From: an uncultured Prevotella sp. | GTDB taxonomy: Bacteria; Bacteroidota; Bacteroidia; Bacteroidales; Bacteroidaceae | DNA: 64,000 nucleotides | NCBI GenBank assembly: GCA_900318625.1 | Contig: ONLG01000002.1 | Location: 11,734 to 75,733, forward strand | Direction of reading: 5' to 3' | In this document: one piece after another, positions 1 through 64,000 of the stretch | Layout of the letters: each line of letters opens with the position of its first letter | How positions within the stretch are numbered: the first letter of the stretch is position 1 | Program-made: the position numbers and the translations under genes | The notes under the pieces: generated by a model | Told to the model about the DNA's origin: nothing | The model's input: the letters and a program-made list of their open reading frames with translations, nothing else | Database searches by the model: none

Positions 1-557
1 CGGCTGCGGTCAAGACGCGGCTTCACATAGAGCTTTGCCATGAGCCATATCACCGCTATGGCAACCAGAACGAGGTACCAGTGCTTGCCCGTCTCCCAGA
101 GAATGGTCTTGCCAACGACACCTTGCTCGTTGGCAAACTCCTGAAACACGGAGGTGGTGGTGCGGCGGAGGATGTACGGGAAGTAGACGGAGTCGGCCAC
201 GTTGATGATGAAGCACAGGCTGTTGGCTACCATGAACACCCACTTGCACACCTTATTATATATATTGTTCTCCTTCAGCCACAGTGGGAAAAGCATCATC
301 ACGATATACGGAATGTTGCTGTAGACGATGGCCGAACGGTCGAACATCCATCCTCCGGCGAAGATTTGCCAGAGGTATGAGGCCGAGAGATGGCCGCTGA
401 AGTAGCTGTAGTTCTCTAAGAGATACACCACGCGGGCCACGAAATAGGTGCCCAGTGCAATCAGCAGGTTGAGCAACAAGGCTATGTAAGGGCCGAAGAA
501 GCTGCCCATCAGGCGGCTGAAGATATTGTTCTTTACTGTCATATATGTGCTTTCCAT
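1..557 (-). CDS. LTA synthase/sulfatase-family membrane protein, N-terminal part (runs off window)
   Basis: Manual translation from ATG 557: MESTYMTVKNNIFSRL...GWMFDRSAIVY...NVADSVYFPYILRRTT, multi-TM, open to base 1. Not in the ORF track. Confidence 0.75.
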   Translation of the reverse strand, partial: MESTYMTVKNNIFSRLMGSFFGPYIALLLNLLIALGTYFVARVVYLLENYSYFSGHLSASYLWQIFAGGWMFDRSAIVYSNIPYIVMMLFPLWLKENNIYNKVCKWVFMVANSLCFIINVADSVYFPYILRRTTTSVFQEFANEQGVVGKTILWETGKHWYLVLVAIAVIWLMAKLYVKPRLDRS

Positions 558-585
558 TATACATTCTCAATTAGCGTAGCGCCAT

Positions 586-2415
586 TTATATCGCCTGCAT
601 GTCGTGGAGCTTCTTGTAGTAGCCGTCTTTCTGTATCAGCTCCTCGTGGGTGCCGCGCTCCACGATGCTTCCTTCGTGGACCACGCAAATCTCGTCGGCG
701 TTGCGAATTGTCGACAGACGGTGGGCAATGGCTACCGTGGTGCGGGTCTTCATAAGCCTTTCCAGCGCGTCCTGAACAAGCCGCTCGCTCTCGGTATCGA
801 GCGCCGAGGTTGCCTCGTCGAGTATAAGGATGGGAGGATTCTTCAGAATGGCGCGCGCAATGCTTACCCGCTGCCTCTGTCCTCCGCTCAGACGACCACC
901 CCGGTCGCCTATCGACGTGTCGTAGCCAGCCTCGCTCTGCATGATGAACTCATGCGCATTGGCGATGCGGGCGGCCTCTTCCACCTGCTCCTGAGTGGCA
1001 TTGTCTACACCGAAAGTGATGTTGTTGCGGAACGAATCGTTGAAAAGGATGGCCTCCTGGTTGACGTTTCCTATCAGCTGACGCAGGTCGTGGAGCCCCA
1101 GGTCCTTGACGTTGATGCCGTCGATAAGCACCTCTCCCTTCTGCACATCGTAGTAACGTGGTATCAGGTCGACCATTGTCGACTTGCCGCTGCCGCTCTG
1201 CCCCACCAGCGCAATGGTCTTTCCCTTGGGTATGACGAGGTTGATGTCCTTGAGCACCCACTGCTCTCCGTAGCGGAACGACACGTGGCGGAACTCTATC
1301 TGATGGTCGAATGAGTCGATGTGGGTGGGGTTAGGCTTCTCGCGGATGGTGTTCTCGGCCCGCAGTATCTTGTCTACGCGCTCCATCGAAGCCAGTCCCT
1401 TGGGTATGCTGTAGCCTGCCTTGGCAAATTCTTTCAGCGGGTTGATGATGGAGTAGAGTATCACCATATAATATATAAAGGTGGGACCAGAGAGCGTTTC
1501 GTACTTCAGCACGAGCAGACCGCCGAACCACAGCACGATGACAATCATCACCGTGCCGAGGAACTCGCTCATGGGGTGGGCCAGCGACTGCCTCATAGCC
1601 ACTCGGATAAGGTTCTGCCGATAGGTGGAATTGATGTTGTCGAAGCGTCGGTTCATCTTGTCCTCGGCACAGAACGCCTTTATGATGCGCAGTCCGCCCA
1701 GCGTTTCCTCCACCTGCGACATGGTGTCGCTCCACATCTGCTGCGCCTGTGCCGACTGCGCCTTCAGCTTTCGGCCAACAAGGCCCATAATCCAGCCCAT
1801 CAGCGGCACAATGAGCAGTGTGAAGAGAGTGAGCTGCCATGAGATGACGAGCAGCGTAGTGAAGTATGCTATGATAAGTACGGGGTTCTTGAAGAGCATA
1901 TCGAGGCTCGACATTATCGATGCTTCGACCTCTCCCACGTCGCCCGTCATGCGTGCAATGATGTCGCCCTTGCGCTCGGAAGTGAAGAAACCGAGCGGCA
2001 GCGAGGTGATTTTCTCGTAGAGCTGGTTGCGTATGTCGCGCACTATACCCGTGCGCAGGGGCACTATCATGGCCGAGGTGAGGAAGTAGCACCCGGTCTT
2101 GAGCAGTGTGGTGACAGCCAGAAACATTCCTATCATCAGCAGCGTGGCCGTCTGTCCGTAGTCGTCGATGAGTCCGCTGACGTAGTAGTTCATGTTGTTC
2201 ATGGCCACCGTCTGCACGTTGTTCCAGTCCCACGCCATATAGCCTGCGGCCTGCTGTGCCTCGCCGGTCTTGAAGATAATCTGCAATATGGGTATCAGGG
2301 CAGCAAAGGAAAAGATATTGAGCACCGCCGAAAGTACGTTGAACAATATCGACAGCCCCAGAAACTTCTTGTAGGGAGGCACAAACCGCCTCAGCACTTG
2401 TATGAATTCTTTCAT
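586..2415 (-). CDS. ABC transporter permease/ATPase, MsbA-like
   Basis: TM domain followed by Walker A GQSGSGKS, LSGGQRQR signature and ILDEATSALD. Confidence 0.92.
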   Translation of the reverse strand: MKEFIQVLRRFVPPYKKFLGLSILFNVLSAVLNIFSFAALIPILQIIFKTGEAQQAAGYMAWDWNNVQTVAMNNMNYYVSGLIDDYGQTATLLMIGMFLAVTTLLKTGCYFLTSAMIVPLRTGIVRDIRNQLYEKITSLPLGFFTSERKGDIIARMTGDVGEVEASIMSSLDMLFKNPVLIIAYFTTLLVISWQLTLFTLLIVPLMGWIMGLVGRKLKAQSAQAQQMWSDTMSQVEETLGGLRIIKAFCAEDKMNRRFDNINSTYRQNLIRVAMRQSLAHPMSEFLGTVMIVIVLWFGGLLVLKYETLSGPTFIYYMVILYSIINPLKEFAKAGYSIPKGLASMERVDKILRAENTIREKPNPTHIDSFDHQIEFRHVSFRYGEQWVLKDINLVIPKGKTIALVGQSGSGKSTMVDLIPRYYDVQKGEVLIDGINVKDLGLHDLRQLIGNVNQEAILFNDSFRNNITFGVDNATQEQVEEAARIANAHEFIMQSEAGYDTSIGDRGGRLSGGQRQRVSIARAILKNPPILILDEATSALDTESERLVQDALERLMKTRTTVAIAHRLSTIRNADEICVVHEGSIVERGTHEELIQKDGYYKKLHDMQAI

Positions 2416-2427
2416 TGTCTCTTTATT

Positions 2428-2989
2428 TTTGTTTTTCTACGGAGATTAGGAGAATTGGAGGTTTTATTGTTTTTCTCCTTCGTCCAGCCCCTCTGACTTA
2501 TACAAATGGTTACGAACTGGCCGTATGCTTCCCTTTAAGTAGCTTGTATTAAAGTTTACTACATATCCCATTTCGCAGTTCATAAGTCTCAGATAGGTGT
2601 AGAGTTGTTTTTCAAATACCTTTTTATATTCTATTACTGACTTTATTTTATTATTATTTTGCGGTCAATTATCAAATCTAAGCGCAGATTGCTGGCTATT
2701 ATCTCACCTTTATAGTAGACTGGCACTTCCACTTGGCTTTCCACTTTGAAGCCGTTCGCCATGAGTTCCTTTGTCAATGCTGCCTCATAGATGCTCTCCA
2801 ACAATCCTGGACCTAACTGATTATATACTTCATACACGCAAGACAGCACTCTGTATGTATATTCTCTGCCCATCTGTAATTCCTTATAAATAAAGATTTA
2901 AGACTCCTAAGCTCCTACTCTCCGCAGAGAAATAACAGCAAGATAAAAAAAAGAAGAACTCCACAGCTCCAAATCTCCGTAGAAACAAA
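2428..2989. repeat. Imperfect ~33-bp inverted repeats bracketing the GxxExxY gene
   Basis: 2428-2463 tttgtttttctacggagattaggagaattggaggtt vs reverse complement of 2957-2989 tttgtttctacggagatttggagctgtggagtt. Third partial copy at 2901-2930. Confidence 0.85.
2464..2873 (-). pseudogene. GxxExxY protein, frameshifted
   Basis: GPGLLESIYE motif. ORF stops at 2643, but a shifted frame continues IKSVIEYKKVFEKQLYTYLRLMNCEMGYVVNF to a stop at 2464. Confidence 0.85.
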
Positions 2990-2991
2990 GG

Positions 2992-4413
2992 TCAGAGGGC
3001 CTCGCCGAAGAGCGTTGCGCTGGTGGAGCTTGTTATCTTCACCTTCACTGTCTGGCCCGTGTGATAGCCCTTGCGGTCGAACACCACCATCTTGTTCTGG
3101 CCCGTCCTGCCACACAGCTGTTCGCGACTGCGCTTGCTGGGACCCTCTACGAGCACCTCCATCACCTTGCCCTCGTCGCGGCGGTTGGCCTCCTGGCTGA
3201 GCTCGGTCTGCAGTTCTATCATCTCGGCAAGGCGGCGCAGCTTCACCTCCTCGGGCACATCGTCGGGCAGATGGCGCGAGGCGTAGGTGCCGGGGCGTTC
3301 AGAATACTTGAACATAAAGGCCGAGTCGTAGCCCACTTCGCGCATCAGCGAGAGGCTCAACTGGTGGTCTTCCTCGGTCTCGCTGTGATAACCGACGAAT
3401 ATGTCGGTGGTTATCGAGCAGTCGGGCACTATGCGCCGTATGGCAGCCACGCGCTCCAGATACCACTCGCGGGTGTAGTGGCGGTTCATCAGTTTGAGTA
3501 TTCGGTTGCTGCCGCTCTGCACAGGCAGGTGGATATGCCTGCACACGTTGGGCATCTGGGCTATCACGCGCAGCGTTTCGTCGCTCATGTCCTTCGGATG
3601 CGAGGTAGTGAAGCGCACGCGCATGGGTGCTGCGGCCTCGGCAACGAGCCTCAGCAGCTCGGGGAAGCCCACGCCGGATGCTGAGCGGTATGAGTTGACG
3701 TTCTGTCCGAGCAGCGTCACCTCCTTGAAACCGCGGTCGCGAAGGTCCTGAACCTCGCGCAGTATGCTCTCTACGTCGCGCGAACGCTCGCGTCCACGGG
3801 TGTAGGGCACTATGCAGTAGTGGCAGAAGTTGTTGCATCCGCGCATTATGCTCACGAAGCCGCCTATGCGCTGACCGTGGAGACGCATCGGAACGATGTC
3901 GCGATAGGTCTCCGTGGTCGACAGTTCGGTGTTGATGGCTTTCTGTCCAAGCTCAGCCTGCGCTATCAGGTCGGGCAGCGACAGGTAGCTGTCGGGGCCT
4001 GCAACGAGGTCGCAGTGGTGGTTTTCGAGCAGGTCGTCCTTCACCCGCTCGGCCATACAGCCCAGCACGCCGATGATAAGATTGCCGCCATTGGCCGCCC
4101 CGTGGGTGGAGATGCCGCCTTCAGCCTCCCCTTTGGCAGAAGAAGCGTCACTCCCCCCTCCCTTGGGGAGGGGTTGGGGGTGGGTTTGGGGTTGGCTTTT
4201 CCTCTTGCGCTTCACCGCAGCAAGGGCCTCGAGGCGCTTGTAAATCTTGTTTTCTGCATTTTCGCGAACGCTGCACGTGTTGAGGAACACGGCATCGGCC
4301 TCGTCGAGGCTGTCAGTTGTTTCGTAACCAGCCATCTTCATCACCGAGGCAACCACCTCGGAGTCGGCAACGTTCATCTGGCAACCGTAGGTTTCAATAT
4401 ATAGTTTCTTCAT
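2992..4413 (-). CDS. miaB: tRNA methylthiotransferase MiaB
   Basis: YIETYGCQMN start, radical SAM CNNFCHYC, C-terminal TRAM domain. Start set at MKKLY. Confidence 0.95.
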   Translation of the reverse strand: MKKLYIETYGCQMNVADSEVVASVMKMAGYETTDSLDEADAVFLNTCSVRENAENKIYKRLEALAAVKRKRKSQPQTHPQPLPKGGGSDASSAKGEAEGGISTHGAANGGNLIIGVLGCMAERVKDDLLENHHCDLVAGPDSYLSLPDLIAQAELGQKAINTELSTTETYRDIVPMRLHGQRIGGFVSIMRGCNNFCHYCIVPYTRGRERSRDVESILREVQDLRDRGFKEVTLLGQNVNSYRSASGVGFPELLRLVAEAAAPMRVRFTTSHPKDMSDETLRVIAQMPNVCRHIHLPVQSGSNRILKLMNRHYTREWYLERVAAIRRIVPDCSITTDIFVGYHSETEEDHQLSLSLMREVGYDSAFMFKYSERPGTYASRHLPDDVPEEVKLRRLAEMIELQTELSQEANRRDEGKVMEVLVEGPSKRSREQLCGRTGQNKMVVFDRKGYHTGQTVKVKITSSTSATLFGEAL

Positions 4414-4524
4414 GCCAATGCTCTTTATCGGCTGCAAAGGTAGTGTAAACCAAAGACAAAGCCAAATCAATCAGCCCTTTTCAGAATAGCACCCACGTAG
4501 TTGCAGAAAACCAATATGGTAGCG

Positions 4525-4598
4525 GCAGCAAAGTAATATGGGCCATATTACTGACCAATATGGGCCATATTACTGACCAATATGAGTCATATTACTTT
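4525..4598. repeat. 22-bp palindromic tandem repeat (family B), 3 units
   Basis: aatatgggccatattactgacc x3, beginning gcagcaaagtaatatg. Confidence 0.9.
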
Positions 4599-4605
4599 AC
4601 CCGCA

Positions 4606-6117
4606 TTACTTTAGATACTCAGAGAAGTCGGTCAGGCGCATATCGCCCTTGCGCAGATAGGTGTCGTGGAAGGCCAGTGCAGCCTGCATCGACTGCGGCT
4701 CGTGGCCTCGCGGAGCAATATGCTTGACATAGTCGCGCAGCAACGGGCGGTATTCGGGATGCGCACAGTTCTCTATTATCTCGTGGGCGCGGTGCAGCGG
4801 ACCCTTTCCGCGCAGGTCGGCCACGCCCTGCTCGGTGACGATGATGTCCACGTCGTGCTCCGTGGAGTCCACGTGGCAGCACATGGGCACGATGGCCGAA
4901 ATCTTTCCGCCCTTGGCAGTAGAGGGAGTGGTGAATATCGAGATGTAGCCGTTGCGCTCGTAGTCGCACGAGCCGCCTATGCCGTTCATCAGCGCCGAGC
5001 CGCAGACGTGGCTCGAGTTCTCGTTGCCGTAGATGTCGCACTCCAGAGCGGTGTTCAGAGCTATCACACCGAGGCGGCGTATCACCTCGGGCGAGTTGGC
5101 AATCTCGCTCTGTCGCAGGGTGAGATGCTTCGAGAAGTAGTCTATGTTGTCGTAGACCAGCTTCAGCTGCTCGTTGGTGACGGTCATGGCCGTTGCCGAG
5201 GCGTTGATGATCTTGCCCTCCATCATATAGTGTATGGCTGCGTCCTGCACCACTTCGCTGAACACGTGGAAGCGCGGGATAAGCGGCGATGCTGCCAATG
5301 CCTTGAACACGGCATTGCCCGTGGCTCCCACACCGCTCTGTATGGGCAGGAACTGGCTCGGTATGCGTCCTGCGCGCATATCGCCAGCCAACAGCTCGGC
5401 CACGTTCTGGCCTATCTGCGTGGTGGCTTCGTCGGGTTCGTTGAAGCTACGAGCCTCTTCGGGGATGTTGCACTCCACCACGCCGGCTATCTTCCATGCG
5501 TCGATGGCTATGAAGTTGTCGCCCACGCGGTCGTAGGGCGACAGCACCGGGATGGGCTGGCGTCCGAAGCCGCACTCCATGGGCTCGAACGTGTCGTGAA
5601 GCAGGCGCGAGTTGGGGCTGTGGAAGCTGTTGCGCTCGATGATGATGCGCTTGGCGAGCCGCACTATGGTGGCGGCGATGCCTCCGGCAGAGGTCAGGTA
5701 AGCCTTGCAGATGTCCTGTCCCTCGACCATGTCGCTCACTTCGATGATGGCCCAGTCTATTTCGCCGTAGAAGTTGCGCCTCAGCCGCTCGGCCATGTGG
5801 CCCAGATGCATGTCCTCATACTCTATCTCGCCCAGGTTGGTATGCTGGCGGAAGTCCTTGTTGGTGCTGAAGGGAGCGCGGAAGCGCAGTGCGCCCGCCG
5901 CAGCCATGTCGCCTTCGATGCTCTGGCAGGTGGAAGCGCCGGTGAGTATGCCCACGCCGAACTCCTCTCCACGGTCGTGGAGCAGCCTGGCACGCTTAGA
6001 AAGTTCCCGGAAAGTGGCCTTCGGGCACCCACTGGGAGTGAAGCCCGAAAGAGCAAGAGTGTCTTTGTCGTTGATCATTGCCGCAGCTTCGGCGGCAGTT
6101 ATCCGTGAGTAAGCCAT
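4606..6117 (-). CDS. Acetyl-CoA hydrolase/succinate CoA-transferase family
   Basis: SGFTPSGCPK, PIQSGVG, SEVVQD, MNGIGGSCDY, IVTEQGVADLRG motifs. Confidence 0.92.
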   Translation of the reverse strand: MAYSRITAAEAAAMINDKDTLALSGFTPSGCPKATFRELSKRARLLHDRGEEFGVGILTGASTCQSIEGDMAAAGALRFRAPFSTNKDFRQHTNLGEIEYEDMHLGHMAERLRRNFYGEIDWAIIEVSDMVEGQDICKAYLTSAGGIAATIVRLAKRIIIERNSFHSPNSRLLHDTFEPMECGFGRQPIPVLSPYDRVGDNFIAIDAWKIAGVVECNIPEEARSFNEPDEATTQIGQNVAELLAGDMRAGRIPSQFLPIQSGVGATGNAVFKALAASPLIPRFHVFSEVVQDAAIHYMMEGKIINASATAMTVTNEQLKLVYDNIDYFSKHLTLRQSEIANSPEVIRRLGVIALNTALECDIYGNENSSHVCGSALMNGIGGSCDYERNGYISIFTTPSTAKGGKISAIVPMCCHVDSTEHDVDIIVTEQGVADLRGKGPLHRAHEIIENCAHPEYRPLLRDYVKHIAPRGHEPQSMQAALAFHDTYLRKGDMRLTDFSEYLK

Positions 6118-6200
6118 TGTGTGTTGATAGAATTACAGTGCGCAAAGGTACGTTTTTTTTCCAATATATTGGCAATAAAGCAGATAAAAAGCACCACGAG

Positions 6201-6304
6201 GCAAAGTAATATGAGCCATATTACCTTGCTATAGGGCTTATAGGTCTGGCCCATAAGTCCTATAAGCCTCATAAGCCCTATAAGCCCTTTATGCCCTATT
6301 ACCC
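6201..6304. repeat. Family B palindrome followed by a 9-bp ATAAGCCCN array (family C)
   Basis: gcaaagtaatatgagccatattaccttgc, then atagggcttatagg...ataagtcct ataagcctc ataagccct ataagcc. Confidence 0.85.
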
Positions 6305-6377
6305 ACTCTCTGCCAAACTTCATATAAGTTACTTTCGCTCAACAAAGCAAAAAAACAACAACTTTTGGTTATTATTT

Positions 6378-6408
6378 TTTGCTCTGTCTTCGCTTAGTCG
6401 TAACTTTG
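6378..6408 (+). promoter_or_regulatory. Bacteroidota primary-sigma promoter of cysS
   Basis: TTTG-19 nt-TAACTTTG. Confidence 0.7.
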
Positions 6409-6450
6409 CGAGCGATAAACTAAACGTAAGTGAAACATAATAATAATACA

Positions 6451-7944
6451 ATGATGCAGCAACCGCTATTGATATACAACACCCTTAGCCGCTCGAAGGA
6501 GCGTTTCGAGCCCATCAATCCGCCCCACGTGGGCATGTACGTGTGTGGTCCCACCGTCTATGGCGACCCCCATCTGGGCCATGCGCGCCCGGCAATCACC
6601 TTCGACGTGCTCTTCCGCTACCTCCGCCACCTGGGCTACAAGGTGCGCTACGTGCGTAACATCACCGACGTGGGCCATCTGGAGCACGATGCCGACGAGG
6701 GCGAGGACAAGATAGCCAAGAAGGCACGCCTCGAACAGCTCGAGCCGATGGAGATAGCACAGTACTACACCAACCGCTACCACAAGGCAATGGATGCCCT
6801 CGGCGTGCTGCGCCCAAGCATAGAGCCCCATGCCACGGGACATATCATCGAGCAGGAAGAGCTGGTGAAGCAGATTATGGACAACGGGTTTGCCTACGAG
6901 TCGAACGGAAGCATCTACTTCGACATTGAAGCCTACAACCAGAAATACCGCTACGGAGTGCTCTCTGGCCGCACGCTCGAGAACATAAAGGATGCCTCGC
7001 GCGAGCTCGACGGCGTGGGCGAGAAGCACCATCAGGCCGACTTCGCACTGTGGAAGAAGGCTTCGCCCGAGCACATCATGCGCTGGCCGTCGCCCTGGAG
7101 CGACGGTTTCCCGGGCTGGCACTGCGAGTGTACGGCCATGGGACGCAAGTATCTGGGCCGCCGCTTCGACATCCACGGCGGCGGAATGGACCTCGTCTTC
7201 CCCCATCACGAGTGCGAGATAGCACAGGCCGTGGCTTCGCAGGGCGAACCGATGGTGAAATACTGGATGCACAACAACATGATTACCATCGGCGGACAGA
7301 AGATGGGCAAGTCGCTCGGCAACTTCATCACCCTGGAACAGTTCTTCACGGGCGACCACAAGCTGCTCTCGAAGCCCTACTCGCCCATGACGATACGCTT
7401 CTTCATTCTCTCGGCCCACTACCGCGGCACCGTTGACTTCTCCGACGAGGCACTCTCGGCCAGCGAGCGGGGACTCGACCGCCTGCTCACCGCACTGCAC
7501 GACCTCGACCGCATACAGCCTTCGGCCAGCTCCGACGGCGAGACCCACACCACAGCCACCGAGCTGCGGCAGAAGTGCTACGACGCCATGAACGACGACC
7601 TGGCCACTCCGCAGGTGATAAGCCACCTGTTCGAGGCTTGCTCGGTGGTGAACAAGCTTGTCGACCACAAGGCTACCATCAGCAGCGACGACCTCAGCGA
7701 GCTTGCCGAAACGATGCGCCTCTTTGCACACGACCTGCTTGGTCTGCAAGGCTCGCAGAACTCTGGCAGCGAGGCACGCGAGGAAGCGTTCGGCAAAGTG
7801 GTCGACATGGTGCTCGAACTGAGGGCCAAGGCCAAGGCCGCCAAGGACTGGGCAACGAGCGACCACATACGCGACGAACTGGCTCAGGCCGGCTTCGAGG
7901 TGAAGGACACCAAGGATGGTGCCACATGGAAGCTGAACAAGTAA
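6451..7944 (+). CDS. cysS: Cysteine--tRNA ligase
   Basis: [27 protein letters not shown]. Confidence 0.97.
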
Positions 7945-7947
7945 AGC

Positions 7948-8113
7948 ACCCACCCCCACCCCATTCCCGAGCAAAGCTCGCCCGCTCGAACTTTGTTCGC
8001 TTGCATGAGCAAGAACCCGTAGCCTTTCCCCAAGGGAGGGGAGAGAGGTTTTTCTTCCCCCCAACGGGGGGACTGAGGGGGGCTTCAAGGGGGAACTGAG
8101 GGAGGCTTCCCCC
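7948..8113. repeat. Cluster of GC-rich REP-like palindromes (family A)
   Basis: tccccaagggagggg, cttcccccc-aacg-gggggactgagggggcttc, cgagcaaagctcg. Confidence 0.75.
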
Positions 8114-8136
8114 TCACCTAAATCTATCTAACCGAA

Positions 8137-10221
8137 ATGAGACGAACAGCAACGACACTCCTTTGCATACTTTTCGCCATGCTTTCACGGGCCTACGACG
8201 TCAAGGTGGGGCAACTCTGCTACGACATCGACGGCGGTGAGCTTACAGTGGTGCAGGGCGATGAGCCCTACACGGGCTACATCGTCATACCAGAGAGCGT
8301 GGAAGTCGACGGCCAGCAGCTCAGCGTGACTGCCATCGGGCAAAAAGCGTTCAACGCCTGCCTGTCGCTTTCGGGAGTGAAGCTGCCCGGCACACTGCGC
8401 ACCATAGGCCAGCAGGCTTTTGCCTCGTGTCCCAGGCTCTTGAGCATCAGCCTCGCCGAAGGATTGCTGACCATCGGCGACGCTGCCTTCTACGGCTGCC
8501 GGTCGCTCACGGAGATAACTATCCCGGCCTCGGTAACGTCGATTGGCGACGAGGCTTTCGTGGCGTGCAGCAGCATGAAGGCCATCAGCGTGGCACAGGA
8601 CAACAGCAACTATTCAAGCCTTTCGGGCGTGCTGTTCAGCAAAGACCGCCTCACGCTGCTGGCCTACCCTGCCGGCTGCGACGACATCTACTCCATTCCA
8701 TCGGGCATCACCACCATCGGGCCGTGGGCGTTCTGCCACTGCGCCAACCTGGAACAGGTGAGCCTGCCCAGCAGCGTGCGCCGCATCGGCCAGGCATCGT
8801 TCTACGGCTGCAAGAAGCTCTCGGCCATTCGCCTGCCTGCCGGGCTGTCGGCGATAGGGCTGTGGGCCTTCAGCGAGTGTGGCTCGCTGCGCCAAGTGAC
8901 TCTCCCCGCCTCGCTCGAGGAGCTGGGCGAAGGGGCGTTCAGCTTCTGCGAGGCTATGGAAGGCATCTACCTGGAGGCGGGAAACAGCCGCTTCAAGTCG
9001 GTCGACGGCGTGCTGCTCACAGCCGACGGCACGCGCGTGGTGGCTTTCCCGGGCGGCAGAGAGGGCAGCTACCGGCTGCCGTCGACGGTCGACTCGATAG
9101 GCTTGCAGGCGTTCTACGGCAGCAACAAGCTGCGCTCAGTGACCCTTCCCGAGAACCTTTCGCGAGTGGCAAGCAATCCCTTCGTGTTCTGCGACGGTCT
9201 GGAGGAAATACTCGTCGACCATGCCAACGGCTCGCTCAGCTCGCGCGACGGAGTGCTGCTGAGCCACGACTGCACACAGCTGCTCTACTATCCCAATGCC
9301 CGCAGCGGCCACTACCTCATGCCCGAGGGCATCACCGCCATCGGCCACGGCTCCTTCCTGCGCTCGGAGGGGCTCAGCCAGCTGTCGCTGCCCGCAACGC
9401 TCACAGAGATAGACCCCTGGACATTCCTCGACTGCACTGCCCTGAGCGAGATAAGCCTGCCCCGCAGCATTGCCGCCATTGGCCGTGAGGCGTTCGCCGG
9501 ATGCCGCAACTTGCAGCAGGTGGTATGTGGTGGCACTCCGCCCGAGGGCAGCAACTTCCTCACCGAGCAGCAAGCCACAGCGCGCCTCTTGGTGCCCATA
9601 GGCCAGAAGGCTGCCTACATGGGCAGCACGGGCTGGGGCGGTTTCGTCAATGCCGAGGAATATGGTCTGCAAAGCCATGCCCTGACGATAGAGCAAGGCT
9701 GCCGCCAGATGCTGACCGTGGGCCAGACAGGGTCGCTGATGCTTGCCGCCAACGAATTGCAGCTGACCTTTCCCGAGGGAATAGCCATAGCCACCGACAA
9801 TCAGGGCAACTATATCGTGGCACAGACCACGGGCGACGGCTCGCCATCGTGCCGCAAGCTGTCGGACAACAGCTATGCCATAAGCCTCAGCCCGGCTGCT
9901 CCCACCACCACCGACCTGCTGACGATAGCTCTCGAGGCTACTGTCGACTGCCCTACGGGTGCCCACACCATTGCCCTCGACAAGGCTACGCTCAGCTACA
10001 AGGCTGCTGCGGTGGGCGGCGAAGCCCTTCAACTCGCCACACTATTGCCCATCGAGGTAACGGCAAGCACCGACATAGACACCATCAACCACTCTGAAAA
10101 AACTCCAGACACCACCATCTACAACCTGCAGGGCGTGGCCGTGGGCCGCAACAAGCACGACTACGAGTTGCTGCCACCTGGCGTGTATATCGTGAATGGG
10201 AAGAAAGTAGTTAAGCAATGA
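8137..10221 (+). CDS. BspA-type leucine-rich-repeat surface protein with T9SS C-terminal domain
   Basis: Signal peptide, many LPxxLxxIGxxAFxxC repeats, C-terminus IYNLQG...PGVYIVNGKKVVKQ. Confidence 0.9.
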   Translation: MRRTATTLLCILFAMLSRAYDVKVGQLCYDIDGGELTVVQGDEPYTGYIVIPESVEVDGQQLSVTAIGQKAFNACLSLSGVKLPGTLRTIGQQAFASCPRLLSISLAEGLLTIGDAAFYGCRSLTEITIPASVTSIGDEAFVACSSMKAISVAQDNSNYSSLSGVLFSKDRLTLLAYPAGCDDIYSIPSGITTIGPWAFCHCANLEQVSLPSSVRRIGQASFYGCKKLSAIRLPAGLSAIGLWAFSECGSLRQVTLPASLEELGEGAFSFCEAMEGIYLEAGNSRFKSVDGVLLTADGTRVVAFPGGREGSYRLPSTVDSIGLQAFYGSNKLRSVTLPENLSRVASNPFVFCDGLEEILVDHANGSLSSRDGVLLSHDCTQLLYYPNARSGHYLMPEGITAIGHGSFLRSEGLSQLSLPATLTEIDPWTFLDCTALSEISLPRSIAAIGREAFAGCRNLQQVVCGGTPPEGSNFLTEQQATARLLVPIGQKAAYMGSTGWGGFVNAEEYGLQSHALTIEQGCRQMLTVGQTGSLMLAANELQLTFPEGIAIATDNQGNYIVAQTTGDGSPSCRKLSDNSYAISLSPAAPTTTDLLTIALEATVDCPTGAHTIALDKATLSYKAAAVGGEALQLATLLPIEVTASTDIDTINHSEKTPDTTIYNLQGVAVGRNKHDYELLPPGVYIVNGKKVVKQ

Positions 10222-13200
10222 CCACCTTTCCCCTGTTGCAATCCCAGTTGGGGATATTTCTGGCATGGGAAACCGAACCGTCGACAACGGGTTACAACCT
10301 GCCTTCCTACATGCCTTTCTCGCAGCATATCAGCGGCGACGTGCTGGCCGATGCCCTCCGCGAGGTCATCGACGACCACCCGGAGCTACGCACGCGCTTC
10401 ACTCCTGGACCACACGGCGAGCCGCGACAGTTCTGCGACAAGGCGCTGACAATACCCATAGTGCGCCGGAAGATGAGCGAGCAGCAGGCCCAGCACTACA
10501 TTGCCCACGATTTTGTGCGACCCTTCGAGCCCTACGGCGACTCACCACTATGCCGTTTCGAGATTGTCGAAACACCTATCCACACCTATCTTCTCTGCGA
10601 TTTCAGCCACACCATTGCCGACGGAATAACCATAGCACGCAACTTCATGGGGCGCGACTTGCCTGCTGCCTATCATCGACAGAGGCTGATGAGGCAGGGC
10701 AAAAAGCCCGATTCCATCGACAGAAAGAAGCTGCCAGGGCTCTCCATGTACGATTATGCGCTGGAAGAAGAGGCTGCTTTCGGCTCGGAAGCCTATCGGC
10801 GGGCAAAAGCCTACTATGCCGAACACTTCAGCGGAGTGGCGTTCACCAGTCTGGCAGCGGAGGTTTCTGAGCCCTGGGGACAGTGGGTCAACGCCTCGGA
10901 ACAGGTGGATGCCAACATAGTCGACGAGTGGTGCGCAAGCAACGGCACCACCGCCAACGAGCTCTTCATGGCTGCCTTCAGCCTGATGCTCTCCCGGCTG
11001 TCGGACCAGAGGCGCGCGGCTTTCTTCTGTCTGAACCACGGACGCTTCACCCGACGCGTGGCCGATGCCTACGGAATGTTTGTGCGCTCGGTGCCGATAG
11101 TGGCCGATGTCATGCCGCAGACAGCCATCAGGCAATTCGTGGGCAGCTTCCGCAGCCAGCTGACAGCCAGCGTGCGCCACCACTGCTACCCCTTCAGCCA
11201 CTTCTGCCGCGACCTCGGGGTGGTGCCTAATGTCACCTTCGGCTTCCAGAGCAGCCAGATAAGCGAGCACACCGAACTGGACGGCGAGCTGTCGACAGGT
11301 GTTCAGCTGCATCAGGGAAGGGTGAAAAACTCGCTCGGATGCATGGTCTATGTGGTGCCGGGAGCCTACGAGCTGCGCTTCGACTCAAGCGAAGCCTACT
11401 ACAGCATGGCACGCCTGCAGATGCTGGCACGCGCATTTGCCACCTGCGTGAAGGGCATCTGCAACGGCAGAAACGCCACCCTTGCAGACCTTGCACTGAC
11501 CTCGACCGACGAGCAGAGACAGATAATGGAACTCTCGCAGAGTGCTCCGACGGACTACGACCCGACGGACAGCACCCTGAAGATGATACTTCGACAAGCC
11601 GACAGCACCCCCGACAGCCCGGCAGTAAGCGACAGCGAAGGCACCATAAACTACCGCGAGCTGACTGCCCTTGCCCGGGAGAGGGCTTCGGAGCTGGCTG
11701 CACGAGGCATAGGAAAGGGCATGGTGGTACCACTGACGGCTGTGCGCAACCGCTCGTTCGTGGCCGACGTCCTTGCCCTATGGCTGCTGGGAGCGGCATA
11801 TATGCCCGTCGCACCCGACGAACCAGAGCCGCGCCGACAGCAGATGATGGCCGAAGCCGACGGAAAAACGGCTGATGCAGCATACGTAATCTACACATCC
11901 GGCTCCACGGGTAAGCCGAAGGGGGTGGTCGTTTCGCACTGCGCACTGCTCAACCTCGTATGCTTCATCCGCCACGAATGGCACCTGTCAGAGCGCAGCC
12001 GCATAGCCTGCCACTCGTCGTTTGCCTTCGACGCATCGGTGGAGGACCTGTTCCCCGTGCTCACCGTGGGCGGAACGCTATACATCGTGCCGGAGGAGGC
12101 AAGGCGCGACCTGCCCCGTCTGGAGCAGTTTCTCAACCGGCACCGCATCACCGGCGGCTGCTTCACCACCTCGCTCGGCCTCATGCTCGCCGAGAGAGGA
12201 CGCATAAGTCCCGACTATCTGTGTCTGGGCGGAGAGAAACTGACACGCTGCCCCCGCACCACCATACCTATTATATATAACACCTATGGCCCTACTGAGT
12301 TCACTGTAGATGCCACCTGGCACCGCCTCAGCCCCTCGCACCGCTACGACGAGGTGCCCATAGGCCGTCCTGTGGCAGGCTGTGCGGCCTATGTCGTGGA
12401 CTGCGACCTGCAGCTGCTGCCTCGTGGAGCCGTGGGAGAGCTGTGCCTCGCAGGGCCGCAGATGGCATCGGGCTATCTTGGCGACGCGCAACTGACGGCA
12501 CGGAAGTTCGTCGGGGTGCCTTTCGCCGACCTGACGGTCTATCGCACCGGCGACATGGCCCGATGGAACGCACGCGGCGAACTGGAATTCATGGGTCGGC
12601 GCGACCAGCAGCTGAAGCTCCGCGGCTACCGCATAGAGCCCACCGAGGTGGAGCGGGTGATAATGCAGGTGCCGCAGGTGACAAACGTGGCCGTCGCACT
12701 GGCCGCAAGGGGTGACGACAGTGTGCTCTGCGCTTTCTACAGTGCCGACAGCCAGCTGCCACCGCCTATGCTCATGCGCCATGTGCAGGCCCATCTGCCT
12801 ACATTCATGGTGCCGTCGGCATGGCAACAGATGGACACGCTGCCACTGAGCAGCAGCGGTAAGGTAGACCGCAAGAGGCTTCCCACCACCGCTCCGCCAC
12901 CGCTGACGGACTACGTGGAGCCAGCAAACGACGAGGAACGACTGTGGTGCGACATCATGCAAAGTGTGCTCGGAGGCTCTCGCATAGGTGCCACCGACGA
13001 CTTCTTCCTCAGCGGCGGCACGTCGCTGAAGGTGGTTGATGTGCAGATAGAGGCGGCACGCAGGGGCAGAAAGCTCAGCTATGCACAGCTGTTCAGCCAT
13101 CCCACACCACGGCAGATGGCTCTGCTCACTCTGCCAGAAAGCAGCCCACAACCCGTCACGCCCACCAACGGGCCGCCTGCCGACAGGCAACCTGCCTGCA

Positions 13201-14228
13201 AAAAGACCGCAACAGCATCTGCGCCGAGTGGCGAAGGCTATCTCGTCACGGGCGCGACAGGACTGCTGGGGGCTCATGTGGCACACTGGCTGCTGCGCAA
13301 CACCGACCAGACCGTGTATTGCCTGGTGAGGAACAAAGGCTCTATCGATCCACAGCAACGCCTGCGGCAGACCATGACACACTACTTCGCCACCGACCGC
13401 GACAGCCTCACGGCAGACAGGCTGAGAGTCGTCGTGGGCGACATTCGCCAGCTGCCATCAGCCGGAAACCTGCCACGTGTGGGTACGGTGATACACTGCG
13501 CCGCCGACATAAGGCAGTATGCCACGGGCAACAGCATACGCACAACGAACGTGGACGGTACGCAAGCCGTGGCAGACTACTGCATCGAAACGGGTGCAAG
13601 GCTTATCCACTTATCGACAACGAGTGCAGGCAGCAGCGGCACGGCTCTCTCGCAGTACGTGGCATCGAAGATAGAGTCTGAGGAAGTGGTGGGCAACGCA
13701 GCCGGACGTGGTCTGCAAGCCTGCATAGCCCGTGTAGGCAACCTCATGCCGCGCATCAGCGACGGCCTGTTCGTGCCCGACAGCACCGAAAACGGTTTCT
13801 TCATGCTCCTGAGAGCACTCGCCATGATGGGTTGCTATCCTCGTGAGGCGGCACAGACGGCAATAGACCTGTCGCCAGTGGACCTCGTTGCCGAAGCCGT
13901 CGGGCAGCTCGCCACGGCAGAGCCGCTGCCCCACCGTGCGGTGATATGCCATCAGCAGCCACCAAGGTTAGGGCAGCTCGCTATCTGCTTCGGCGCTTCA
14001 GGCAGTGCCCTCGCCCCCGTTACTGCCGATGAATTCGGTAAAAATCTGACCCTTTCGCTGAAAAATCCTGTCCGCCACGAGGCTCTTCTGCCGCTGATGA
14101 TGCTCCTCGAACAAAGCCACAGCCTGCCGGAAACCACAGCCAAGCACGCCAGCCAGTCGCTGACAAAGTGGCCACTGCTGACAGACAACTATCTGGAGAA
14201 AATCATCTGCATAGCACTCGCAAAGTAA
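10218..14228 (+). CDS. Single-module NRPS-like enzyme, C-A-T-R
   Basis: C: SHTIADG. A: YTSGSTGKPKG, FDASV, YGPTE, YRTGD, SGKVDRK. T: FFLSGGTSL. R: LVTGATGLLG, YVASK. Confidence 0.9.
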   Translation: MTTFPLLQSQLGIFLAWETEPSTTGYNLPSYMPFSQHISGDVLADALREVIDDHPELRTRFTPGPHGEPRQFCDKALTIPIVRRKMSEQQAQHYIAHDFVRPFEPYGDSPLCRFEIVETPIHTYLLCDFSHTIADGITIARNFMGRDLPAAYHRQRLMRQGKKPDSIDRKKLPGLSMYDYALEEEAAFGSEAYRRAKAYYAEHFSGVAFTSLAAEVSEPWGQWVNASEQVDANIVDEWCASNGTTANELFMAAFSLMLSRLSDQRRAAFFCLNHGRFTRRVADAYGMFVRSVPIVADVMPQTAIRQFVGSFRSQLTASVRHHCYPFSHFCRDLGVVPNVTFGFQSSQISEHTELDGELSTGVQLHQGRVKNSLGCMVYVVPGAYELRFDSSEAYYSMARLQMLARAFATCVKGICNGRNATLADLALTSTDEQRQIMELSQSAPTDYDPTDSTLKMILRQADSTPDSPAVSDSEGTINYRELTALARERASELAARGIGKGMVVPLTAVRNRSFVADVLALWLLGAAYMPVAPDEPEPRRQQMMAEADGKTADAAYVIYTSGSTGKPKGVVVSHCALLNLVCFIRHEWHLSERSRIACHSSFAFDASVEDLFPVLTVGGTLYIVPEEARRDLPRLEQFLNRHRITGGCFTTSLGLMLAERGRISPDYLCLGGEKLTRCPRTTIPIIYNTYGPTEFTVDATWHRLSPSHRYDEVPIGRPVAGCAAYVVDCDLQLLPRGAVGELCLAGPQMASGYLGDAQLTARKFVGVPFADLTVYRTGDMARWNARGELEFMGRRDQQLKLRGYRIEPTEVERVIMQVPQVTNVAVALAARGDDSVLCAFYSADSQLPPPMLMRHVQAHLPTFMVPSAWQQMDTLPLSSSGKVDRKRLPTTAPPPLTDYVEPANDEERLWCDIMQSVLGGSRIGATDDFFLSGGTSLKVVDVQIEAARRGRKLSYAQLFSHPTPRQMALLTLPESSPQPVTPTNGPPADRQPACKKTATASAPSGEGYLVTGATGLLGAHVAHWLLRNTDQTVYCLVRNKGSIDPQQRLRQTMTHYFATDRDSLTADRLRVVVGDIRQLPSAGNLPRVGTVIHCAADIRQYATGNSIRTTNVDGTQAVADYCIETGARLIHLSTTSAGSSGTALSQYVASKIESEEVVGNAAGRGLQACIARVGNLMPRISDGLFVPDSTENGFFMLLRALAMMGCYPREAAQTAIDLSPVDLVAEAVGQLATAEPLPHRAVICHQQPPRLGQLAICFGASGSALAPVTADEFGKNLTLSLKNPVRHEALLPLMMLLEQSHSLPETTAKHASQSLTKWPLLTDNYLEKIICIALAK

Positions 14229-14244
14229 TGTGGCCCACATTGCA

Positions 14245-14346
14245 GGCCCAACCCCTCCCTTGGTAGGGGAGCACAAACTCCCCCCTTCAGCAGCACTTCC
14301 CCCCATGGGGGGACCGAGGGGGCTTCATGGTGGCCTGAGGGGGCAT
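14245..14346. repeat. Family A REP-like cluster
   Basis: ccaacccctcccttggtaggggag and cttcccccc-at-ggggggaccgagggggcttc. Confidence 0.75.
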
Positions 14347-14351
14347 ACAAT

Positions 14352-14383
14352 AAAGGGATATGCCAGCGACGGCATATCCCTTT
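14352..14383. terminator. Bidirectional hairpin terminator
   Basis: aaagggatatgcc-agcgac-ggcatatcccttt between convergent genes. Confidence 0.8.
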
Positions 14384-14419
14384 GCTATCGAGTTGTCTGT
14401 GAACTCTACGCGGTCAGTT

Positions 14420-15301
14420 TCAAGCGTTGAGGATGGTGTCAGGAAGCTTAGGCATGGCACCTTTCTGGGTGCATACGAACGCACTGGCATCAACGGCGAT
14501 GCGGTGAGCATCGGCCACGCTCTTGCCCTTGAGTATGCAGGCGCAGAACGTACCCGTGAAAGAGTCACCGGCACCGACAGTGTCGGCCACCTCAACCTTG
14601 GGAGTCTCATAGAACGACATTGAACCCGGAGTGAACACGTAGCTGCCGTTGACACCGCAGGTGAGCACGAGGATGTCGAGGTTATACTTACCAAGCAGCA
14701 ACCAGCACTTGTCCTGCATATCGAGGCCGGGATAGCCGAACATACGGCCTATCACAACAAGCTCTTCGTCGTTGATCTTGAGCACGTTGCACAGATGCAG
14801 CGAGTCGTCGATAACTTCCTTGGTGTAGAAGTTCTGGCGGAGGTTGATGTCAAATATCTTCATGCAGTCGTCGGGAGTGGTACTGAGGAACTTCTTGATG
14901 GTTTCGCGGCTGACAACGTTGCGCTGAGCGAGCGAACCGAAGCACACGGCGCGGCAGTTCTGAGCCACAGCCTTCATCTCGTCGGTGAAGGGGATGTTGT
15001 CCCATGCCACGTTCTCCTTGATGTCGTAGGCAGGTATGCCCTCGTCGTCGAGTGTCACCTGCACAGTACCTGTTGGATAGGGCACGCGCGGCATCATGTA
15101 GTTGAGTCCCTGTTCCTCGATGGCAGCAATGGTCTCGTCGCCGAGGCGGTCTTCGCCCAGGGCACTGACTGCCAGTGTGTCGAGTCCGAACTGACCCGTG
15201 TGATAGGCAAAGTTGGCAGGTGCGCCACCCAGTTTCTTACCCTCTGGCAGCACGTCCCACAGTGCTTCGCCCAGTCCTACTATCATTCTCTTATCTTCCA
15301 T
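14420..15301 (-). CDS. PfkB-family carbohydrate kinase (fructokinase)
   Basis: GGAPANFA, DINLR, DTVGAGDSF, next to GH32. Confidence 0.9.
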   Translation of the reverse strand: MEDKRMIVGLGEALWDVLPEGKKLGGAPANFAYHTGQFGLDTLAVSALGEDRLGDETIAAIEEQGLNYMMPRVPYPTGTVQVTLDDEGIPAYDIKENVAWDNIPFTDEMKAVAQNCRAVCFGSLAQRNVVSRETIKKFLSTTPDDCMKIFDINLRQNFYTKEVIDDSLHLCNVLKINDEELVVIGRMFGYPGLDMQDKCWLLLGKYNLDILVLTCGVNGSYVFTPGSMSFYETPKVEVADTVGAGDSFTGTFCACILKGKSVADAHRIAVDASAFVCTQKGAMPKLPDTILNA

Positions 15302-15400
15302 AGCTTAAATTGTTTTTGATTATTTCTTAAAGGTTTGATGATTCTGTATAAATAAGAAGCCTCTCCCCACCCCGTGAGGGCGTGGGAAGAGGTGTTTGCT

Positions 15401-16558
15401 TTAGTGTCTGATGCGCTTAATATAGGTGTAGAGGTAAAGAACGCCTACGGTCATCACGATAACCGCACCAAGCTGACCCATTGCATCGCTGGCGAAGCCC
15501 ATGAGCAAGGGGAACACCGTTCCGCCGAAGAGACCCATGATCATCAGTCCCGATACCTCGTTCTGCTTTTTGGGCATAGAGGTGAGTGCCTGAGCGAAGA
15601 TGAGCGAGAAGATGTTTGAGTTGCCGTAGCCGACGAGGGCGATGGCGGTGTAAAGCATCCACTTCTCAGTGCCTACGGCGAGACCTGCCATCGACAAGGT
15701 CATCATCACCACGCTGATAACGAAGAACGTGCGGTTGTTCATTATGCGGAGGAAGAACGAACCGGTGAGACAGCCTACGGTACGGAAGATGAAGTAGAGC
15801 GACGTTGCGAAAGCGGCATCGTTGAGAGTCATGCCCAGACGCTCCATGAGGATTTTGGGGGCTGTGGTGTTAGTACCCACGTCGATACCCACGTGGCACA
15901 TGATGCCGAGGAACGACAGCAGCACGATGGGCTTGCCCAGAAGGCGGAAGCAGTCGGCAAAGGAAGAAGCCTTGCCCTCCATCTGCGGCTCGTCGATGGG
16001 AGTCACTCCGAGCAGCAGCGTTGCTGCAACACCGATAATCATATAGATGGGGAACAGCACACGCCACTCAAGGCCGAAGCTGGGGATGGTGGCCGATGCG
16101 CCCCACATGGCGATGTAGGGAGCCATGAACGAAGCGATAGCCTTGACAAACTGTCCGAAGGTGAGAGTAGAAGCGAGGTTGCCACCCTTGAGCACCGACG
16201 AAACGAGCGGATTGAGAGAGGTCTGCATCAGTGCGTTGCCGATACCCAGCAGCGAGAAAGCCACGAGCATAATCTCGAATGTCTCGCCGAAGATTGGCAG
16301 CAGCAGCGATACCACGGTGACAACAAGCGACAGCAGAACTGTCTTCTTGCGGCCAATCTTGTTCATCAGCATACCCGTAGGCACTGAGAAGATTAGGAAC
16401 CAGAAGAACACTAATGACGGAAAGATGTTGGCCGTTGCGTCGTTAAGGCCGAGGTCTTCTTTCACGTAGTTTGAGGCGATGCCCACAAGGTCAACGAAGC
16501 CCATTGCAAAGAAGCAGAGCATCACGGGGATGAGAGTTAATTTACTTGTCTTGCTCAT
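15401..16558 (-). CDS. MFS sugar (fructose) transporter
   Basis: Multi-TM FucP-like, LMQTSLNP motif, context. Confidence 0.85.
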   Translation of the reverse strand: MSKTSKLTLIPVMLCFFAMGFVDLVGIASNYVKEDLGLNDATANIFPSLVFFWFLIFSVPTGMLMNKIGRKKTVLLSLVVTVVSLLLPIFGETFEIMLVAFSLLGIGNALMQTSLNPLVSSVLKGGNLASTLTFGQFVKAIASFMAPYIAMWGASATIPSFGLEWRVLFPIYMIIGVAATLLLGVTPIDEPQMEGKASSFADCFRLLGKPIVLLSFLGIMCHVGIDVGTNTTAPKILMERLGMTLNDAAFATSLYFIFRTVGCLTGSFFLRIMNNRTFFVISVVMMTLSMAGLAVGTEKWMLYTAIALVGYGNSNIFSLIFAQALTSMPKKQNEVSGLMIMGLFGGTVFPLLMGFASDAMGQLGAVIVMTVGVLYLYTYIKRIRH

Positions 16559-16569
16559 ATCTGTATTGG

Positions 16570-18282
16570 TTATTTAAGTTCGTAGATTGTTGCTTTGCCG
16601 CCTTTCACCTTGAGTGTAGTGTACGGCTCTGAGGGGAATACAAGGTTTGTCATGGCCATCTTGCCCTTGGCATCGAAGGCCTCGATGCTGCACTTGTCTA
16701 CAAAGATGCGCAGCTGGCTCACCTTGCCGTAGGTAGGAGCGACCGTCTTAGCAGCAAAAGCATCGCTGAACGAGCTGTCGCCACTCTTGGTGCGGTCCAT
16801 GGTGAAGGTGTTGGCAGGTGCATCATAGTTCATAGTGACCTGCTCGCCCTTGCTATTGCTGAGCACTATCTGTGCCGACGACTTCACGTCTACTACAATT
16901 TCGCAGGCCGATGAAGGCTTGCTGAGCTTCTTGCCGCGGGCAGCAGCCATCTCCTTGACGGGTGTGCTGCTGACATAGGTCTCGCCGTTATAGGTGAACA
17001 GCCCCATCTCGCGGGCTATGCCGTTGGCCGAACGGAACTGGTGGGTGGGAACCTGGTTGGCATACTGCCAGTTCGACATCCACGGCAGCACAACGACACG
17101 TCCGTCAGGAGCATTGCTGAAGCTGACGGTGGCATAGTGGTCCTTGCCGTAGTCCATCCACTTAGTCACCTTGGGCGAACTCTCGCAGGTGAACTTGTGA
17201 CCGTCGAAGCTGCCTACGAAGTACTGCGTGGCTGAGCCTCCGAAGGGTCCACCGGGATTGATGTTGCAGAGCAGCACCCACTTCTTGTCGGCTGTAGAGC
17301 CGTTATCACCCTCTACGTTGAGAGCGAACAAGTCGGGACATTCCCATACACCTCCGTGGTTGCCATACTCCTTGCCGAACGAACTCTCGTATTTCCAATC
17401 CTTCAGGTTGGCCGAAGAGTAGATGTTCATTTCCTGACCGGCAGCAAGGATAAGTATCCAGCGGCCTGTAGGCTCATGCCAGAACACGTTGGGGTCGCGG
17501 AAGTCGGGGATGTCAGCCGTGAGGATGGGGTTCTTGTCGTATTTCACGAACGTCTTGCCGCCATCGGTGCTGTAGGCCATGCTCTGAGTCTGGTTGGCAG
17601 CAGCAGAAGTGTAGAAAGCCACTACCGCTCCGGCACCAAAGCCGGCGGTGTTGTTCTTGTCTACCACACACGAGCCGCTGAATATGGTGCCTATGGCATC
17701 GGCTTCGATAGCTGTGGGCTGCGGTGTCCAGTGAACGAGATCAGTAGAGGTGCTGTGGCCCCATGTCATGTTCTCCCACTGCGAACCGTAGGGGTTCCAC
17801 TGGTAGTAGAGGTGCCACGTGCCGTCCTTGTAGAACATTCCGTTGGGATCGTTCATCCATCCGTAGCGCGGAGTGTGGTGGTAAGCAGGGCGGAAAGCCT
17901 CGACGTTGGTGTCGTCGAAGGTATCGGTGAGCTGCATTTCCTTCCAGCACACGTAATCCTTGAGGGCACCCTTCTGGTGACGGTTGCCGTTGAAGGTGAT
18001 GTCAAGCAGTACCGACTTGCCGCTGAGCTCACTCAGGTCGAGTGGCACGCGGTAGTCGCACTTGCTGACAGCAAGACGTGCGTTGAAGGTTTTCACCTCT
18101 CTATTATTAACTATTACCCTGACATGGGCATTTTCCTCTGACTCCTGCATTGGCAGCAGCAGATAGCGTGCGCTGGCATCAAGCCTGAGCATTGCATGGT
18201 TGTCGCTCAGCACGGAGGGTTCCTGTGCGTAGGCACCTACGAAAGTAAGCAGGGCAGCGACAGCTGTTAATACGTTTTTCAT
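16570..18282 (-). CDS. GH32 beta-fructosidase/levanase
   Basis: Signal peptide, WMNDPNG, FRDP, WECPD catalytic motifs. Confidence 0.93.
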   Translation of the reverse strand: MKNVLTAVAALLTFVGAYAQEPSVLSDNHAMLRLDASARYLLLPMQESEENAHVRVIVNNREVKTFNARLAVSKCDYRVPLDLSELSGKSVLLDITFNGNRHQKGALKDYVCWKEMQLTDTFDDTNVEAFRPAYHHTPRYGWMNDPNGMFYKDGTWHLYYQWNPYGSQWENMTWGHSTSTDLVHWTPQPTAIEADAIGTIFSGSCVVDKNNTAGFGAGAVVAFYTSAAANQTQSMAYSTDGGKTFVKYDKNPILTADIPDFRDPNVFWHEPTGRWILILAAGQEMNIYSSANLKDWKYESSFGKEYGNHGGVWECPDLFALNVEGDNGSTADKKWVLLCNINPGGPFGGSATQYFVGSFDGHKFTCESSPKVTKWMDYGKDHYATVSFSNAPDGRVVVLPWMSNWQYANQVPTHQFRSANGIAREMGLFTYNGETYVSSTPVKEMAAARGKKLSKPSSACEIVVDVKSSAQIVLSNSKGEQVTMNYDAPANTFTMDRTKSGDSSFSDAFAAKTVAPTYGKVSQLRIFVDKCSIEAFDAKGKMAMTNLVFPSEPYTTLKVKGGKATIYELK

Positions 18283-18324
18283 TTGTAACGAAATTACGTT
18301 TGGTTAGTACATGGTTTTATGCCG

Positions 18325-18391
18325 CAAAGATAGTGGACAATTATCAAACGGACTGAAAAAAAACGTTCGTTTACTTGTACTTATGTATCAT
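18325..18391 (-). promoter_or_regulatory. GH32 operon promoter with putative HTCS operator
   Basis: TATCTTTG (18332-18325) plus a 26-bp motif at 18366-18391 shared with the second promoter. Confidence 0.7.
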
Positions 18392-18433
18392 TACACATAA
18401 AAACCACAGATTTTATCGTCTGTGGCCGTTTTT

Positions 18434-18562
18434 TAAGGATAAAGGATGAAGGATTAAGGGTGAAGGATGAGGGTGAAGGATGAGGGATACTTAGTGAAGT
18501 GGAATGGTAGGTAGTGTAAATTGAACTGTGTCAAGGCTCTATTTCTTATTCCTTTATCCTTA
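18434..18562. repeat. 7-bp AAGGATG-type array with an inverted partial copy
   Basis: ~8 units at 18435-18489. taaggataaagga (18434) is inverted at 18550-18562. Confidence 0.75.
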
Positions 18563-18567
18563 GGGGG

Positions 18568-18621
18568 CTAGCCCCTAAGGAGCCTTTCAGCGGCAAAAAA
18601 CAGTCTTCTAATGTTTTCCAT
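18568..18621 (-). pseudogene. 17-codon stub (MENIRRLFFAAERLLRG), possible remnant of a deleted gene
   Basis: A-rich leader and ATG downstream of an operator-bearing promoter. Ends in the palindrome cttagggggctagcccctaag. Confidence 0.4.
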
Positions 18622-18670
18622 TGAGTTTGTTTTTTTGGTTAGTAAATAAATGAATTTGTTCTTTCTGTTG

Positions 18671-18737
18671 CAAAAGTATAATTAATGTAAAAAGGGGATT
18701 GCAACGAATGTTTCATTTACGTGCAAATTTGTTTCAT
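18671..18737 (-). promoter_or_regulatory. Orphan promoter with putative HTCS operator
   Basis: TACTTTTG (18678-18671), tgtttcat direct repeat with 21-bp period (18709, 18730). Confidence 0.7.
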
Positions 18738-18808
18738 GGTAACATCTGTAGCATCAAAAGAACGATTTTTTACATAGGTGTGGGGTGTTTCGTATTACCT
18801 TTGCATCA

Positions 18809-19001
18809 GTAAAAGAAATAAATAGTTTTGTTTTGAATAGTTAATAGTTTGTTTTTGAAATAGTTGAAAGTTAATGTAAATCAGGTAGTCTTTTCATCGT
18901 TTTTGTTTTGTTTAGATTATTTTAAATAAGAGATTGTATCAGGAAACATCTCTTGAAAAAGAAGACAGAGGCATATTGTTGTGATAACAATATGCCTCTG
19001 T
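18809..19001 (+). ncRNA. Candidate U-rich sRNA
   Basis: TACCTTTG at 18796-18803, no ORF, ends at a 16-bp-stem hairpin (18965-19001). Confidence 0.45.
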
Positions 19002-19111
19002 TGCGTTATCAAGGGTCCACCACGCTCCTTCTTTTGAGTTAGACAGAATGACAAAAGAACAATTTTTTCTTGCTGCTATACAGTTTAGGAGGTTAGACGG
19101 TTGGGGGGGGC

Positions 19112-21442
19112 TCACCTCAACAACTCGTTGGGGAGCTGGCCGAACTCTTCCTTGAAACACTTGGTGAAGTAGCTGGGAGCCGAGAAACCCACCTCGTAAG
19201 CCACTTCACTGATATTCTTTTCGGTGGTGAGCAACATCTCGCGGGCTTTGTTCAAGCGTATCTTGCGCATCAGCTCCACTGGCGATAGGCCGGTCAGTGC
19301 TTTCACCTTACGATAGAGCTGCACGCGAGAGAGCCCAATCTCCAGTCCTATATCCTCTACGCTGATGTCGCTGTTGTGCATATGGCTGTCGATGACGGCG
19401 TAGAGGCGGTCAAGGAACGCATCTTCGCGCGGTGTGGCAACCTCATCAGCGTTTTTGCCGATTTCATCGACATTGTCTATATCCACCTTCTGCTCCGCTG
19501 CGTGGTCGTCTTCCTTCTCGTCGACGGGCGCGATGCTGCTGGCAATCGGTGCCTGCCACGACTTCTTGAGCCTCTCGCGGTTGAGCAGAAGGTTCTCTAC
19601 CCGCGCAATAAGCATATTGTGGTCGAAGGGCTTGGTGATATAGGCATCGGCTCCATGCTGATAACCCTCTATCTGCTGCGCGCTCATGGCACGTGCGGTG
19701 AGCAGTATGACGGGTATGTGGCTCGTCACGAGGTTCCGCTTCACGTGCTGGCAGAACTGCAAGCCGTTCATCACGGGCATCATCACGTCGGAGATAATCA
19801 GGTCAGGCACTATCTCGTTGGCTATGTCGAGGCCCTTCTTGCCGTCCTCAGCCTCGTAGATGACGTACTTGGCCGACAGAATGGAGCGCAGGAAGATGCG
19901 TATGTCGGCATTGTCGTCGACTATGAGTATCTGCGGAGTGGTGTCGGTGGCCTGGAATTGTTCGAGATGTAGCGACTGTTCGATGTCGGACGCGGTATCG
20001 GGGGGGGAGATTGTTCCCGTATCCATCATCTTGAGTATCTCCGAAGAGTCCTTCTTAGCCTCTGCATCGAGCACCTTGCCCACGAGCGAGGTGAGCAGGT
20101 CGGTGTTTCTGGTCATCACGTCGAGCAGCGTTGCCGTGTCTTCGGAGGCTGTGCGCAGCTCGTCGGAGTCGCGCAGCTTGCTCAGCGGGCCGGCGATGAG
20201 CGACAGCGGCGTGCGCAGCTGGTGGGCAACGTTGGTGTAGAGGTCCATCTGCGCATCCTTCAGAGCCTCCATCTGCTGCTTCATCTGGCGCTCGCTCTCG
20301 TAGAGGCGGCGCAGCTCGTCGCTCAGGCGTGCCTTGGTGAGGTAGGCATAGTAGGCATAGACGAAGGCCGCGATGAGCAGCACGGCAATGATGACTATCG
20401 TAATGAGGAACGTCGTCTGCGTGTCGAGCATCTTCAGGGTCTCGATGGTCTTGTTGTGAAGGTTGTTGAGATATTCTCCCTGACGCTGTGCCTCCTCGCC
20501 CTGCATTATCAGCACGTGGGCATTGTCGCGCGTGACGAGGGCCGATTGCAGAAGAGTCTCCTTCTTGTAGGGTTTCTTTTCGAGTATCTGCAATGCCAGC
20601 TCCAACACCTTGTCGCCGTGGGTGGGATAGATATACGACACCTCGAGCAGTCCTTTCTCTACCTGCGCGATGCCCCCGTTGGAACCGGGCAGTCCGTCGA
20701 TGCCGCAATACTGCGGCAGCTTCATGGCCGGGTTGGTCTTCTTCATCTCCTCGAAAGCCCGGCGCGCGCCCATCGCCATGCGGTCGTTCTGTCCGAAGAC
20801 GTAGTCTATTGGCTTTGTGACGGTTTCGGGATGTGCCTTGAGGTAGGCTTTCACGGCCTTGTAGCCGCTCTCCTCGGTCCAGTCGCCTTGCAGATGGGCC
20901 GCCACCTCGATGCCGGGAGCGCGGCTCATGGCCTCGGCAAAGCCCTTGCTGCGGTCTATCGACGGCGAGCTGCCTTCGAGACCTTTAATCTCGATGACGG
21001 TGCCTGTGCCCTTGAGCTGCGTGACTATGTACTCGCCTATCTCGCGTCCCATGAGCTGATTGTCGGCTCCGATGTAGGCAGTGAACTTCTTGGAATTGGT
21101 TTTTCGGTCGAACACTATCACCGGTATGCCCTTGTCGTAGGCCCTGTCGATGGCCGGAGTGATGGTTGCCATCTGGTTTGGCGACACGATGAGCAGGTCG
21201 ATACCGAGCGCAACGAGGCTGTCGATTTGGGCTATCTGCGTGGCATCGTTGTCATTGGCCGAGGTGAATACCAGCTTTATCTCGTCATGGAAGAATGTTC
21301 CGATGCGCAGTTCGTCGTTAAGTTTGTTGCGCCAGATGTCTTCCGAACACTGCGACACACCGATAAGCAGTTTGTCCTTGTCATTATTGCAGCTACACAA
21401 CAGCATTGCGACAAGCAGAGTTAGAATGTAAGTCCGTTTCAT
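19112..21442 (-). CDS. Fructose-sensing hybrid two-component regulator (BT1754-like) lacking HATPase
   Basis: Periplasmic sugar-binding domain, TM, HisKA HQLRTPL, receiver ILIVDDN/SDVMMP, AraC HTH. Confidence 0.88.
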   Translation of the reverse strand: MKRTYILTLLVAMLLCSCNNDKDKLLIGVSQCSEDIWRNKLNDELRIGTFFHDEIKLVFTSANDNDATQIAQIDSLVALGIDLLIVSPNQMATITPAIDRAYDKGIPVIVFDRKTNSKKFTAYIGADNQLMGREIGEYIVTQLKGTGTVIEIKGLEGSSPSIDRSKGFAEAMSRAPGIEVAAHLQGDWTEESGYKAVKAYLKAHPETVTKPIDYVFGQNDRMAMGARRAFEEMKKTNPAMKLPQYCGIDGLPGSNGGIAQVEKGLLEVSYIYPTHGDKVLELALQILEKKPYKKETLLQSALVTRDNAHVLIMQGEEAQRQGEYLNNLHNKTIETLKMLDTQTTFLITIVIIAVLLIAAFVYAYYAYLTKARLSDELRRLYESERQMKQQMEALKDAQMDLYTNVAHQLRTPLSLIAGPLSKLRDSDELRTASEDTATLLDVMTRNTDLLTSLVGKVLDAEAKKDSSEILKMMDTGTISPPDTASDIEQSLHLEQFQATDTTPQILIVDDNADIRIFLRSILSAKYVIYEAEDGKKGLDIANEIVPDLIISDVMMPVMNGLQFCQHVKRNLVTSHIPVILLTARAMSAQQIEGYQHGADAYITKPFDHNMLIARVENLLLNRERLKKSWQAPIASSIAPVDEKEDDHAAEQKVDIDNVDEIGKNADEVATPREDAFLDRLYAVIDSHMHNSDISVEDIGLEIGLSRVQLYRKVKALTGLSPVELMRKIRLNKAREMLLTTEKNISEVAYEVGFSAPSYFTKCFKEEFGQLPNELLR

Positions 21443-21654
21443 CAAGTTAATGTTCGTTTTAGTTGGCCTCACAACATTGGCTCAGGCACGCAGAATGTGT
21501 TTTGAACTACACTTTCCTATAAGATATAGAAACATTCTTTGCAGCTTTTGAACGATTTTTTCAACTCTATAGCGTTTATATGCATTACCTTTGCACTGTG
21601 TGACATTAGGCTTTTTGTTATTTTGTTTTTGTATATAGAATCGTGTAGACGTAT

Positions 21655-21882
21655 ATATATAAATAAGGTGTGGACACGTTGCCCTGCTCTCCCCAGGTCT
21701 GCGACAACCTCAGAACAGACGGAACAACTGCCCACACTTTTCTTGTGGCGGTGCCTCTGGTCCTGTTCTGTTTCGTTCCTGGGTCGCAGTTTGGGTACGA
21801 AATCATTGGCAACTCCCTATAGGATAATCTCCACGATGTAGCGGCAGCGTAGGTCTCACGGACCGGCAGGATGCCGTTAATT
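21655..21882 (-). ncRNA. Candidate structured ncRNA or long leader
   Basis: Consensus promoter TTTG-19-TATTTTTG (21918-21888), several stems, no credible ORF. Confidence 0.55.
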
Positions 21883-21953
21883 AACTGCAAAAATAGGTTT
21901 TTACGGCAAACTGACAAAGAAAAACGTTTGTTTTCTGACTTTTTTCCCACATC

Positions 21954-23060
21954 TCAGGCATCTTCTTGCCTTATTGCCAATGCCACGGTTTTCAGCCGCA
22001 GATAGTTTTCCGACACATAGACGTAGCCTCGGTAACGGCCAGTGGTGCCCCAGGAATTCTTCATCAGGTAGTATTTGCGGCCATGCTGGTCGTGTGCCAT
22101 GCCGACGATAGCCATGCAGTGATCGTCGGTGGTCTTGCCACTGAGCATCGACCGCAGGCGTTCTGCGTCGCTGGCGGCGTGACTGTCGTCCTGAAGGTGT
22201 GCCGTGCCACGCTGCTGCGAGAAGCCTTTCTCGCTCACGTCGCCCTCCCAGCATACGGGATGCCCCTGGCGCAGGGAACGGTCGAGGCGCGCCATGAGCG
22301 AGTCGATGGGCAGGTTGAGGAAGGTGTCGTGGTAGCGGTTGTCAGCAAGTTCGAGCGGAAACGCCTCGCCGAAGGGGTGGTGGGCATAGCTCGTAAGCAT
22401 CTGATACTCGTCGCGGCGGCACACGCTGTGGGCAAACTGGCGCGGAGTGTACTCGCAGCCGAGCATAAAGACATGGAGCGGCTTGGGGCCGATGTGGCTG
22501 TCGAGCAGGCTGTCGGCATCGTGAATCATGCGCAACGGGCTGCCAACGACGCGCGCCTGCTGCGTCAGACGGCGGCAAAGCACATTGTAGTTGCATCCCT
22601 GGCGTGCGTGGTAGGCATCATAGTGGGTCAGCCCGTAGCACTCTATGAGGCGCAGCAGCATGGGCATCGTGCCGCGAGTGGTAAAGCCCCCCTCAGTCCC
22701 CCCAAGGGGGGAAGAAAGGTTTCTCTGCCCGCCCTGTGAGTGGGCATTATGGCTGACGACGATGCTGCGAAGCATCTGCTCGCGCAGGAAGTTGCGTGCC
22801 ACATAGTCGGCAGACAGGTTCACCGAGTCGCCCTGCATAAGGTGTTCGGTCTCAATGGTGGCCAGCATTGCGTAGACCCAGCACAGCGAACTGGCTCCCT
22901 GGTCCTTCACCGGGGTGGTGCGCAGCACTATGTCGTTGGTGAAACGGAGCGTATCGCCACCGCCGGCGGGCTTGCCAGCCTTGTTGCAGCCGCTCAGCAG
23001 GAGGAGCAGGAAGCCTGCCAGCAAGAACTTAATGGGACTTATACAACAATCAGCACTCAT
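21954..23060 (-). CDS. C1-family cysteine peptidase (aminopeptidase C-like), lipoprotein
   Basis: VKDQGASSLCW, DDHCMAIVG, MKNSWG, lipobox LSGC. Confidence 0.88.
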   Translation of the reverse strand: MSADCCISPIKFLLAGFLLLLLSGCNKAGKPAGGGDTLRFTNDIVLRTTPVKDQGASSLCWVYAMLATIETEHLMQGDSVNLSADYVARNFLREQMLRSIVVSHNAHSQGGQRNLSSPLGGTEGGFTTRGTMPMLLRLIECYGLTHYDAYHARQGCNYNVLCRRLTQQARVVGSPLRMIHDADSLLDSHIGPKPLHVFMLGCEYTPRQFAHSVCRRDEYQMLTSYAHHPFGEAFPLELADNRYHDTFLNLPIDSLMARLDRSLRQGHPVCWEGDVSEKGFSQQRGTAHLQDDSHAASDAERLRSMLSGKTTDDHCMAIVGMAHDQHGRKYYLMKNSWGTTGRYRGYVYVSENYLRLKTVALAIRQEDA

Positions 23061-23064
23061 ACCA

Positions 23065-24738
23065 CTAATACCTAAACGTAGACCCTCCGAGGAACTCCCT
23101 GAGCAACGATGTTGGGGGCAGCGCACCGGGTTCGAGCGGCTCGAAATACCTCAGGAACTTCAGCAGGCGGTAGGCTTCGGCATACTCGTCGCAGTTCTCC
23201 GGCACCTTGTCGAGCACCGACTCGGCCTGCGTGCGTATCACTGCCAGCTCGTAGATCATGGCTGAGTTGAACATCACGTCGGCATTTTCCTGATAGGGGA
23301 ATATCCACTTGTTCTCGCCCTCGCGCACCGACGGCCAGCGGCGCAGCGTTTCGCGAGCCGACATTCCCCGATACTTGCAGTCGCGTATGATGCGCCGCAG
23401 CAGTCGGTTGTCGGTCGTGGGGATGTAGTTGTGGTCGTCGAGCATGATGGTTGTCAGCGCAGAGGCATATACCTTGAACAGTTGCTCGGCAGGCAGGCGG
23501 CTCGTGAGCTCGGGGTTCAGGGCGTGGATGCCCTCCACCACCAGCACTTCATTGTCGTGAAGGCGCAGTCGGCGACCGCTCCTGAGGCTCTTGCCCGTAG
23601 TGAAGTCATAGCGCGGCAGCTCCACCTCCTCGCCCCGGAACAGGCTGTTCATCTGCTCGTTGAGCAGCGGAAGGTTCAGGGCATAGAGGCTCTCGAAGTC
23701 GTATTCGCCCCGTTCGTCGACGGGTGACAGCTCGCGGTCAAGGAAATAGTCGTCGAGCGAGATGGGAATGGGCTTGATGCCGCTTGACAGCAGCTGCACC
23801 GAGAGGCGCTTGCAGGTGGTGGTCTTGCCGCTCGACGACGGACCGGCTATCAGAACCATCCTCACCGTCTTGCGTGCTACTATCTGCTCGGCTATCAGTG
23901 CCAGCTTCTTCTCCTGCAAAGCCTCGCTCACGTTGACCACGTCGACGGCGGCTCCGCGCTGCACCAGCTCGTTGAAGTCGCCCACGGTGCTCACGCCCAG
24001 CAGCCGCTGCAGGCGGTGGTGCTCCTGAAACACGTCGAACATCTTGTCCTGAGCCACTGCCTTTCCGAGCTGCGAGGGGTCTTGCCTCGACGGAGTGCGC
24101 AGCAGCAAGCCGCCCCGGAACGGCTCAAGGGCAAACAGCGTGAGCTGCGACGTGTTGGTGAGCATCGTGCCGTAGAAGTAGTCCACGTAGCCGTCTATCT
24201 CGTAATATAAGGTGTAGAGACGGCCAAGGGTCTTCAGCAGCTTCACTTTCGAGGTGCTTCCCATGCGGCTGAACAGGTCGATGGCTTGCTCGGTGGGCAC
24301 CTCGTGGCGGTGGATGGGCAGCGCGGCAGCCACTATCTGCCTCATGCGCTGCTCTATGTCGGCCACCACCGAGGGCGTAACCTCGCAGCCCAAGACCAGC
24401 TCGCAATAGTAGCCATTGCTCACGGGAACGCCTATCACCAGCCTTCCCTCGGGATAGAGGTCGCGCACGGCCATTGCAAGAACGAAGAAAAGGGTGCGCG
24501 TGTAGGCCCTCATGCCGCTTTCAGAGCTGAGCGAGAGATACTCTACAAGCTTGGGATTGTAGACTCGGTAGTGCAGTCCCTCGACCTTGTTGTTCACCTT
24601 TGCGCTCACCGGACCGTAGTCCATCTGCAAATTTAATTGCTGAAAAACATCATAAAGTGTGCTTCCGATGTCGACTTTTATAGTTTTTTCATTATTTTTG
24701 CAACGGATTTCAACCGAATTCTTTTCATTCTTTACCAT
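23065..24738 (-). CDS. Nucleoside (uridine) kinase with ThrRS-like N-terminal domain
   Basis: AGPSSSGKTT, SLDDYF, VEGIHALN. Confidence 0.88.
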   Translation of the reverse strand: MVKNEKNSVEIRCKNNEKTIKVDIGSTLYDVFQQLNLQMDYGPVSAKVNNKVEGLHYRVYNPKLVEYLSLSSESGMRAYTRTLFFVLAMAVRDLYPEGRLVIGVPVSNGYYCELVLGCEVTPSVVADIEQRMRQIVAAALPIHRHEVPTEQAIDLFSRMGSTSKVKLLKTLGRLYTLYYEIDGYVDYFYGTMLTNTSQLTLFALEPFRGGLLLRTPSRQDPSQLGKAVAQDKMFDVFQEHHRLQRLLGVSTVGDFNELVQRGAAVDVVNVSEALQEKKLALIAEQIVARKTVRMVLIAGPSSSGKTTTCKRLSVQLLSSGIKPIPISLDDYFLDRELSPVDERGEYDFESLYALNLPLLNEQMNSLFRGEEVELPRYDFTTGKSLRSGRRLRLHDNEVLVVEGIHALNPELTSRLPAEQLFKVYASALTTIMLDDHNYIPTTDNRLLRRIIRDCKYRGMSARETLRRWPSVREGENKWIFPYQENADVMFNSAMIYELAVIRTQAESVLDKVPENCDEYAEAYRLLKFLRYFEPLEPGALPPTSLLREFLGGSTFRY

Positions 24739-24854
24739 AACAAAGAGAGGTTTTTAGTGAAATATCCTTTTGATTAAATCATCGGTAAAAGTAATAAAAA
24801 TAAAATAACTCTCGCAAAAATTATCGAATATTAACCTTAATACTAACAATCTTT

Positions 24855-26567
24855 ATGTCAGTATGGATTCTATTTAAGCTCATAGGCTCGCTCGCACTTC
24901 TCATGTTTGGTATGAAGTCGATGAGCGAAAGCCTCCAGAAGATGGCCGGTTCGCAGCTCCGCCACGTGCTCCAGGCCATGACCACCAACCGCTTCACGGG
25001 TATGCTGACGGGAATGTTCGTCACCGCAGCCGTGCAGTCGTCGACCGCCACGACCGTGATGACCGTCTCGTTTGTCAACGCCGGCCTGCTCACTCTGGCC
25101 CAGGCCATCTCAGTAATCATGGGAGCAAACATCGGAACGACCCTCACCGCATGGATCATGTCGGCGGGATTCTCGTTCAACATCACCGATTTTGTCTACC
25201 CGGCGTTCTTCATTGCAATCATACTTATCTACAGTAAGAAGAAGCGATACATAGGCGACTTCCTCTTCGGAATATCTTTCATGTTCCTCGGACTGGGCAC
25301 GCTGCGCCAGACGGGCATTGACATGCACCTCGGAGACAATCAGGCCGTGCTCGACTTCTTCAGCTCGTTCGACCCAGACAGCTTCCTCACGACCATCAGC
25401 TTCCTGCTGCTCGGAGGACTGCTCACGCTCTGCGTGCAGTCGTCGGCTGCCGTCATGGCCATCACCATGATACTCTGCTCCAGCGGCGTGCTCCCCATCT
25501 ATCAGGGCATTGCCCTCGTCATGGGCGAGAACATAGGCACCACCGTAACCTCGAACCTCGCTGCCATGACAGCCAACACGCAGGCGCGCCGCGCAGCCTT
25601 CGCCCATATGTTCTTCAACGTCTTCGGAGTGGTGTGGATACTGCTGGTGTTCCGTCCCTTCGTCGACTTGGTATGCACGCTCGTGGGCTATGACAACACC
25701 ATAATGAAAGGCCAGCCGGGCTTCCTCGAGAACGCCGCCAAGCTGTCGTTCGTGCTCGCTGCCTTCCACACCTGCTTCAACGTGGCCAACACCACCATCC
25801 TCATCTGGTTCATTCCGCAGATAGAGAAGCTCGTGTGCCGCATCATCAAGCCCAAGAAAGCCGAGGGCGAGGAGGAGGACTTCCGCCTGCGCTTCATCAC
25901 CACCGGCATCATGAAGACCCCGGAACTCTCCGTGCTGGAGGCACAGAAGGAGATACACCAGTTTGGCGTGCGCATACAGCGGATGTTCGACCTGGTGCGC
26001 GACCTGGTACACGAGAAGGACGAGGCCAAGTTCGTAAAGGCATTCTCGCGCATAGAGAAGTACGAGGGCATCTCCGACAACATGGAGATAGAGATTGCCA
26101 AGTACCTCGACGAGGTCAGCGATGCCCACCTCTCCGACGACACCAAGGCCAAGATACGCGCCATGCTGCGCGAGATAAGCGAGCTGGAGAGCATCGGAGA
26201 CTCGTGCTATAACGTTGCACGCACGCTGAACCGACGCATCAAGGGCAAGGAAGACTTCACCGCAGAGCAGTACGACCAGATGCACCAGATGATGGAACTG
26301 ACAAGCTCGGCGCTCACGCAGATGAACTCAACGCTCGTAGGCTACCGCGAGAACAACGACGTGAACCGCACGTTCAACATCGAGAACGAGATAAACAACT
26401 ACCGCAACCAGCTGAAGTCGCAGAACATCAACAACATCGAGGACGGCAAGTACACCTACGCCATCGGCACGATGTATATGGACATCATCAACGAGTGCGA
26501 GAAGCTGGGCGACTACGTGGTGAACGTTGTCGAGGCACGCATGAGAGTGAAGCAGCGCGAAGCATGA
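24855..26567 (+). CDS. Na/Pi cotransporter with PhoU domains
   Basis: Two QSS...GANIGTT/GENIGTT repeats, ELESIGD and ECEKLGD. Confidence 0.92.
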   Translation: MSVWILFKLIGSLALLMFGMKSMSESLQKMAGSQLRHVLQAMTTNRFTGMLTGMFVTAAVQSSTATTVMTVSFVNAGLLTLAQAISVIMGANIGTTLTAWIMSAGFSFNITDFVYPAFFIAIILIYSKKKRYIGDFLFGISFMFLGLGTLRQTGIDMHLGDNQAVLDFFSSFDPDSFLTTISFLLLGGLLTLCVQSSAAVMAITMILCSSGVLPIYQGIALVMGENIGTTVTSNLAAMTANTQARRAAFAHMFFNVFGVVWILLVFRPFVDLVCTLVGYDNTIMKGQPGFLENAAKLSFVLAAFHTCFNVANTTILIWFIPQIEKLVCRIIKPKKAEGEEEDFRLRFITTGIMKTPELSVLEAQKEIHQFGVRIQRMFDLVRDLVHEKDEAKFVKAFSRIEKYEGISDNMEIEIAKYLDEVSDAHLSDDTKAKIRAMLREISELESIGDSCYNVARTLNRRIKGKEDFTAEQYDQMHQMMELTSSALTQMNSTLVGYRENNDVNRTFNIENEINNYRNQLKSQNINNIEDGKYTYAIGTMYMDIINECEKLGDYVVNVVEARMRVKQREA

Positions 26568-26793
26568 AAAGCCGGTGTCCTTCCTCCATCTTATTCCATC
26601 AGGAACCCATCTTATTCCATTGGGAACCTACATGCCAGCCCTCCACCCCATCCCCTGCCCCTCCCGAAAGGAGGGGTTTTTTCATTCCTTCCGCACCCCA
26701 CGGCTCGCTTTTCCGCACCATCCTATCACACTCTATATCAGCCACTAAGATGCAACAACAGCCTCACCGCGTGTGGAAGTAAACTTTTCTCCA

Positions 26794-26880
26794 ACCAAAA
26801 CAACTTGTTTTGGTCTCCAATTAGGCCGTTTTTGCATTGCAATTTGGTACTAACGAGAGACCAAAACAAGTTGTTTTGGT
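26794..26880. repeat. Exact 24-bp inverted repeats, each near-palindromic
   Basis: accaaaacaacttgttttggtctc ... gagaccaaaacaagttgttttggt, 39-bp spacer. Confidence 0.9.
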
Positions 26881-27062
26881 CGCACAAAGCTTTCCCGCTA
26901 TTTTCAGCAAGGGGCAAAACATTATTCACAAGGGAATATATTGCCTCGAGATTAAGACTTTCGTCTAACTTATCTGCATAGCCAACGTACTTTAATTTGG
27001 CAATCCTGTCAGTATATGAAAGAAATTTAAGTATCTTTGTAGCAAATAAAGAGCACATATAA

Positions 27063-27740
27063 ATGGAGCTATTAGATACAACCAAGCTAATCAAGAGTGC
27101 TGAAACTTTCTGCAAGCAAGAAAGCGGCAAATATAGAAAAGAGTTGTTCGGAGTTACGGACGGCAAGGCTATCGGTACTTTTATTGAGCATTTGTTCAGA
27201 AACTACCTTTCCGAACACTATGAAATGGAAGCCGGAAGCTCAGCTAACGGGCTTGACCTGCCATCTGTCAATACAGACATAAAAGTCACCTCAATCAAGC
27301 AACCGCAGTCAAGCTGTCCGTTCAAGGACAGCAAGCAGAAGATATACGGATTGGGCTACAACCTCATTGTCTTTGTATATAGAAAGTCCGACAGTACAAA
27401 GCTAAAGAAAGGTATGCTGGAATTTGTTTCATGCACCTACATTGACAAAGCAAGGACAGCCGACTACCAAACGACAATGGGCATAAGGCAGATTATCGAG
27501 AACAATGGAAATGCAGACGACATCTTCGCTTTTCTGAATGACCACAGAATTCCTGCCGACGAAGTAACCCTGATGAACATGGCAAAAGACATACTGAAGA
27601 ATCCTCCCCATATAGGTTATCTCACAATTTCAAATGCCTTGCAATGGAGGCTACAGTATGGAAGAGTCGTCACACTAAGTGAGAATGTAGAAGGAATATC
27701 TACTATTGTAAAATATGAAACAGAAACCGACAATGAGTGA
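27063..27740 (+). CDS. Putative type II restriction endonuclease
   Basis: PD-(D/E)xK-like GLDLPSVNTDIKVT, overlaps the methyltransferase gene, AT-rich. Confidence 0.7.
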   Translation: MELLDTTKLIKSAETFCKQESGKYRKELFGVTDGKAIGTFIEHLFRNYLSEHYEMEAGSSANGLDLPSVNTDIKVTSIKQPQSSCPFKDSKQKIYGLGYNLIVFVYRKSDSTKLKKGMLEFVSCTYIDKARTADYQTTMGIRQIIENNGNADDIFAFLNDHRIPADEVTLMNMAKDILKNPPHIGYLTISNALQWRLQYGRVVTLSENVEGISTIVKYETETDNE

Positions 27741-29301
27741 AACAGAGCCAAACAAGAAAAGGGGGGAATATGGTGACTGGCAAACAAATCTGCCACTTGC
27801 CATCTCTGTTTGCGAACAAATCAAAGCAAAAGGCTTGCGCCCACAGGTTATAGTTGAACCAACTTGTGGTCAGGGAAACTTCATCATTGCCGCTTTGCTC
27901 ACATTTGACAGTATAGAAGAAGTCTACGGCATAGAGATTTACAAGCCATACATAGAAATTCTGGAAGATAAGCTCAAGCGATTCGGAAAATCGCTGGATA
28001 AGATAAGCATTAAGCTTTACCATGAGAGTATCTTCGACTTTGATTTCAACCATATAAAAGCCAACATCAAAGGCAGAAATGCCCTGATATTAGGCAATCC
28101 ACCTTGGGTCACTAACAGCAAGCTCAGTGAGATAGGCAGCGATAACCTGCCTGCAAAAACCAACTTCAAGAAGAACAAAGGGCTTGAAGCCATTACCGGC
28201 AAGGCTAATTTTGACATCGCAGAATATATCAGCATCAAGCTAATTGAGCATTTCTCGGCAGAGAATGTTTATTTTGCCATGTTGCTGAAGCACTCTGTCA
28301 TCAAGAATATCATTTACGAACAAAAGGCTGGCAAGTCCTGCTTGTCGGAAATAAACCAGTATAACATTGATGCTCAGAAGGAATTCAATGTGTCTGTTTC
28401 TGCTGCCTTGCTGACTATGCGTTTGTTTGGTGGCAACGACAGATGCTGCTACGTGCATGACTTCTATTCAAAGTCACCGCTTTACTGCTTTGGATGGGTC
28501 AAAGACAAGTTTGTCGCTGATGTGGACAATTATGTCAAGACACAGACGATTGACGGTGTTTCCCCGTTTACATGGAGGTCTGGCTTGAAACACGACTGCG
28601 CTAAGATAATGGAATTGTCAAAAGAGGGATCACACTATGTGAACGGTCTTGGTGAGATTGTTGATGTAGAGGAGGAGGTAATTTATCCACTTATTAAAAG
28701 CTCCGATGTGAAAGGTGACGTCATTACTCAGAACCGAAAATACGTAATTGTGACCCAGCACAACACCAATGAAGACACTACGCAGATGAAAGACAAATAT
28801 CCAAAAGCCTATCAATACCTGATTGCTCATGCTGGGTATATGGACAATCGCAAAAGTACTATTTACAAGAACCGGCCTCGCTTCTGTATGTTCGGAATAG
28901 GGGATTATACTTTCAAAAAATACAAGGTAATCATTTCCGGACTTTACAAGCAGACATCGTTTTCCTTGGCTTCGGAAATCAACGGGAAAACTGTTGTCTG
29001 CGATGATACATGCTATATGCTGGGATTCGACAGCTATGATGTGGCACGCCTCACGTGTGGTATTCTCAACAGCCAACCTGTTCAGGACTTTGTCAACTCA
29101 ATTTGCTTCTACGAAGCCAAGAGAGCTATCAACAAGGATATGCTAATGCGTATAAATCTTCTGCCTGCATTATACAGCTTGGATGCGCCGACAATTGGAA
29201 TTACAAAAGAAGAACTGGACAAAGCCTCAGAATATATCATTCAGCGCTGCAAAGTTGCTACATCGCAACAATTCATCAACTTTGAAGCTGTCCACTCATA
29301 A
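27715..29301 (+). CDS. Amino-(N6-adenine) DNA methyltransferase, gamma-type motif order
   Basis: Motif I VEPTCGQG, motif IV GNPPW. Alternative start 27733. Confidence 0.85.
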   Translation: MKQKPTMSETEPNKKRGEYGDWQTNLPLAISVCEQIKAKGLRPQVIVEPTCGQGNFIIAALLTFDSIEEVYGIEIYKPYIEILEDKLKRFGKSLDKISIKLYHESIFDFDFNHIKANIKGRNALILGNPPWVTNSKLSEIGSDNLPAKTNFKKNKGLEAITGKANFDIAEYISIKLIEHFSAENVYFAMLLKHSVIKNIIYEQKAGKSCLSEINQYNIDAQKEFNVSVSAALLTMRLFGGNDRCCYVHDFYSKSPLYCFGWVKDKFVADVDNYVKTQTIDGVSPFTWRSGLKHDCAKIMELSKEGSHYVNGLGEIVDVEEEVIYPLIKSSDVKGDVITQNRKYVIVTQHNTNEDTTQMKDKYPKAYQYLIAHAGYMDNRKSTIYKNRPRFCMFGIGDYTFKKYKVIISGLYKQTSFSLASEINGKTVVCDDTCYMLGFDSYDVARLTCGILNSQPVQDFVNSICFYEAKRAINKDMLMRINLLPALYSLDAPTIGITKEELDKASEYIIQRCKVATSQQFINFEAVHS

Positions 29302-29336
29302 GGCAGTTGCCGTCAGCAATTATATTAAAATCTGTT

Positions 29337-30443
29337 ATGATACAATTTCTTGACTTGCAGAAGATTACTGCCCGGCATGGCGAAGAGATAGCGCAAGCCG
29401 TGGGGGACGTGGTGGCCTCGGGATGGTTTCTCAAGGGCGAGCAGACTCGCCTTTTTGAGGAGGAGTATGCCCGATACACGGGCACTGAGCACTGCGTGGG
29501 CTGCGGCAACGGGCTCGATGCGCTGTCGCTTATCTACCGCGCCTACAAGGAGATGGGGCTGCTCAGCGAAGGCGACGAGGTGATAGTGCCTGCCAACACA
29601 TACATAGCTTCAATACTGGCAGTCACGGAGAATGGACTCAAGCCGGTGCTTGCCGAGCCTCGCGCCGACACTATGGAGATTGACCCTGCCTGCCTGGAGC
29701 CACTGCTCTCGCCCAGAACGCGCTCACTGATGATTGTTCACCTCTATGGCCGCTGTGCTTACAGCGATGAAATCGGCGATTTTTGCACCAGACATGGCCT
29801 TTTGCTCGTCGAGGACAATGCTCAGGCACATGGCTGCCGCTGCGCCGACGGCAGGCGCACAGGGTCATTGGGTCATGCCGCAGGCCACAGCTTCTACCCC
29901 GGCAAGAACCTCGGGGCACTGGGCGACGGCGGTGCCGTAACCACCAACGACGCTCAGCTGGCCGACGTGGTGAGGACACTGGGCAACTATGGTTCTAAAG
30001 AGAAATACGTTTTCGACCTCAAGGGGCGCAACAGCCGCCTTGACGAGATACAGGCTGCCGTGCTGAGGACTAAGCTGCGCCATCTGGACGACGACAACCG
30101 CCATCGCCGCGAGATAGCACGCATCTATGAGGAAGGCATCGACAACAAAATGGTTGCCATGCCGCGTGTGATGGCCGACGGGCAGAACGTGTATCATCAG
30201 TTCCCGGTGCTCTGCCCTGAGCGCGACAGCCTGCAACAGCATCTGGCGGATAGCGGCGTGCAGACACTTATCCACTACCCTATCCCTCCCCATCGGCAGA
30301 AATGCTATCGCGAATGGGGCGACATCAGCCTGCCCATAACCGAGAGGCTGCACCGCGAGGAGCTGAGCCTGCCCATCTCGCAAGTGATGACGCACGAGGA
30401 GGCCCGCAGCGTGGTGGCTGCGGTCAATGCCTTTGGCCGGTGA
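29337..30443 (+). CDS. DegT/DnrJ/EryC1/StrS aminotransferase
   Basis: EDNAQAHG, SFYPGKNLGALGDGG, NSRLDEIQAA. Confidence 0.93.
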   Translation: MIQFLDLQKITARHGEEIAQAVGDVVASGWFLKGEQTRLFEEEYARYTGTEHCVGCGNGLDALSLIYRAYKEMGLLSEGDEVIVPANTYIASILAVTENGLKPVLAEPRADTMEIDPACLEPLLSPRTRSLMIVHLYGRCAYSDEIGDFCTRHGLLLVEDNAQAHGCRCADGRRTGSLGHAAGHSFYPGKNLGALGDGGAVTTNDAQLADVVRTLGNYGSKEKYVFDLKGRNSRLDEIQAAVLRTKLRHLDDDNRHRREIARIYEEGIDNKMVAMPRVMADGQNVYHQFPVLCPERDSLQQHLADSGVQTLIHYPIPPHRQKCYREWGDISLPITERLHREELSLPISQVMTHEEARSVVAAVNAFGR

Positions 30444-31200
30444 TGCGCTCTTCGAGCAGCTTTGCCACGATGGTGAACTGATAGTGGGCATCGAGCACGG
30501 CATGGATAAAGCCGGGCAGCCCGTCGAGAAATCCCTTTTTCAGCACATACGACTTGATGAACCTGAAAGCGGGACGCGTCAGCAGCGCGCCCACGCCATA
30601 GCCACGGCTGCGTCGCCGCGGCACCTCGTAGTCGCTGTAGGTGTTGTTCTTGCGCAGGATGTCGGCCACGGTGTCGTTGGCAAGATGCTCGAAAGCCAGC
30701 TCCTTTCGCCCGCGCGGCAACCGCTCCACACGTCCGTCGACCTCGGGCGAGCAGTGTATCACCGGGGGCCACGTGGTCTTTGAACGTCGGAAGAAGCGCA
30801 GTATGTAGTCGGGATAGGCGCTGTGCATGAAGCGGCCCATGAAATAGTTGCGGCGCGGAATGGCTATTCCGTCGGGGCTGTCGGGCTCGGTGATGCGGCT
30901 GTAGAGATACCGGCGCAGTTCGTCGGTGACTATCTCGTCGGCATCAACCACGAGCACCCACTCTGTCGTGGCCTGCCGTATGGCAAAGTCGCGTGCCGGC
31001 TCCACTATGGTGTGCCCCTCCTTGGGGAATGTCACCACGCGGCAACCGTTGCGGCGGGCTATCTCCACCGTGTCATCGGTGCTCTCCATGTCGCACACCA
31101 GCACCTCGTCGAAGTCGTGCACAGCCTGCAACACCCTCTCAAGATACCTCGCAGCATTGTAGGTATTGATTACAACGGTAATCTTATTGTCGTTGGTCAT
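30424..31200 (-). CDS. GT2 glycosyltransferase
   Basis: VVINTYN, DMESTDDT, VDADE. Confidence 0.9.
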   Translation of the reverse strand: MTNDNKITVVINTYNAARYLERVLQAVHDFDEVLVCDMESTDDTVEIARRNGCRVVTFPKEGHTIVEPARDFAIRQATTEWVLVVDADEIVTDELRRYLYSRITEPDSPDGIAIPRRNYFMGRFMHSAYPDYILRFFRRSKTTWPPVIHCSPEVDGRVERLPRGRKELAFEHLANDTVADILRKNNTYSDYEVPRRRSRGYGVGALLTRPAFRFIKSYVLKKGFLDGLPGFIHAVLDAHYQFTIVAKLLEERITGQRH

Positions 31201-31202
31201 AA

Positions 31203-31823
31203 CTATTTGTTGTTGTTTTTTGGTTTTAGTGATGGGAGCTCTTCTTGCCCATTGCTCCCCCCATAGCCATTCCTCCGCAGCCACTCTTTTCGCGCGCGGT
31301 ACATCTCTTCCTTGATGCCGCCTTTCTCTTTGAAGGCACGCTTCTTCCATTCTATGAGCCCACGGATAAGCACATCACACTGGTGGATAAGGGTGATGGC
31401 TATGTTGGCTATCGTCTCGTCTGAACGCTCTTTGATTTTCTCGCGGTAAACCGAAGACTCCAGATGGGCTTTGCAGAAGGCACGGGTCTTTATGCAACGG
31501 GCATCGTCGTACTTCCATTGCTCCAATCCACGGACGCGCAAGTAGTCCTCGTAGTCTAACAACAGCTCATGGAGCGATGCTCGGTTCACATTGGTCAGCT
31601 TCAGCTCCATCTCGCGCGATGTGTTGCCATCGATATTTCCTTCTGCAAGGTTCTGCTTGCCAGAACGGGCAGCCTGCACCATCTGGTCTATGGTGCGATC
31701 GCCGGGCTTCAGATACTTATGAGCGAAATAGTAGGTAACGTCGTAGATACATTCCGCCTTACGGAAAGCCTTCAACGAACGGTAGTCGTTGCCCTGCCAA
31801 AGAAAGTCTTTGTCCTCTTGCAT
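31203..31823 (-). CDS. Four-helix-bundle (IVS/Avd-like) protein with suffix domain
   Basis: DRTIDQMVQAARSGKQNLAEG, ELLLDYEDYL, GGIKEEM. Confidence 0.88.
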   Translation of the reverse strand: MQEDKDFLWQGNDYRSLKAFRKAECIYDVTYYFAHKYLKPGDRTIDQMVQAARSGKQNLAEGNIDGNTSREMELKLTNVNRASLHELLLDYEDYLRVRGLEQWKYDDARCIKTRAFCKAHLESSVYREKIKERSDETIANIAITLIHQCDVLIRGLIEWKKRAFKEKGGIKEEMYRARKEWLRRNGYGGSNGQEELPSLKPKNNNK

Positions 31824-31976
31824 AGCTTCTTTTCTTGCCTGCTGACCGCCTAAACAGTTACAGGCAGCAGCATCTCAGAACACAAAAGTACAAAAAACTA
31901 TATTACATAACCTACTCGCGCTCGGAAAAACAAAATCAATTTTGCTTTTCGCGCACTTAATCGTAACTTTGCAATC

Positions 31977-33218
31977 ATGTTGAAGAAAATAAAGACGTTG
32001 CTTGCGAAGCCTTTCTTCCACAGCAACACCACAATCTTCTGGCTGTGGACACTGCTTGCGCTGGTGGCAATGACGAAGCTGCGCCACGGCCACAACAACA
32101 ACTTCCTGGTGTTCCGCTACGTGTTCTGGCACACCATAAACGGCCAGTCGCTCTATGCCGAATATCCCGAATACTTCGACATCAACCACTACGGGCCGGT
32201 GTTCTCGTTGGTAGTGGCTCCCTTTGCATGGGAACCGGTGTGGTTGGGTATGCTTCTGTGGCTCGTGGCACTGGCATGGCTGCTGTTCTTTGCCGTGAAG
32301 CACTCCACGCTGAGCACTGGCCAACGGGTGTTCGTTGGGTGGTTCTGCGCCCATGAGCTGCTGGCGGCTCTGTTCATGCAGCAGTTCAACATAGCCATCG
32401 TGGCCTTGCTCCTGATGGCGTTCTGGGCCATAGAGCGCGAGAAGGAACCCTGGGCGGCGTTCTGCATCATGCTCGGCACGATGGTGAAGCTCTACGGTAT
32501 CGTCGGACTGGCGTTCTTCCTGTTCTCGAAACACAGAGGCAAGCTCGTGATGTGGCTCGCTATATGGGCTGCCGTGATGTTTGCAGCCCCAATGCTGATA
32601 AGCAGTCCTGAGAATGTGGTGGGGCAATATGCCGAATGGTACGACAATCTGGTGACGAAGAACCAAGGCAATATGTTCGCCTCGGCGCAGAACATATCGC
32701 TTTTAGGCATGGTGAGGAAGCTCAGCGGCGTGGCTACCTACTCCGACTTGTGGCTCATAGTGCCGGGAATGGTGCTGTTTGCGCTTCCCCTGCTACGCCT
32801 GAGCCAGTACCGCCACCTGGGCTTCAGGCAGACATTGCTGGCCTCGGTGCTGATGTTTGTGGTGCTCTTCAGCACCGGAACGGAGAACAGCGGCTACGTG
32901 ATAGCCCTTGTGGGCGTGGTGATATGGTATGTTGCCGCCCCGTGGAAGCGCTCACGATGGGATGTGGCACTGATGGTGTATGCTCTCATTGGCTGTAGCT
33001 TTGCCCACAGCGACCTCTTTCCGCACTCGCTGCGCGACAACATCATACGCCCATACGCACTGAAAGCCCTGCCGATAGCAATAATCTGGTTCAAGCTGTG
33101 CTACGAAATGGCCGTCAGGAAGTATGATGCCGCAGAAACGGAAGCTGAGCCGAATGACTTGAAGGCCGAGCCAGCCAAAGAATTGAACTACAATACGAGC
33201 ACAATCGGGAAGTTATAG
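31977..33218 (+). CDS. GT87/DUF2029 membrane glycosyltransferase
   Basis: Multi-TM, NNFLVF, YGPVFS, VKLYGIVG. Confidence 0.8.
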   Translation: MLKKIKTLLAKPFFHSNTTIFWLWTLLALVAMTKLRHGHNNNFLVFRYVFWHTINGQSLYAEYPEYFDINHYGPVFSLVVAPFAWEPVWLGMLLWLVALAWLLFFAVKHSTLSTGQRVFVGWFCAHELLAALFMQQFNIAIVALLLMAFWAIEREKEPWAAFCIMLGTMVKLYGIVGLAFFLFSKHRGKLVMWLAIWAAVMFAAPMLISSPENVVGQYAEWYDNLVTKNQGNMFASAQNISLLGMVRKLSGVATYSDLWLIVPGMVLFALPLLRLSQYRHLGFRQTLLASVLMFVVLFSTGTENSGYVIALVGVVIWYVAAPWKRSRWDVALMVYALIGCSFAHSDLFPHSLRDNIIRPYALKALPIAIIWFKLCYEMAVRKYDAAETEAEPNDLKAEPAKELNYNTSTIGKL

Positions 33219-33248
33219 CTACCTTTGCATCTGTAAACTATTGTCCGC

Positions 33249-34034
33249 ATGATACTTCTTAGTTTCGATACTGAAGAATTTGAGGTGCCTCGCGAGCATC
33301 ACACCAGCATCACCCTCGAAGAGGGGATGAAGGTTTCGCGCTATGGCACCAACCAGATACTCGACTGCTTAGAGGCCAATGGCGTGAAGGCAACCTTCTT
33401 CTGCACCGGCAACTTCGCAGAAAATGCGCCGGAGGTAATGCGCCGCATTGTCGACGGAGGGCACGAAGTGGCGAGCCACGGCGTAGACCACTGGCAGCCA
33501 AAGGAGAGCGACGTGCCACGCTCGAAACAGATTATAGAGCGCATCACAGGCCAGACGGTCTACGGCTACCGCCAACCGAGGATGTTCCCGGTGAGCAACG
33601 ACGTGCTGCGCCAGGCCGGATATGAATACAACTCGTCGCTCAACCCTGCGTTCATACCGGGCCGCTATATGCACCTCAGCGAACCGCGGACATGGTTCCG
33701 ACGCGACGGACTGCTGCATATTCCTGCCAGCGTGACACCGCTGGTGCGCTTCCCGCTGTTCTGGCTCTCGCTGCACAACCTGCCGCAACGACTCTACCAC
33801 TGGCTTGTGCGCCGCACACTGCGTCACGACGGCTACTTCGTCACCTACTTCCACCCCTGGGAATTCTTTGAGCTGAACGACCATCCGGAGTTCAACATCC
33901 CCTATATCATCCGCCACAACAGCGGCAGAAAGATGCAGCAACGCCTCGACAGCCTCATCAAGATGCTGAAAGAAGAAGGCGAGGAGTTCGTCACGTTCAG
34001 GGAGTTCATACTGAAAGCAGTAGACAAGGAGTGA
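33249..34034 (+). CDS. Polysaccharide deacetylase
   Basis: LSFDTEE, ATFF, HEVASHG, YFHPWE. Confidence 0.9.
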   Translation: MILLSFDTEEFEVPREHHTSITLEEGMKVSRYGTNQILDCLEANGVKATFFCTGNFAENAPEVMRRIVDGGHEVASHGVDHWQPKESDVPRSKQIIERITGQTVYGYRQPRMFPVSNDVLRQAGYEYNSSLNPAFIPGRYMHLSEPRTWFRRDGLLHIPASVTPLVRFPLFWLSLHNLPQRLYHWLVRRTLRHDGYFVTYFHPWEFFELNDHPEFNIPYIIRHNSGRKMQQRLDSLIKMLKEEGEEFVTFREFILKAVDKE

Positions 34035-34068
34035 GATTTGTTACACCTGATGCCATTTCCAGAGCTTA

Positions 34069-35223
34069 ATGATTGACCGCAACACGATAATAGGCTTCGA
34101 TGCAAAGCGCATTGTGAGCAACAACACGGGACTGGGGAGCTACAGCCGCACCCTGGTCAACGACCTTGCTGCTGCCACAGAAGCGCGGCTGCTGCTCTTT
34201 GCACCCACGAGCGGCAACACGGAACTGCGCCGGCAGATTGCAGTGCGCGAGAATGTGGAATTTGTTTATCCTCGTTATCTGTTCGACAACCGCCTGTGGC
34301 ACAAGCTGGCGGGGTCGCGGTGGCGGTCGGCAGGCATGGTCGACGACCTTGCAAAGCACAACGTGGCCCTGTTCCACGGTCTGTCGGGCGAGCTGCCAAA
34401 GGGCCTCAAAGCCAGCGGAACGGCATCGGTTGTCACCATACACGACCTTATCTTCCTGCGCCATCCAGAGTTCTATAATCCCATCGACGTGGCTATCTAC
34501 CGCCGGAAGTTCCTTCGCACCCTTGCCGAAGCCGACAGGATAATAGCCATAAGCGAGTGTACCAAGCGCGACATACTGCACTACGGCGAGTTTGCCGAGG
34601 ACAAAATCAGCGTTATCTACCAGAGTTGCGGAACGCGGTTCGGTGCTCCCGTGCCCGAGGGTGAGCTGCAGGAAGCCGCACGCCGCTACCACCTGCCCGA
34701 ACACTATATGCTGTGCGTGGGAACCATCGAGGAGCGCAAGAACGCTGCACTGGCGGTGAAGGCTCTGCCCCTGCTGCCGCGCGAGCTGCATCTGGTGGTG
34801 CTCGGACGGCCTACTAAATATAAAAAGGTGGTTGAGAACGAGGCTATGCGCCTTGGCGTAGCCGACCGTCTCCATTTCCTTCACGGCGTGGCCAACGACC
34901 ATCTGGCTGCCATCTACCGACAGGCCGACTGCTTTGTATATCCCTCACGCTACGAAGGGTTCGGTATTCCGATTATTGAAGCCATACAAAGCGGTCTTCC
35001 CGTAGTGGCTGCCACGGGCTCATGCCTTGAAGAGGCAGGCGGTCCCGACAGCCTGTACGTATCGCCCGACGATGCCGAAGCCCTTGCTGCGGCTGTCGTA
35101 AGGAGCATAGACGAACGGCAGATGCGCGTGGAACGCAGCCGCAACTATGTGAAAAGGTTTGAGAATACGGGTGTTGCCCGTCAGGTTATGGGCATCTACG
35201 AAGACTTGCTTTCCCGGAAATAG
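34069..35223 (+). CDS. GT4 glycosyltransferase
   Basis: VTIHDL, GTIEERKN, YEGFGIPIIEA. Confidence 0.92.
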   Translation: MIDRNTIIGFDAKRIVSNNTGLGSYSRTLVNDLAAATEARLLLFAPTSGNTELRRQIAVRENVEFVYPRYLFDNRLWHKLAGSRWRSAGMVDDLAKHNVALFHGLSGELPKGLKASGTASVVTIHDLIFLRHPEFYNPIDVAIYRRKFLRTLAEADRIIAISECTKRDILHYGEFAEDKISVIYQSCGTRFGAPVPEGELQEAARRYHLPEHYMLCVGTIEERKNAALAVKALPLLPRELHLVVLGRPTKYKKVVENEAMRLGVADRLHFLHGVANDHLAAIYRQADCFVYPSRYEGFGIPIIEAIQSGLPVVAATGSCLEEAGGPDSLYVSPDDAEALAAAVVRSIDERQMRVERSRNYVKRFENTGVARQVMGIYEDLLSRK

Positions 35224-35235
35224 GCCGAAGCAAGG

Positions 35236-36075
35236 CTATTCCAAGTCAATATGGCGCACGTTGATGTCCTCGTGGAGGAAGATGCGCGCCGACTCCTTGA
35301 ACTTGTCTGGGTTTTCAGTGGTGTAGTACTGGCACCGCGCCGACTTCGTCAGCAGGCTGTCGATGGCAGGGTGGCGGTGCAGATAGTTCTGCAAGCTCTC
35401 GGCCACATACTCGCCCTGTGGCACTATGCGCACTCCAGGACGGATATATTTCAGTATCTTGGGCATGAGAATGGGATAGTGCGTGCATCCCAGGATGACG
35501 GTGTCAATGAGCGGGTCGAGCCGCATGAGGTGGTCGAGGCGCTTCTTAACGAAGTAGTCGGCACCCGGCGAGTCGGCCTCATTGTTCTCTATTATAGGCA
35601 CCCAGAGGGGGCACGCCACTCCCGTCACGCTGATGTCGGGGTGCAGCTTCTGTATCTCGAGCCGGTAGCTGTCGCTCTTGACGGTGCCTTCGGTGGCCAG
35701 CAGACCCACATGGCGCGTCTGCGTGAGGTCGCCGATGACCTCTGCCGTAGGGCGTATGACACCGAGCACGCGGCGGTCGGGAGCCAGACGGGGCAGGTCG
35801 CGCTGCTGAATGGTGCGCAGAGCCTTGGCCGAGGCGGTGTTGCAACCAAGGATAACGAGCTGGCAACCCAGCTCGAAGAGCTTCAGCACAGCCTGTCGCG
35901 TGAACTGATAGACCACCTCGAACGAGCGCGAACCGTATGGAGCACGCGCATTGTCGCCCAGATATATGTAGTCATATTCGGGCAAAAGCTGTCGTATTCC
36001 GTGCAGGATAGTAAGTCCGCCGTAGCCGGAATCGAACACGCCTATCGGTCCTTGTGTGGCTGGAAATGCTGTCAC
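35236..36075 (-). CDS. murI: Glutamate racemase
   Basis: FDSGYGG, CNTAS, LGCTHYP. Confidence 0.96.
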   Translation of the reverse strand: MTAFPATQGPIGVFDSGYGGLTILHGIRQLLPEYDYIYLGDNARAPYGSRSFEVVYQFTRQAVLKLFELGCQLVILGCNTASAKALRTIQQRDLPRLAPDRRVLGVIRPTAEVIGDLTQTRHVGLLATEGTVKSDSYRLEIQKLHPDISVTGVACPLWVPIIENNEADSPGADYFVKKRLDHLMRLDPLIDTVILGCTHYPILMPKILKYIRPGVRIVPQGEYVAESLQNYLHRHPAIDSLLTKSARCQYYTTENPDKFKESARIFLHEDINVRHIDLE

Positions 36076-36605
36076 TTCTTCAGTTTCTCAATTATCAGTT
36101 CGGTTATATCGTCGCAGAGAGCCGGGTCGGTGTATGGAAGGGCATTGCCGTCGGCATTGAGCACGAACGCATATTGCCGTTCATTACCGATTGCCTTGAC
36201 AGCTGCATCAATACTTGCAGCTATCTTCTGCATCAGGCTGTCTTGCTGCTGGGCAAGCTGTTGCTCACATTCCTTGCGGAAAGCCACGTTGCGGTCCATC
36301 ATCTCCTGTAGCTCCATCTGGCGCTTTTTGTATATTGCCGGAGCAAAGGAACGCTGCCCCTCAAGGAAATCCTCATACTTCTCGTTGAACTCCTGGGCAG
36401 CCCGCTCGGCCTCATCTGCATACTGTCTGCGCAGTTCCTCTACCTTCTGGCGTGCCTGCTGAGCCTGTGGCAGAGCGTTCCACACACGCTCGGAGCTGAA
36501 GAAAGCATAGCGCACAGTCTGGGCCTGAGCCGACAGCATACAGAAAACAGCAAGCACAGCCGACAGCACAAGGCGCTTCATAGAGGTTCTCATCGTGGTT
36601 TTCAT
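36072..36605 (-). CDS. OmpH/Skp family protein
   Basis: Signal peptide, coiled coil, DITELIIEKL end, synteny. Confidence 0.8.
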   Translation of the reverse strand: MKTTMRTSMKRLVLSAVLAVFCMLSAQAQTVRYAFFSSERVWNALPQAQQARQKVEELRRQYADEAERAAQEFNEKYEDFLEGQRSFAPAIYKKRQMELQEMMDRNVAFRKECEQQLAQQQDSLMQKIAASIDAAVKAIGNERQYAFVLNADGNALPYTDPALCDDITELIIEKLKK

Positions 36606-36674
36606 AAAATTGCGGGAGAATAACCGCAACCTGTTAAGGCCCGGTATTCTCCCATAAACGGTGTGTAAGTGGGT

Positions 36675-37178
36675 TTACTTTATCTTGTTGAGCTCAACCT
36701 TCACTTCCGCAGTAACGTCCTTGCTCAGTGCTTCGTTGATATAGAGAGGCTGTCCGGCTGCTTTCTCCATTATGTAGGTATAGCCTCCGTTCTTAGCAAC
36801 ATGCTCGATGGCAGTGCGCACCTTTGCGAGAATCGGGCCGAGCTTCTCCTGCTGCAGCTTGTTGAACTGCTGCTGGTTGTCCTGTGCGGTCTGCTGAATC
36901 TTCTGATACATATCCTGCAGAGCCTGCTCTTCCTTAGCCTGGTCGGTAGCCGACATTCCGCTCTTCTTCTTGTCGTAGGCCTCAGCCTTGCGCTGGAGCT
37001 CGTCCTGCATCTCCTTCAGGCCGTTCTCGAAGATCTTTCCCTGAGCCTCAAGCTCGCCCTGAACCTTAATAGCCTCGGGCAAAGATGAAATCAGAGCCTG
37101 CGAGTCAAGGTGTCCAAACTTCTGTGCGAACATTGTCATAGGAGCACAGAGCATCAACATTAAAACTAACTTTTTCAT
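36675..37178 (-). CDS. OmpH/Skp family protein
   Basis: AQKFGHLD, coiled coil, DVTAEVK. Confidence 0.9.
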   Translation of the reverse strand: MKKLVLMLMLCAPMTMFAQKFGHLDSQALISSLPEAIKVQGELEAQGKIFENGLKEMQDELQRKAEAYDKKKSGMSATDQAKEEQALQDMYQKIQQTAQDNQQQFNKLQQEKLGPILAKVRTAIEHVAKNGGYTYIMEKAAGQPLYINEALSKDVTAEVKVELNKIK

Positions 37179-37223
37179 TTTCTTTCGTGTTTTTATTATT
37201 ATTGTTATTGTTTTGTCGGATGA

Positions 37224-37736
37224 TTAGTTGGCATATCCCAGCTTCTGGAGCACTTCGTTGCTGATGTCGATCTTTGGCGAACCGAAGATTATGCCGGCGT
37301 TTGATGCACGGTCTACAACGAGCGAGTAGCCACGCAACTCGGATATATCCTTCACAGCATTGTATATTTCCTCCTGGATAGGCGACAGCAGCGACGTGCG
37401 CTTCTTGAAGAGTTCGCCCTCCGGTCCGAAGTATTTGCGCTTGAGGTCGCTGGCTTCCTTCTCCTTCTGCATTATGGCTTCCTGCTTCTTTTTCTTGGCT
37501 TCCTGCGAGAGGAACACGCTTTCGTTCTGGTAGTTCTTATATAGAGTGCTTGCCTCTGTATTGAGAGCTTCCACCTCAGCCTGCCATTTCTTCGACACTT
37601 GGTTGAGCTGTTCGTTGGCGCGCTCATAGGCCGGAACATTCTTCAGGACATATTCCATATCGATAAGTGCAAACTTCTGTGCGCTGGCAGCCACCGCTAC
37701 GATGGCGAGCAAGCAAGTGATAAATACTTTCTTCAT
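37224..37736 (-). CDS. OmpH/Skp family protein
   Basis: AQKFALIDMEY, YFGPEGELF, DISNEVL. Confidence 0.9.
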   Translation of the reverse strand: MKKVFITCLLAIVAVAASAQKFALIDMEYVLKNVPAYERANEQLNQVSKKWQAEVEALNTEASTLYKNYQNESVFLSQEAKKKKQEAIMQKEKEASDLKRKYFGPEGELFKKRTSLLSPIQEEIYNAVKDISELRGYSLVVDRASNAGIIFGSPKIDISNEVLQKLGYAN

Positions 37737-37845
37737 AGTCTTATTTATTACTGTTTACGGTTCTTTGACGCACGCTTCGGTGCAAAGTTATAGCTGCTTT
37801 TATATTTTTAACATTTAGTCCGCCTAACTGTCGCCTGCCGTTTCC

Positions 37846-40485
37846 TTAGAACTCCTGTCCCAGGATGAAGTGGAACTGGCTGCCGCCCTTCTTGTACGAG
37901 CCGCCGTTGTAGACCTTGTCGAAACCGTATGCCCAGTCGATACCCATCAGTCCGACCATCGGCAGGAAGATGCGCACACCCACTCCGGCAGAGCGTTTCA
38001 TGTCGAAGGGATTGAACTTGTTTGTGTCGTACCAGGCGTTACCAGCCTCAACGAAAGCCAGTCCGTAGATGGTGGTGTTGCCGAGCAGGAACGGATAGCG
38101 CAGCTCGAGGGTCAGACGGTCGTAGGCATAGGCCGAGTACGACGACGAACCGTTGTAGGAGATGCTACCGTTCTCGTATCCGCGCAGTCCGATAGTTTCC
38201 TCAGAGTAGCCGTAGGAGGTGCCGCTCATGCCGTCGCCACCCACATAGAAGGTCTCGAAAGGCGACTTCTTGTACTTGTTGTACGAGCCGAGGAGTCCGA
38301 ACTCCACACGCGTCATCAGCACCAGACAGCGCTGTCCGCTGGTGAGCGCGGTGTAGGTCTTCGAGCGGAACTTCCACTTGTGGTACTCCACCCAGCGGAA
38401 CTTCTCTTTCATCTCTTTCTGATAGTTTACCGAGTTGGGGTCGGTGGCCAGATGCTCGTAGTCCTTTCCGTCCCACTTCGACCATGGCGGAGTGAGCGTC
38501 AGCGATACCGAGAACTCCGAACCGCGGCGCGGGAAGAGCTGGTTGTCGCTCGACATACGGTTCAGCGAGATGCTCAGGTTGAGGTTGTTCGATGCTCCGT
38601 TGGTAATCATCAGATAGTTCCAGTTCTTCATCATGTATCGCGTGTAGCCCAGCTGCAGCGAGAGAGTGAAGTAGTCGTCGGGCCAGCGCAGGCGCTTTCC
38701 CCATCCCACGCTCAGTCCGAGCATACGGATATACTTGTCGGGGTCGTAGTAGCTCTCGTAGTTGTTGTAGTAGCTGCTGCCGTTGCCGTAGTAGTTGCTC
38801 CAGTAGTTGTTCATCATACCACTGTTGTAGTAGTTGTCCGAGAGCGAGGTGTACTTGCTGTAGTATGCTCCCACGGAGAACTGTATGGGTCGTTTGCCAC
38901 CGAACCACGCAGTAGAATACGACACGTTGTACGACTGATAGTAGCGACCGTTGGTCTGCACGCCGAGCGAGAGTGTCTCGCCGTCGCCGATAGGCAGTAT
39001 GCCTCGGTGCTCCTTGTTCTTGCGGAAGAGGTTGCGCATCGACCAGTTGGTGAACTTCAGTCCCACGCGACCGATGATACCGGTCTGTCCCCAGCCTAAC
39101 GAGAGCTCCACCTGGTCGTTGGATTTCTGCTTCAGATTCCAGTTGATGTCCACCGTTCCGTCCTCGTAGTTGGGCTTGGGATCGGGCACCACTGCCTCAG
39201 GGTCGAAGTGACCCATCGATGCCAGCTCGCGTGCCGAACGCTGCAGGGCTTCCTTCGAGAACAGGTCGCCGGGCTTGGTGCGCAGCTCTCGGCGCACTAC
39301 GTTCTCATAGAGGCGGTCGTTACCGTTGATGCGCACGTGGTTGATATGTGCCTGCTGTCCCTCGAAGATACGCATCTCGAGGTCGATGGAGTCGCCAACG
39401 ATGTTCACCTCGGTGGGCTGCAGGTTGTAGAACAGGTATCCGTTGTTCCAATACACGTTGCCCACGGCATCCTCGTCTTCGGTGAGTCGCTTGCTCAGCA
39501 GCTTCTGGTTATATACGTCGCCCTTCTCGAAGTCGAGCAGGCGGCTCAGGTAGTCGGTGCTGTAGACGGTGTTGCCCACCCATGTGATGTTGCGAACATA
39601 GTATTTCTTGCCTTCGTCAACCTTCACGTAGACGTTCACGTGCTTGTCGTCAACGTTCCACACGCTGTCCTTCAGTATCACGGCATCGCGGTAGCCGTAT
39701 TCGTTGTACTTGTTTATGAGGTTCTTCTTGTCCGACTCCCAGTTCTCGGGAGTGAACTTCTTTGACTTGAATAGGTTTGACAGCTTTCCGGCTTCGTGTG
39801 TCTTTGCGAAGGCTCCTTTCTTGAAAAGGTTTCCCTTGAGCTTCTTGTCGCTGACGTTGTTGTTGCCTTCGATGATGATGTTGCGCACCTTTATCTTCTC
39901 CTTCTTGTCAACTATGACATCGAGGATAAGCTGGTTCTTGTTTGCCACATCGTCGCGGCGGTTGATGTCTATGTCGGCGTTCTTGAAGCCCTTGTCGTCG
40001 AAATAGCGCTTCACCACAAGCTTGGCGCGGTCGAGCATATGCGGAGTGAGCTGGCCACCCTTCATTATTCCGATTTTCTTCTCCAAGTCTTCGCGCTCGC
40101 TCTTCTTCATTCCGACGTAGTTGATTACCGATATTCGCGGACGCATATTCAGATGGATGTGGAGGAAAGCCTCGTTGCCGACGATGGAGTCGACGGCAAT
40201 CGACACTTCGGAGAACATTCCGTGCTTCCAGTATCGCTTCACGGCGTTAGTCACCTCGCTTCCCGGCAGTGTTATGGTCTGCCCCACGCTCAGTCCCGAG
40301 ATGCTTGTCAGCACGAAGTCGTCGTAGCCCTGCACTCCCGAAACGGCAATGCCGCCGATGCGCACCTCCTTCGGCGCGCCGCTGTAGTCAATCTTCGGGT
40401 TCTCTATCTTCTGCTGTGCTGTGGCCTGAAGGCAAAAGGCAACCATCGCCGCGAGTGCCACATACACCTTATTATATATATACAT
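37846..40485 (-). CDS. bamA: Outer membrane assembly factor BamA
   Basis: POTRA repeats, LRGYENG, terminal FHFILGQEF. Confidence 0.95.
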   Translation of the reverse strand: MYIYNKVYVALAAMVAFCLQATAQQKIENPKIDYSGAPKEVRIGGIAVSGVQGYDDFVLTSISGLSVGQTITLPGSEVTNAVKRYWKHGMFSEVSIAVDSIVGNEAFLHIHLNMRPRISVINYVGMKKSEREDLEKKIGIMKGGQLTPHMLDRAKLVVKRYFDDKGFKNADIDINRRDDVANKNQLILDVIVDKKEKIKVRNIIIEGNNNVSDKKLKGNLFKKGAFAKTHEAGKLSNLFKSKKFTPENWESDKKNLINKYNEYGYRDAVILKDSVWNVDDKHVNVYVKVDEGKKYYVRNITWVGNTVYSTDYLSRLLDFEKGDVYNQKLLSKRLTEDEDAVGNVYWNNGYLFYNLQPTEVNIVGDSIDLEMRIFEGQQAHINHVRINGNDRLYENVVRRELRTKPGDLFSKEALQRSARELASMGHFDPEAVVPDPKPNYEDGTVDINWNLKQKSNDQVELSLGWGQTGIIGRVGLKFTNWSMRNLFRKNKEHRGILPIGDGETLSLGVQTNGRYYQSYNVSYSTAWFGGKRPIQFSVGAYYSKYTSLSDNYYNSGMMNNYWSNYYGNGSSYYNNYESYYDPDKYIRMLGLSVGWGKRLRWPDDYFTLSLQLGYTRYMMKNWNYLMITNGASNNLNLSISLNRMSSDNQLFPRRGSEFSVSLTLTPPWSKWDGKDYEHLATDPNSVNYQKEMKEKFRWVEYHKWKFRSKTYTALTSGQRCLVLMTRVEFGLLGSYNKYKKSPFETFYVGGDGMSGTSYGYSEETIGLRGYENGSISYNGSSSYSAYAYDRLTLELRYPFLLGNTTIYGLAFVEAGNAWYDTNKFNPFDMKRSAGVGVRIFLPMVGLMGIDWAYGFDKVYNGGSYKKGGSQFHFILGQEF

Positions 40486-40512
40486 GTCGGATTGTTTGAG
40501 TGATTGTGTTCT

Positions 40513-41250
40513 TTACTGTTGCTGCTGCTCTACCTGCGCCTCTGTCTTTCCGAAGCGCCTCTGCCTCTGCTGATACGACTCTATGGCCTTGTGCAGATGC
40601 TCCTCGGCAAAGTCTGGCCAGTAGGTGTCGCAGAAATATAGCTCTGAGTAGGCTATCTGCCATAGCAGGTAGTTGCTTATGCGGCACTCTCCGCCTGTGC
40701 GTATGAGCAGGTCGGGGTCGGGCATGAAGCTGGTAGCCATGTGGCGTGCCACATAGTCCTCGTCAATGTCGGCCACGGAGCGTATCAGCCCCTTCTGTGC
40801 CTCCTCGGCAATGTCGCGCACGGCCTGCGTAATCTCCCACCGCGAGCTGTAGCTCAGTGCCACGACCATCGTCATGGCCGAGTTGTGGGCGGTGCGCTGT
40901 TCGGTCTGCCAGAGCTTCTGCTTCACCTCGACGGGCAGGCGCGATGAGTCGCCGATCATCCTGAAGCGCACGTTGTACTTCATGAATATCTCGTCTTCGA
41001 GCGAGCTGAGCACCAGCCCCATGAGTGCCGACACCTCGTCGTCGGGTCGGTTCCAGTTCTCAGTAGAGAAAGTGTAGAGCGTAAGGTATTTCACTCCCAT
41101 CCTCACACACTCTGCCGTGATGCGTCTGACGGTGTCCACTCCCGCCTTGTGGCCGTAGGTGCGCTCTTGTCCGCGCTCTGTGGCCCATCGTCCGTTGCCA
41201 TCCATGATGATGGCAATGTGGCGGGGTATTGCGTTCTGTTCCTGGTTCAT
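40513..41250 (-). CDS. uppS: Undecaprenyl diphosphate synthase
   Basis: [28 protein letters not shown]. Confidence 0.96.
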
Positions 41251-41295
41251 ATCTTGTCGTTCATGTTCGGGATGGTCCCGACATTTTTTGTTGTT

Positions 41296-42000
41296 TCATT
41301 CGTCTTCGTTGTGGCACGTGCGGCACTTGGCGTTGAAGCTGTAAGTTGCCGTTATCATCAGCGAGCTGTAGCCGTCGGTGTTCTTGAACAGCCCCGACGA
41401 CTTTATGCCGTAGGGGTCTTTCACTCCGTCGAGCTTGTCGCTCAGCGAGAAGTGCATGGCCCACTCCAGCCCGATGTTGGCGCGTTCGCCCAGCTTGTAC
41501 TTCAGTCCTATTCCGAGCGGTATGCTCATGGTGAACACGTTGCTCTTCTGCTCGCCATTCACCCTGATGTAGTTGGCCTCAAGCCCCAGGCTGACGTAGG
41601 GTGCCAGGCGCTTTGCGCCGCGATACTCCCGTCCCGTGCCGTAGGGAACGAAGTTGTACTCGTAGGCTGCCACCAGTGCGCCTATCGGATTGGAGAAGGT
41701 GTATACCTTGTCGGAATAGTCGGGATAGTAGGTCTTCACCTTTTCCGACGAGCCTTTCATCTTGCCGTAGGCCAGCTGTAGCTTCACAGCCATGTAGCTG
41801 TTGATGTTGTATCGGCCCACTATGGTGGCTGCCGGCTGCAGGTTCTTGGTGATGCTGCCGTTGAAGTCGCCCAGATAGCCCACCACTCCTCCGCCGGCTC
41901 CTATCTCCATGAGATACTCGGGCTGTTCCTGTGCGCGCACGTTGGCAACAGCAGTTGTCAGTGCGACGATGGCGAGCAGTAGTGTGCGCTTGATAAGCAT
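41296..42000 (-). CDS. Outer-membrane beta-barrel (DUF6089/PorG-like)
   Basis: Signal peptide, YLGD, SDKLDG, position upstream of uppS. Confidence 0.7.
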   Translation of the reverse strand: MLIKRTLLLAIVALTTAVANVRAQEQPEYLMEIGAGGGVVGYLGDFNGSITKNLQPAATIVGRYNINSYMAVKLQLAYGKMKGSSEKVKTYYPDYSDKVYTFSNPIGALVAAYEYNFVPYGTGREYRGAKRLAPYVSLGLEANYIRVNGEQKSNVFTMSIPLGIGLKYKLGERANIGLEWAMHFSLSDKLDGVKDPYGIKSSGLFKNTDGYSSLMITATYSFNAKCRTCHNEDE

Positions 42001-42058
42001 TGCTATTTTGCTTTATTTTATATTATTGTGTGCGTTGTCAGGCGGTGCCTGCTGTCGG

Positions 42059-43414
42059 TCACTTCGTCACCTGTCGCAGCACGTTCTTGTCGGTCACTAT
42101 CCACAGTTTGTCGTTTTCGTCGGCAAAGGCGGTGAGCACGTTGGGGATGGCATTGAGCTGTGAGGGATAGGCATAGCCGTCGTAGTACTTCCATGTGATG
42201 CCCTGGTCCTTGCTCACGAGCATCGGGGCGAGCGCGCCGGAGCCTGAGATGCCCACAGCCACGAAGTTGCCCTCGACTACTACCACCGACAGCTGCTCCC
42301 AGTTGGGCAGCGCATAGCGCAGGTCGCCTGCCAGATTGGTGAACGACCATCGGCTCTCGAGCTGGTCGAAGCCCGTTCCGCTCAGGCGCGTCCACACTGC
42401 TGCGGGGCTGCTGAAGTCGCGATAGCCTGCCAGCAGCAGGCGCTTCACCTGGCCTTTAGCGTCGAGAGGCTTGCTGACGAGGCTGATGCGGCTTGTGGGA
42501 ATGAGCGACTCGTCGTCGTCGAGAGCTTCGGGCTGCCATGTGGTACCGTCGTTGGCCGACGACATGAGTGTGCCCTGCGCGTCGAGGCCGTAGAGCGTGT
42601 TGCCCACGGCACCTATCAGCCTCACTACGGCAAGGTTCTTGCCAATGATCTGCCCCCGACCTACGGTCACTTTCCTTAGCGTGTTGCCGTCCATCATCCA
42701 CACATCATTGTCTGTGGCGGCAACATTGTCCCAGGCATCAGCCGCAAACTCCTGGTTCACCTCTGTCCAATCGCTGCCTGTGGCGGCATCGGCCACGCAC
42801 ATCAGGGTCTTGTCGGCGAAGCCGGCAAAGACGTACACCTTGCCGCTAACTACCAGACCTTTCAGGTGACTGGCCGAGGCAAAGAGGTCGGTAGGCGCAC
42901 ACTGCTCCCATGCAAGGGTGCCTTCCTTCACCTTTCTCACTCCCACGCGCACCGTGTAGTCGCGGTGGCTCCGTCCGCTCTGGGCTACCACCCTGAGCTT
43001 GCGGTCCTGTGAGAAGTCTATCGAGTCGGTAGACGAATATACCTTGTATGCGTTGGCATCGTCGAGGTTGATGATACGTATCGACGCACCGTTCATTGCA
43101 GAGATAGTAGCAAGTATTTTCGTAGCATCGCAGCCGTATGGCAGCGAGTCGGGATTCCAGATAAGTCTCTTCTGCTGGTCGATGAAGAACTTGTAGTTGC
43201 TTCCTGTTATGTTGACAGTATATACGCTGTCCTGACCTTTCGAGCTCGTGGTGTGTACTTTCTGAGCCACCGTGCCGAGCGTGAAGGCCGTTATTGCTGT
43301 GTCGTCGTCGTAGTTGTAATTGATATCGCTGTCCGATTTGCTGTTACAGGCCACTGCCGTTAGCATCGCTGCCACGATTGCTGCCGTAGCTCCAACTTGC
43401 TTGCGTATTTCCAC
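42059..43414 (-). CDS. Lipoprotein (DUF6242-like)
   Basis: Lipobox AVAC, FFIDQ...NPDSLPYG, DSIDFS. Confidence 0.7.
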   Translation of the reverse strand: MEIRKQVGATAAIVAAMLTAVACNSKSDSDINYNYDDDTAITAFTLGTVAQKVHTTSSKGQDSVYTVNITGSNYKFFIDQQKRLIWNPDSLPYGCDATKILATISAMNGASIRIINLDDANAYKVYSSTDSIDFSQDRKLRVVAQSGRSHRDYTVRVGVRKVKEGTLAWEQCAPTDLFASASHLKGLVVSGKVYVFAGFADKTLMCVADAATGSDWTEVNQEFAADAWDNVAATDNDVWMMDGNTLRKVTVGRGQIIGKNLAVVRLIGAVGNTLYGLDAQGTLMSSANDGTTWQPEALDDDESLIPTSRISLVSKPLDAKGQVKRLLLAGYRDFSSPAAVWTRLSGTGFDQLESRWSFTNLAGDLRYALPNWEQLSVVVVEGNFVAVGISGSGALAPMLVSKDQGITWKYYDGYAYPSQLNAIPNVLTAFADENDKLWIVTDKNVLRQVTK

Positions 43415-43540
43415 TTTCTACTGTAATTTAAAGATATTTGGCTGCAAATTTAGTCAGATTTCATTAAAAAGCGCGCGTTTTCTATTCTTTATTATATAAA
43501 ATAAACATTCCAAGCTACCCTTTTTAAGGTTTATTGCATA

Positions 43541-43611
43541 GTAATATGGGCCATATTGGTAGGTAATATGGGCCATATTGGTAGGTAATATGGGCCATAT
43601 TACTTTGCTGC
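43541..43611. repeat. Family B 22-bp palindromic repeat, 3 units
   Basis: gtaatatgggccatattggtag units, ending catattactttgctgc. Confidence 0.9.
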
Positions 43612-43690
43612 GGGCTAACTATAGACAACAAGCAGCACAGGTCTTACAAGATTTTATTATCTTTGCAGGCGAGAGCAGCAGGCGAGAGCA

Positions 43691-43830
43691 ATAAGGCCAA
43701 TAAGGCCAATAAGGCCAATAAGGCTAATAGGGCTAATAAGGCCAATAGGGCCAATAGGCCCTATAAGCCCTATAAGCCCAATAAGCCCAATAAGCCCAAT
43801 AAGCCCAATAAGCCCCATAAGCCCTATAAG
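43691..43830 (+). repeat. 9-bp tandem array (family C), ~15 units
   Basis: ataaggcca/atagggcta units grading into ataagccca/ataagccct. Confidence 0.95.
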
Positions 43831-43864
43831 AAAAAATTACTAACAACCAAAACGAAAATCTATC

Positions 43865-44437
43865 ATGTCAAGCAATAAGTCTTTCCTTTCTCCGCGCGGC
43901 AATTACAGACATCTGATTGTCTACCAGAAAGCAGAATGTATCTACGATATTACATTCCACTTTGCCCACCGTTTTCTGGAAAAAGGTGACAGGACGATAG
44001 ACCAGATGGTGCAGGCTGCAAGGTCGGGAAAACAGAATATAGCAGAGGGATGTGCCGCAAGCACTACCTCAAGAGAAACTGAAATAAAGCTGGTGAACGT
44101 TGCCAAGGCAAGCCTTCAAGAACTATTGATTGACTACGAGGATTTCCTACGCGTGCGCAACCTATCGCAATGGAGCAGCAACGACCAACGCTATCAACAA
44201 ACCCGGAGCGTTACGGCTAAGCATAATGACTCTGCCTATTATCGGGAAGCTATATCTAAACGCTCTGCCGAAACCGTTGCCAATATTGCAATCACGCTTA
44301 TTCACCAGACCGACACCATGTTAGGCCGGCTGATAGAAACCCTGAAGAAACAATTTATACAGCAAGGTGGCATACGCGAAGAGATGACTCGCGCACGACT
44401 TAGCTACCGCAACAATCTCAGAAAGGACAAGAGCTAA
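43865..44437 (+). CDS. Four-helix-bundle (IVS/Avd-like) protein with suffix domain
   Basis: DRTIDQMVQAARSGKQNIAEG, paralog of 31203-31823. Confidence 0.88.
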   Translation: MSSNKSFLSPRGNYRHLIVYQKAECIYDITFHFAHRFLEKGDRTIDQMVQAARSGKQNIAEGCAASTTSRETEIKLVNVAKASLQELLIDYEDFLRVRNLSQWSSNDQRYQQTRSVTAKHNDSAYYREAISKRSAETVANIAITLIHQTDTMLGRLIETLKKQFIQQGGIREEMTRARLSYRNNLRKDKS

Positions 44438-44550
44438 TAAGGCCAATAGGGCCAATAGGGCTAATAAGTCCCATAAGCCCAATAAGCCCCATAAGCCCTA
44501 TAAGCCCCATAAGCCCCATAAGCCTATAAGCCCCATAAGCCCCATAAGCC
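44437..44550 (+). repeat. 9-bp tandem array (family C), ~13 units
   Basis: Same units, orientation and GG-to-CC gradient as the upstream array. Confidence 0.95.
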
Positions 44551-45537
44551 TTACTTGAAGTTCCTCGACAGCCGCAGGAAAACAAAGAAGAAGAGCGTTC
44601 CGGAGATGAAGCCGAAGATGGCATCGATGAGGTAATGGGCCTGAATGTAGACCGTGGCACAGCACAGCAGCACATAGACAGGCAGCAGCGCGAACAGCAA
44701 CCCGCGGTTACGCGCGTGCCAGAGCAGCCACATCAGCACCGTAGACACTCCCACGTGCGAGCTGGGAAAGGCTGCCGTGGGGCGCTCGCCGGCTTCCTTG
44801 GCTCCCTCGACGAACTGGTAGCACACGCCGTCGACGTAGCCCGGCGAGGGCAGACAGTCCTGATGGTAGTTGAAGTAGTCGTGCATGGGTGGGAAGACGG
44901 CTGCGGCTATCTTCTTCAGACCCACCGCCTTGTAGTAGAACGTAGGTCCGACGACAGGCACAAAGACGAATATCACGTAGAAGAGGAAGAACGATGCCAG
45001 GAGGATAAACGTGGCGCGCTCGAACTCGTGGTACCGCCAGAAGAAGTAGTAGAGCATCACCAAGGCTATCATGGGGTAGTAGGCACCATAGCCGAAGTCG
45101 AAAAGCTCACTGACAATGGGCGATGTCACCTTCTGGCAGAACAGCAGTGCCGGCTGGCAACCGAACCACGACTGCTCGATCTGGGCAAAGATGTGGTCCA
45201 GGTTCTGGAAAGTGCGGTTCAGCTCGTAGGTATCCGGATACCACCAGGCCAGCAGCAGTATCTGCGCCCCTATGCGTGCGAAGCGCGTCAGGGGGCACGG
45301 CACCAGCCTGTAGACAAGCCACAGCGCGGCGGTCATGGCCACCACGCGGGCGCGCCCCATAAGCAGAGCGGTGGGGTTCTCCATCTTTGTGTATAGCAGC
45401 AGCACCAGCACGGTGGTCAGCAGCAGATAGCCCATGGCCACCCATTCCACTGACAGCAGGCCCTTGTGGGGGTTCTTATCGAGGCGGAAGAGCCATCCTA
45501 TGCCCTTGCCGGATTTGCCTTTGTTCTGTTTTCTCAT
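44551..45537 (-). CDS. PAP2-family phosphatase/phosphotransferase
   Basis: AAFPSSHV, QAHYLIDAI, multi-TM. Confidence 0.85.
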   Translation of the reverse strand: MRKQNKGKSGKGIGWLFRLDKNPHKGLLSVEWVAMGYLLLTTVLVLLLYTKMENPTALLMGRARVVAMTAALWLVYRLVPCPLTRFARIGAQILLLAWWYPDTYELNRTFQNLDHIFAQIEQSWFGCQPALLFCQKVTSPIVSELFDFGYGAYYPMIALVMLYYFFWRYHEFERATFILLASFFLFYVIFVFVPVVGPTFYYKAVGLKKIAAAVFPPMHDYFNYHQDCLPSPGYVDGVCYQFVEGAKEAGERPTAAFPSSHVGVSTVLMWLLWHARNRGLLFALLPVYVLLCCATVYIQAHYLIDAIFGFISGTLFFFVFLRLSRNFK

Positions 45538-45632
45538 TGTTCTGTTGATGTTTTTCTGTTCTTTGGGCTGCGCTTGGGGCGCAGCCACCATGATGTTTGC
45601 CAGCTGCCGGCTGTCGCTTGCCGTCTGCCGGC

Positions 45633-46640
45633 CTACAGCCAGCCCTCCTTGAGATACCAGGCTATCGTCTCGTGGGTGCCGCGCTCAAGGTCGTAGTCGG
45701 GCGAGTAGCCCAGCTGCTCGATGGCCGGACTGATGTCGCACCGCCAGTTGCGCTGGCGCAGGATGTTGTACTTGTCGTTGTTCAGTGCCGAGAGCTTGCC
45801 CGTGATGCGGCCTATGTACTCTCCGAAGAAGGTGATAACCCTCAGCACCCACACGGGAGCCTTGATGCGCACCCACCAGGGGCTGCCCAGCTCCTTGTGG
45901 ATAAGGCGGCTGAAGGTGCTGCTCTGGTAGACCTTGCCGTCGCTCAGGAAGTATTTGGCACCCTTGGGCGCACGCTCGATGGCCAGGAAAATGGCTTTCA
46001 CGAGGTCGAGTACATATATGAAGGTGATGTCCTGGCGCTTATATCCCACCGAGAAATCAACGTGGGAGCGTATGCTTCGCGCCATGAGGAAATAGTCTTT
46101 CTCGCGCGGGCCGTAGACGCCGGTGGGCCTAAGCGTGACGCAATGGAACTCGGGATGCTCGCGGCTCACGCCATCGAGAAACTCCTCGGCACGCAGCTTG
46201 CTCTGGCCGTAGGCCGTGTTGGGCTGCGGCTGGTCGGTGGCGCGTATCTCCTCGTAGGGCTGCTGCTCCCTGACAGCTCCGAAAACACTGAGGCTGCTGA
46301 GGTAGACAAAGCGCTCTACCGGCATCTGCAGGCTGAGCAGAGCATTGACGAGATTGCGCGTTCCGTCGGTGTTCACGCGGAAGAAATCCTGTTTGTGAAG
46401 GCATTTCGTTGCCCCGGCAGCATGGACAACATACTGGAACTGGTGGCCGGAAAGCTGCCGGCGCAGCTCCTCGGGCGAACTCAGGTTGAGCTCAATGAAG
46501 TGTATGCGCTCGTCCTGAAGGTATCGGCGCGAGCTGCTCGGGCGAACAGCCGCCCATGTTTCCATTCCACGGCGCAGCGCTTCCTCAACGATAAAGCTGC
46601 CTATGAAGCCGCTGGCACCCGTGATAAGTATCTTTTGCAT
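45633..46640 (-). CDS. NAD-dependent epimerase/dehydratase
   Basis: ITGASGFIG, YGQSK, RPTGVYGP. Confidence 0.9.
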   Translation of the reverse strand: MQKILITGASGFIGSFIVEEALRRGMETWAAVRPSSSRRYLQDERIHFIELNLSSPEELRRQLSGHQFQYVVHAAGATKCLHKQDFFRVNTDGTRNLVNALLSLQMPVERFVYLSSLSVFGAVREQQPYEEIRATDQPQPNTAYGQSKLRAEEFLDGVSREHPEFHCVTLRPTGVYGPREKDYFLMARSIRSHVDFSVGYKRQDITFIYVLDLVKAIFLAIERAPKGAKYFLSDGKVYQSSTFSRLIHKELGSPWWVRIKAPVWVLRVITFFGEYIGRITGKLSALNNDKYNILRQRNWRCDISPAIEQLGYSPDYDLERGTHETIAWYLKEGWL

Positions 46641-46740
46641 AGTGTGAGATGGCGTTTGAGAGGTCATCTTTTCTTATTTTCGCTTGCAAATGTACGAAAA
46701 AAGCGTTTACTTTGTAGCATTATCACAAAAGTATTGCATC

Positions 46741-48999
46741 ATGGCAAAGGAAAAGAAAGGCGGAAAGCGGCTCAACAAGCGCCAGGTGGCAGAGCTGCTG
46801 ATAGACTTTTTCAAGTCGAGTCCTAACGAAGTGTTCAGCTTCAAGCAGATTTTCAAGGCACTCAAACTCAACACTCACCCACTGAAGATGCTGGCCATAG
46901 ACCTGATGGAGGAGATGGCGTGGGACGACGTGCTCACCAAGGTGAGCGACAACAGCTACCGACTCAACAACAAGGGACAGATACTCGAAGGCACCTTCAT
47001 ACGCAAGCCCAACGGCAAGAACTCGTTTCTGCCCGACGGCAACGAGAAACCCATCTTCGTTTCGGAGCGCAACTCGATGTTCGCGCTCAACGGCGACCGC
47101 GTGAGGGTGACGATGCTGGCACGCCGCCGCTTCCATATCAGGGAAGCCATGGTGACGGAAATCATCTCGCACGCACGCGACACATTCGTAGGAAGGATTG
47201 TGGTGGAGGAAGACATGGCTTTCCTCGTCACCGACAACAATATCTACGTGAACGACATCATCATACCCAAGCGCAAGCTCAAGGGCGGAACCACGGGCGA
47301 CAAGGCTGTGGTGAAGGTGACGCAGTGGCCCTCGCGTGAGTCGAAGAACATCGTGGGCGAGGTCATCGACGTGCTCGGACCATCGGGAGAGAACAACGTC
47401 GAGATGCACGCCATACTCGCACAGTACGGCCTGCCCTACCGTTACCCGGAGGCCCTGGAGCGCGAGGCCGACAAGATTACGGGCGAGATAACAGCCGAGG
47501 ACTATGCCGAGCGCGACGACTTCCGCCCCGTATGGACCTGCACCATCGACCCGCAGGATGCCAAGGACTTCGACGACGCACTCTCCATGAGGCGCAAGGA
47601 CGGCCTGTGGGAGGTGGGAGTACACATTGCCGACGTGAGCCACTACGTCACCGAGGGGTCGCCCATCGACAAGGAAGCACGCCAGAGGGCCACATCGGTG
47701 TACCTCGTTGACCGCACCATACCCATGCTGCCCGAGCACCTTTGCAACTTCGTGTGCTCGCTCAGGCCCGACGAGGAGAAGCTCTGCTACAGCGTGGTGT
47801 TCCTCATGGACAACGACGCACAGGTGAAGAGCTTCCGAATAGTTCACACCGTCATACGCAGCAACCGCCGCTATGCCTACGAGGAGGCGCAGAACATGAT
47901 AGTATCATATCCCACTCCGGCTGACAAGCGCACCGTGGAACAGATGATACCCGCCATAGAACAGGCACAGCAGGACGGCAGCGAGCGCACCGCCGACGAG
48001 TGGGGACAGCTCTACATACCGGCTCTCGACCTGCTGGCAAAGAAGCTCAGGGAGCAGAGGTTCGCACAGGGAGCCGTCAACTTCGACTCGGAAGAGATGA
48101 AGTTCGACATCGACGAGAAGGGAAAGCCGCTGCGCTGCTACTTCAAGCACTCCACCGATGCCACGCAGCTGATTGAGGAATTCATGCTCCTTGCCAACCG
48201 CACGGTGGCTGAGAGCGTTGGAAAAGTGAAGACTCAGAAAGGCAAGAAGCAGGGGGCAAAGGGCAAGGAGCAGCCATCGGCAAAGACTCTGCCCTACCGA
48301 ATACACGACAATCCCGACCCGCAGAAGCTCGAAACGCTGCGCGAGTTCGTGGCCAAGTTCGGCTACCGGCTGAGCTCGGCAAGCACCAAGGGCGCTACAT
48401 CGCGCAGCCTGAACAAGCTGATGGCCGAGAGCGAGGGACACAAGGAGCAGAAGCTCATACAGATGGTGGCACTCAGGGCTATGATGAAAGCCAAGTACTC
48501 CACCCACAACATAGGCCACTTCGGACTGGCGTTCGACTACTACACGCACTTCACGTCGCCCATACGCCGCTATCCCGACACTATGGTACACCGGCTGCTC
48601 ACCCGTTACCAGCAGGGAGCCAAGTCGGCCAACCGCGAAAAGTACGAGGAGCTGTGCGAGCACTGCTCGGACATGGAGCAGATAGCAGCCAATGCCGAGC
48701 GCGACAGCGTGAAATACAAGATGGTGGAGTTCATGGCCGACAAGCTGGGCGAGGTGTTCAAGGCACACATCAGCGGCATACAGTCGTTCGGCCTCTACTG
48801 CGAGATTGACGAAAACCACTGCGAAGGACTCGTCTCGATACACGACCTCGGACGCGACTACTATGAGTTCGACGAGAAGAACTACTGTCTCGTGGGACGG
48901 CGACGCCACCACCGCTACCAGCTGGGCGACGAAGTGACCATCAAGGTGGCGCGTGCCAACGTGGAGAAACGACAACTTAACTTCATACTTGTAGAATGA
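46741..48999 (+). CDS. rnr: Ribonuclease R
   Basis: TIDPQDAKDFDDA, HFTSPIRRYPD, S1 domain. Confidence 0.95.
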   Translation: MAKEKKGGKRLNKRQVAELLIDFFKSSPNEVFSFKQIFKALKLNTHPLKMLAIDLMEEMAWDDVLTKVSDNSYRLNNKGQILEGTFIRKPNGKNSFLPDGNEKPIFVSERNSMFALNGDRVRVTMLARRRFHIREAMVTEIISHARDTFVGRIVVEEDMAFLVTDNNIYVNDIIIPKRKLKGGTTGDKAVVKVTQWPSRESKNIVGEVIDVLGPSGENNVEMHAILAQYGLPYRYPEALEREADKITGEITAEDYAERDDFRPVWTCTIDPQDAKDFDDALSMRRKDGLWEVGVHIADVSHYVTEGSPIDKEARQRATSVYLVDRTIPMLPEHLCNFVCSLRPDEEKLCYSVVFLMDNDAQVKSFRIVHTVIRSNRRYAYEEAQNMIVSYPTPADKRTVEQMIPAIEQAQQDGSERTADEWGQLYIPALDLLAKKLREQRFAQGAVNFDSEEMKFDIDEKGKPLRCYFKHSTDATQLIEEFMLLANRTVAESVGKVKTQKGKKQGAKGKEQPSAKTLPYRIHDNPDPQKLETLREFVAKFGYRLSSASTKGATSRSLNKLMAESEGHKEQKLIQMVALRAMMKAKYSTHNIGHFGLAFDYYTHFTSPIRRYPDTMVHRLLTRYQQGAKSANREKYEELCEHCSDMEQIAANAERDSVKYKMVEFMADKLGEVFKAHISGIQSFGLYCEIDENHCEGLVSIHDLGRDYYEFDEKNYCLVGRRRHHRYQLGDEVTIKVARANVEKRQLNFILVE

Positions 49000-49751
49000 A
49001 ACACTTACTTAACGCTGCCTTAGCCATCGCCCTCACGCTCACGCTGACGAGCTGTTTCCAGGTAATAAAATGGGTGTTCGGCCACCACGGCGACGACAAC
49101 AAACCACAAAAAGACACTACCACGGCCATCATCAGCGGCTCGATGACGGCCACGGCAGGCGACTCCACAGCAACGATGCGTCAGCCTGACTTCGACAACG
49201 ACGAGCCTTCGGCCAAGGGCATGGACGACCAGGACCTTGACGACGTGGGCCAGGGCCTTGACGAGGAGCAACCGGGCAGAGGCGACGGAGCAATGGACGA
49301 GCCCGACCCCTACAAGCGCTATGCCGGCACGCCCCACGACGTGGTGGACTTCCGCCAGCAGATGGCTCACGCCCACGGCAAACGCTATCACAACGAACGC
49401 TTCGGCTACTCGTACAGCTACCCCAGCTGCTTCCGCACCGTCAGCCGCTCGCAGAACGGCGACGGACAGGTGGTGCAGTGCGAGGAGGTGGTGCTCTCGA
49501 TGTATGCCAGCCACAACGCCATGAACTGGACTACAGCCGAGGCGTGCCGACAGCAAGCCTTCCATCCCACGTACAAAGTGGTCAAGCCGAACTACTACAT
49601 CGCATCAGGAACCATGCAGTCGGGCGAGATATACTATGAGAAGTGCGTGCTCCGAGGCGACACTTTCATAACCATACAGATTGCTTATCCCAAGCGTTAC
49701 CAGAACGACGTTGAGGGACTGATAGCCGAAATAGCCGCCTACAGACCATGA
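48996..49751 (+). CDS. Hypothetical lipoprotein
   Basis: Lipobox LTSC, acidic linker, ATGA overlaps on both sides. Confidence 0.7.
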   Translation: MKHLLNAALAIALTLTLTSCFQVIKWVFGHHGDDNKPQKDTTTAIISGSMTATAGDSTATMRQPDFDNDEPSAKGMDDQDLDDVGQGLDEEQPGRGDGAMDEPDPYKRYAGTPHDVVDFRQQMAHAHGKRYHNERFGYSYSYPSCFRTVSRSQNGDGQVVQCEEVVLSMYASHNAMNWTTAEACRQQAFHPTYKVVKPNYYIASGTMQSGEIYYEKCVLRGDTFITIQIAYPKRYQNDVEGLIAEIAAYRP

Positions 49752-50395
49752 AAATACACTTCAACCACAAGGAGGAGCTGTGGAACTCGTGGTCGCACGC
49801 TGGCGGCATAGCAATGGCTGCGGTCGTGGGCACCTTATTTATTATATGGTGCGTGGGCAAGGAGAACCCCTGGGCCACCTTCGGAGTGTCGCTCTACCTG
49901 TTCGGGATGCTGATGTCCTACGTGGCATCGACGTGGTATCACGCACTGTCGGCATGGTCGAAATGGAAGGAAAGGCTGCGCAAGTGGGACCACGCTGCCA
50001 TCTACTGGCACATTGCAGGCTCCTACTCGCCCATCACGCTCGTGGCACTGCGCGAGCAAGGCTACTGGGGATGGACGCTCTTCGCCTTCGTGTGGCTCTG
50101 CGCCATAGTGGGCACGGTGATGTCGTTTGTCCGTCTGAAGGACCACAGCAACCTCGAGACACTCTGCTTCGTGGGAATGGGAATGAGCGTGCTCGTGGCT
50201 TTCAAGCCGCTCATCGACAGCGTGTCGCCAGCAGCTGTGGCTTGGATAGTGGCCGAAGGGGTGTGCTACATCACGGGAGCCCTCTTCTACTCGTTCAACA
50301 AGCGCCGATATATGCACTCCGTGTTCCACTTCTTCGTACTCGCAGGCTCGGTATGCCACATCGTGGCTGTGTGGGACATACTGTGGAAGATGTAG
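49748..50395 (+). CDS. Hemolysin III/PAQR family membrane protein
   Basis: EELWNSWSH, STWYH, DHAAIY, HSVFHFFV. Confidence 0.9.
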   Translation: MKIHFNHKEELWNSWSHAGGIAMAAVVGTLFIIWCVGKENPWATFGVSLYLFGMLMSYVASTWYHALSAWSKWKERLRKWDHAAIYWHIAGSYSPITLVALREQGYWGWTLFAFVWLCAIVGTVMSFVRLKDHSNLETLCFVGMGMSVLVAFKPLIDSVSPAAVAWIVAEGVCYITGALFYSFNKRRYMHSVFHFFVLAGSVCHIVAVWDILWKM

Positions 50396-50601
50396 AAGAA
50401 CGCCGTTTGCGCAATCCTTTGCGCAGAAAACGATTATTGTAAATCTGCAAAAGTTCTTAAAAAAAACAAAAAAGGCATACATTTGCAGCGCATATATATG
50501 TTTATTTTGAGTTCTTCAACATTCTGTAAACCTATCTCGGAGTGGTTTTCGGCCACTCGCCATGAGAATATTTAAACCTGACAAATGCTATAAATCAACT
50601 A

Positions 50602-53103
50602 ATAAAAATCACTACAACGAGAAGACTATTAACTTCTTTCATTGCCCTTGCGACAATGCTAACCTATTGCTTAGACGCTTCGGCATGGACAGACGTGAAG
50701 CTTCATGGAAACTTTTATGGCTCTTGGGCTGACATTGCTGGCAGTGGAAGCAACAACAACTGGTCGTTTACCATTGATGGAACCAAAATGACGGGCGGCA
50801 GCACTTATGAATTTGGACTAAGATGTGAGAACGGTACCGAATTCTACGCAAGTTCTGTAACCTTCAATTTTTCATCAAGCGCCACTCAGTCACAAACTAT
50901 TGCCAAGGCTAACAGTGGCAATATGAAATTTGTACACAACGCTACATACACATCATATAGCGTTAGAGTATCATTTGCCAGCGAGCAATGGACTATCAGC
51001 ATCTCTGGAAGCACAAGCGGCGGTGGCGGCGGCGACAATGCCTACTATCTGGTAATCCAGGATGGTAATGAAAAGATTACAAACGAATATCTGATGTTCT
51101 CTCCCTCACGCAACCGCACAAAAGGAGGTGGAGGCACCTATTCTCACGGAACAACGTTGCGCAGGCATTGGACGCTGAACTTCAAATACGACGATATTCA
51201 GAAGATCTACAATAGCTTAGGAAAGACAAATGTTCCCACAACCATCAACTATTACATTGCTGACAAGGAGGGCAATCCTGTTTGCCGACCATACAACAGC
51301 GGCTATCAGCTGGGCAAGGCCTCTTCAAGTTATAAATACTGCGATGACACCGACCCTACGGCGAACAATCATGTAACATACGAAACTTATAATGACTCTA
51401 AGACCAGTGCCAGTGGCAGCAACACGTTCCAGATGAGCACCACATGGGGCAAGTCGTTCACCCTTTTCCTCGACACCGACGGCGACCGTCCGCTAACCAT
51501 GAATATCAATAATAGTTTTTCAGACAAAGAAAAGTACTATCTCATTGGCAACCTTAACAGTGCTGTTGCAGGCGACGACTGGTCGCCCACAACTAATACA
51601 GAAAGAATATTGATGGAACGCCACGAATATAACGACTCCACGGTATATACCGCCACCGTGAAGCGCCCTGCCAACGGTTGGAAGAACGTCTATATGGGTG
51701 TTTGTCCTGACTGGCTTCTCCAATATGGCATTAACAAAGGATATCTCTCTGATTGGGACTGGGAACACATCATCCGCCCACAAATAGACCCTAACATCAT
51801 TAAGATAGATAAGGTGTACTATGGCGGAACCCTTGACGGCGTTGCACCCCACGGCGGTCTGGCTATTCCGGGTAGCGGCGACTGGAAGTACGACTATTCG
51901 TCGCTCAACCCGCCTATCGCTGACGACGTAGAGTCGTTCATCTTCTCTATGAACATAACCACCGCTACCTACCGCATCGACTACGTTCACGACCTCTACA
52001 TCATTGGCGACGCCGTGCAGTCGGGCGAAACAGCCAGCGAGTGGAGCGGTGGAAAGGCTCAGGTACTCGAATACAATGCCAACCTGGGCTACTGGTCTGC
52101 CAACGTTACCATGAAGAATGGCGGATACTTCCGCTTTGCCAACGACAAGAAGATGAGCAGCAGCTTCGGCGAGAACGGCTACAAGCCGGGAGCACCCGAC
52201 TCGGAGACCGCTGCCGTGAACCTCGACGGCGAACCTGAGACTCAGTATGTAAACAAAGTGGCCTTCTACTCAGAGGAAACGGCCAACCACACTGAGGCCA
52301 TGAACCGCAACGACATCACCTTCAGGCTCGAAAGCGGCACCTACACCATCAAGTTCTTCGCCTATGCTGAGAACAACGGTACCGCCACTACCAGCGACGT
52401 GACGCGCACATACTATGTGATAGAACCCAAGTTCACCTTCCACGCACCCGTAAACGGCAACAACGAGAACCTCACAAGCTATACCCACTTCAAGGCGTTT
52501 AGCTGCGCACACACCATGAACAAGCCCGAAGGCGTTACCATGTACACCGCAGCTGTTAAGGAAGGTACCGAGGGCAAGAAAGTAACCATCACCGAGCTTA
52601 CGGGCGACCTCATTCCTGCCAACACGGGCGTGCTGCTGGCAACCAATATGCCAGGCGCAACCAGTGCCGCACAGGAGATTGACTTCACTACGGCTACCAA
52701 TCCGTGGGAAACCATAGTGGTAAACCAAAGGAACGACCTGGTTCCACACCTCATCAAGGGCACCATCAGCAGCACAGGTGATAACGGCTACAACTATATC
52801 TTCGGCTACCGCGCACTCAAAACCACACCGAGCGGAAAGGTCACTCTGGGCTTCTTCAAGCCTACGGGAAGCAACCTGCCAGCCAACTCGGCTTATCTGT
52901 ACTCGCGCTACAACGTTACCACCGATGCCCAGGGCTTCGCAATCTTCTTTGACGACGACACCACAACGGCCATCGATGCTGTTGAGACCGCAGCCACAGC
53001 CGACGACAACGCTCCCTACTACTCACTGCAGGGCGTTCGCTATGCCGGCAAGCCCGCAGCAGGCATCTATATCCACAACGGTAAGAAGGTAATAATCAAA
53101 TAA
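50602..53103 (+). CDS. T9SS-secreted protein with SusE/SusF-like carbohydrate-binding modules
   Basis: YLIGN...W and LYIIGDA...W modules, C-terminal YYSLQG...GIYIHNGKKVIIK. Start inferred at ATA 50602 (track uses 50656). Confidence 0.75.
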   Translation: MKITTTRRLLTSFIALATMLTYCLDASAWTDVKLHGNFYGSWADIAGSGSNNNWSFTIDGTKMTGGSTYEFGLRCENGTEFYASSVTFNFSSSATQSQTIAKANSGNMKFVHNATYTSYSVRVSFASEQWTISISGSTSGGGGGDNAYYLVIQDGNEKITNEYLMFSPSRNRTKGGGGTYSHGTTLRRHWTLNFKYDDIQKIYNSLGKTNVPTTINYYIADKEGNPVCRPYNSGYQLGKASSSYKYCDDTDPTANNHVTYETYNDSKTSASGSNTFQMSTTWGKSFTLFLDTDGDRPLTMNINNSFSDKEKYYLIGNLNSAVAGDDWSPTTNTERILMERHEYNDSTVYTATVKRPANGWKNVYMGVCPDWLLQYGINKGYLSDWDWEHIIRPQIDPNIIKIDKVYYGGTLDGVAPHGGLAIPGSGDWKYDYSSLNPPIADDVESFIFSMNITTATYRIDYVHDLYIIGDAVQSGETASEWSGGKAQVLEYNANLGYWSANVTMKNGGYFRFANDKKMSSSFGENGYKPGAPDSETAAVNLDGEPETQYVNKVAFYSEETANHTEAMNRNDITFRLESGTYTIKFFAYAENNGTATTSDVTRTYYVIEPKFTFHAPVNGNNENLTSYTHFKAFSCAHTMNKPEGVTMYTAAVKEGTEGKKVTITELTGDLIPANTGVLLATNMPGATSAAQEIDFTTATNPWETIVVNQRNDLVPHLIKGTISSTGDNGYNYIFGYRALKTTPSGKVTLGFFKPTGSNLPANSAYLYSRYNVTTDAQGFAIFFDDDTTTAIDAVETAATADDNAPYYSLQGVRYAGKPAAGIYIHNGKKVIIK

Positions 53104-53120
53104 TCTGGAGGAAACAAGAC

Positions 53121-53324
53121 ATGAAGAAGTATATCAAACCATATATGGAAGTAATAGACCTGAAGGCTCGCGGCCTGATGGAGGACATGGGAGTACACGG
53201 TTCAACAGCCGTAGACCAGGACCCTAACCACAACACAGGCGGCAGCGGCTCGCTCGGAGCACGCCCCCACACCATAGTTGGTGGCCACATGGACGGTGCC
53301 TACAACAGCGTCTGGGACCGATAA
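53121..53324 (+). CDS. 67-aa MKxYxKP...VWD micropeptide
   Basis: 17 bp after a CTD gene, before a terminator, shares motifs with 57093-57281. Confidence 0.7.
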   Translation: MKKYIKPYMEVIDLKARGLMEDMGVHGSTAVDQDPNHNTGGSGSLGARPHTIVGGHMDGAYNSVWDR

Positions 53325-53336
53325 CCCACTCACAAC

Positions 53337-53389
53337 AAAGGACTCTGCGACCTTTCCGCCACACTGCGGGGAAGGCACAGAGTCCTTTT
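53337..53389 (+). terminator. Intrinsic terminator
   Basis: aaaggactctg...cagagtcctttt. Confidence 0.8.
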
Positions 53390-53432
53390 CTGTTTTCACT
53401 AACCGAACAAACAAAACCATAAAACTGCTATC

Positions 53433-53768
53433 ATGATTTTGAATAAAGACCGAGACGTAACTGCATTGACGCGACTGCTTGTCGTGTTGGGCTTGTTCAT
53501 GCTCGCGGTAGTGGGCGCCAACTACTACGGAGACTCTTCGGGGTACAGCTCAAACCAATACGAAAGCTCTGAGAGCAAGGGCGGTTTCTACAATACTTTC
53601 TTCGGTCTGTTCACCGACGAAGAAGAAAGCAGCCCCTCATTGTCGGGCGGAGGAGGAGGCGCATACTTCAGTTCCATCTTCGGCGACTTTGAGTTCATCT
53701 TCCGCGTGAAGAACTACAAAGCCCTTGAAGACGACAACCTCGACGAGATGGACCATCTGGTGCATTAG
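53433..53768 (+). CDS. Hypothetical small membrane-anchored protein
   Basis: A-rich leader, N-terminal hydrophobic segment, host-like codons. Confidence 0.5.
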   Translation: MILNKDRDVTALTRLLVVLGLFMLAVVGANYYGDSSGYSSNQYESSESKGGFYNTFFGLFTDEEESSPSLSGGGGGAYFSSIFGDFEFIFRVKNYKALEDDNLDEMDHLVH

Positions 53769-53881
53769 CCCAAGCGAGAGAGAAGGGAGGACGGGCAGGC
53801 TGGCAGCAGCCGGCAGCTATCATAAGTTGACACTAATATAGACTTAATATACGACAACCTATTATTAACATTCATAAGTAA

Positions 53882-56800
53882 ATGAAGAAAACATTATTAC
53901 AACTATTGCTGCTGTGCCTTCCCTTGCTGTCGATGGCACAGGGATGGCCGTCCTACTACGGTGGCGTAATGCTGCAGGCGTTCTACTGGGACAGCTACGA
54001 CGACACCAAGTGGACCAACCTTACCAACCGCGCCGACGAGCTGTCGAAATACTTCGACCTGATATGGGTGCCCAACTCGGGACAGGTGAAGCCCGACGAG
54101 TGGAACCACGGCGAAGGAATGAAGTCTATGGGCTATGACCCCTGCTTCTGGCTGAAGCACAACTCGATATGGGGAACGCAGACCGAACTCGTAAACATGA
54201 TCAAGACCTACCGCGAGAAAGGCACCGGCATCATCGAAGACGTGGTAATCAACCACAAGAAAGGAGTCCAAGACTGGGCCGACTTCCCCGTTGAGAGCTA
54301 CACCAATCCCACCACCGGCAAGACTTACAACATCAACTGGAGCACCGACAAGACCAAGATGTGGGGCGTCACGCTCAACGACGAACTCTATACCAGCGGC
54401 ACCTCCGGCTACACCGACGACGGAACGGGCCACTACGACGAGGGCGACGACTTCAGCGGCTACCGCGACCTGGACCACGTGAACCCCGGAGTGCAGCAGA
54501 ACTGCATCACCTATCAGGACTTCCTTCTCAACGAACTGGGCTACATAGGCTTCCGCCTCGACATGGTGAAAGGCTACAAGCCCTACTACACGGGAATGTA
54601 TAACGCCGCCACCCACCCTGCTTTCTCCGTAGGCGAGTACTGGGACGGCTACTCCAGCATCGTCAACTGGATTGGCGAGACCGCCCTCCACCCCACCGCT
54701 AACGGACAGATACAGTCGGCAGCCTTCGACTTCCCGCTGAAGAACACCATCAAGTCGGTGTTCGACGACTACAACTGGGATGCCTTGAGCGACAAGGGCG
54801 TTGCCGGCGACCCCAACTGGCAGCGTTATGCCGTGACCTTCGTCGACAACCACGACACCGGACGCGAAGACTACCAGCGCCTTTGGAACAACTGGTCGGC
54901 AGCCAACGCCTTCATCCTCGCCATGCCGGGCACTCCCTGCATCTGGCTGCCCCACTACGATGCCGACCCAACCAACATCGGCAACATGATTCTGGCCCGC
55001 CGCGCCGCCGGAGTGACCAACCAGAGCACCATCACCCGTCAGGAACGCTTCAACAACGGCTACATCCTCGTCACCCAAGGCTCAAAGGGCAGTGTCTACG
55101 TGCAGTTTGGCGATGCCGTGAACGAGGGATGCCCCTACGGCTACAAGGAAGTGGCTTCCGGCGACTGCTATAAATTCTACTGCACCTACGAGCTCGACCT
55201 CAGCAAGGACAACAAACCCGGACTGAGCTTCGGCTATCCCGTGGTCAGCAAGGGCACAGGCTCCTTCTACCAGAGCGTGACGGTGAACGTGAAGCCCTCG
55301 CTCAGCGGCACCACCCTCGTCTACACCACCGACGGCACGTCGCCCACAGCCTCGAGCCAGCAGATAACGAGCCTCGACGGACAAGACCTCACCTTCACCG
55401 AAAGCACCCACCTCTCCGTAGGTGTGCTGCAAGACGGTGTCGTGCGCAACATTCAGTCATACAAATACATCATCACCCAGGAGAAGGCCACCACTATAAC
55501 CGTCTACGTCAAGGCCAGCAAGAGCCCGCTTTACGTCCACGCATGGGACGGCAACGGCGACCTCACCACATGGCCCGGCCAGAAGCTCTCGCAGACAACC
55601 GTCATCGGCGGCACGAAGTGGTACACCTACACCGTCAGCAAGCCGTCGGACGACTACTCGTTCAACATGGTGCTCTCGCAGGGCAGCGAGGAAACCAAGT
55701 CGGGCGACGTGTCGGGCATCAGCTCAGACGTGTTCTACGAGCTCACGTCGAACTACGCCAAGGACCTCACCACGCGCTACATAGAGCACCTCTATGACGA
55801 CGAAGAAGAGGAGCAGACCGTCAGCGAGCCCATCACCATCTACGTAGCCAGCAGCACGCAGCCCATGCTCCATGCCTGGAACGGCACCGGCGACCTCAAC
55901 GGCGAGTGGGGCGACAACCAGAAGATGACCCAGACCACCACCATCGGCGGCAAGAAGTGGTACTACCACACCTTCGCCGACGACGTTGACGAAGTGAACA
56001 TCATCTTCCACACATCCTCTTCGCAGACTGCCAACATCGAGGGCATCACCCGCACGCAGTTCTTCAACTACAACGGCAGCACCGGCTACGAGAACGTAAC
56101 CGACGACTACATCGCCAACCTCTACTTCGACACGCCTGCCGGAGTGCGCTACGAGCGAGACAAAGTGTACGCCTACTTCGAGGACAGCGACGACTGGGGC
56201 CAGTGCTATGCCTACACCTACAACTCGAAGACCGAGGGCGACTGGCCCGGCAGCAATGCCAACGTCACCAAGGTGGGCCAGACCATCGACGGCAACGACA
56301 TCTACAAGTGGGTGAGCACCTCCACAACGCAGCCCGGAAACATCATCTTCAACAAGGGCCAGAGCAGCGGCTCCTCTGCCGGCGACGGCCAGACCAAGGA
56401 CCTCACCTTCGTCAACGGCGGCTACTATGTCATCGACGGCCTCAAGGGAGTAGTCACCAAGCAGAGCGACCTGCTGAGCCGCAGCTTCGCCAAGAACACC
56501 ATTGCCACCGTGTGCGCACCGTTCAGCCTCAACGCCACAGAGGTTGAAGCCCTCGACGGCAAGCTCTACGAGCTCACCGACGAGCAGAACGGCTACCTCA
56601 TCTTCAGCGAAGCCACCACCATGACAGCCCTCAGACCTTACCTCTTCGTGGCCGACAAGGGCGGCAAGGCGTTCCTGCAGTTCAAGGACAAGGCTATCCA
56701 GAACGGCACACCCGTCACCGTGACGGCAGGCAACTTCGCTTTCACCGGCACCACCGACACCGAGAAGCTCGTATCGAACAGCACAACCACCTACTACGGC

Positions 56801-57067
56801 TACAGCCAGAACAACTTTGTGCAAGTGGGCACAACCAACGGAGCCACCATGCGCCCCTACCGCGCCTACTTCAGCACCACTGCTTCTGCGTCGGCCCGTC
56901 CGGTGGACATCCTGTTCGGCGGAATAACCACACAGCTCAGCAACATCAAGGCCGCTACCGTAGAGTCTGCTGCCGTCTACGACCTGCAGGGCCGCCGCGT
57001 GCAGCCCAACGGTCGCCTGCAAAAGGGCATCTACATACTCAACGGCAAGAAGATAATCCTGAAATAA
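53882..57067 (+). CDS. GH13 alpha-amylase with Fn3-like and CBM26-like modules and T9SS CTD
   Basis: DVVINH, GFRLDMVKG, GEYWD, FVDNHD, YTTDGTSP, repeated HAW...W modules, VYDLQGR...NGKKIILK. Confidence 0.92.
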   Translation: MKKTLLQLLLLCLPLLSMAQGWPSYYGGVMLQAFYWDSYDDTKWTNLTNRADELSKYFDLIWVPNSGQVKPDEWNHGEGMKSMGYDPCFWLKHNSIWGTQTELVNMIKTYREKGTGIIEDVVINHKKGVQDWADFPVESYTNPTTGKTYNINWSTDKTKMWGVTLNDELYTSGTSGYTDDGTGHYDEGDDFSGYRDLDHVNPGVQQNCITYQDFLLNELGYIGFRLDMVKGYKPYYTGMYNAATHPAFSVGEYWDGYSSIVNWIGETALHPTANGQIQSAAFDFPLKNTIKSVFDDYNWDALSDKGVAGDPNWQRYAVTFVDNHDTGREDYQRLWNNWSAANAFILAMPGTPCIWLPHYDADPTNIGNMILARRAAGVTNQSTITRQERFNNGYILVTQGSKGSVYVQFGDAVNEGCPYGYKEVASGDCYKFYCTYELDLSKDNKPGLSFGYPVVSKGTGSFYQSVTVNVKPSLSGTTLVYTTDGTSPTASSQQITSLDGQDLTFTESTHLSVGVLQDGVVRNIQSYKYIITQEKATTITVYVKASKSPLYVHAWDGNGDLTTWPGQKLSQTTVIGGTKWYTYTVSKPSDDYSFNMVLSQGSEETKSGDVSGISSDVFYELTSNYAKDLTTRYIEHLYDDEEEEQTVSEPITIYVASSTQPMLHAWNGTGDLNGEWGDNQKMTQTTTIGGKKWYYHTFADDVDEVNIIFHTSSSQTANIEGITRTQFFNYNGSTGYENVTDDYIANLYFDTPAGVRYERDKVYAYFEDSDDWGQCYAYTYNSKTEGDWPGSNANVTKVGQTIDGNDIYKWVSTSTTQPGNIIFNKGQSSGSSAGDGQTKDLTFVNGGYYVIDGLKGVVTKQSDLLSRSFAKNTIATVCAPFSLNATEVEALDGKLYELTDEQNGYLIFSEATTMTALRPYLFVADKGGKAFLQFKDKAIQNGTPVTVTAGNFAFTGTTDTEKLVSNSTTTYYGYSQNNFVQVGTTNGATMRPYRAYFSTTASASARPVDILFGGITTQLSNIKAATVESAAVYDLQGRRVQPNGRLQKGIYILNGKKIILK

Positions 57068-57092
57068 TGTTCACGATAAACCTCACAACAAC

Positions 57093-57281
57093 ATGAAGAA
57101 TTACGCTAAACCACAGATAAGCCACTGCCACTCAGCCGCCGAGCACCTGCTCACGCTCAGCCAGCCAACCAGCGACACGCCCGTTGTCGACGATGGCCGC
57201 GAGCTCGATGCGCGCCAGACCAACCTCGGACAGCTGCCTGCAGACGACAACATACCTGCCCGGCACAACGTCTGGGAATAA
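57093..57281 (+). CDS. 62-aa MKxYxKP...VWE micropeptide
   Basis: 25 bp after the amylase stop, shares motifs with 53121-53324. Confidence 0.65.
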   Translation: MKNYAKPQISHCHSAAEHLLTLSQPTSDTPVVDDGRELDARQTNLGQLPADDNIPARHNVWE

Positions 57282-57318
57282 CCCGTTGCGGAAGCATTGC
57301 TTCACTTCAGACGAGAAC

Positions 57319-57403
57319 TGAGGGGGTGAGAAGCGAGAGGATAGGGCCATCCTGCCACGGAGCAGGGGGCTGCCATTCCCTCACTTCCCACCCCCTCGCT
57401 TTT
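57319..57403 (+). terminator. Long GC-rich hairpin, possible terminator
   Basis: gagggggtgagaag...cttcccaccccctc followed by gctttt. Confidence 0.55.
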
Positions 57404-57550
57404 CCACCACTCCACAGAAGCACCCTCTAAGCCAATCCTCCGGTCCCTTGTCCCCTGCCCCTCGCCGCTGAAAGCTGAGCCCGTGGGCTAAACTTCATTT
57501 CTTCCGCTTCTTCTTTTGCCATGCGGAAGTTTATCCGTACTTTTGCACCC

Positions 57551-58876
57551 ATGAATCTCAATATCAACGACTACGAGGTCATGGCGCCCGTAGGGTCGCG
57601 CGAATCGCTGTCGGCAGCCATCAAGGCCGGTGCCGACTCCGTCTACTTCGGCATCGGACAGCTCAACATGCGCTCCCACTCAGCCAACCACTTCACCATC
57701 GACGACCTCCACTTCATAGCCTCCACGTGCCACGCCCACGGCATCAAGACCTATCTCACCGTCAACACCATCATCTACGACGACGACATCAGCATGATGC
57801 GAACCATCATCGATGCCGCCCTCGAAGCCCATATCACGGCGGTGATAGCCAGCGACGTGGCCGTTATGACCTACTGCCGCGAGGTTGGAATGGAGGTTCA
57901 CCTGTCCACGCAGCTCAACATCTCCAACGTCGAAGCGCTGCGTTTCTACTCCCATTTCGCCGATGTGGTGGTGCTCGCACGCGAGCTCAACCTCGACCAA
58001 GTGGCCCACATCCACCGCCAGATAGCCGAGCAAGCCATCTGCGGACCCGGCGGCAAGCCCGTAAGGATAGAGATGTTCTGCCACGGCGCGCTGTGTATGG
58101 CCGTCAGCGGCAAGTGCTACATGAGCCTTGCCGATGCCAACCGCTCGGCCAACCGCGGCGAGTGCATACAGATATGCCGACGCTCCTATCTGCTCACCGA
58201 TGCTGAGACAGGCAACCAGATAGAGGTAGACAACAAATACCTTATGAGCCCCAAGGACCTGAAGACCGTGCGCTTCATCGACCGCATGATGGAGTCGGGC
58301 GTGCGAGTGTTCAAGATCGAGGGTCGAGCCCGTGGCCCGGAATACGTCTACACGGTGGTAAGTGTCTACAAAGAAGCCATCCGCGCCGTCATCAACAGCC
58401 ATCAGCAACCATCAGCAACCACACCAAACGCTACTCCCCAATCCCCCCTCGCCCCTCTCTTCACCGAAGAACAGAAAGACCAGTGGGACGCGCGCCTCGC
58501 CACGGTGTTCAACCGCGGCTTCTGGGACGGCTACTATCAGGGGCAGCGGTTAGGCGAATGGAACAGCAACTATGGCAGCAATGCCACCGAGAAGAAGCAG
58601 CTCGTGGGCAAGGTGGTGAAGTTCTACTCACGCCTGAGCGTTGCCGAGGTATCGGTAGAGGCTTCTGAGTTCTCCGTAGGCGACCGCCTGCTGATCACCG
58701 GTCCCACCACAGGTGCCCTTTGGCTCGATGCCGACGAGATACGCTACGAGCTGCAACCCGTCAGCACCGCCCACCAGCGGCAGCACGTTTCAATACCCGT
58801 CCCGGAGAAGGTGCGCCCGGGCGACAAGCTGTTCAAGCTTATCTCTGTGGCACAGCAGGCTGTAGAAGAAAAGTAA
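57551..58876 (+). CDS. U32 peptidase family (RNA hydroxylation-type) protein
   Basis: GADSVYFG, HLSTQ, HGALCMAVSGKC, RGECIQICR, FKIEGR. Confidence 0.92.
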   Translation: MNLNINDYEVMAPVGSRESLSAAIKAGADSVYFGIGQLNMRSHSANHFTIDDLHFIASTCHAHGIKTYLTVNTIIYDDDISMMRTIIDAALEAHITAVIASDVAVMTYCREVGMEVHLSTQLNISNVEALRFYSHFADVVVLARELNLDQVAHIHRQIAEQAICGPGGKPVRIEMFCHGALCMAVSGKCYMSLADANRSANRGECIQICRRSYLLTDAETGNQIEVDNKYLMSPKDLKTVRFIDRMMESGVRVFKIEGRARGPEYVYTVVSVYKEAIRAVINSHQQPSATTPNATPQSPLAPLFTEEQKDQWDARLATVFNRGFWDGYYQGQRLGEWNSNYGSNATEKKQLVGKVVKFYSRLSVAEVSVEASEFSVGDRLLITGPTTGALWLDADEIRYELQPVSTAHQRQHVSIPVPEKVRPGDKLFKLISVAQQAVEEK

Positions 58877-58914
58877 TATGAGTCATATTACTGACCAATA
58901 TGAGTCATATTACC
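58871..58914. repeat. Family B repeat, 2 units, overlapping the U32 stop
   Basis: aagtaatatgagtcatattactgaccaatatgagtcatattac. Confidence 0.9.
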
Positions 58915-58982
58915 TCTCGACTGCAATCCTTCTGCTGCCTGCCGGCTACCCTTCACTCATGTAACAACAAACTAAAAGTATC

Positions 58983-59405
58983 ATGCAAACAATAAAAGAA
59001 CTACAAGACGAAGTGATAGAAGAGTTCGACGGACTCGACGACTGGATGGACAAATACCAGATGCTCATCGACCTCGGCAACGACCTCGAACCGCTTGAAG
59101 AACGCTACAAGACTCCCGAAAACATCATCGAAGGCTGCCAGAGCCGCGTGTGGGTGCAGTGCGACTACGTGGACGGTCGCCTGCAGCTCTCTGCCGACAG
59201 CGATGCGCTCATTGTCAAGGGCATCATCGCGCTGCTCATACGAGTGCTCAACAACCAGACACCTGCCGACATACTCGGCAGCGAGCTCTACTTCATTGAC
59301 CGCATAGGTCTGCGCGACCACCTCTCGCCCACCCGCTCCAACGGACTGCTGGCAATGATAAAGCAGATAAGGGCCTACGCCGTGGCGTACAGCAGCGTCG
59401 GCTAA
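58983..59405 (+). CDS. sufE: SufE family Fe-S protein
   Basis: IEGCQSRVW, ADSDALIVKG, LSPTRSNGL. Confidence 0.93.
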   Translation: MQTIKELQDEVIEEFDGLDDWMDKYQMLIDLGNDLEPLEERYKTPENIIEGCQSRVWVQCDYVDGRLQLSADSDALIVKGIIALLIRVLNNQTPADILGSELYFIDRIGLRDHLSPTRSNGLLAMIKQIRAYAVAYSSVG

Positions 59406-59407
59406 GG

Positions 59408-59520
59408 CCCCACCCCCAACCCCTCCCCAAGGGAGGGGAGGCTGAAAGCTTTCTCATAAGACCTATAAGCCCTATAAGTCCTATAAGCCCCATAAGCCCT
59501 ATAAGCCCTATACACCCTAT
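59408..59520. repeat. Family A element plus family C 9-bp array (~7 units)
   Basis: cccacccccaacccctccccaagggagggg, then ataagccct-type units at 59456-59520. Confidence 0.9.
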
Positions 59521-59535
59521 TGAAACCATGCCATT

Positions 59536-60102
59536 ATGTCTGAGAAAAGGAAACTCCGCACCATAGAGATGCACCGTCTGAGCATCGAGCAGTACCGCAA
59601 CAGCCGCAAGCTTCCGCTGGTGGTGGTGCTCGACAACGTCCGTTCGCTCTACAACGTAGGCTCCATCTTCCGAACGTGCGACGCCTTCCGCCTCGAAGCC
59701 ATCTGCCTTTGCGGCATCACTGCCACGCCTCCCCACAACGAGATCCACAAGACGGCTCTCGGTGCCGAGGACAGTGTGGCATGGAGCTATCATGCTTCTG
59801 CCATCGAAGCCGTGGAGCAACTCAAGAGCCGCGGCTACACGGTTGTGGCCGTGGAACAGGCCGAGGGCAGCGTGAAAGCCCCCATAGAGCTGCCCGACGA
59901 GGACACCGGCAAGTATGCTCTGGTGCTGGGCAACGAGGTCAAAGGCGTGGCCCAGGAGGTTGTCGACCTGTGCGACGAGTGTCTGGAAATACCCCAGTAT
60001 GGCACCAAACACAGCATGAACGTCAGCGTCACGGCAGGCATCGTGATATGGGAATTTGCGAAGCAGATGCTTCCACAGCTCGTTAAAAAAGGATATTTTT
60101 AA
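59536..60102 (+). CDS. SpoU/TrmH-family RNA methyltransferase
   Basis: LDNVRSLYNVGSIFRT, LGNEVKGV, SMNVSV. Confidence 0.92.
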   Translation: MSEKRKLRTIEMHRLSIEQYRNSRKLPLVVVLDNVRSLYNVGSIFRTCDAFRLEAICLCGITATPPHNEIHKTALGAEDSVAWSYHASAIEAVEQLKSRGYTVVAVEQAEGSVKAPIELPDEDTGKYALVLGNEVKGVAQEVVDLCDECLEIPQYGTKHSMNVSVTAGIVIWEFAKQMLPQLVKKGYF

Positions 60103-60234
60103 TAAAAAAAATCATCAAAAGAGCATAATCCTACTGCTAATATCGGAAAATGACTACCTTTGCAAGGCTCAAGCAAGGCGGCCTTCCGTGCCGCCGCACG
60201 GCTGATAGCATACAAACAAAATCATCATAACACA

Positions 60235-60756
60235 ATGAACAAGGAAAGTTACAATTTCGGTCTGAACATCGGACAGCAGCTCTCTCAGATGGGAGCAGGC
60301 TCGCTTGTGCTCGACGATATGCTTCAGGGCATCCGCGATGCCATCACCAACGCCGCCAAGCAGGGCCAGGCAGCCCGCGAGGAGGGCGAGGCCTATCTGA
60401 AGGAGAACGCCAAGAAAGAGGGCGTGAAGACCACAGCGAGCGGCTTGCAGTACATGGTCATCAAGGAAGGCAACGGCAAACAGCCCAAGGCCACCGACAA
60501 GGTGAAGTGCCACTACGAGGGTATGCTCGTCAACGGACAGCTCTTCGACAGCAGCCTTCAGCGCGGCGAGCCAGCCGTTTTCGGCCTCAACCAGGTGATA
60601 GCAGGCTGGACCGAGGGTCTGCAGCTCATGCAGGAAGGTGCCAAGTACCGCTTCTTCATCCCCTACCAGCTGGGCTATGGCGAGCGCGGAGCAGGCGCAA
60701 GCATCCCTCCCTTCGCAGCACTCATCTTCGACGTAGAGCTTATCGAGGTGGTGTAG
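60235..60756 (+). CDS. FKBP-type PPIase
   Basis: TASGLQY, HYEG, VIAGWTEGL, LIFDVEL. Confidence 0.92.
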   Translation: MNKESYNFGLNIGQQLSQMGAGSLVLDDMLQGIRDAITNAAKQGQAAREEGEAYLKENAKKEGVKTTASGLQYMVIKEGNGKQPKATDKVKCHYEGMLVNGQLFDSSLQRGEPAVFGLNQVIAGWTEGLQLMQEGAKYRFFIPYQLGYGERGAGASIPPFAALIFDVELIEVV

Positions 60757-60823
60757 GCCCAGCGGCGCTATCCAAGGATTCAGAATTAAAAAAAGAAAAC
60801 AACAACAACAAACAATACCAACA

Positions 60824-61741
60824 ATGAAGAAGATTTCTTTTGTAGCCGCAATGGCTATCGCAGCAGCCTTCGTAGCCAGCTGTGACAAAGCTGCCCCACA
60901 GGCAGAGATGAAAAACGACATCGACACTCTGAGCTATGCCTTCGGACTGGAGCGCTCGCAGGGCATAAAGCAGTTCCTCCAGCAGATGGAAATAGACACC
61001 GCCTACATCGACGACTTCGTGAAGGGTGTCAGCGCAGCAGCCCAGTCGTCGGACGACAAGAAGAAAGCCGCCTACAACACAGGTATCGCCGTAGGCCAGC
61101 AGCTGGCCATGATGCAGAAGGGTTACAGCCGTGAGGTGTTCCAGGGCGACTCTACCAAGAGCCTCTCAACACGCAACCTCATTGCCGGTTTCATAGCCGG
61201 AGCCACTGGCAAGGATGCCAAGATGACCATTGAGCAGGCCCGCAGCATAGGCGAAGCCAAGCTCATGGCAATACAGACCGAGCAGGCTGAAAAGAAGTTC
61301 GGTGCCGAGAAGAAGAAGAACGAAGCCTGGATGGCTGCCAACGCCAAGAAAGAGGGTGTGAAGACTCTCGGCAAGGGCGTGCAGTACAAGGTAATCAAGG
61401 AAGGCACCGGCAAGGTTCCTACCGACAAGTCGATTGTAACCATCAAGTACGAAGGCAAGAACATCGAGGGCAAAGTGTTCGACAAGAACGACAATGCCAA
61501 GATGGCTGTGGCCGGCGCAGTGCCCGGTTTCACCGAGGCTCTTACCCACATGCCCGTCGGTTCGACATGGGAGATCTACATTCCCCACACTGCCGGCTAT
61601 GGCGCACGCCAGGTATCGCCCGACCTGAAGCCCTTCTCTACGATGATTTTCACCGTCACTCTGCTCTCTGCCGAGGATATGCCTCAGCCTCAGATGGCCC
61701 CGCAGGCTCCTCAGGCACAGGCTCAGCCTAAGCAGAAATAA
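60824..61741 (+). CDS. FKBP-type PPIase, lipoprotein
   Basis: Lipobox VASC, DTLSYA, PGFTEAL. Confidence 0.9.
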   Translation: MKKISFVAAMAIAAAFVASCDKAAPQAEMKNDIDTLSYAFGLERSQGIKQFLQQMEIDTAYIDDFVKGVSAAAQSSDDKKKAAYNTGIAVGQQLAMMQKGYSREVFQGDSTKSLSTRNLIAGFIAGATGKDAKMTIEQARSIGEAKLMAIQTEQAEKKFGAEKKKNEAWMAANAKKEGVKTLGKGVQYKVIKEGTGKVPTDKSIVTIKYEGKNIEGKVFDKNDNAKMAVAGAVPGFTEALTHMPVGSTWEIYIPHTAGYGARQVSPDLKPFSTMIFTVTLLSAEDMPQPQMAPQAPQAQAQPKQK

Positions 61742-61775
61742 CCCATTAGCCGATTTTTCATAGACAGAAACTGAC

Positions 61776-62663
61776 ATGAAAAAGCTGTTAATCATAGCAC
61801 TCGTCCTGGTGGCGGGTGCTTCTTTTAGCACCGCACAGGCCAAGGGCAAGAAGCCCAAGAAGCCTGCCAAGACCGCAGTGAGCATCAGTACCGCCGCCGA
61901 CACTCTGAGCTATGCCACAGGCATGGCCATGAGCCGCGGCGTAGACCAGTACCTCAAACAGAGCTTCGGCGTAGACAAGAAGCACTATGATGAAGTGGTT
62001 CGCGGCTTCCGCGATGCCGTCAGCCACCGTGGCGACACCGCCTTTGCAGCCTACTGTGCCGGCATGGAGCTGCTGCGCATGATGGAAAAGAATATGCTTC
62101 CGAACCTGAAAAAGGACCTTGCCGAGGGTGGCAACACCATCAACGACAACCTTCTGTTTGAGGGCTTCACGGCCTCGCTGCTCGGCGACACCACGGTATG
62201 CACACCGCAGTCGGCAGAAAAGCTGTTCAACGACACACGCGAGCAGGCCAAGCGCAAGGCCGGCGAAGCCGTAAGGCTCGAAGGCGAGCGTTTCCTGGCA
62301 GAGAACAAGCTGAAGGAAGGCGTGACAACACTGCCCGACGGACTTCAGTACAAGGTGCTCAAGGAGGGCAACGGACCCCGTCCTGCCGCCACCGACGAGG
62401 TGGAAGTAATCTACGAGGGACGCACCCTCGACGGCAACGTGTTCGATGCAACCTACAAGCATCAGGGCAAGAAGACCGACAAGTTCCACCTCAACGGACT
62501 CATAAAGGGCTGGACCGAAGCCTTGCAGCTGATGCCAGTGGGCTCGAAGTGGGAAATCTACATCCCTCAGGAGCTTGCATACGGCAGCCGTCAGGCTGGA
62601 AACATCAAGCCCTACTCGGCTCTGATATTCACCCTCGAACTCGTTGGAATAAGCGGAAAGTAA
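61776..62663 (+). CDS. FKBP-type PPIase
   Basis: Signal peptide, DGLQY, IKGWTEAL. Confidence 0.9.
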   Translation: MKKLLIIALVLVAGASFSTAQAKGKKPKKPAKTAVSISTAADTLSYATGMAMSRGVDQYLKQSFGVDKKHYDEVVRGFRDAVSHRGDTAFAAYCAGMELLRMMEKNMLPNLKKDLAEGGNTINDNLLFEGFTASLLGDTTVCTPQSAEKLFNDTREQAKRKAGEAVRLEGERFLAENKLKEGVTTLPDGLQYKVLKEGNGPRPAATDEVEVIYEGRTLDGNVFDATYKHQGKKTDKFHLNGLIKGWTEALQLMPVGSKWEIYIPQELAYGSRQAGNIKPYSALIFTLELVGISGK

Positions 62664-62688
62664 GCTTCCAATCTTCCTTTTTTACATC

Positions 62689-62714
62689 AAAATGCACCTC
62701 CGGGTGCATTTTTT
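62689..62714 (+). terminator. Intrinsic terminator
   Basis: aaaatgcacc-tccg-ggtgcatttttt. Confidence 0.8.
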
Positions 62715-62832
62715 TATTCTATTTATTGTCAGTTTAAGCTAAATTCCATACATTTGCTATCATATTGTAAGCCTGAAAACATCTTTTCAGACATTTATTT
62801 AACAAACTGAACCACAATACAAGCAATACGAA

Positions 62833-63297
62833 ATGGACAAGATTGACAACTTAGACAAGAAGATTCTGAACATTCTCTCGAAGAATGCACGCATCCCTTT
62901 CAAGGACGTAGCAACCGAATGTGGCGTTTCGCGCGCCGCCATCCACCAGCGCGTGCAGCACCTTATCGAAGGTGGCGTGATCACAGGAAGCGGTTTCGAC
63001 GTGAACCCCAAGAGCCTCGGCTACTCCACCTGCACCTACGTGGGCCTCAACCTTGAGCGCGGCAGTATGTATAAAGAGGTTGTAGAGCGCGTTGCCGCTA
63101 TCCCCGAGGTGGTGGAATGTCACTTCACCACAGGTCCCTACACCATGCTCGTGAAGCTCTATGCCCGCGACAACGAGCAGCTCATGGACCTTCTGAACAA
63201 CAAACTGCAAGGCATCCACGGCGTGATAAGCACCGAGACGCTCATCTCGCTCGAGCAGAGCATCAAGCGCGAGATACCTGTTACCATCGACGAATAA
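62833..63297 (+). CDS. Lrp/AsnC transcriptional regulator
   Basis: LDKKIL..L..NAR HTH, PEVVECHFTTG. Confidence 0.93.
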   Translation: MDKIDNLDKKILNILSKNARIPFKDVATECGVSRAAIHQRVQHLIEGGVITGSGFDVNPKSLGYSTCTYVGLNLERGSMYKEVVERVAAIPEVVECHFTTGPYTMLVKLYARDNEQLMDLLNNKLQGIHGVISTETLISLEQSIKREIPVTIDE

Positions 63298-63336
63298 CCT
63301 CACGGCAACCACGCCACATCATTTCAGACGCATCGT

Positions 63337-64000
63337 ATGGATCGCTTCAACCTTGAAAAACACCTCAGCAACATCTATTCATCATTCCCCGAAGGAAGCC
63401 GGAGGCCAGTGATTGGCATCACTACAAACCACAACGGCATCGACGACACCGTGCGCGACTGCTACCGCCGGCAGGTTGTCAAGGCCGGAGGAACGCCCCT
63501 GCTCATTCCGCCCGTAGCCGACAAGGAGGTCATCATCTCTACACTCGACAGGATAGACGGACTTATTCTCAGCGGCGGAGCCGACATAAACCCCCTCTGG
63601 ACGGGCGAGGAGCCGTCGCCTAAACTGGGTCACATCAATGCCGCACGCGACCTGCCGGAGCTGCTCATGGCCCGTCTGGCCTTCAACAGACAGGTTCCCA
63701 CGCTGGCCATTTGCCGCGGCATACAAACCCTGACGATAGCCCTCGGCGGCAAAGTGGCACAGGACCTCGGCGAGGTAACGGTGCAGCCGCTGCGCCATTC
63801 GCAGGATGCCGACTTCCAGGAACTCACCCACACCGTCAGGCTTGAGAGCGGAAGCATGGTGGCACAGGCATACGGTGCCGAGCGCATAGCCGTCAACTCG
63901 TTCCACCACCAGTGTGTCACCCATCCGGGAGAGCACCTGCGCATCACTGCCACTGCCCCCGACGGCGTAGTCGAGGCTGTGGAGAGCACTGAGCACAAGA
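63337..64000 (+). CDS. Peptidase C26/gamma-glutamyl hydrolase family (runs off window)
   Basis: Manual translation: RPVIGIT, GLILSGGADINP, AICRGIQ, VNSFHHQ. Not in the ORF track. Confidence 0.88.
   Translation, partial: MDRFNLEKHLSNIYSSFPEGSRRPVIGITTNHNGIDDTVRDCYRRQVVKAGGTPLLIPPVADKEVIISTLDRIDGLILSGGADINPLWTGEEPSPKLGHINAARDLPELLMARLAFNRQVPTLAICRGIQTLTIALGGKVAQDLGEVTVQPLRHSQDADFQELTHTVRLESGSMVAQAYGAERIAVNSFHHQCVTHPGEHLRITATAPDGVVEAVESTEHK

Follow-up and report, generated by a model that had tools for sequence, protein, structure and literature searches.

A gene for a four-helix-bundle protein stands between two arrays of 9-nt repeats in a 64,000-nt stretch of DNA from an uncultured Prevotella species (hereafter the window), which raises the question of whether the gene and its arrays form a single module and, if so, what the protein does with the repeats and how the module travels. 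The initial annotation had described a promoter, a 13-bp duplication, approximately 15 repeat units, an AT-richer gene and approximately 13 further units starting at the stop codon. Most of this description was confirmed: the duplication is present at 43665–43690, we counted 15 units on the 5′ side and 13 on the 3′ side, and the cassette gene has a GC content of 0.47 (GC3 of 0.51) compared with 0.58 (GC3 of 0.73–0.80) for its neighbours (Table 1). The 3′ array overlaps the stop codon of the cassette gene, and its end coincides with the stop codon of the convergent PAP2 gene. The 13-bp duplication is not a target-site duplication, because it is present at one end only. The promoter stood in part: the motif TATCTTTG, which we take to be the Bacteroidota −7 motif TAnnTTTG, is present at 43658, but no TTTG is seen where the −33 element usually lies, and a scan for sigma-70 promoters and terminators, which does not cover Bacteroidota promoters, returned no matches. 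Sequencing runs containing cassette DNA are mostly labelled bovine gut.

Table 1 Features of the cassette and its surroundings (positions in the window)
Feature	Position	Strand	Remarks
Left neighbour, DUF6242/BamI-like gene, divergent	42059..43414	−	NCBIfam match below cut-off
22-bp tandem repeat, 2.8 copies	43541..43601		Separate dispersed family; adjoins the cassette, probably not part of it
Promoter-like −7 motif TATCTTTG	43658..43665	+	Points toward the gene; retained in the empty allele
13-bp tandem duplication	43665..43690	+	Polymorphic; single copy in the empty allele
5′ array, 15 units CYHATDRG, 9-nt period, 15.8 copies	43689..43830		Spacer G, then C
Segment absent from the empty allele, 800 nt	43722..44521		10 other letters instead
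A-rich leader 5′ of the ATG	43831..43864	+	
Four-helix-bundle suffix-type gene	43865..44437	+	190 aa; Lys22; net charge +9
3′ array, 13 units	44434..44550		Ordered like the 5′ array; 12.7 copies over 44436–44550
Right neighbour, PAP2-family gene, convergent	44551..45591	−	

All units of the two arrays (15 of 15 and 13 of 13) consist of a match to the degenerate palindrome CYHATDRG followed by a single spacer base, and they keep a 9-nt spacing throughout, apart from a single 8-nt step at 44515–44523. Genome-wide, 220 CYHATDRG dyads lie exactly 9 nt from another one, where approximately two would be expected by chance. Both arrays have G spacers in their first half and C spacers thereafter. The polarity and partial complementarity of units described in the initial annotation are therefore real and could be refined to the spacer base alone, as its switch from G to C beside a palindromic core renders GG-type and CC-type units partly complementary. 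Among 133 arrays, 62 run from G to C, 16 are reversed and 55 are flat; because the G-to-C polarity is identical when read on either strand, it does not inform on whether DNA or RNA is the relevant molecule.

The cassette protein passed the curated cut-offs of TIGR04258 (80.2 bits; cut-off 40) and TIGR02436 (33.1 bits; cut-off 24) and scored slightly below that of PF05635 (32.0 bits; cut-off 33.8), whereas Pfam and NCBIfam searches gave no match to an HUH (Y1) or Tyr transposase and sequence searches of the PDB found no relative. Its predicted model is all-helical (pLDDT 88), and structure comparison placed Xcc0516 (2GSC) first (Z 15.6, r.m.s.d. 1.5 over 110 residues), followed by BT_0352 (Z 13.2) and Avd (Z 12.2 and 11.5), with other entries lower except for one unrelated bundle (Z 12.0); the Foldseek E value was only 0.036, at a probability of 1.0. 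As modelled, the protein is a four-helix bundle of the Xcc0516-type fold that is shared with Avd. The rings of Xcc0516 and Avd are pentameric; a homo-oligomer prediction of the cassette protein, run with four copies only, scored 0.04 and was given no weight for or against a ring. Judged from the sequences, the gene is under strong purifying selection (dN/dS approximately 0.03–0.1 in the three pairs with unsaturated dS), and the invariant residues are mostly polar (R43, Q47, Q50, R53, Q57, N58, E61, E86, D90, D93 and N140), with no catalytic motif recognised among them. The four-helix-bundle (S23p) family has long been an orphan, with structures solved since 2006, and is stated in the relevant passage of PMC4990558 to have no known function.

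Homologues were found in 72 of 151 genomes of the genus, 52 of 301 of the phylum and 29 of 351 of the order, as well as in records titled Lentisphaerales, Verrucomicrobiota, Planctomycetaceae and Ignavibacteriota. The phage and viral collections held no match to the cassette gene, and the plasmid collection held one, on a 568-kb replicon. Arrays were called at a fixed periodicity score of at least 14 in the 300 nt preceding the core and the 450 nt following it. After removal of one locus without a hit, seven partial loci, 26 that were redundant at 90% and 10 with short flanks from a first sample of 202, arrays flanked 119 of the 158 non-redundant homologues, on both sides in 42, and 39 had no array over the threshold. 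An array lay beside 6 of 42 control PAP2 genes and 35 of 380 control genes of the source genome, with none on both sides in either set; arrays are thus far commoner beside this family than beside the controls, as the initial annotation had expected. The period was 9 in 138 of 161 arrays and 10 in 19. Arrays lie close to the gene (median of 32 nt before the ATG and 3 nt after the stop), and 3′ arrays are often translated in frame as protein tails. In a second, more distant sample (87 new loci, less two without a hit, seven partial and eight redundant), only 27 of 70 genes had a detected array; by eye, the repeats often appeared to lie inside the gene.

The repeat unit follows the protein lineage. 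At 32 of 42 loci, the best match of the 5′ array among all 3′ arrays was its own partner, and in 32 of 34 comparisons an array was nearer to that of the closest protein in another genome than to that of a paralogue from its own genome (median cosine 0.64 versus 0.06), which bears out the co-variation of unit and protein clade that had been proposed as a check. The more distant two proteins were, the less their arrays resembled each other (Mantel rho −0.36; none of 499 permutations reached so low a value), kin not being independent in this test. The seven TIGR02436 matches of the source genome all have arrays, of different units, and the shorter ones carry inverted 7/8-mer arms. Four short four-helix-bundle genes (contigs C40, C39, C29 and C59) sit in co-oriented operons between inverted arms of approximately 4–5 copies of a 7- or 8-base unit, a copy number near the five protomers of Xcc0516. 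A second suffix-type paralogue (31281–31820, minus strand; 58% identical), which TIGR04258 and a protein search picked up and TIGR02436 missed, retains only vestigial ATGGG/CCCAT repeats in its translated tail.

Within this lineage matching, one residue tracks one base. By eye, the half-site reads N-T-N-R-G across clades, and residue 22, in helix 1, was the protein column most closely associated with the variable base (MI 0.46; next column 0.22). At all 89 loci without TC(A/G)G-dominated arrays this residue is lysine, Lys22 thus accompanying the lack of C at the variable base, whereas at 15 loci from 5–6 separate lineages, in which TC(A/G)G makes up at least 41%, it is Val, Ile, Leu or Thr; the line for dominance was set at 50%, and two of these 15 fell below it. 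Both traits change five times on the tree; of the five independent pairs counted over all branches, only three fall on branches with good support (sign test, p 0.25). The rule was found post hoc. A prediction was recorded before new loci were retrieved: 14 of the 16 fitted, comprising all 12 with Lys or Arg and two of the four others, and the two misfits both came from one Leu22 clade with a different unit. A looser, later count found TCNGA pairs at 9 or 18 nt in 7 of 26 non-Lys loci and in none of 44 Lys/Arg loci. In the source genome, which has Lys22, the variable base is C in 4 of 440 half-sites within arrays compared with 807 of 2,896 isolated ones, counted on both strands, the sites being related by descent. 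Other unit changes were each confined to a single clade, without convergence. Direct recognition would predict repeated co-change of residue and base, which simple co-inheritance would not; we regard the link as suggestive, not conclusive.

Contact between protein and repeat has a structural precedent in Avd, all five protomers of which contact an RNA stem-loop and hold flipped-out bases in inter-protomer crevices, according to the portion of bioRxiv 10.1101/2023.10.23.563531 that describes the complex. From the recurrent co-change at residue 22, together with the reading of flipped-out bases by a protein of common fold, we infer that the cassette protein quite probably binds its own repeats directly and in a sequence-specific manner, with double-stranded DNA favoured by a narrow margin over RNA as the ligand.

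Comparison of sites across genomes suggested that the gene and arrays travel together. The 94 genes with long flanks occupy 63 sites; both neighbours differ in 36 of 54 close protein pairs, and 19 of these 36, with arrays, share units (median 0.54). The cassette of one other genome (G013), arrays included, aligns at 72% over 805 nt in a different context. The site between deoC and a polyprenyl synthetase gene is filled in 4 of 30 genomes and in the rest is bare or holds terminator-like hairpins or solo arrays; a near sister of a filled genome carries a solo array there that matches both flanks of the filled one, and 4 of the 30 show gaps of 9–13 nt. Solo hairpins of 8-mer and 7-mer arrays after deoC at two loci (L323 and L328) suggest that different subfamilies have used this site repeatedly. 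At seven sites where other genomes carry a cassette, the source genome has neither a cassette nor an array; together with the 9–13-nt gaps at deoC, this means that a pre-existing array target is not evident. Taking these comparisons together, we consider that the module very probably moves as a unit. Among 119 neighbouring ORFs at 60 sites, no transposase, integrase or reverse transcriptase was found (E 1e-8), in agreement with the initial description of the cassette as transposase-free. Type I restriction genes recur among these ORFs, and cassettes are repeatedly found in type I restriction-modification operons (L047, L053, L054, L214, L226, L237, L266 and L308).

The locus itself exists in a second form. 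We compared the assembled contigs of eight sequencing runs with positions 42400–45800 and found two contigs, one of 211 nt from DNA run X11 (depth 5.3, with 64 nt on its short side) and one of 2,313 nt from RNA run X20 of a different study (depth 16), that join 43721 to 44522 through the same ten letters and lack the 13-bp duplication. Both include the promoter linker (43601–43690), which is unique in the genome, and so represent the same locus, in a strain approximately 97% identical; the presence of this form in a DNA run identifies it as an allele rather than a product of RNA processing. The filled allele was found in runs X2 and X7, with a single 702-nt contig, and X11 contains pieces of both alleles. 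Empty alleles, on whose existence the initial annotation had staked the cassette idea, thus occur in runs of two studies. With 800 nt absent, one array of approximately eight units remains, with no duplicated target. Its promoter now faces the end of the convergent gene, and such a motif stands beside only 2 of 47 array loci, which makes it likelier that the empty allele arose by loss than that the filled one arose by gain. Because its middle units match none in the filled allele, it does not represent a newly formed recombinant. No circle joints were seen in the contigs of the eight runs. Joints from 43606 to 444xx were rejected as empty alleles, as they derive from other composite-repeat loci, and low gene cover in the RNA runs was rejected as a measure of expression, which contigs cannot rank. 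No sister-species empty allele was available, there being no close species among 400 genomes of the genus; as, in addition, none of 116 PAP2 loci had a DUF6242 or cassette gene nearby, the DUF6242–PAP2 junction is lineage-specific.

The cassette’s 9-base unit is also dispersed through the source genome, at 47 loci. Of these, 36 are no more than 250 nt from a 22-bp repeat of unrelated sequence; most solo arrays, which the initial annotation had placed with the cassette class, are therefore parts of composite repeats and not necessarily footprints of lost genes. Two such solo arrays occur in the window, at 6249–6299 and 59456–59520. The 22-bp repeat, which has a palindromic core and occupies 113 strand-and-bin positions genome-wide, recurs in the window at 4535–4596 and frequently makes up a composite intergenic element together with 9-mer arrays and C/G-rich hairpins. 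A solo 7-base array (AAGGATG-type) at 18435–18488 is perhaps a remnant of a short-type cassette. Among other genomes of the genus, the unit pattern occurs in 24 of 150, being present in 13 of 23 with a homologue of at least 58% identity compared with 11 of 127 others; some of these matches are the cassette’s own flanks, and several array-rich but incomplete genomes lack such a homologue. One genome (G149) has 731 three-unit pattern matches, far above any other searched, and encodes a 60% identical homologue with a matching unit.

The initial annotation had further assigned a GxxExxY cassette to the same class. This frameshifted GxxExxY-family gene (2533–2861, minus strand), located between miaB-like and ABC-transporter genes and flanked by inverted GGAG/CTCC-rich repeats, resembles the cassette in layout, but it belongs to a different protein family and has different flanks, as judged by inspection only. 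A truncated Y1 (RAYT-like) transposase elsewhere in the source genome (G000:C41:79700-80200) has palindromic flanks of its own, unrelated to the 9-mers; neither this fragment nor the one reverse transcriptase match of the genome is linked to arrays.

The reading that we favour, and hold to be reasonably likely, is that of a four-helix-bundle protein that binds the repeats flanking its own gene, the gene and arrays forming one module. As an oligomer, the protein would bind the 9-base palindromic repeats and bring the two same-direction arrays together; host recombination would then excise the gene with one array, leaving a solo array, and the reverse reaction at another array would relocate the module, with no requirement for a transposase. 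This recombination route is the weakest part of the reading, and we put it forward as doubtful. The full proposal, a transposase-free mobile module whose ring-forming protein uses a residue-to-base code and seeds or captures arrays and moves between them, is likewise tentative.

An element acting at the level of RNA would account for some of the same observations: an Avd-like ring would bind both hairpins of the transcript, a host nuclease would excise the RNA in the manner of rRNA intervening sequences and a reverse transcriptase encoded elsewhere would copy it to new sites. Both arrays lie inside the predicted transcript and fold, as do arrays of the family at large (z < −2 in 95 of 132); Avd, on which a reverse transcriptase depends, binds an RNA stem-loop, members of the family lie within rRNA intervening sequences that are excised by RNase III (as described in part of PMC4990558), and the shorter 7/8-mer paralogues of the source genome have inverted arms, as such elements do. 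At the cassette, the 5′ array folds well on either strand (z −4.5 on the plus strand and −6.6 on the minus strand), but the arrays are direct repeats and the sense 3′ array folds weakly (z −1.6). Folding of the whole cassette on the sense strand gave z −1.8; each array is self-complementary, and the palindromic units would permit cross-pairing. The base rule, moreover, holds on both strands, yet the pairing of distant units is imperfect. The absence of reverse transcriptases from the 119 neighbouring ORFs, the lack of an array at the genome’s one match and the absence of a target-site duplication also count against this explanation, which we judge unlikely. The greater stability of the antisense fold in 100 of 132 arrays was rejected as evidence, because of the A- and C-rich composition of the sense strands. 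An Rfam search of the locus gave seven weak hairpin matches, all far under the gathering score.

We give a similarly low probability to a domesticated host factor that would bind its flanking arrays only to regulate itself and the dispersed arrays to organise DNA or tune transcripts, with relocation and loss incidental to repeat recombination. Strong purifying selection would suit such a factor, as would long residence at some sites such as deoC, absence from the phage and viral collections with one 568-kb replicon among plasmids, and the higher frequency of the unit in genomes with a homologue of at least 58% identity (13 of 23 versus 11 of 127). Set against this are its patchy presence in 72 of 151 genomes of the genus, the different units of paralogues within one genome, its dispensability in a related strain and the spread of 94 genes over 63 sites. 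That the arrays are host minisatellites or REP-like repeats gathering in spacers, with the gene an ordinary neighbour, could draw on the 47 loci of the unit and the 36 that adjoin the 22-bp repeat, but it is largely refuted and highly improbable, given that the unit tracks the protein and not the genome, that both-side arrays occur in 0 of 380 control genes and that arrays hug the gene to within a few tens of nucleotides.

A cognate repeat and a residue that tracks one of its bases make the function of an orphan family directly testable. If the favoured module does move via its arrays, it would exemplify a way for genes to move that needs no transposase, and it would account for a large group of scattered short repeats (47 loci in the source genome and 731 matches in one relative), as well as the low-complexity protein tails that arise from arrays translated in frame. 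The transposase-free module, if true, would provide a function for the 23S-IVS/Avd-like family and an origin for unexplained 7–10-base intergenic repeats of bacteria. The literature searched, which left subscription papers and bioRxiv supplements outside its scope, yielded no description of these arrays with this family.

Among known systems, REP/REPIN sequences with their RAYT genes offer a parallel in layout, in that a gene lies between cognate short palindromes, further copies of which are scattered genome-wide, and protein and repeat types are paired. The cassette likewise has cognate palindromes at its flanks and dispersed through the genome, but its protein is all-helical and has no HUH/Tyr transposase match, and its repeats are tandem 9-mers in contrast to the 20–40-nt hairpins of REP sequences. 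An IS element or MITE differs from the cassette, which has neither a transposase nor a target-site duplication. The intervening sequences of 23S rRNA (S23p/PF05635; Coxiella and Leptospira) share the protein family and fold, and the sections of PMC4990558 devoted to them describe an ORF between self-complementary flanks, sporadic occurrence and a role in mobility that has only been proposed; one passage of one paper also places 23S_rRNA_IVP genes in cas loci. The cassette, by contrast, lies between two protein genes with no rRNA match in Rfam, is flanked by same-orientation tandem 9-base palindromes rather than one terminal stem, adds the TIGR04258 suffix domain to its protein and occupies many chromosomal sites. 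Diversity-generating retroelements share the fold through Avd (Z 11.5–12.2), whose base-specific contacts with nucleic acid recur from protomer to protomer, whereas the neighbours of the cassette are DUF6242 and PAP2 genes with no reverse transcriptase, none being found at 60 sites, and no template/variable repeat pair was seen at the cassette. The BrickBuilt MITE of Porphyromonas gingivalis also consists of intergenic, dispersed tandem repeats in Bacteroidales, but as characterised in the excerpted text of PMC4596501 its units are 23 nt long, it carries terminal inverted repeats and it contains no gene, and the consensus quoted there differs from both the 9-mer and the 22-mer. The cassette thus departs from each known system compared in the feature that defines that system, combining a REP/RAYT-like architecture with a protein of the IVS/Avd fold.
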